Shown here one piece after another: positions 1-26,615 of a DNA stretch of 26,615 nucleotides (the stretch's first letter is position 1; each line of letters begins with the position of its first letter). Location of the stretch: positions 83,222,669-83,249,283 of the forward strand of contig NC_057718.1 of the NCBI RefSeq assembly GCF_004010195.1, read 5' to 3'. The position numbers and the translations under genes are program-made. The DNA is from Chiloscyllium plagiosum. Lineage: Eukaryota. The notes below the pieces were generated by a model. The model was not told where the DNA came from. It did no database searches and saw only the letters and a list, made by a program, of their open reading frames with translations.

Positions 1-565
1 ATGCTTCAATTATAGAGGGCATTGGTGAAGCCACATCTTAAATACTGTGTGCAGTTTTGTCCTCTCTATTTGATGTCAATGTATTGGAGTCATTCAGAGG
101 AGGTTCAGTAGATTGATAACTGGAAGGAGTGGGTTGTCTGATGAGGATACAGGCTTTGCTTGTTTCCACTGGAGTTCAGAAGAGTGAAGGTGATTAGATT
201 TAAGTGTATTAGATCCTGAATGGTCTTGATAATGTGAATGTGGAAAGGATGTTTACTGTTTTAGGACAATCTATATGTAGGGTGCATATCTTTAAAATTA
301 GAGATTGGGTAGAGATGAAGAGAACCTTTTTTCTCTCAGAGGGTTGTGCAGCTTTGGAACTCTGCCTCAGAAGGCAGTGAAACAGGGTCATATATTTTTA
401 AGGCAGAGGTAAATAAACTTTTGTTAGGCAAGGGAATCATAGGTTATTGGAGGTAGATAGGAATGTAGATTTCGAAACACAAACATATCAGCCAAGATCT
501 TATTGAATGGCGGAGCAGGCTTGAGACTGATTGGTCAACTTCTGCTCAGATTTCATGTATTCATA
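1..565 (+). mobile_element. Degenerate CR1 LINE 3' end
   Basis: MLQLYRALVKPHLKYCVQF and FFSQRVVQLWNSLPQKAV motifs; CR1-type 3' UTR (atcttattgaatggcggagcaggc). Confidence 0.85.
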
Positions 566-599
566 TTTACATCTAAATACTAAAACTTCTGGTAGTATT

Positions 600-1805
600 A
601 ATCAGTCTGAACATTAATAGCAAATACTACAGTATAAAGTTTGAAAAAAATACTGGTGACCAGTGGGGAGGCAAATGTGTATTGCTTTGCAAAAATTGAA
701 GCAATTGAAAATGTAATGTATGCTCTTAATTGCCTTCTAATTTTTTTTTCATGGAGGAGGAGAAGGAAAACAGAAAGGCAGAACACAAGGAAATGGAATA
801 GAGAAATGGGTGAGTAAGACAGCAACAAACCACCCGTCAGGATGATAAATAATGTGAAGGGGGCCATGAGGGTGGTAAAGTCAGGCAAACAAAAAAAAGA
901 GAAGAAAGTGGTGAGCAGTGTTAAATATTCTTTTCCAGACTGGTGGACAGTGTATATTGAGGCTCCTCAGGAGTTGGTATTAGGACCACAGCTTTTTTAG
1001 ATACATATTAAGGAGTGTACTGGACACAATGTAAAAATTTACTGATGACATAAAGGTATTGGTGAGGAGGATAACATTAGATCATATGGATGGATATGAA
1101 ACAGGCAGACATTTTAGTCAGAGGAACACAGATAGGCAATATAAAATGAAGAATATAATTTTAAAGGTAGTGCAGGAGCAGGGAGATCTGGTATATATGC
1201 GCAAATTAACCTGGAATTCCTTGACGATATTGTGAGTTAACCAATGGCACATGGATTGCAGTGGTATAAGAAGGCAGCTCACTAACACCTTATCAAGGGC
1301 AACTAAGAATGGGCAATAAATGCTGGCCAAGCTAGTGGCACCCATATCCCAAGAATTAAATTAAAAATATTACTGAAGTGGCAACAAATTGGAAAAGAGG
1401 TTATTGAGGCATGCAGCATTCTGGGCTTTACAAATAATCATATAGAGTACCAAAGCTGGGAAGTGATGATGATCATTTATACAACATTGGTACAACTGGA
1501 GTGCTGTTTTCAATTCTGAGTACTGCTTTTGAGAGGGTGCAGAAAAATATCTATTAATTTGCTTTCAAAGATGAGGCACTTATGTGGATAGACAGGAAAG
1601 CTGATTCTGATCACCTGGACACAGTGGATAATAAGAAACTGCTTCCAGAGGACACTGATTTAATGTGATTAGCAAAAAAAGGAATTAGATAATTATGGAG
1701 AGAAAATATTTACGGAGCTACGGATAAATATGCAGGAAGACAGCTAGCACAGACACAGGACAGTTGTTCTCTTTTTCTGTTATAACTATTCTATGTTTTT
1801 ATGAA
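600..1805 (+). mobile_element. Highly degenerate CR1 ORF2 fragment with an inserted LINE/SINE 3' tail at ~1210-1367
   Basis: Decayed PQGSVLGP (cctcaggagttggtattaggacca) and FADD (tttactgatgac) motifs; inserted tail with gggcaataaatgctggcc. Confidence 0.65.
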
Positions 1806-1944
1806 AAGTTTTATTACCAAGAAACAGATTGGGAAAGGCAAACTGAACTAAAAGTAAGACTTATATTTATAAAGTATCTTTTATTTCTAACACACATTTC
1901 AATGAACATTATACAATATGTTATATTATAAGGAAGAAACTAAT

Positions 1945-2280
1945 GACATTGTGGTAATGTCACTGGATTAGTGATCCAGAATCTCAGGCTAATGCTCTCA
2001 AGAAAATCTGGAATTCTTTAAAACACTATCCTAATGGTGACGATGTAATACCTGCTGATTGTTGTAAAATAGACATGCTGGAGGCTGGAAGAACACAGCA
2101 AGTCAAGCAGCATCAGAGGTGGAGAAGTCAATGTTTCGGACGTAATCCATCTTGTTCACTAATGTCCTTTATGGAAGAAAATCAGTTGCCCTTACCTGTT
2201 CTGGCCTACATGTGACTCCAGACTCATAGCAATTGGCTGACTCTTAGTGCCCTCTGAATTAGCCCCAGCAAGCCAAACAG
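1945..2280 (+). mobile_element. DeuSINE (SacSINE1/AmnSINE1-like), interrupted at ~2070-2150 by a short Penelope-type fragment
   Basis: tRNA-like head gtggtaatgtcactggattagt; Deu-domain-like gttcactaatgtccttt...ccttacctgttctggcctacatgtgactccaga. Confidence 0.7.
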
Positions 2281-2287
2281 TTTACAA

Positions 2288-2990
2288 AATTTACAAAATA
2301 TTATATGTATTGACTGCCTGCATTGACTGTGTGCAGATTGTGCATTTTTTGAGCAAAATAGAATTTATCTGCAAATATAATTCTGCAAATACAAATTCAT
2401 TCCATAGACTTATATATGTGTGTTTATGTGCATGAGAGAGAGAAAGAGAGAGAGTGTGTGTGCGTGTGCATGTGAGTGTGAGAGTGTGTATTGGGGTGAA
2501 TTTGTATTTGCAGAATTATATTTGCAGATACATTCTATTTTGCTCAAAAATGCACAATCTGCACACAGTCAATGCAGGCAGTCAATACATGTAATATTTT
2601 GTAAATTCCACTTTGGAAATAGAACTAGTCTGACTCAAGATTGGAATGCAGACAGACTCTGACCTCACACGTTTAATGCATTGTCTGAGCTAAGATGTCA
2701 CCTTTTCTTATAAAATCTTAAGTTACCTCAAGAAGATGACTTAGAAGAAGTTCTGGGATTTACATATTAATGAACCGAAACCTGTAACATATTCTAAAAG
2801 ATGGAAGCCTTAACAATCCAGGCGTGTTCAATATGTTATTGCAGTTGTATGACACTGTAATCTTTTGCTGTAAATACTGTGTTTATGATTTTACACTTCA
2901 CAACTACCTGATGAAGGAGCAATGCTCTGAAAGCTAGTGCTTCCAAATAAACCTGTTGGACTATAACCTGGTGTTGTGTGATTTTTAACT
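2288..2990 (+). mobile_element. Penelope-like element end with internal ~111-bp inverted repeat and hammerhead motif
   Basis: Arms 2288-2399 and 2497-2607 around a (GA)n/(GT)n spacer; terminal ctgatgaaggagc...gaaagctagtg followed by aataaa. Confidence 0.7.
2905..2939 (+). ncRNA. Minimal type I hammerhead ribozyme motif (Penelope-associated)
   Basis: TAC-CTGATGA-a-GGAGC-aat-GCTCT-GAA-AGCT-A-GTG: core boxes, 5-bp stem II, palindromic AGCT stem III, CUA triplet, 3-bp stem I. Confidence 0.7.
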
Positions 2991-3369
2991 AAATAATACT
3001 AACAGACCATTTAATTGCAAATTGCTTCTATTGTTCTTTTCTGGTGAGTTAATTTTCCTTCTTGCTTAATAAAGTTGAAAAGTGTTCTTCAGGATTAATT
3101 TCAATTTAGTAATAAAGTCCGATTTAAACAAGCACAATTGTGTTGGGGAAATTCTATTGAGTAAAACATCTTAAAAAAAGAATATTTCATGATTACAAGA
3201 AGTGCAACTGTGTAGACATGTTCTTAAGTGCTCTGGTTGTGTATGAAGACAAATATTTTTTGCTATTACTGTTTTCCTAATGACACCAACATCAGCAAAT
3301 TGAACACAATGTGAAAAGAATGCATCAATGAACTTCTATTTACTGCCAATATCAAAGAATACAAAGTCA

Positions 3370-3722
<353 letters not shown>

Positions 3723-4009
3723 CTGAAAATGGAGAAAATAAATTCATATAAAAACCACTGTACATACAATTATTGACTGTGTAACATATTGCAAGCGTGT
3801 TATATGTAGAACATTAAAGTAGTTCAACAATTACCCACAAACTGAAATAAAAACAGGGACAGTCTATCCAAGTTTGAAGGCTATAAATGAATCTACCCAC
3901 CACACTTTAGCACTGCATTCTAGATCCTAACCACTCACTGCTTGAAATATTCTGGTTCTTTAGCCTATCTCCTGAAATCAGTGTCTTTTGGTTCTATCAA
4001 TGATGGAAA

Positions 4010-4700
4010 CACTAAATAGCAGATAACAAAGACTTGGGATAAATGGGTTATTTTAAAGTTGACAAGCTGTAACTAATGAAATGTCACAGAGAACTGTGCT
4101 AGGGCCTCATCTATTTATGATCCGTATTATTAAACACTGATTCTACCATGGTCACATTTGCTGCTGATACAAAGAGTTTATGGCATATGGATTGGTAGGA
4201 AAAAAGCTATAAGGAAGATACAAAGAGTCCACAAAAGAGATATAAATAAGTTGAGTGGTCAAAAATTTGACAGATGGAGTATTATGTAAAATGTAAGGGT
4301 GACCACTAGGCAGGTGAAAAAGAAAGATAGAATATTATTTAAATGGAGCAAGATTGAAGAATGTAAGAGCAATTTGGACATCCTTGTATATGAATCACAG
4401 AAATTAGCATGCAAGTCCAGCAAGTAGTTACATAGGCTAATGGATGCTGGCCTTCATTGGAAGGGAAATGAATTAGAAAAGTATTGTTGAAACTGCACAG
4501 GCCAAGAGTACTGTTATCATTTTTTTGTCTTCTTGCTGCAGGAGAGATATACTTGTTGGAAACAGTTCAGAGAAAGCTCACGAGGCTAATGTTGGGATGT
4601 AAAAGTTGTCTTGTGAATATTGAGTCAATCTTTTCTGTATACATTGTACTTTAGAAGAATGATCTGATTGAAACAAAAAAGCTTGAGCACTGGGTTTCAG
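4010..4700 (+). mobile_element. Degenerate CR1 ORF2 fragment
   Basis: Decayed VPQGSVLGP (gtcacagagaactgtgctagggcct), FADD-like tttgctgctgatac and ANGMLAFI motifs. Confidence 0.75.
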
Positions 4701-4710
4701 AGTTTGACAG

Positions 4711-4983
4711 TTTAGATTAGATTATTTACAGTGTGGAAATAGGCCTTTCGGCCCAACAAGTCCACACCAACCCTCCGAAGAGCAACCCACCCATACCCAT
4801 TCCCCTACATTTACCCATTCACCTATCACTACAGGCAATTTAGCATGGCCAATTCACCTAACCTGCACATTTTTGGACGGTGGGAGGAAACCGGAGGAAA
4901 CTCCACACAGTCAGTTGCCTGAGGCGGGAATTGAACCCGCGTCTCTGGCGCTGTGAGGCAGCAGTGCTAACCACTATGCCACC
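4711..4983 (-). mobile_element. tRNA-derived V-SINE (HE1-like shark SINE)
   Basis: Minus strand GGTGGCATAGTGGTTAGCAC (A box) ... GGGTTCAATTCCC (B box), V-domain-like ccggtttcctcccac...aaaaatgtgcaggttaggtgaattggccatgctaaattg, LINE-type tail ending in (TCTAA)n. Confidence 0.85.
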
Positions 4984-4989
4984 ATTTAT

Positions 4990-5990
4990 TGGAGGCATTG
5001 AAGTGCATCCATGAGGGTAAGGTTATGTGGAGAGCACATTTTAGATGTGGTCACCCTGTAGCTTAAAGAAGACCAGTCAGAAAGAGAATGATTGACCATC
5101 AGTCAGAAGAAGAGTGGCAGGCAGGCAGACAGGAAAGTCCCAAAATGCATCTCACTTGGGAACAGATTTTCAGAGCTGGAAATTGGCAACAGTGACTTTT
5201 CCTCTGGGGAGTAAAGCCAGACCCCAGCTGAAGAAGGGGAGGGCGATCAGAAAGAGAGGGAGAACAATACTGATAGGAGATTCAATAGTGAGGGGTCAGA
5301 TAGACATTTCTGAGGCCACAGATGTGACTCCGGGATAGTGTACTCCCTGATGCTGGTGTCAAGGATGTCACTGAATGGCAGGAGGACACTCTACAGGGGA
5401 GGACGAGCAGTCAGAGATTGTGATTCACAATGGGACTAACAACAGATAGAGAGATTAGGTCCTGTGACAAGAATTTAAAGCACCAGGGAGTTGAGTATAA
5501 AGCAGGACTTCAAAGTTTGTAATCTCACTGTCGAAAAGTGTGGGGCTGGAAAAGCACAGTGGGTCAGGCAGCATCCAAAGAGGAGAATCAACAAATCAGG
5601 AATGATGAAGGGCTTATGCCCGAAACATCGACTCTCCTGCTTCTTGGATGCTGCCTGACCTGCTGTGCTTTTCCAGCCCCACACTTTTCGACTCTGATCT
5701 CCAGCATCTGCAGTCTTCACTTTCTCCTAATTTCTACATTACTCACTAGCAAGTGGCACTGTGAGGATAGGAATAGGCAGATAGAAGACATGAATACATG
5801 GCTATAGATTTGAAGCAGGAGGGAGGGCTTTACATTGGTTGATCACTGGATTTATTTCTGGGGCAAGTGAAACACCTGAATGGAAATGGGAGCAACATCC
5901 TTACTGGGAGATTTGCTAGTAGAGTTTGTGTGGGTTTAAACTGATTTGGCAGTTGTGTGGGATGTGGAGTAGAGGTACAGTAGGTGATGA
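4990..5990 (+). mobile_element. CR1 ORF1 esterase (SGNH/GDSL) relic, interrupted at ~5531-5728
   Basis: TILIGDSIVRG (GDS block), IVIHNGTN-like block (attgtgattcacaatgggactaac), MNTWL and HLNGNG segments. Confidence 0.75.
5531..5728. mobile_element. Short fold-back Penelope-type element with degenerate hammerhead core
   Basis: Inverted arms ~5531-5592 and ~5627-5691; central atgatgaagggcttatgcccgaaacatc; same family as 9841, 14229 and 17260. Confidence 0.75.
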
Positions 5991-6054
5991 AGAAGAATGA
6001 AGTCAGCCTAGAAGTGCAAATATAATCAAGTTAAGGCACAAAGGAGCACAGCAA

Positions 6055-7395
6055 GGCTGGAAACAGGAGGTGATGGTCAATGGGTGCTTTTGTGATTGAA
6101 AGTCTGTGTCCAGTGGCATACCACAGGGTTCTGTGCTGAATACTTTGCTCTTTGTTATGTACATTAATGATCTAGATTTGAATGTAGGAAGGTTGATCAT
6201 AAGTTCACAGATGACACGTAAATTGGTGGTGTGGTAAATAGCAAGGAGGAAAGCTTGACGGTACAGGATGATATAGATGGGCCATACAGTAGCAATTGGA
6301 ATTTAATCCTGAAACGTATGATGCGATTCATTTTTGGAGAACTAACGAGGCAAAGGAGTACACATTGAGTAGTGGGACCCTATGGACAGCAGAGGACCTT
6401 GATGCACATGTTCATAAATGTATGAAGGGGACTGAACAAATTAGCTAAGAAGGCATTTGAAAAATTCGCATTTATTAGTCAAGGCACTGACTACAAAAGC
6501 AAGGAAATTAAGATGGAGCTGTACATAACATTAATTGGCCACATCTGGAGTACTCTATGGTGTTCTGGTTGTCACAATATGCGATGGCATGAGAGGGGGT
6601 GCAGGAGAGGTTCATCAAAATATTGCCGGAGTTGGAGCAATTTATCAATGAAGAAAGACTAGATAGACTGGGGTTGTTTTCCTTAGAGCAGAGAAGACCA
6701 TTGGAGGAATTACACTGTCCCGAAGGATATAGACAGGGTAGAGAGGGAGAATCTTTTCCCCTTAGTAGAGAGGTCAGTAACCGGGGGCACAGTTTTAAGA
6801 TAAGGAGCAGAAGGTTTAGAGGGATTTGAGGGAAAAAGATTTCACCCAGGAGAATAATAGGTATCTGGACCTCATTCCTAAAAGAGTGGTAGAAGTGTGA
6901 TCCGTCAAGACATTTAAGAACTATTCAGATGAGTACATGAAACAACACCATAGACAAGGCTATGGGTCAAATGCTAGAAAATAGGATTTAATAAGTTGAT
7001 GTTTGATGACCAGTTGTGAACATAATGGCAGAAGACTTCTTTCCATGCTGTTAAAACTCTATGATCCTATGCTAGGGGGTATCGACAGGGCAGATCAGAG
7101 GAGAAATCCAGATCAAGGGTTCACACTTTCAAAGTAAAGGGTCTTCCAATTATGATTGAGATAGTGAGGAATTTCTTCTCTCAGAGGATCATTTTTTTGA
7201 AACTCTTTTCCATGGAAAGCAGTGGAACCTATGTCAGCCAAAGCTAAGTTGGACAGACTTCTGATCTACAAGGGAGTCAATGGTTATGGTGGTGCAGAAA
7301 CCAAAGCGAAATTAAGCTCCAGTCAGCCATGATCTTTTGTAAAGCTGGCTCAAGTGACAGAATGGCTTCCTCATGATCCTATTTGTGTTGGTCTT
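6055..7395 (+). mobile_element. CR1 ORF2 RT and 3' end (6055-7070) followed by a second CR1 3' end (7075-7395)
   Basis: SGIPQGSVL, KFTDDT and ERLDRLGLFSLEQRR motifs; tail ctctatgatcctatg; second FFSQR/UTR segment. Confidence 0.8.
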
Positions 7396-9840
7396 TGAAC
7401 AATTTTGATTTCTATCCCACAGTTGATGCCAGATCTACTAAGTTTTCTCCAGCATTTTCTATTTTAATTTGACATCTCCAGCATCTGCATTACTTTGCTT
7501 TTGTTTCTACTCTACAGTCTCTAGACCCCTCATGAACTTTGAACAATTCTATTAAATCTTCTCTCAAAATTCTTTTTACTAAGAATAACAACTCAACATT
7601 CTCCAATCTCTCCAGCAAACTGAAGTTCCACAGCCTTGAAACCATTCTTTAAACCCACTCTAAGTTTCTACATCCTTTATAAAGTGCTTTGCACAAAATT
7701 GGATACAGTGCACCAGTTGAAACAATGTTTTACAAAGATTCATTATAGCTTCTTTTACTCTATGACTCTAGTTTTAAAAAAAAAATTAGTTTTCTTCTTC
7801 ATGCTGTCTACTCCAATCACGTTACCTCCCTCCCCACTCTTGTTATTTCTCCAGAGTCAAAAATCAATGATTGGAAGGGAGTGAACTTGTGACTGTAAAA
7901 ACTGGTACAGTAACTCTAGCTGGTCCCACTGCTGCCACAAAGATGACTTTTGATTACCAATCACATTGAGAGAAAGCCATGGAGGAGCAGCGAAAACAAA
8001 TAAAAAGGGAGTAGGAAATCGGGAGCAATCTACGGTTCATGAAGATGTCTTCATGGCCTTTTTAGCAATGGTGTAGCTAAAGGCAAAGGAGAAACTGCCT
8101 AGAAACATAATTCTGAGCAGGGACCAAGATCTCGGTCACTCAGCTCTACACAAGTCCAATCCTGGCTATCACTCACACAGCCAAGATCAAGATGCTTGGC
8201 AGAGCTTTCACGTTTGCACACTGACAGAGCCCCAGTAAGTTTCTAGGATGCTATTTTGAAGGGTGGTGATAAATGGAGAAAATTTGCAGAAGCATCCGTT
8301 AAAGGGAGAATAGGGGGTTTGGATTGGAGTCTGGTACCCATAAAGGAACCACCACTTAAAGAAAAGACGCCAGATCCCTAAAAAGGAGCTACTATCTGGT
8401 AAACATAAACTTAAGTTTTCATATGCTTCTGAAAGCTAATCCTACAAAAGATCTCTGAAATGTAAGCAGTAAAACTCTTATATAAAGAGAAAATTTACAT
8501 CTGACAAAGGGGCATTGGATTCGAAACATTAATATCACAAATGCAGTTATAAAGAAACATTGGATAGACCGGGGTTGATTTTCTTAGAACAAGAGGAGGC
8601 TGAGGAATAACTCAATTGAGGTGCACAATATTATGAGGATGGACCTAAATAGAGTAAACCAGGAAAGCAGGAAACTAGAGGCCATTTAGCTTAACACCTG
8701 CCCATTGGAAAAATGCTGGAATCCATTACTACATAAGTTCGAGTACTCAGAAAATCTCAATGTAATCAGCAGAGTCAACATAGTTTTAAGAAAGTGAAAT
8801 ATGCTTACATACTTTATTGGAGTTCTGAGGAAGTTAAAAAAAGTGGACAAAGGGAAGGAACAAGGGAATGTGATCGATTTAGATTTCCATAAGACACGTG
8901 ATAAGGAGCTGCATCAAAAGTTACTATGCAAAATAAGAATGTTTCCCCATGCCCCATCAATGTTAGGGATAGATGTGTTAGAGGAAATAAGATAGGCATA
9001 AATGGATCATTTTAAAGTTGGCAAGATATGATGAATGGAGTACCACAGGGAACATTGCTGGGACCTTATAATATGTCACGATTTTGATGAAAGGATTAAA
9101 TGTAAGGTTGCTAAACTTGTTGATAGTTACAATGAGGACATAAAATCTCTGCAAAGGGATATAGATAAGATTAATTGGACAAGAGAAAAAAATGGCAAAT
9201 GGAATATATGTGGGAAAATAGGAACATCCACTCTGGGACAGGACGAGAAAATCAATAAATTATTTAGATGGAGAGAAATTGTAGAACCTAAGGAACAAAG
9301 GGATCGAAGTGACTTACTAAGTGAATCTTGAAAGGTTGGTACAAAAGTACAGCAAGTGATGAGGAAGACAAATGGAATATTTTCATTTATTGCAAGTGTT
9401 ATGGAATTGAAAGCAGGGGTGTTTTGCTACAATGTATAGAGTGCTGATGAGACCATATCTGGAGCACTGTAAATGGTTTTGCTCTCCTTATTTAAGATAG
9501 AAATGCATTAGGAGCTGTTCAGAGAGGGTTCACTCCATTGATATCTGGGTTAGAGAGGTTATTTTATGAGGAAAGGTTGGAAGGCTAAGCCTTTATCCAT
9601 TGGAGTATATAAAGATAAGAGATGTAATTTTATTGGAACATACAACATCCTGAGGGACAGGGTTTTTTATTCTTATTATGGGGTTTGAACGTGTCAAGTA
9701 AGGCTGGCAATTGTTGCCTATGCCTATATGTCCTTGAACCAACTGGCTTTCTAGGCCATTTCATAGGATTACTAAGAATCAACCACATTCCTGCAAGTCT
9801 GGAGTCACATATAGGGCAGTCTAGGTAAGCACATCAGCTT

Positions 9841-9949
9841 GGAGAAGGTGAGGACCGCAGATGCTGGAGATAAGAGTGTGTGCTGGAAAAGCACAGCAGG
9901 TCAGGCAGCATCCAAGGAGCAGGAGCAGGAGCCCTTCATCAGGAATAAG
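9841..9949 (-). mobile_element. Short Penelope-type element, internally deleted, with 12-bp TSD
   Basis: TSD GCACATCAGCTT at 9829-9840 and 9950-9961; minus strand begins attcCTGATGAagggc. Confidence 0.8.
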
Positions 9950-10115
9950 GCACATCAGCTTTCCTTCCCTAAGCGATATTAGTTTACAACAATCAACAAT
10001 GGTTACATAGCGCTATTAGACTATATTTTAATTCCAGATTTGTGGAATTCTAATTTCATCATCTGCCTTGATGGATTTTAACCCATGGTCACAGAACAGT
10101 AGCCTTGGTCGCTGG

Positions 10116-11426
10116 TGTAACCCCTTGTTCAAGAAAGGATCAAGGCAAAAGATGGAAAATTATAGGCCAATTAGCCTAACCTCGGTTGTTGGTAGAAGTC
10201 TAGAATCCATCATTAAGGATGAGGTTTCTAAATTCTTGGAAGAGCAGGGTCGGATTAGAACAAGTCAACATGGATTTAGTAAGGGGAGGTCGTGCCTGAC
10301 AAACCTGTTGGAGTTCTTTGAAGAGGTGACAAGTAGGTTACACCAGGGAAACCCAGTGGATGTTATCTACCTAGACTTCCAAAAGGCCTTTGATATGGTG
10401 CCACACGGGAGTGTTCGAGGTGAGCTACTGGAATGGATTGAGGATTGGCTGTCTGACAGAAGGCAGAGAGATGGGATAAAAGGTTCTTTTTCGGAATGGC
10501 AGCCAGTGACNNNNNNNNNNNNNNNNNNNNNNNNNNNNNNNNNNNNNNNNNNNNNNNNNNNNNNNNNNNNNNNNNNNNNNNNNNNNNNNNNNNNNNNNNN
10601 NNNNNNNNNNNNNNNNNNNNNNNNNNNNNNNNNNNNNNNNNNNNNNNNNNNNNNNNNNNNNNNNNNNNNNNNNNNTAAACGGTGAGAAAATTTGTAAAGC
10701 CAAAGTACAGAGGGATCTGGGAGTGCTAGTTGAGGATTCTCTAAAGGTAAACATGCAGGTTGAGTCCGTGATTAAGAAAGCGAATGCAATGTTGTCAATT
10801 ATCTCAAGAGGGTTAGAATATAAAAGCACTGAGTTGTGCTACTGAGACTTTATAAAGCTCTGGTTAGGCCCCATTTGGAGTACTGTGTCCAGTTTTGGTC
10901 CCCACACCTCAGGAAGGACATACTGGCACTCGAGCGTGTCCAGCGGAGATTCACACGGATGATCCCTGGAATGATAGGTCTAACATTTGAGGAACGGCTG
11001 AGGATTCTGGGATTGTATTCATTGGAGTTTAGAAGATTAAGGGGAGATCTAATAGAAACTTACAAGATAATACATGGCTTGGAGAGGGTGGATGCTAGGA
11101 CATTGTTTCCGTTAGGCGAGGAGACTAGGACCCGTGGACACAGCCTTAGAATTAGAGGGGGTAAATTCAGAACAGAAATGCAGAGACATTTCTTCAGCCA
11201 GAGAGTGGTGGGCCTGTGGAATTCATTGCCACAGAGTGCAGTGGAGGCTGGGACGCTAAATGTCTTCAAGGCAGAAATTGATAAATTCTTGATGTCACAA
11301 GGAATTAAGGGCTACGGGGAGAATGCGGGTAAGTGGAGTTGAAATGCCCATCAGCCATGATTGAATGGCGGAGTGGACTCGATGGGCCGAATGGCCTTAC
11401 TTCCGCTACTATGTCTTATGGTCTTA
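10116..11426 (+). mobile_element. Young 5'-truncated CR1 LINE (RT domain to 3' end; contains N gap)
   Basis: PLFKKG...NYRPISLTSVVG...SQHGF...YLDFQKAFD (ORF 10068-10685) and intact C-terminal ORF 10836-11342 LYKALVRPHLEYCVQFWSP...GKWS*; UTR ending atgtcttatggtctt. Confidence 0.92.
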
Positions 11427-11824
11427 TTACTAGTCCACTGATATTATGACCAAGCCACCGCCTCCCCTATCTTATTTTTACATATTTGATAATGGAATAT
11501 GGACATTGCTGGCTAGGCCAGCATTTATTTGCTTAATTCCTAATTGCCCAGCAGGCAGAAAATAGTTAAGCATATTGTTGAGGATCTGGATTCACATTTA
11601 GGCCAGACCAGGTAAGGATGGCAGCTTTCCTTCTCAAAAGGACATGAATAAACCAGATCAGTATGATGGGTGGATGTTGGAAGGCGTTTCCCCCCTATAG
11701 GAGTGAGTAGAACCACCGGACACAGTTTAAAATGAAGGATCCCCTTTTAAGATGGAGATGATTTTTTTTGAGGGTCACGAGCCTTTGAAACTCTCTTCCC
11801 CAGAAAGAAGTGAAAATATAGTTG

Positions 11825-12012
11825 TAGAGTCATAGTCATAGAGATGTACAGCATAGAAACAGACCCTTCGGTCCAACCCGTCCATGCCGACCAGATATCC
11901 CAACCCAATCTAGTCCCACCTGCCAGTACCCGGCTCATATCCCTCCAAACCCTTCCTATTCATATACCCATCCAAATGTCTCTTAAATGTTGCAATTGTA
12001 CCAGCCTCCACA
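11825..12012 (-). mobile_element. CR1/HER1-type LINE 3' end
   Basis: VEAGTIATFKRHLDGYMNRKGLEGY and (CTATGA)n-like tail on the minus strand. Confidence 0.85.
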
Positions 12013-12929
12013 TCGAGTATTTTTAAGGCTGGAAGAGATAGATCCTTGACTAAGAAGAGTGCAGAAAGATACTGGAGTAGGCAGGAGAGTGGAATTGAGG
12101 CCAGAATCAAATCAACCATGGTCTTGCTAAATGGCAGAGCAGGCTCCATAATCAGTGAATAACTTACTTCTAATTCACTTGTTCATATGTTGTTCTGTTT
12201 GTTGTTTCTCTCAGAAGCTAAAACTCTCACATCTCCATTTTCTGTTTGCAAACTTATGGAGCAATTTGAAAATTTATTGTGACACTTGATGCACAACAGA
12301 AAAATGTGATAGAATGTGTGCTAGATGTACCATTGTGCATGGCTCACTATAAATTACTGTTTTGTAAGGGTAAAGGAAAAAGAGGTCATTCAGTCCCCAT
12401 TCAAAGAGAAACATTATACCATTTTAAACATAATTTATTGCTCTTCCACTAAAGTTTTGACATGTCCTATGAATACTATAACGTAATTGTTCTACTTTTT
12501 TGAAATCAAAGAATGCATCAGACTGGGATATTTTAGAACTGTCATTAAACATTGATTTAAAAAGCATTCATAATAAGTTGCTGTTTGGTTAGGAAACTAC
12601 AGAAACTGAAATACACTCCAGATTGCAAGTGAGAAACGTGCAACATCTTATAATTATTTTATATTTGGGAACAAAATAATATTTTTGCAGTATGGACATA
12701 TTGACCTAAGAATCCCACACTATTTTACAGGTACTAAAGTCCAACCCTGGTAACTCCAAATCAAGTTTATTGAATAAAGTCTGGTTGTAAGAAGTCAGTA
12801 ATTTAAGGAAATATGATCGTTTATCTTGGTGAAACTAAAATAGGAGACTAGGAAAATTTACTGTTAGAAGTGCTGATAATAATCTAAAGATATCTGCAGA
12901 GCCTAAGAGTGATGGAAAATCACTGAAGG

Positions 12930-13385
12930 GATTTTAAAACCGTTTTGGTCACCATAGTCAAGAACCATTCAGGGATTCTTGAGGTTGTAGAGGAGATTTA
13001 CAGAATAGTTTGGGATGATGGATTTTACGCAGGTTGGAAAAGCTGTCATTGATCTTCTTGATGCAAAATGATTCAGGAGAGATATAATAGGGGCTAACAA
13101 AATTACGACAAATTTAAATGGTTGTTGGAAGATACAAGGAACACAGATTTAAGGCTTTTGGAAGAGAAATGGGGGTATTAGGCAGAACTTTCTTTTTTAA
13201 ACACCCAAAGAGTAATGACCTGGATCTGTGTTTTATAGGGGAGGTGAAGCAGAACCGTCAATAATTTCGAAAGAAAAACGGATGTGCCCTTGACGAACAA
13301 ACATTTTGCAGAGTTAGTGAGATAGGGCAGGAGAAGGGACTGGATTGCTACACAGACAGCCAGCATGGTCTCGAATGGCTCAGTA
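12930..13385 (+). mobile_element. Degenerate CR1 3' end
   Basis: gttgtagaggagatttacagaat (VQRRFTR-like), acacagatttaagg (HRFK), UTR gacagccagcatgg...gaatggc. Confidence 0.65.
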
Positions 13386-13665
13386 ATGAGTCTAGGTCGC
13401 TTTGATGAACCAAACTTGGTTTGGGAGAACTAGGTACCTTTCCTTCATCCACAGAAACAGGTAAACAGAATACAGTATTACACTATCCAGTAATATCACC
13501 AGAAGACACAGTGATGAGAGGAACAAGTAATATTACCTAAATATCTGGATGGATCCGCCAAAAACAGTATTGCGGTGGTGAGTAGCAAGTCTGAACACAG
13601 AAGTGTGTGTTTTTCTGTCAGCCACATAAAGACAGTGTAGGTTTAAAAATGCACGCAGTGATTAA

Positions 13666-13930
13666 ACGGCGGGTGCCAGCGGCGCAGTGATGGCGGGATC
13701 CCAGAACATGGAGGCCGCCGGCGGTTCAAACACAAACAAACCACCGACTTCAATCAACCACCACCACAGGGGACCGCCTCGAGCATGGGCCGTGCCCACA
13801 GTTAGTCGGAAAACTTCACTTTTTGCTTTCTACTCGTATTTTTTCCCCCCAAACAAACCAAGATTTCATCTGGCGAAGCGGCCAACCGCCGTTCCCATGG
13901 AAACGATGGCGGTTGGAACACGCGCTGGGC
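13666..13930. promoter_or_regulatory. CpG-rich non-repeat patch, candidate promoter/first exon of the CDKL gene
   Basis: Local cluster of CpGs (ggcggg, gcggcgc, gccgccggcgg, cgcgc) in otherwise CpG-poor DNA, not part of any recognisable transposon, upstream of the CDKL exon, and containing an X-box. Confidence 0.6.
13891..13904. promoter_or_regulatory. RFX X-box motif GTTCCCATGGAAAC
   Basis: Matches the palindromic X-box consensus GTTNCCATGGNAAC; flanked by a 9-bp inverted repeat (13882-13890 / 13908-13916). Confidence 0.7.
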
Positions 13931-14190
13931 AAAGAGAGGGATGGAGGGTGGTTGGGAGACATGGGGAGCATCTCAAAGGAAAAGAAGAGAATGATTCAAG
14001 GGAAACGATGTTTATGGAAAGGGAATATGGGAAGAAGTGAGTTGAGTGATGAGGGGGGTGGAATGGGGAAGAAGGAACAGGAGTGAGGGAGAATCTAGAG
14101 TGGGGAAGGGAAGGAGTGAGACAAGTGATGGGGAGAGGCAGAGGGACAGCTGAGGGGAGGGAGAAAGTGTGCAAGGGATAAAGAGAGGTA
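13930..14190 (+). repeat. Purine-rich (G/A) low-complexity tract
   Basis: Long GA-rich run directly flanking the CpG patch. Confidence 0.6.
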
Positions 14191-14228
14191 GCCTATATAT
14201 AAAGAAATTATCAATGGGTTTTGTACAA

Positions 14229-14378
14229 TGGAGTCAAGTACTTGGATAGGAGAAAGTGAGGACTGCAGATGCTGGAGATCAGAGTTGAGAGTGTGGCGCT
14301 GGAAAAGCACAGCAGGTCAAGCAGCATGAAAGGAACAGGAGAGTCAACATTTCGAGCATAAGCTCTTTTGTCAGGAAT
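14229..14378 (-). mobile_element. Short Penelope-type element (monomeric copy)
   Basis: Same sequence family as 9841-9949; minus strand attcctgacaaaagagcttatgctcgaaatgttg is a decayed hammerhead core. Confidence 0.75.
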
Positions 14379-15304
14379 ATGATGATAGCTCTTTGATTTG
14401 TAAAACCTTGTTAAAAGAGAAACCACACATTTGCTCTTTGCCCTTCTGTGCAGAGAAATAAAAGGAAATTCCTGGATTATTCATCCTCAGCTTCCTCTGT
14501 TAAGTCAATCTTTCTGCAAGCCTCCTGTTGGAAGGACAAGGGAAATAAGCACCTGCAGGAGGCACTAACAATCAGTGCATCTTACAACTTCATGTCATTT
14601 GCAAAGAACTGAGATGATTTTAAAGAAAATAAAACTCACCAGCATATGATCAAGGCTGGTACCAAAATTGTGTTTCTCTTTCCCTCCTCCACCACACCAC
14701 AATATTGGTGCCTTGTCTTTTCGTGTTTGTATGTACATGGCATTTTAAGAAAGGGTCGAATTGAAGTTATAGATTAGGAATTCAATTTATTTAATTTTGC
14801 CATTGATTATAAACAGTTTGATTACAATAAAAAAAATCCTTAAAAGAAACTGGTATGAATATTTGCCAATTAGGTAAAATTGGCAATTCAGTGGCTTAAT
14901 CAAATTCTCACTTGTGATGACTCCAAGAATAGTGCAGCTTGATTTCCAGCACAATATCCCAGTCAGTTGTGACACTTTATCGATGCTAGTGTGAGAGATT
15001 TGCAGGATTTTGCAGAGGTATAAATCATGATATTTCAGTGATCTTTGCTGTACATTATTCATGCCTCAAATGCATACAGGAGGACAGTAACACTGCCGGC
15101 ATGTAGAGCATAAGTTTGGTGTCAGGTTTGAGGTTTTTTTTCATCAAAACTGTACTCCTCAATCAAAAGATATGTGGTAGGGAAAGCGGGAACAGGCAAC
15201 TGAGTTGGATGATCATAAACAAATGGGGAGCAGGTTCAAAGAGCTGAATGGCCAACAGCTACTCATACTTTCCTCAAGAAACCTGTCAAGATACCAATTC
15301 CTTA

Positions 15305-15460
15305 GCGAGTTTTGAGAAGATTTATAGCTCAGGTTGAGGTTATGGATGTAGCTGGAAGGTTCATTTTCAGATGTTTCGTCACCATACTAGGTAACATCTT
15401 CAGTGAGCCTCTGGATGAAGCACTGGTGGTGTAGTCCGCTTTCTATTTATATGTTTGAAA
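15305..15460 (-). mobile_element. Penelope-like terminal fragment with hammerhead motif at 15367-15406
   Basis: Minus strand TCA-CTGAAGA-t-GTTACC-tagtat-GGTGAC-GAA-ACAT-C-TGA. Confidence 0.65.
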
Positions 15461-15790
15461 AAAGCGGGCTACACAATCCTTCTTGAAATCATACAATATT
15501 TTGGCCTCAACTGCTTTCTGTGGCAGTGAATTCCACAGGCTCACCACTCTCTGGTGAAAGTAGTTTCTCATCAGTCCTAAATGCAACCTTTATTGCTGCC
15601 AATTTCCAACATTATATTCAAACTTACGTCTCTTTGTTCCTACACTACTTCAAAATGGTACTGCTATATTTATATTGGTGATCGTTCTCCCTACTGCTGT
15701 ATTTATATTGATCATGGTTCTCCCTACAGAAATATATCACTTCAGAGTTGTGTTAACTTGCATCAGCTACCTGTCCAATTTACCAGTCTG

Positions 15791-16084
15791 GGTTAGAGGG
15801 CAAAGGTTTAAAGTGAGAGGGGAAAGATTTAAAAGGGACCTAAGGGGCAACTTTTCCACACAGAGGGTGTTGCGTGTATGGAATGAGCTGCCAGAGGAAG
15901 TGATGGAGGCAGGTACAATTACAACATTTATAAGGCATTTGGATGGGTATATGAATAGGAAGGATTTAGAGGGATATGGGCCAAATGCTGGCAAATCAGA
16001 CTAGATTAAGTTAGGATATCTGGTCATCATGAACAAGTTGGACCAAAGGGTCTGTTTCAGTGCTGTGCATCTCTATGACTATGA
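15791..16084 (+). mobile_element. CR1/HER1-type LINE 3' end
   Basis: RGQRFKVRGERFKRDLRGNFSTQRVLRVWNELPEEV...; tail ctctatgactatga. Confidence 0.88.
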
Positions 16085-16715
16085 AATTCTCCATATTACT
16101 ACTGGTTTAAAAAAAATACACAAACTTTGAAATCGTACCCTATATATCCTGCTACTCCAATGTTCATGTCACACTCCCCAAAACTCTTAGCTCTCACTGA
16201 GGGGTCATGACAATTTTCAAACCTCAAAATGGAGTTAGAGGAAAAACGCTTTCAACCCTGCTAAAACCTTTAATACCTCCTCTTTCTCCTTGTTAATTCA
16301 TTCAAGTATATCACAGCTCTCCTCCCTGATTATTATATCTACTTCATCTTTCTCTAAAATGAATATAAATGCAAAGACTCATTTAAAACTCAGTTGTGTC
16401 TTCTATCACCACACACACATACTGCCACTTTGGCTCCTAATTTGTTAAGTAGAAACAAAGTAAAGATGGCAGGGCATGTGGGTACTTCTGGATATTAGAG
16501 CACATTACAGCACATTACAGCAACCACATCTACAGTTTAAGGAACGTAAGCTCAGAGTTGATCATCTGAAGTTCAAGCTAGATGTGCAGAAAGGAATGCA
16601 ATTGTAATAGTGTAGAGAATCTACATTGTTTTTAGCATAAGCATGAGTCCTGAATGTTGTGTTGCCAACCTGTGCCAGGGATAAGGATATTTCCTTGGGA
16701 CTGAATAGGAACTTA

Positions 16716-18105
16716 GAATCATACAGCACAGAAACAGACCAACCAGTCCAAGCTGAACATAATCTCGAACTAAACTAGTCCCACCTGCTGCTCCTAGCCC
16801 AAATCACTCCAAACCTTTCCTATTCATGTATCCATCCAAATTTGTTTTAAACATTGTAATTGTATCCACATCGACCACTTCCTTAGGAAGTTATGTGAAC
16901 ACCTTCATGTCTTTTTTTAATTTCTCTCTCCTCTCACCTTAAAAATATACCCCCTAACCTTGAAATTCCCCATCCTAGGTAAAAGACAACTACCATCAAC
17001 TCTATCTATACCTCTCATTATTTGATAAATTTCTATCAAGTCACTTGTCAATCTCCTATGCTCCAGTGAAAAGAAGTCCCAGCCTTTCTTTATAACACAA
17101 ACCTTCCGTACCCAGCAACATCCTAGTAAATCTCTTCTAAACCCTCTCCAACTTAATAATATCCATCTTATAACCAGTTAATCAGAACTAGACACTGTAT
17201 TCCAGAAGAGGCCTCACCAATGTCATGTACAACCTCAATAAGCCGTCCCAATTCCTATAGGCAAAAACGAGGAACGCAGATGCTGGAAATCAGAGTCTAG
17301 ATTAGAGTGGTGCTGGAAAAGCACAGCAGGTCAGGCAGCATCCGAGGAGCAGGAAAATCGACGTTTCGGGTAATGAATATTCCTGATGAAGGGCTTTTGC
17401 CCAAAATGTCGATTTTCCTGATCCTCAGATGCTGCCTGACCTGCTGTGCTTTTCCAGCACCACTCTAATCTAGTCTCAATTCCTATACTGAAAGGACGGA
17501 GCAATGAAGGCAAACTTGCCAAACGGCTTTTTACCCACCAAGTTTATATGTGACACAAAGTTTAAAAAATTGTGTACCTGCACCCCAGGTCCCTCTGTTC
17601 TACAACACTACTCAAGGACCTACCATTAATTGTATAAGCCCTACTCCTGTTTGTTTTACCGAAATTCAATACTTTGCATTTATCCAGATTGAACTCCATC
17701 TGCAATTGACCTCCATTGGCAATTGACCCATTGATCAAGATCTCTTCATAATCTTAGAAAACCATCTTCACTGTCCACTATACCACCAACTTTGGTGTCA
17801 TCTGTAAACTTACTAACCATGTCTCCTAAATTTCACATCTAAATCATTTATATATATGACAAACAAAAGTGGACCTAGTACCAATCCTCCAGTCCAAAAA
17901 ACAACCCTCCTCCACCATCCTCTGTCTCCTATATCAAGCCAATTTTCTATTTAATTGGCAAGGTCTCCTTCAATCCCATGTCATCTAACTTTACTAATTG
18001 GGCTACCATGTGGAATCTTGTCAAAGGCTTTCTAAAGTCCATGTAAACAACATCTATCTGTGCCCTCATCAATCTTTTTGATTACTTCCTCAAAAAACTC
18101 AGAAA
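16716..18105 (-). mobile_element. CR1 ORF2 RT to 3' end, split by a fold-back element at 17260-17476
   Basis: Minus strand YMDFRK/AFDKIPHG, SKFTDDTKVG and LVRPLLEYSV motifs; HER1-type UTR. Confidence 0.82.
17260..17476. mobile_element. Short fold-back Penelope-type element with 11-bp TSD and hammerhead core
   Basis: TSD CAATTCCTATA at 17249-17259 and 17477-17487; inverted arms ~17293-17370 / ~17400-17477; central CTGATGAagggcttttgccc(a)aaatgtc. Confidence 0.85.
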
Positions 18106-18107
18106 AG

Positions 18108-18250
18108 TTTGTGGATGTGGTGCCAATCAAACGGGCTACTTTGTCCTGGATGTTTCAAGTTTCTTGAATGGTTTTGGAACTGCACTCACCCAGCCAAGGG
18201 GGAAGTATTGCTTCACATTCCTGACTTGTGCCTTGTAGATGGACAGGCTT
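18108..18250 (-). mobile_element. Short fragment of a different CR1-like LINE
   Basis: Minus strand IYKAQVRNVKQYFPLGWVSAVPKPFKKLETSRTK-like segment. Confidence 0.6.
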
Positions 18251-19164
18251 TGAGTTACTTCAACTCCTCAGAGTGTATTTCAGGTAAAGTTCAGTAATTT
18301 GGAGCCTTAATGTTGTGTGTGATTTGGAATGAACCCATGGTTTTCTGTTTATTCTGACATAAATGCTGTCTTCTTTTACAATCAAAATATTGCCGCCATC
18401 TACTTCCAACATTCCTCCATTGTTAGGATACCATAATTCATGTTTTTTTTCTGCTTCTCTAATATTCTTCCTGCCTCCTCTCATCTAGAAATTCTATTAC
18501 ATTCAGATGCTGCTAATTACGTCTTTACCAGCTTTAAGCACCACACATCCATCACCCAGCTCTTGCCAGGATCTTTGTTGTTACTTCCACGGACAAACCT
18601 ACACTAAGCTTCAGCTGCTTGTTTCTTTTCAAATCCTCTGTATTTTGAAAATAGTCTGCTCTTATTCACCATTCTTTCAACTTCAGTTCAAGTCAACATT
18701 TCTGTGCCTTCTGGAACATTCTTAAATCCCATCCCTTCAAATTTCTTCCCAGTGATTTTGAAACAGCCTGCACCCATCCCTTCTGTCAGCTAGGTGTCCA
18801 TTTGTTGTTCTTCCCTTTATTAATTGCCTGGAGATAGCTTTCTGGTAAAACTGTAGTTTTGAAATGTTGCTACCACTGCTGTTTACATGGTTAGGTTATG
18901 CTAGTCATTATCAAGGCAGATGGGAATAAGAAAGTGCACTCAGACTATATATCCACTCCTGTTAGCATTCAGATGTTCCTTATGGGGAAATAAAAAGCTT
19001 TTTTTTAAAAGAAAGATTGTTTTGTGTGAACCTATTACTTACAAGATAATACTTTAGAACTATTAAAAGTAGGTTTCCTCACTGTGAAGAGTTTAGTAAA
19101 AGGTCCAGACCAGATATAAATGATTATACCTCTGAAAGGATTATTTCAGGCCAAGAAAGGGTCA

Positions 19165-20136
19165 CGACGTACTGAGGTTCTACCTGTCCCCGGTGTTGCA
19201 AAGGATGGGCCTGGCCTCGCTGCCGTGGAATGCTCCGAGTAGTTGCACCGTTCCGTATCACCTGTCCTCCGTGGAGAAATTTATGAAGAAAAACACCTTT
19301 AACCACAAGTCCACCAGGAAGTGGTCAGCACATAGTGTCCTTGAGACCCTTCGGGAAAAGGAAAGGGTGGATCCTATCGAGTGGTTCCCTGAGCAGACTG
19401 TCAAAGCCATTTGGCAGAATGCCTCATCGCCAGAACTTTCCAACAAGCACCAAGACATGGCTTGGCTGGTGGTGAGAAGGGCTCTGCCTGTGAGATTGTT
19501 TATTCACGCCCGGACTCTCTGCTGCACCGCAAGCTGCCCTCGAAGCGACTGCGGGGGGGAACGAGACTGTCACACACCTCCTTTTGGAATGTGCCTACGC
19601 AGAAGAAGTCTGGAGAGGAATGCAGTGGTGTTTGTCGAGGTTCGTCCCAAGCAGCGCCGTGACGCGGGACTCCGTGCTCTACGGTCTGTTCCCCGGGACG
19701 CACACCGAGACGAACATCAACTGTGCCTGGAGGATCATCAACTCGGTCAAAGACGCTTTCTGGGTGGTCCGAAACCTGTTGATCTTCCAGCTGAAGGGGT
19801 TGACCCCGACTGAGTGTTGCGGACTGGCACTTTCCAAGATCCAGGGCTACGTGTTGAGGGATGCGCTGAAGCTTGGGGCAGCTGCCGCCAAGGCGCGGTG
19901 GGGAAAGACCACCGTGTTACGTCTGCCTGCCAAAGAACAGGGGTCCCACGCAGTAAGGGGGCTCCGCTGACACCTCAGCTAAATATATGGATAGTAAATG
20001 TACAGACCTGTATATATGAATGATACTCGATCTCTGTATGCAAAGAAATGGAATGTTTATATATGTATGGCATGACCAATTGTACAGATCATCAAAGTAT
20101 TTTATGAATAAAGTATATTTTTGAATAAAAAATATT
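19165..20136 (+). mobile_element. 5'-truncated Tx1-clade non-LTR retrotransposon (ORF2 C-terminus + 3' UTR), relatively young
   Basis: ORFs 19193-19813 and 19584-19970 join with one frameshift near the G run at 19553-19560: ...LSNKHQDMAWLVVRRALPVR...CPRSDCGG-ETVTHLLLEC... (zf-RVT CCHC); CpG-rich; AATAAA and A tail at 20107-20132; candidate TSD AGGGTCA at 19158-19164 and 20137-20143. Confidence 0.82.
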
Positions 20137-20332
20137 AGGGTCAGGGAGAAACAATCAGATTCTCAAGAGAGAGAGTTGGAGAACTGTGGGTTGAAGCTAC
20201 CAAAAGCTTATTTTAAGTTCTGTTGGGTTGATAGAGATAGGAATTCTCTTTGGTGTGAGCACTGTAAGGGACTACTTTTAGGACTAAGGGGATTGTAGTT
20301 TTACCAGATGCTTCAAAATATTCAAATGTGAT

Positions 20333-21410
20333 ATAGAGTCATACTACAGCGCGGAAACTGACTCTTGGGTCCAACTCATCCATGCTGACCAGATATCCTA
20401 AATGAACGAAGTCCCATTTATCAGCACTTGGCCCATATCCTTCCACACCCTTCCTATTCATATACCCATCCAGGTACCTTTTAAATGTTGTAACTGTACC
20501 CCCTCCCCACCACTTCCTCTGGCAGCTGGTTCAATGTACACACCACCATCTGCACAAAAAGGTTGTCCCTTAGATCCCTTTCAAATCTTTCCCCTCTCAC
20601 CTTAAACCTATGCCCTCTAGTTCTGAACTCGCCCACCTCAGGGAAAAGACTTTGTCTATTTATCCTATCCATGCCCCTCATCATTTTATAAACCTCTATA
20701 AAGTCACCTCTCAGCCTTCGATGCTCCAGGGAAAACAGCCCCAGCCTGTTCAGCCTCTCCCTATAGTTCAAACCCTGGCAACATCCTTGTAAATCTTTTC
20801 TGAACTCTTTCCAGTTTCACAACATCCTTCCCATAGGAAGAAGACCAGGATTCCACACAATAATCCAAAAATGGCTTAACCAATGTCCTGTACAGCCACA
20901 ACATGACCTCCCAACTCCTATATTCAATACTCTGACCAATAAAGGTAAGCATACAAAATGCCTTCTTCATTATCCTATCTACTTGTGACTACTTTCAAGG
21001 AGCTATGAACCCACACTACACCCAAACTCTCTGTTCAGCAACATTCCCCAGGACCTTACCATTAAGTGTATAAGTCCTGCCCTGATTTGCCTTTCCAAAA
21101 TGCAGCACCTTGCATTTATCTAAATTAAACACCATCTGCCACTCCTCAGCCCAGTGGTCCACCTGATCAAGATCTCATTGCAATCGGAGGTAACCTTCGT
21201 CGCTGTCCACTACACGTCCAATTTTGGTGTTGTTTACAAACTTACTAACTATATCTACTATGTTCACATCCAATAACAAAAAGCAGTGGACTCAGCACCA
21301 ATCCTTGTGGCACATCACTGGTCACAGGCCTCCAGTCTGAAAAACAACCCTCCACCACCACACTCTGCCTTTTAACTTCAAACCAGTTCTGATCCAAATG
21401 GCTAGTTCTC
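20333..21410 (-). mobile_element. CR1/HER1-type LINE, RT C-half to 3' end
   Basis: ORFs 21245-21439 (SDVPQGLVLSPLLF), 20761-20970 and 20481-20771 (ERLNRLGLFSLEHRRLRGD). Confidence 0.9.
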
Positions 21411-21763
21411 CCTTTTTTTAAACCATGTGTTCTAACCATGCTAATGTAAATAGCTAGGCTTAGTTTTTATTTTATCTTAATTTTGTTTTTGAAACATCTG
21501 TATTATTGTTAAATCCAACATCTGAGGCATCATAGACTTGTATTTCATTGAGATGCCACCTTACTAAAACAGAAAAAACACTATTGTCCAGTAGTATTAT
21601 CAGCTAGGATCATAAATGATTCACCATTCCAGGATTTTAACATCCAGTTGTCATAGTCCACATGTATGGTGACATAGGTAAGACTAAGAAAAATTATGTA
21701 TGACCAGGTTGGGATTTAACAAGCAGGAGCACAAAAGTGGATAACTACCCAAGTTAATTATAT

Positions 21764-22175
21764 TGTGGGGAAAATCACCAGTCACGGAGTCAGATTCTGG
21801 ATTCAATGACAGAGTTTATTGTCCAAAGAAACCAGAGCTCCAGAGAGAGACAGAGAGACGTCCGGCAGCACAGCTGTCAGCTGCGAGCCTTCTCTCACCC
21901 TCGGAACACATGTCATGATATTTTATACATTTCATGGTATAATGGTCCAAATATCGAGTCTTTGTTTGTACAGTATGGTTTGTTTACAGAAAACATTATA
22001 GAGTCATTGTCAGTTTCAGAGAATGTTAGAGTCATTGTCATTTTTAGCAGCTACGTGGAAGTCCATTGCTGCAGTAATTGGTCATGGTTATTCTTCCTGA
22101 GAAGGAAGATCGTTTTCCATTACTGCAAATCGAAGGTATTAACACTTGTGTACAAGCAGTCTCAGGTAGTTAACA
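21764..22175 (-). mobile_element. 3' LTR of endogenous retrovirus (412 bp)
   Basis: Minus strand starts TGTTAAC directly after a polypurine tract and ends CCCCACA (TGT...ACA); TATAAAA at 21921-21927; AATAAA at 21815-21820; 14-bp direct repeat in U3 (21999-22012, 22027-22040); lies downstream of env. Confidence 0.85.
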
Positions 22176-22187
22176 TTTCTCTCCCCC
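22176..22187 (-). other. Polypurine tract of the ERV
   Basis: GGGGGAGAGAAA on the minus strand immediately 5' of the LTR-initiating TG. Confidence 0.8.
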
Positions 22188-22471
22188 ACCTGCCTTAACC
22201 TAATTATCTATGTTCTGTTTCTATCATGTTGGTATTCTGCTGGCCTCAGACAGTATCTGTGTATGCTTTGCTGTACTTTTCCTCATAATGCCTCAGTGGC
22301 CATCTTGTATGCCAAGTGACCAACTTATGACTCAGCGGCCATCTTGTGTCTGTGTGCCCCATGTCAGCATACCCGGTGTCAAACCCCGCTTCACTCCCCA
22401 TTTGTGGTCAAGGAGGTGACTTCAGAGACCTCCATAAGACCACTCAACTCACATATAGAGGTATGCCTTTT

Positions 22472-23821
22472 CTAAGGTCTCCCCATCCCAAGGGGTGTCA
22501 AGGAGTCCGAGTTTCGCTGGGGGCTCTTCTTTGTGACACTTGCTTCTGGCATGGCCCACATCAGTAGCACCTTACAGCAAAGCTTTAAACACCCAAGGCC
22601 TCGGCAGAGTGAAATAAGGAGAACAATCCCGTGTGCTAAATAGTGTTTCCAGGATTTGCCTATCAGCCATTCTAGCCAGCTATCTCCTCCTGTGGCTTCT
22701 TGTCTGAAGGCATCTAGCTGGTCCTGAATGTTTTTTGATCACCTATGTAATATTGTAAGATTCATCAATGACATAGGATATACAGTTGTCACCAATGATG
22801 GTACATACTCCCCCTTGCTGGACTAACTGATAATCTACCACGTAACATGTCTGCTGTGTGTAAAGTCTGAGTTCAGCTAATTCACCACTGATTGCTTCTA
22901 GAGCCTTTGATGTATTGTTCCCTAAGATTGTCAATCCACACACAATATCGTTCTGGTTTTAGCCCTGATGACCCCTGCTGACTGCCCTCCAAAGACAGAG
23001 ATCCCAAAAACCCATACCACAATGATGATCCCAGCGTGGTGGGGATCTGCCAGTCAGCGCAGAATTCCCAGCTGATGGATCAGGTCACTATCCTTCACAA
23101 ACATGTCCCCCGCTGGGGCAGGATATAGTGAGGGGTCTGATTGTTCCTACTGCAAAAAGTTTCGGGAGGTTTGGTTTGTCAGTAGCACAAATCCCCTTAA
23201 ATAAGAAAATAAATCCCTCCGCTGCCCGATAGCATACAGTGTCCTGTTTCTGGGTCTGTTTGACTACCCATCTCACCTGACTCCCCATTTGTTCCCACCA
23301 GCTGGTAGATATCAAACAGGTGTGTCCATATGGCAGAGCCGATGTGAGTGCCATTGTCCGCATATAAACTGCCTTCCCATGGTCACGTTCAAGCATGCCT
23401 GCTCACTGATTGTACAGTGCTAGTGAGTACATTGTGTCTGCACGCATGAACTGTTTCTAGATAGCAGGGCATAAACACATCCCCATCCCTGCCCTGTGAA
23501 ACAGAGTGGGTAATCAGTGATCTTTTAAAGGTCTTTCTCTCCCCCTGTTGGGGTGCCCCGTGGGCTTGACTAATTCCACACACCTACCCTGGAGTTCCCT
23601 TTTGTATTTTCTTAGCTGTCCCTTACATGGCGTGCCCAAGGTATCTATTGTATGTAATTGCGAGGGGTTCACACATGGGTGATCACAAATAAAGATTGGA
23701 CCGATCGCGCCAGTGGGTAACAGAGTTCGGTTCCCATGTAAATTTAGGTGGGTTTTGTAAAAGAGGTTATCCTCAAATCCCAACCGGCTTCTGGCTATCA
23801 GAGCATTTAGGAACAGTAATA
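22472..23821 (-). pseudogene. env: Retroviral env relic (SU + TM), several stops and frameshifts; 5' end in the N gap
   Basis: TM heptad and ISD-like segment LEAISGELAELRLYTQQTCYVVDYQLVQQGGVCTIIGDNCISYV (ORF 22743-22943); fusion-peptide-like GSSLWYGFLGSLSL upstream in another frame; after a frameshift, Trp-rich DSWLEWLIGKSWKHY, hydrophobic anchor LAHGIVLLISLC and Cys-rich tail GCLKLCC ending at TAG 22472-22474. SU pieces in ORFs 23088-23396 and 23514-23821. Confidence 0.88.
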
Positions 23822-24321
23822 NNNNNNNNNNNNNNNNNNNNNNNNNNNNNNNNNNNNNNNNNNNNNNNNNNNNNNNNNNNNNNNNNNNNNNNNNNNNNNN
23901 NNNNNNNNNNNNNNNNNNNNNNNNNNNNNNNNNNNNNNNNNNNNNNNNNNNNNNNNNNNNNNNNNNNNNNNNNNNNNNNNNNNNNNNNNNNNNNNNNNNN
24001 NNNNNNNNNNNNNNNNNNNNNNNNNNNNNNNNNNNNNNNNNNNNNNNNNNNNNNNNNNNNNNNNNNNNNNNNNNNNNNNNNNNNNNNNNNNNNNNNNNNN
24101 NNNNNNNNNNNNNNNNNNNNNNNNNNNNNNNNNNNNNNNNNNNNNNNNNNNNNNNNNNNNNNNNNNNNNNNNNNNNNNNNNNNNNNNNNNNNNNNNNNNN
24201 NNNNNNNNNNNNNNNNNNNNNNNNNNNNNNNNNNNNNNNNNNNNNNNNNNNNNNNNNNNNNNNNNNNNNNNNNNNNNNNNNNNNNNNNNNNNNNNNNNNN
24301 NNNNNNNNNNNNNNNNNNNNN

Positions 24322-24763
24322 TTAATCACTGCGTGCATTTTTAAACCTACACTGTCTTTATGTGGCTGACAGAAAACACACACACTTCTGTGTTCAGACT
24401 TGCTACTCACCACCGCAATATTGTTTTTGGCGGATCCATCCAGATATTTAGGTAATATTACTTGTTCCGCTCATCACTGTGTCTTCTGGTGATATTACTG
24501 GATAGTGTAATACTGTATTCTGTTTACCTGTTTCTGTGGATGAAGGAAAGGTACCTCGTTCTCCCAAACCAAGTTTGGTTCATCAAAGCGACCTAGACTC
24601 ATTACTGAGCCGTTCGAGACCATGCTGGCTGTCTGTGTAGCAATCCAGTCCTTTCTCCTGCCCTATCTCACTAACTCTGCAAAATGTTTGTTCCGTCAAG
24701 GGCACATCCGTTTTTCTTTCGAAATTATTGACGGCTCTGCTTCACCTCCCCTATAAAACACAG
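24322..24763 (-). repeat. Inverted copy of 13226-13665
   Basis: Reverse complement aligns over ~440 bp with about 6 substitutions and 2 one-base indels by eye; left end abuts the N gap, right end joins ERV integrase. Confidence 0.95.
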
Positions 24764-25273
24764 CTTGGCCTTGGTTGGTGTCCCATCCTAACGTTTATGG
24801 GTCTACCTGGGTTGCCCTGTGCACAAACTGTGCATCTGCGGCAGTATTTGGCTGTATCTCTTCCCATTCCCTTCCATCACCACTCTCTCCCTAGATTTGC
24901 TATCATTGCTTCCCTGCCTGTAGGTGAGAGCCCGTGGTGCAGTTCGAACAAGGTGCTACCACCTTGTCTGCTTGCCTCAAGACCCCATCCTCCCCTTTAA
25001 GAGCTCCCTACCTTTTCCATCTCTCTCTTTCTCTTCCTGCAGGGTGTCCTCCTATAGCTGCGATGTGAATGGCATCTTCTACTCGTTCAATTGTTATTGG
25101 AACTTCATCAATGGTTTCCTGCTCTAAGCCTCGTAGGGCTGCTTGGTCTGCAGCTTGGTCCCCTTTAAATTGCAACCAGCCAGGACTAGCTTTCCCCGGC
25201 TCCTTTTTTGCGCTTTGATTTTTATTATTGCAGCCTCTTCTGGCAGTTCGCTGGTGCTCAACAGTGCTTGGAT
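24764..25273 (-). pseudogene. pol: Retroviral pol relic: RNase H C-terminus, linker and integrase N-terminal Zn-binding domain
   Basis: Across frameshifts: IQALLSTSELPEEAAIIKIKAQK / KEPGKASPGWLQFKGDQAADQAALRG (RNase H IIKxKAH...GNxxAD-type end) and FELHHGLSPTGREAMIANLGREW*WKGMGRDTAKYCRRCTVCAQGNPGRPINVRMGHQPRP (HHCC domain, second His apparently mutated to Pro). Confidence 0.85.
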
Positions 25274-25274
25274 T

Positions 25275-26615
25275 CTTTTTGTTTTGTAAATATATGTATT
25301 TGCAAATTTTTTTAACTTTACAAACAGATAAAATTATTGAAAAATACAATAATAAAAACAAAAAAACCCCACAAATTACAATCCAAATACTGTCTACCAA
25401 CTACTAACTTACCCTATAATACAAACAAACCCTAACATTGTGCAAAGCAACACCAAAAAAAAGAAAGAAAAGCACCAAAAACAAATAAAAAACCACAAAA
25501 TACAGAACAGCTATGCTTGGCGCAAAGCTCCCAAACAAAGGAACAGGAGCATTGTATATAAACCCCTATTAACTCAGGAGACCCCCCCTCTAGGGCCCAG
25601 GGGTTGACAAATCTAACCAACCTGGTTAGACAAACGCCCTCGTTAGGATAACTGACAAAGCTATATCCAAATAACTCAAGTAGGGCTGCCATGTCTTATA
25701 AAAATGCTCTGTTGTGTGGTGCACCATGTTTGTGAAAGGTCGAAGGGAATGTGCTCCATAATTAATTTCTGCCATCCCAGCCAGCCCGGCGGGTTCTCAG
25801 ACATCCAATTCATCATAATATTCTTCCGTGCACAGTGTGCAAGAATATTAAATAGTTTCTTCCCATGCCTGTCTAAAGGTGGTAAATTTGGTAAGAAGAG
25901 AGATAAAGGGCCTACTTTGACTTCAATCCTCAATACGCTCCCTATCTCTCCCCCCACAGCGCTCCAATAAAAACGGAGCCTGTGGCATGTCCAGAAGCAA
26001 TGGGTAAGAGTACCTACACTTATTTTACATTTGGGGCATACTGAAGATGCCCCTTTTTTAAACTTCGCCAGACGGTCTGGTGCCAGATGAGCCCTGTGCA
26101 GAACTTTTAATTAGCGCATGTCCTATTACAGATTGAGATCTTTCAAGTATTCTCCCATATGTTCTCCCATGTTTCAGAAGAGATCTCCACTCCTAGCTCT
26201 TGCTCCCATACCTCACATAACCAGTTAATATCCTGCCAGGCCCTGCCACCCAGCAGGCGATAGAGGGCACTAACCGAAAGGTGCTTGTGGAACGTAGCAA
26301 CCACCTCTCTGTATCGGGCTTATAGGGCTTAGTGAGAAGCATAGTCTTCTTCTGGATGAAATCCCTAACCTGAAGAAAATGGAAAAGGTCTCTGCTGGGT
26401 AACCCGTATTTGCGGCTCAGTTGCTCTAAAGACATCATAACCTCCCCCTCAAACAAGTCTCCCAAACTAGAAACTCCTCTCGCTGCCCATAGTTTGAACC
26501 CTGAGTCCATCATCCCTGGTCTGAACCCTGACATGCCAACTATAGGTGTAAGTGGCGAAGTCTTGGATAAACAACCCTCTCTGTGACGCATCGCCCTCCA
26601 TGCCTTGACTGTACT
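25275..26615 (-). mobile_element. L1-clade LINE 3' end (ORF2 C-terminus, 3' UTR, A-rich tail) inserted into ERV pol
   Basis: FKLWAARGVSSLGDLFEGEVMMSLEQLSRKYGLPSRDLFHFLQVRDFI typical of fish-type L1 ORF2; CCHC knuckle CPKCKISVGTLTHCFWTC; C-terminus FYKTWQPYLSY...AFV* (stop 25626-25628); T-rich UTR; tail aaaacaaaaagaa abutting pol. Runs off the window. Confidence 0.85.

What the first reader, a model, noticed from the sequence alone, without database searches (positions are those of the whole stretch)
21764..25273. Decayed endogenous retrovirus (pol-env-PPT-3' LTR) in a probable shark genome
Seen: correct retroviral order on the minus strand of RNase H end, integrase HHCC domain, env SU/TM, polypurine tract and a 412-bp TG...CA LTR with TATA and AATAAA. 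Most of it is visible only by stitching frames. Known: chondrichthyan retroviruses are known mainly from genome fossils and are sparsely sampled. Inference: the RNase H (IQALL...LPEEAAIIKIKA) and IN (HGLSxTG...CTVCAQxNP) motifs look class I (gamma/epsilon-like); RT is outside the window, so the lineage is unresolved and may be undescribed.
Basis: partly seen in the sequence, partly recalled or inferred. Interest (0 to 1): 0.78.

Follow-up and report, generated by a model that had tools for sequence, protein, structure and literature searches.

The report
Shark retrovirus fossil with filovirus-like envelope
This is the dead remnant of an old retrovirus, one of hundreds of related copies in what is likely a shark genome, whose envelope protein resembles the Ebola/Marburg-type fusion protein more than any solved retroviral envelope; that kind of shark retrovirus envelope is already published, so this is a further example, not a new kind.

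Summary
The 3' LTR is 633 bp (22393-21761), not 412. The 5' LTR, a tRNA-Ser primer site and the matching TAAT target duplication lie about 13 kb right of the window, beyond a nested LINE and a second ERV. Most of gag, protease and RT are deleted here. Bases 24322-24763 are host DNA (98% inverted copy of 13226-13665), probably mis-joined at the gap, so the integrase core is not visible. LTR divergence is 0.14-0.17. The family has hundreds of copies. RT of a sister copy falls outside the gamma/epsilon clade, next to other shark ERVs, and by eye resembles published snakehead-related (clade Huo) turtle and whale-shark ERVs. Env has a cysteine-bounded fusion loop and CX6C without the third cysteine; its best solved-structure matches are filovirus GP2. 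Such shark envelopes were reported in 2024 (PMC11521997). Not found in print: the surface subunit is also homologous to lizard Env-Mab2, and through it to Tapajos filovirus GP1. Two look-ups showed no earlier scan note on this family. Verdict: new member of a known kind.

The parts
21757..21760 (-). Target-site duplication TAAT, right after the 3' LTR; the same four bases precede the 5' LTR (L022 5503-5500)
   Evidence: the junction is bridged by contigs in 4 of 4 runs
21761..22393 (-). 3' LTR, 633 bp; TATAAAA 21927-21921, AATAAA 21820-21815; lacks 61 bp present in the 5' LTR
22394..22403 (-). Polypurine tract
   Evidence: the same tract precedes the 3' LTR in sister copies
22449..23821 (-). 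Broken env (SU and TM); start codon falls in the gap
22743..22958 (-). Unbroken TM stretch: loop-closing Cys, HR1, ISD-like segment, CX6C without third Cys
   Evidence: Pfam PF22307 E 6.8e-5, below the curated cut-off
23822..24321 (.). 500-N assembly gap; about 1.06 kb of integrase and env start is expected between 24764 and 23821 from sister copy L024
24322..24763 (-). Non-viral host DNA, 98% inverted copy of 13226-13665; probable mis-join or private rearrangement
13226..13665 (+). Source locus of the 442-bp inverted copy
   Evidence: a contig of run X1 continues into its left flank
24764..25277 (-). Broken pol piece: RNase H C-terminus and integrase zinc-finger region; 25265-25277 is the 13-bp duplication made by the LINE insertion
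25278..26615 (-). 3' end of an L1-like LINE inserted into RNase H; it continues right of the window and carries a second ERV
   Evidence: zf-RVT E 0.0017, below cut-off; the L1 label rests on recalled motifs; junction bridged in runs X1 and X16

Best explanation
This is a dead, twice-interrupted provirus of a multi-copy endogenous retrovirus family in what is likely a shark genome, with a pol gene outside the gamma/epsilon clade (likely snakehead-related, clade Huo) and an envelope of the filovirus-GP2-related gamma type. Shown: two LTRs, a 4-bp target duplication, a tRNA-Ser primer site, a PPT, a 2.8-kb deletion of most of gag, protease and RT, a LINE inserted in RNase H with a 13-bp duplication, and a younger ERV inserted in that LINE. 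Inferred history: germ-line infection and integrase-mediated insertion, spread of the family to hundreds of loci and solo LTRs, then neutral decay; the locus would make no functional protein today. Inferred working of the ancestral Env, from intact database relatives: host-protease cleavage into SU and TM; an internal fusion loop closed by two invariant cysteines as in filovirus GP2 and avian alpharetroviruses; HR1 with a glycan site, ISD-like segment, CX6C loop, HR2 and membrane anchor folding into a six-helix bundle. The four TM ectodomain cysteines would pair among themselves, so SU and TM are predicted to be held without the usual CX6CC disulfide.
For: LTR pair, TSD and nesting. PBS matches 17 of 18 bases of the genome's own tRNA-Ser(TGA) end, with CCA added. 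4-bp TSDs: 4 perfect and 3 three-of-four among 7 solo LTRs whose start the script found, plus this locus and L024 perfect, L025 three-of-four. Nested ERV LTRs diverge 0.068 against 0.166 for the host provirus, as nesting requires. RT tree: L024 with P0036 and Mustelus P0034 at 100/100, then Heterodontus P0076 and P0039 at 99/98, apart from gamma+epsilon (100/99) and gypsy rows. Tether plus RNase H in P0036. TM hits in the PDB: filovirus GP2 E 1e-9 (L056) and 1e-15 (P0181) against syncytins 5e-4 and 1e-5. No CC in 21 of 25 genomic copies whose alignment reaches that position. TM tree: shark Envs, Tapajos GP, Env-Mab2 and Lloviu GP2 form a 96/90 clade. C280, C320, C365 and C372 of P0181 are invariant in 10 of 10 rows.
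Against: RT comes from a sister copy (77-81% identical to this locus in pol and env), since this locus has lost RT. No named snakehead, walleye, foamy or ERV-L sequence was available for the tree; the Huo label rests on a by-eye comparison with a published supplement, and in my tree the 'NGFW-type' rows form a grade, one part of which joins class I at 98/97. Sister-to-class-I is not rejected (p-AU 0.064). Pfam PF22307 scores for this family are just under the curated cut-off. Both AlphaFold models were poor (pLDDT 32.5 and 47.2), so the disulfide pattern is inferred only. One LTR locus (L029) showed no TSD match.
Confidence: 0.85

Rival explanations
1. The provirus is a class I (gamma/epsilon-like) ERV.
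For: Best solved-structure RT hit is MLV (E 2e-21) ahead of foamy (9e-15); gamma-type TM; 4-bp TSD; sister-to-class-I not rejected (p-AU 0.064).
Against: Outside the 100/99 class I clade; grouping with fish epsilon-like rows rejected (p-AU 0.0004); RT motif DIANGFW against DLKDAFF or DVSNAFF in the class I rows; gamma Pols are only 30-34% identical to P0036 while unnamed non-class-I rows reach 36-54%. The PDB holds no snakehead-type RT among the hits.
Confidence: 0.1
2. The 442-bp host segment inside pol marks a real rearrangement (an 11.5-kb inversion allele or a duplication with a breakpoint in integrase) rather than an assembly mis-join.
For: The junction is clean and sits exactly where sister copies continue into the integrase core; the copy differs from its source at about 2% of sites.
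Against: No listed contig in 3 contig sets or the thin raw-read set bridges 24763/24764; contigs stop matching at 24763 and one runs on into the flank of 13226. Several of the differences vary between samples, as alleles would. The segment abuts a gap, and segment plus gap (942 bp) roughly equals the missing viral length (about 1.06 kb). Contigs show presence, not absence, and only part of the pieces were listed.
Confidence: 0.25
3. The element is a Gypsy/Ty3 LTR retrotransposon or lokiretrovirus with an unrelated env-like gene.
For: YVDD RT and 4-bp TSD are not exclusive to retroviruses (own knowledge).
Against: Gypsy rows are separated by a 100/100 branch; tether plus RNase H; Env hits TLV_coat and PF22307, not the paramyxovirus F family that defines loki Env (PMC7947760).
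Confidence: 0.03

Closest known systems
Cartilaginous-fish ERVs with filovirus-related ectodomains (Nino Barreat and Katzourakis 2024, PMC11521997; read: abstract, section 11, passages, 30 of 43 rows of one supplementary table)
   Same: Retroviral context, TM whose best hits are filovirus GP2 or Tapajos GP, same clade with Mabuya and Tapajos sequences in my tree.
   Different: They studied the ectodomain only and placed the fish elements as sister to Ebola/Marburg/Lloviu/Mengla (PP 0.83); my small tree puts the shark Envs with Tapajos+Mab2 (95/83) and Lloviu outside. In the parts I read they give no Pol class. Their alignments were in files too large to read, so sequence identity with their loci is untested.
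Clade Huo ERVs Ch_my_ERV12, Ch_pi_ERV20, Ma_te_ERV13 (turtles) and Rh_ty_ERV4 (whale shark) of Xu et al. 2018 (PMC6001957; read: section 7, passages, S2 Fig text, passages of supplement 7)
   Same: RT core with the same DIANGFW and QGFHNSP motifs; about 70% identical to the turtle sequences by eye over about 120 residues (against P0036).
   Different: Four motifs of this family were searched in supplement 7: three had 0 hits, so it is not the same family; clade membership was read from the order of labels in the figure's text, not from topology.
Class III pol with gamma-type Env: ERV-SA.a-Ppe and the CXnC Env subtype (bioRxiv 10.1101/2021.11.23.469661; read: parts 1-3 of 6) and XtERV-S (PMC8278194; read: passages)
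   Same: Non-class-I pol joined to a gamma-type env; CXnC subtype described in anamniotes, six cartilaginous fishes screened; XtERV-S also has a Ser primer site and a 705-bp LTR.
   Different: XtERV-S relatives have 5-bp TSDs, an ERV-L-like gag-pol and a CWIC motif; here the TSD is 4 bp and the TM lacks the third Cys. The preprint's supplements are closed and may hold this family.
Mabuya Env-Mab2 (ATY46612.1) and Tapajos virus glycoprotein (YP_010798909.1)
   Same: Shared SU N-terminal motif, SU C-terminal Cys-Pro, Cys-bounded loop and missing third Cys; shark SU profile hits Mab2 SU at 46.7 bits (shuffles at most 6.1), Mab2 SU hits Tapajos GP1 at 50.4 bits (shuffles at most 5.6).
   Different: Only 23% identical overall; the shark SU profile does not detect Tapajos GP1 directly (-5.4 bits; 8.6 bits after adding Mab2, E 0.037).
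CmiERV lineage I of the elephant shark (Han 2015, PMC4422223; read: part 1 of 2)
   Same: Snakehead-related ERV in a cartilaginous fish.
   Different: LTR divergence 0.033 there against 0.14-0.17 here; Ca_mi_ERV1 sits in a different part of the Xu 2018 figure than the closest-looking sequences.

Membership tests
Retroviridae provirus | Two direct LTRs with TG...CA ends and a target-site duplication | tested here: met
   TAAT on both sides
Retroviridae provirus | tRNA primer-binding site after the 5' LTR and PPT before the 3' LTR | tested here: met
   17 of 18 match to the genome's tRNA-Ser(TGA) end; PPT 22403-22394
Retroviridae provirus | gag-pro-pol-env order with tether plus RNase H | tested here: met
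   sister copy L024; relative P0036
Class I ERV (gamma/epsilon) | RT nested with gamma- or epsilonretroviruses | tested here: not met
   p-AU 0.0004 with fish epsilon-like rows; sister to all class I not rejected, p-AU 0.064
Clade Huo / snakehead-related class III | RT groups with snakehead retrovirus | tested here: inconclusive
   no named reference available; by-eye likeness to Huo-listed sequences; the motif also occurs in foamy-like rows
ERV-L-type class III | 5-bp TSD (PMC8278194) | tested here: not met
   4-bp TSDs; 5-bp matches 0-3 of 5
Gamma-type Env | ISD-like segment and heptad repeats in TM | tested here: met
   PF00429 and PF22307 hits of relatives, around the cut-offs; PDB alignments
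Gamma-type Env | CX6CC motif | tested here: not met
   0 of 21 informative genomic copies; absent in the whole clade while 106 of 124 anchored Env hits have CC
Gamma-type Env | CXXC isomerase motif in SU | tested here: inconclusive
   a mid-SU CXXC in 4 close relatives, none in P0189, P0191, Mab2 or Tapajos
Filovirus GP2 / alpharetrovirus-type TM | Internal fusion loop flanked by two cysteines | tested here: met
   C280 and C320 invariant around a Gly-rich hydrophobic stretch; the bond itself is inferred
Published shark filovirus-like ectodomain group (PMC11521997) | Clusters with their cartilaginous-fish sequences | not testable with these tools
   their alignments could not be read; clade with Mabuya, Tapajos and Lloviu reproduced
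Lokiretrovirus | Env similar to paramyxovirus F (PF00523) | tested here: not met
   definition from PMC7947760
Gypsy/Ty3 | RT groups with Metaviridae | tested here: not met

The most novel reading that the evidence does not exclude
Shark ERVs of this family, lizard Env-Mab2 and the Tapajos filovirus glycoprotein form one full-length Env lineage (shared surface subunit, Cys-bounded loop, no CX6CC). Tapajos virus would then have captured a whole retroviral env rather than an ectodomain, the shark elements would be its relatives rather than the sister group of Ebola/Marburg GP2 as published, and the carrier of this Env in sharks would be a snakehead-related Pol lineage shared with turtles.
Probability: 0.4. 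Interest if true: 0.68.

Novelty: new member of a known kind. Interest (0 to 1): 0.45.

Why it matters
The locus itself is an ordinary dead provirus. The family matters because its Env belongs to the retroviral group nearest to filovirus glycoproteins, so it bears on where filoviruses got their fusion protein. It ties that Env to a definite Pol lineage, primer tRNA and LTR, gives hundreds of datable copies, and extends the homology with the Mabuya/Tapajos branch into the surface subunit. If the TM really lacks a covalent SU link, it is a natural variant for asking what the CX6CC disulfide is for.

Tried and rejected
The search for related loci found no confirmed relative in viral contigs or metagenome contigs. 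AlphaFold of an intact relative gave pLDDT 32.5 (4 rows) and 47.2 (23 rows); the fold search had no match at E <= 0.001, with reptarenavirus and filovirus GP2 cores and syncytins on top; not used as evidence. The ESM Atlas gave TLV_coat/Avian_gp85 clusters at 0.96 and a filovirus GP cluster at 0.90; a lead only. A fifth TM cysteine seen in some genomic copies is Arg in the intact relatives and is taken as CpG decay (inference). Direct detection of Tapajos or Lloviu GP1 by the shark SU profile failed. Absolute dating failed: 0.135-0.166 gives about 31-38 My at 2.2e-9 and 310-380 My at 2.2e-10 per site per year, the two rates quoted in PMC4422223. Thin cover of 24764-25270 in the laid runs is not taken as absence. 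The journal version of the anamniote Env paper is not held. Literature searches; none listed a paper on SU homology between shark ERV Env, Env-Mab2 and Tapajos GP, but subscription journals, including the original Tapajos and Mabuya papers, were not seen.
Full report
Setting. The window is G000:C9:83222669-83249283 in a 3.56-Gb genome. A cartilaginous-fish host is inferred from the named relatives of the element's proteins (Mustelus, Heterodontus, Pristiophorus, Rhincodon, Hemiscyllium, Mobula); no host gene was tested.

Observation. A frame walk with intact database relatives shows 2 frame switches in the pol piece and 8 in env. LTR, env and pol piece have 1217, 259 and 211 first-look candidates in the genome, of which 40 each were scored, at 71-89% identity.

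Corrections. The LTR runs from 22393 to 21761 (633 bp). Sister copies start with TGAAG and end in CCACAACA at the matching places. Among 19 LTR loci given to the script, 12 were parsed; 7 solo LTRs had a correctly found start, of which 4 show a perfect and 3 a three-of-four 4-bp duplication; two starts were mis-called by the script but show perfect duplications, and L029 shows none. Bases 24322-24763 are a 98% inverted copy of 13226-13665 with no other match in the genome. In contigs of three other runs the match stops at 24763, the X1 contig continues into the flank of 13226, and no listed piece bridges the junction (only part of the pieces are listed). Segment plus gap (942 bp) is close to the 1.06 kb of viral sequence expected from L024. 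A mis-join is the likelier reading (about 0.75).

The whole provirus. Right of the window, pol resumes at window-equivalent 37967, then a 2.8-kb deletion removes most of gag, protease and RT, then leader, primer site and 5' LTR at 39503-40114. TAAT flanks both ends. The primer site matches the genome's own tRNA-Ser(TGA) end at 17 of 18 bases; some copies carry a second, different primer site, which I recall as another Ser tRNA. The 12.7-kb insert in RNase H is an L1-like LINE with a 13-bp duplication, and it holds a second ERV in the opposite direction (LTRs at 30878-31476 and 37227-37823). LTR divergence (K2P) is 0.166, or 0.135 without CpG sites, for this locus, 0.151 and 0.124 for two other two-LTR copies, and 0.068 for the nested ERV, in line with the nesting order. 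The 3' junction is bridged in 4 of 4 runs and the LINE junction in X1 and X16, so the locus is shared among animals. Absolute age is unresolved, tens to a few hundred million years depending on the rate.

Pol lineage. RT was taken from sister copy L024. Its best database hit is P0001 (72%), whose cluster holds a Mustelus asterias protein. In a 45-row tree L024 groups with P0036 and P0034 (100/100), then Heterodontus P0076 and P0039 (99/98), outside a gamma+epsilon clade (100/99) and apart from gypsy rows (44 of 180 stored proteins were chosen by hand). Grouping with the three fish epsilon-like rows is rejected (p-AU 0.0004); being sister to all 15 class I rows is not (p-AU 0.064). In supplement 7 of PMC6001957, 31 sequences carry the NGFWS motif; I saw 24, and those with visible names that appear in S2 Fig stand in its Huo or Tu parts. 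The turtle sequences ch_my_ERV12, ch_pi_ERV20 and ma_te_ERV13 and whale-shark rh_ty_ERV4 look closest, about 65-70% by eye. bioRxiv 10.1101/2023.10.17.562709 (passages) reports that most cartilaginous-fish RTs are clade III. So 'class I' is not supported and 'snakehead-related' is likely but not formally tested.

Env. The unbroken TM stretch of the window hits PF22307 (E 6.8e-5, under the cut-off). TM of copy L056 and the intact relative P0181 have filovirus GP2 as best PDB hits (E 1e-9, 1e-15), ahead of syncytins (5e-4, 1e-5). Close relatives are 55-74% identical Envs from sharks and rays. All lack the third Cys of CX6CC: 0 of 21 informative genomic copies among 25 have it, while 106 of 124 anchored Env hits do; 14 of the 18 exceptions belong to this clade. 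Two invariant cysteines bound a Gly-rich hydrophobic loop after the cleavage site, the layout described for alpharetrovirus Env (bioRxiv 10.1101/2021.11.23.469661) and recalled for filovirus GP2. In a 46-row TM tree the shark Envs, Tapajos GP with Mabuya Env-Mab2, and Lloviu GP2 form a 96/90 clade; shark plus Tapajos/Mab2 has 95/83. The tree has one mammalian filovirus lineage on a long branch, no reptarenavirus or alpharetrovirus, and flagged long rows including Mab2, so that inner order is weak. A profile of eight shark-clade SUs finds Mab2 SU at 46.7 bits among 75 targets (shuffles at most 6.1), and Mab2 SU finds Tapajos GP1 at 50.4 bits (500 shuffles at most 5.6); the shark profile does not find Tapajos or Lloviu GP1 directly. 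Structure prediction failed.

What is known. PMC11521997 already reports ERV ectodomains in four cartilaginous-fish genera as sister to mammalian filovirus GP2 (PP 0.83) and Tapajos GP with lizard elements (PP 1). The anamniote Env preprint describes CXnC subtypes and class III pol with gamma-type Env; PMC8278194 describes a frog example with a Ser primer site; PMC9967133 (passages) reviews GP2 as a gamma-type homologue.

Verdict. A real, old, non-functional provirus of an abundant shark ERV family; new member of a known kind. The points not found in print in eight searches are the Pol lineage behind this Env and the surface-subunit link to Env-Mab2 and, through it, Tapajos GP1. Interest 0.45.

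Noticed in passing
L021 6263 to L022 3208 (window-equivalent 30878-37823), + strand: A second, younger ERV inside the LINE's 5' end: LTRs 0.068 apart, RNase H closer to gamma-type Pols (42-46%) than to this family (31%), TM with a CC motif; primer site recalled as Pro-like.
   Followed up: partly
window 13665-13950: GC-rich stretch with several CpGs right after the duplicated 442-bp segment; looks like a promoter or CpG island.
   Followed up: no
P0181-P0191, just before the first TM cysteine: The close shark Envs have a non-canonical basic cleavage motif, whereas Mobula P0194 and P0198 have a canonical furin-type one at the same position; protease unknown.
   Followed up: no
G000, rows at about 55-63% identity: A related RT group in the same genome with longer open frames, so probably a younger sister family.
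   Followed up: no
L048 3007-3390: An LTR of this family with about eight tandem 39-bp units in U3; the window's 3' LTR has two units, its 5' LTR one.
   Followed up: no
window 19136-20135, + strand: GC-rich 3' end of another LINE (Tx1/L1-like by recalled motifs; no Pfam hit).
   Followed up: partly
window 5530-5729, 9838-9947, 14246-14380, 17257-17477; 20345-21445: Copies of a hairpin-forming SINE-like repeat and CR1/L2-like LINE ends (labels recalled); the same SINE-like repeat interrupts integrase and the 3' LTR of copy L024.
   Followed up: no
P0191 residues 1-165: A shark-clade Env with a 150-residue N-terminal extension ahead of the shared SU motif.
   Followed up: no

Follow-up and report, generated by a model that had tools for sequence, protein, structure and literature searches.

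A shark ERV envelope with an ISD but without the third TM cysteine: a probable SU-internal disulfide in place of the SU-TM bond

A decayed env gene of an endogenous retrovirus (ERV) in the shark Chiloscyllium plagiosum encodes a TM subunit in which Ile stands at the place of the third Cys of the CX6CC motif, directly downstream of an ISD-like stretch. We consider it probable, at roughly two chances in three, that an intra-SU disulfide has replaced the SU-TM disulfide in this family, so that the two subunits would associate non-covalently; the distribution of the cysteines is observed, and the pairing and the effects on entry are what this distribution would suggest.

The window, that is, the whole stretch of DNA analyzed, comprises 26,615 nucleotides of contig NC_057718.1 (assembly GCF_004010195.1, forward-strand positions 83,222,669 to 83,249,283). 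In a tblastn search, the database homolog P0001 matched the env locus with residues 21-387 on 23780-22737 and residues 389-458 on 22732-22535 (E-value 1e-78). The locus and the C-terminal part of its TM are as follows:

22475..23821, minus strand: decayed env of a class I-like ERV, with several stops and frameshifts (tblastn, translations)
22806..22856, minus strand: ISD-like stretch, 17 residues long, that departs from the ISD at positions 1, 3, 7 and 10 (translation, alignment)
22779..22805, minus strand: CX6C-Ile, the cysteine loop of TM, in which the third (intersubunit) Cys is missing (translation, 30 loci)
22580..22757, minus strand: HR2, membrane-proximal region and TM membrane anchor, limits approximate (translation, tblastn)

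In the minus-strand translation, Cys codons at 22805 and 22784 enclose six residues and are followed at 22781 by an Ile codon (ATA), which differs from TGT and TGC at all three bases; the ISD-like TM peptide with CX6C-I that a preliminary description of this DNA had placed at 22779-22856 was confirmed. With the position numbering of PMC11575397, Q2, R4, D8 and the Gly pair of the ISD are conserved in the shark/ray clade, while positions 1, 3, 7 and 10 differ. The stretch lies directly before the TM cysteine motif, which is where the gamma-type (MLV-like) criterion places an ISD. Position 3 is Thr in 15 of 22 members of the window's subclade, where 93 of the 111 other gamma-type Envs have Asn, and position 10, seven residues away and on the trimer-axis face, is Gln in 11 of the 22; possibly, a polar core layer has shifted by one heptad in this subclade.

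The missing Cys is a property of the family. Of 215 candidates in a DNA search of the same genome, 40 were scored, and these gave at least 42 matches; the 30 best loci were compared, including the window and a pair (L011 and L014) that may be one locus assembled twice. Among these 30, the codon after the second Cys was ATA in 26 and ATT, GTA, AAA and CAA in one each, the CAA belonging to an indel-shifted copy, and a Cys codon was found in none. With Ile at 27 of the 30 loci and no sister carrying CX6CC, the motif is fixed among the paralogous copies, and the earlier claim that the Ile is unlikely to be a product of post-insertion decay held up, with ATA at 26 loci. A tree of 146 rows, from which 8 proteins without the TM motif, short hits and near-duplicates had been left out, contained the third Cys in 0 of the 23 rows of the shark/ray clade; 110 other rows had CX6CC. 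The same Env without the third Cys is encoded by open reading frames from Pristiophorus, Heterodontus, Rhincodon, Scyliorhinus and Mobula in the databases. Judged from these sequences, CX6C-I is an ancestral trait of the ERV family.

The third Cys was substituted rather than deleted, since the distance from the second Cys to N-I-T is the same as in filovirus GP2; loss of one Cys by deletion is excluded by this register. An extra Cys inside the ISD was considered as a relocated third Cys and rejected, since it is present in only 8 of the 30 copies. In nine further copies the site holds His and in another nine Arg, a mixture that would point to CpG decay.

A sister provirus of about 8.6 kb (L031, G000:C25:36320500-36330400) has a gag zinc knuckle and RT motifs. 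Its LTRs are 85% identical over 391 bases, which indicates that the family is old, and stops in all but one or two of the 80 best protein matches show that the family is dead in its own genome. Further parts of the provirus in the window are:

21764..22393, minus strand: 3' LTR (approximate), aligned with the 5' LTR region of L031 (687 columns, 77% identity)
about 22394-22402, minus strand: polypurine tract, before the 3' LTR
24764..25277, minus strand: pol fragment, matching five of eight sister regions (78-82% identity)

By its motifs, we take the pol fragment to be the RNase H end and the integrase zinc-finger region. Between pol and env, an insert at 24322-24763 (about 440 bases beside the gap) is unmatched in the sister proviruses and repeats 13226-13665 in inverted orientation at 98% identity, with no other genome matches; it is likely to stem from an error of assembly or from local rearrangement. 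Elsewhere in the window, an exon-like ORF at 3367-3624 (minus strand) encodes the N-terminus of a CDK-like kinase, presumably of the CDKL type, and ORF fragments at 10032-11342, 19136-19970 and 25676-26615, amid many SINE-like repeats, are presumably LINE reverse-transcriptase ORF-like.

The SU subunit contains the cysteines on which our reading turns:

23757..23774, minus strand: start of mature SU, N-terminal helix (alignment; helix 35-44 in the P0007 model)
23711..23725, minus strand: single Cys of SU strand 1 (C-Y-P), putative counterpart of the TM-bonding Cys in ALV and filoviruses
23351..23365, minus strand: mid-SU CXXC site, with a frameshifting break in the window copy; CGQC in sisters
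23112..23126, minus strand: C-terminal Cys of SU, in a C-P motif; proposed to have become the partner of the strand-1 Cys
23083..23094, minus strand: predicted SU/TM cleavage region RIVT, without a canonical furin site (aligned to the basic sites of P0016 and P0018)

The strand-1 Cys, a single Cys after the first helix, is present in 19 of 22 readable loci and in all 14 database SUs; its spacing and the preceding helix suggest that it is positionally homologous to the Cys of ALV SU and filovirus GP1. The C-terminal Cys was found in 16 of 20 readable loci and likewise in 14 of 14 database SUs. In ALV and filoviruses, the N-terminal SU Cys bonds the third TM Cys, and in models of gamma-type Envs strand 1 forms one sheet together with the final strand of SU and the strand of CX6CC (bioRxiv 2023.10.07.561363). 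Since strands 1 and 12 share this sheet in the models described there, the strand-1 and C-terminal Cys of the shark Env would be neighbors.

The presence of the C-terminal Cys follows the combination of a retained strand-1 Cys and an absent third TM Cys. A Cys no more than 19 residues from the SU end was found in 13 of 15 Envs from the shark clade, Mab-Env2 and Tapajos virus GP, as compared to 2 of 74 others, counts that represent about three lineages and hence not independent events. By group, such a Cys is present in 11 of 13 shark-clade proteins and in both Mab-Env2 and Tapajos GP, as compared to 2 of 67 other gamma-type Envs, none of three ALV-like Envs (our label for P0105 from a turtle, P0110 and P0124) and none of four Envs from a second lizard lineage. 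One of the two shark-clade misses has a non-homologous N-terminus, and the other has a Cys 21 residues upstream. Two full-length filovirus GPs with the third TM Cys have no Cys at the matching place in GP1. The second lizard lineage (P0081 from Anolis, P0108, P0139, P0142) has neither the third TM Cys nor the strand-1 or C-terminal Cys of SU, so that the three sites vary as expected for one bond; from its sequences, this lineage probably arrived at a non-covalent Env independently. These four are its full-length members, and P0045, P0060 and P0102 belong to it as well; the lineage combines fusion-loop Cys and an ISD with the absence of the third TM Cys, and has CFCC in SU.

We propose that the strand-1 Cys, once freed of its TM partner, would pair with the extra C-terminal Cys of SU, and that this intra-SU bond would replace the SU-TM disulfide and leave SU held on TM non-covalently. 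The four Cys of the TM ectodomain would pair as in filovirus GP2, two in the fusion loop and two in the CX6C loop, with none left for SU. Entry would then proceed without a step of disulfide isomerization or reduction, and the ISD helix would be retained for trimer packing and contact with SU.

The same set of cysteines was identified in three other glycoproteins. Syncytin-Mab1 (P0181) and Mab-Env2 of Mabuya and Tapajos virus GP (P0037) share with the shark Env the strand-1 Cys, the C-P motif at the SU C-terminus, the fusion-loop Cys pair and a two-Cys TM loop without the third Cys. In P0181, the strand-1 and C-terminal SU Cys are Cys42 and Cys238. They differ in having CX7C-L instead of CX6C-I, with about 23-24% identity to P0001, and have a different mid-SU domain and furin-type basic sites of their own. 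By its database name, the title of the work of Cornelis et al. in 2017 and PMC12813294, syncytin-Mab1 is a fusogenic syncytin. By analogy with syncytin-Mab1 and Tapajos virus GP, the design without the third Cys appears to be viable. A CX5-7C motif has been cited for the Mab-Envs (PMC12813294).

The preliminary description had reported no CXXC in the readable pieces of SU and had named a CXXC in the consensus SU or in its gap-covered end as something that would refute its reading. The reported absence was not confirmed, since sister copies carry CGQC in mid-SU, with both cysteines in 9 of the 16 sister loci readable at both positions and in 9 of 14 database SUs. CGQC is literally a CXXC, but not at the isomerase position, and we do not read it as an MLV-type isomerase because it is located mid-SU, is polar and is missing from five of 14 relatives, which likewise have no third TM Cys. 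A hydrophobic CWxC-type motif was found in 0 of 17 full-length Envs without the third Cys and in 43 of 58 with CX6CC. A CXXC concealed under the gap was excluded: the N-terminus of mature SU is readable from 23774, so that the gap can hide at most part of the signal peptide. The absence of CXXC was a mistaken criterion, since the Envs of alpharetroviruses and filoviruses are covalent without it (PMC9967133, PMC11575397).

SU and TM could still be linked covalently by a rewired bond, from the C-terminal SU Cys or a spare Cys of CGQC to a fusion-loop Cys of TM, which we regard as unlikely but not negligible. In P0001, the C-terminal SU Cys is located 20 residues from the first TM Cys, and the window's own subfamily is odd in its number of SU Cys (15 or 17 in seven of the nine CXXC-bearing database proteins), which leaves one spare Cys that could bond elsewhere. 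The counts are even in syncytin-Mab1 (12), Mab-Env2 (12), Tapajos GP (18), P0006 (16), P0010 (12) and P0166 (14), but parity is a weak guide because two ALV-like Envs with CX6CC are even as well. A bond to the fusion loop would either leave an unpaired TM Cys or require two swapped bonds; moreover, the fusion-loop pair keeps its filovirus-like spacing in lineages with and without a C-terminal Cys, and five of the 14 relatives lack the second CGQC Cys. In Scyliorhinus torazame, Envs of the same class form a 52-member cluster with open frames of 664 aa (P0166, P0168, P0010) and have an additional Cys-rich N-terminal domain before the SU core.

Alternatively, the subunits may be held non-covalently with a different pairing inside SU, the strand-1 Cys being free or bonded to another SU Cys and the C-terminal Cys being partnered differently. 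In the alignment of 14 SUs, six Cys columns show no variation, so that conservation alone does not single out the proposed pair from several further cysteines conserved equally, and ALV SU reportedly retains an unpaired Cys (PMC9967133). However, only the C-terminal Cys tracks the combination of a strand-1 Cys present and a third TM Cys absent across lineages, and we judge a different pairing to be a little less probable again than the rewired bond. The bond between the strand-1 and C-terminal Cys remains our preferred reading.

Two further features of the TM subunit precede the ISD:

22932..23067, minus strand: internal fusion loop between two Cys (23050-23067 and 22932-22946), hydrophobic core at about 22990-23013, frameshifted in this copy
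22908..22922, minus strand: N-glycan sequon where HR1 begins, as is typical for the TM of avian gamma-type Envs and filoviruses (alignment, PMC3758190)

One fusion-loop Cys is retained in 17 of 19 readable loci and the other in 22 of 24, and all 17 full-length Envs without the third Cys have an internal Cys-flanked loop rather than an N-terminal fusion peptide. The equivalent of the HR1 sequon in P0001 is N327. A window TM fragment of 71 residues matched filovirus GP2 with an E-value of 2e-9, as compared to 0.22 for syncytin-1. When a family profile was compared to the PDB, filovirus GP2 came first, with the top 32 matches at E-values of 1e-22 to 1e-16, followed by syncytin-2, snake arenavirus GP2, ASLV TM and MLV TM, and no beta-type TM was among the 57 PDB sequences at E <= 0.1. 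The likeness to GP2 is continuous through HR1, the ISD, the loop and HR2.

In a tree of 41 rows, filovirus GP2 was placed beside the shark clade with a support of 90/71, unstarred, and mammalian filovirus GPs nest among the shark/ray, Mabuya and Tapajos lineages in the best tree. AU tests reject neither a grouping of filoviruses with ALV-like Envs nor a single clade of all Envs without the third Cys (both p 0.194). The tree rows all come from searches with P0001 or its alignment and are biased towards P0001, and the trees were built without ALV, MLV, reptarenavirus and beta-type rows.

SU was examined with structure models. The full-length AlphaFold2 model of P0001 had a pLDDT of 45 and was not used. 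The model of P0007, a natural SU-only protein, had a mean pLDDT of 63 and is unreliable around the two proposed partner cysteines (blocks of 40-57 and 36-60). In a comparison to 48,161 chains, where Z-scores below 8 may mean a common fold only, its top eight matches were all filovirus GP1 (Z 4.5-6.6, 93-103 residues, rmsd 3.1-4.8), followed by syncytin-2 SU (Z 3.9) and gp120 chains (Z 2.1-2.9). Foldseek against the PDB also had filovirus GP1 chains on top, none of them significant (E >= 0.3); BFVD gave nothing at E <= 0.001 and the ESM Atlas no usable match, and a Pfam search with three SU or tail fragments gave no family besides a chance match. The model ranking suggests that the kinship of shark ERVs with filoviruses may reach beyond TM into SU/GP1.

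The preliminary description had suggested a hybrid architecture; it is very unlikely that the shark Env is such a hybrid in the sense of a recombinant of a gamma-type Env, contributing the ISD, and a non-covalent beta-type Env, contributing the CXnC. CXnC without a third Cys is a beta-type signature (PMC3758190), Pfam GP41 matches P0001 at an E-value of 0.2 and gp120 chains appear in the fold comparison. But the profile search ranked filovirus GP2 first and listed no beta-type TM at E <= 0.1, the GP2 likeness is unbroken from HR1 to HR2, and GP1 stands above gp120 in the model ranking. In addition, the RT of the sister provirus, a single fragment of 152 aa compared to solved RTs (no epsilon or snakehead reference among them), is closest to MLV (E-value 1.6e-21; foamy virus 9e-15). 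The GP2 ranking, the Cys-flanked fusion loop and the HR1 sequon argue for an avian gamma-type/filovirus-like Env without the third Cys. What stands of the earlier interpretation is that CX6C-I is ancestral, with no third Cys at any of the 30 loci, and that the SU-TM association is likely non-covalent; what is not supported is the gamma/beta hybrid. Post-insertion decay or a sequencing error in a normal CX6CC can be dismissed, for all the heavy decay of the window copy, given Ile at 27 and Cys at 0 of 30 loci and the same state in the open reading frames of the five shark and ray species named above.

Beta-type Envs of betaretroviruses and lentiviruses share with the shark Env the two-Cys TM loop and the predicted non-covalent SU-TM association, but no TM similarity to them was detected at E <= 0.1, and the ISD and fusion-loop Cys are present in the shark Env; the likeness is probably convergent. 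With avian gamma-type Envs (ALV/RSV) and filovirus GP, the shark Env has in common the ISD, the Cys-flanked internal fusion peptide and the HR1 N-glycan (Henzy and Johnson, 2013, PMC3758190), as well as a single N-terminal SU Cys in place of the isomerase CXXC (PMC3758190). It differs from them in the absence of the third Cys of CX6CC, in the extra C-terminal SU Cys and in ISD positions 1, 3, 7 and 10. As the avian gamma-type is defined by CX6CC along with the Cys-flanked internal fusion loop and the HR1 sequon (PMC3758190), the shark Env would work like and descend with the avian gamma-type/filovirus-like type but, for want of CX6CC, is not a member as defined.

The SU/TM junctions RIVT-R, RIVA-R and RLVA-R (window; P0001, P0002, P0005, P0006, P0010) lack the P4 Arg of a furin site, and P0016 and P0018 have canonical furin sites at this junction. 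By sequence, the non-furin junctions resemble SKI-1/S1P sites such as RRLL (PMC7926653) and are candidates for processing by S1P.

Parts of this picture are already in print. Ectodomains of cartilaginous-fish ERVs have been placed as a sister group to ebola-, marburg-, cueva- and dianlovirus GP with a posterior of 0.83 (Nino Barreat and Katzourakis, 2024, PMC11521997), in agreement with the support of 90/71 in our tree for shark and ray ERV TM as closest to filovirus GP2. That study groups the Mabuya Env and Tapajos GP nearby, and its supplement contains ATY46612.1 (P0022 here); the words cysteine, disulfide, covalent and GP1 do not occur in its main text. A CXnC subtype, that is, two-Cys variants of CX6CC, has been described among gamma-type Envs of anamniotes, fish as well as amphibians, in a survey that covered cartilaginous fish and still classed all CXnC Envs as covalent (Chen et al., bioRxiv 10.1101/2021.11.23.469661); in the available text of that survey, we found no examination of SU cysteines. 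The filovirus kinship (PMC11521997) and, for fish Envs of the gamma type, the variants with two Cys (bioRxiv 2021.11.23.469661) have thus been published, whereas neither the matched change in SU nor what it implies for the ISD rule was found in the papers searched. Neither the SU C-terminal Cys nor a non-covalent reading of the shark/ray clade was found in the literature searched, which lay largely outside subscription journals.

In the published descriptions, the link between the ISD and CX6CC is called invariant (PMC11575397, PMC9967133). If our reading is true, the Envs described here would depart from the published rule by which an ISD always accompanies an SU-TM link, and would challenge the view of non-covalent Envs as mammal-only. 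Speculatively, and with the odds clearly against it, the Envs of sharks, rays, Mabuya lizards and Tapajos virus might constitute a third class of orthoretroviral Env, ISD-bearing, GP1/GP2-like and non-covalent, in which SU would be locked by its internal disulfide in a state that MLV reaches only after receptor-triggered isomerization. This class might be ancestral to an envelope that filoviruses captured whole, SU together with TM, with the GP1-GP2 bond of Ebola virus regained; the nesting of mammalian filovirus GPs among lineages without the third Cys in the best tree is the reason why it may represent the ancestral state of the captured envelope. A recognizable ISD without the third Cys is present even in a domesticated syncytin and in a present-day filovirus glycoprotein, and its retention there would provide a natural test of the purpose of the ISD.
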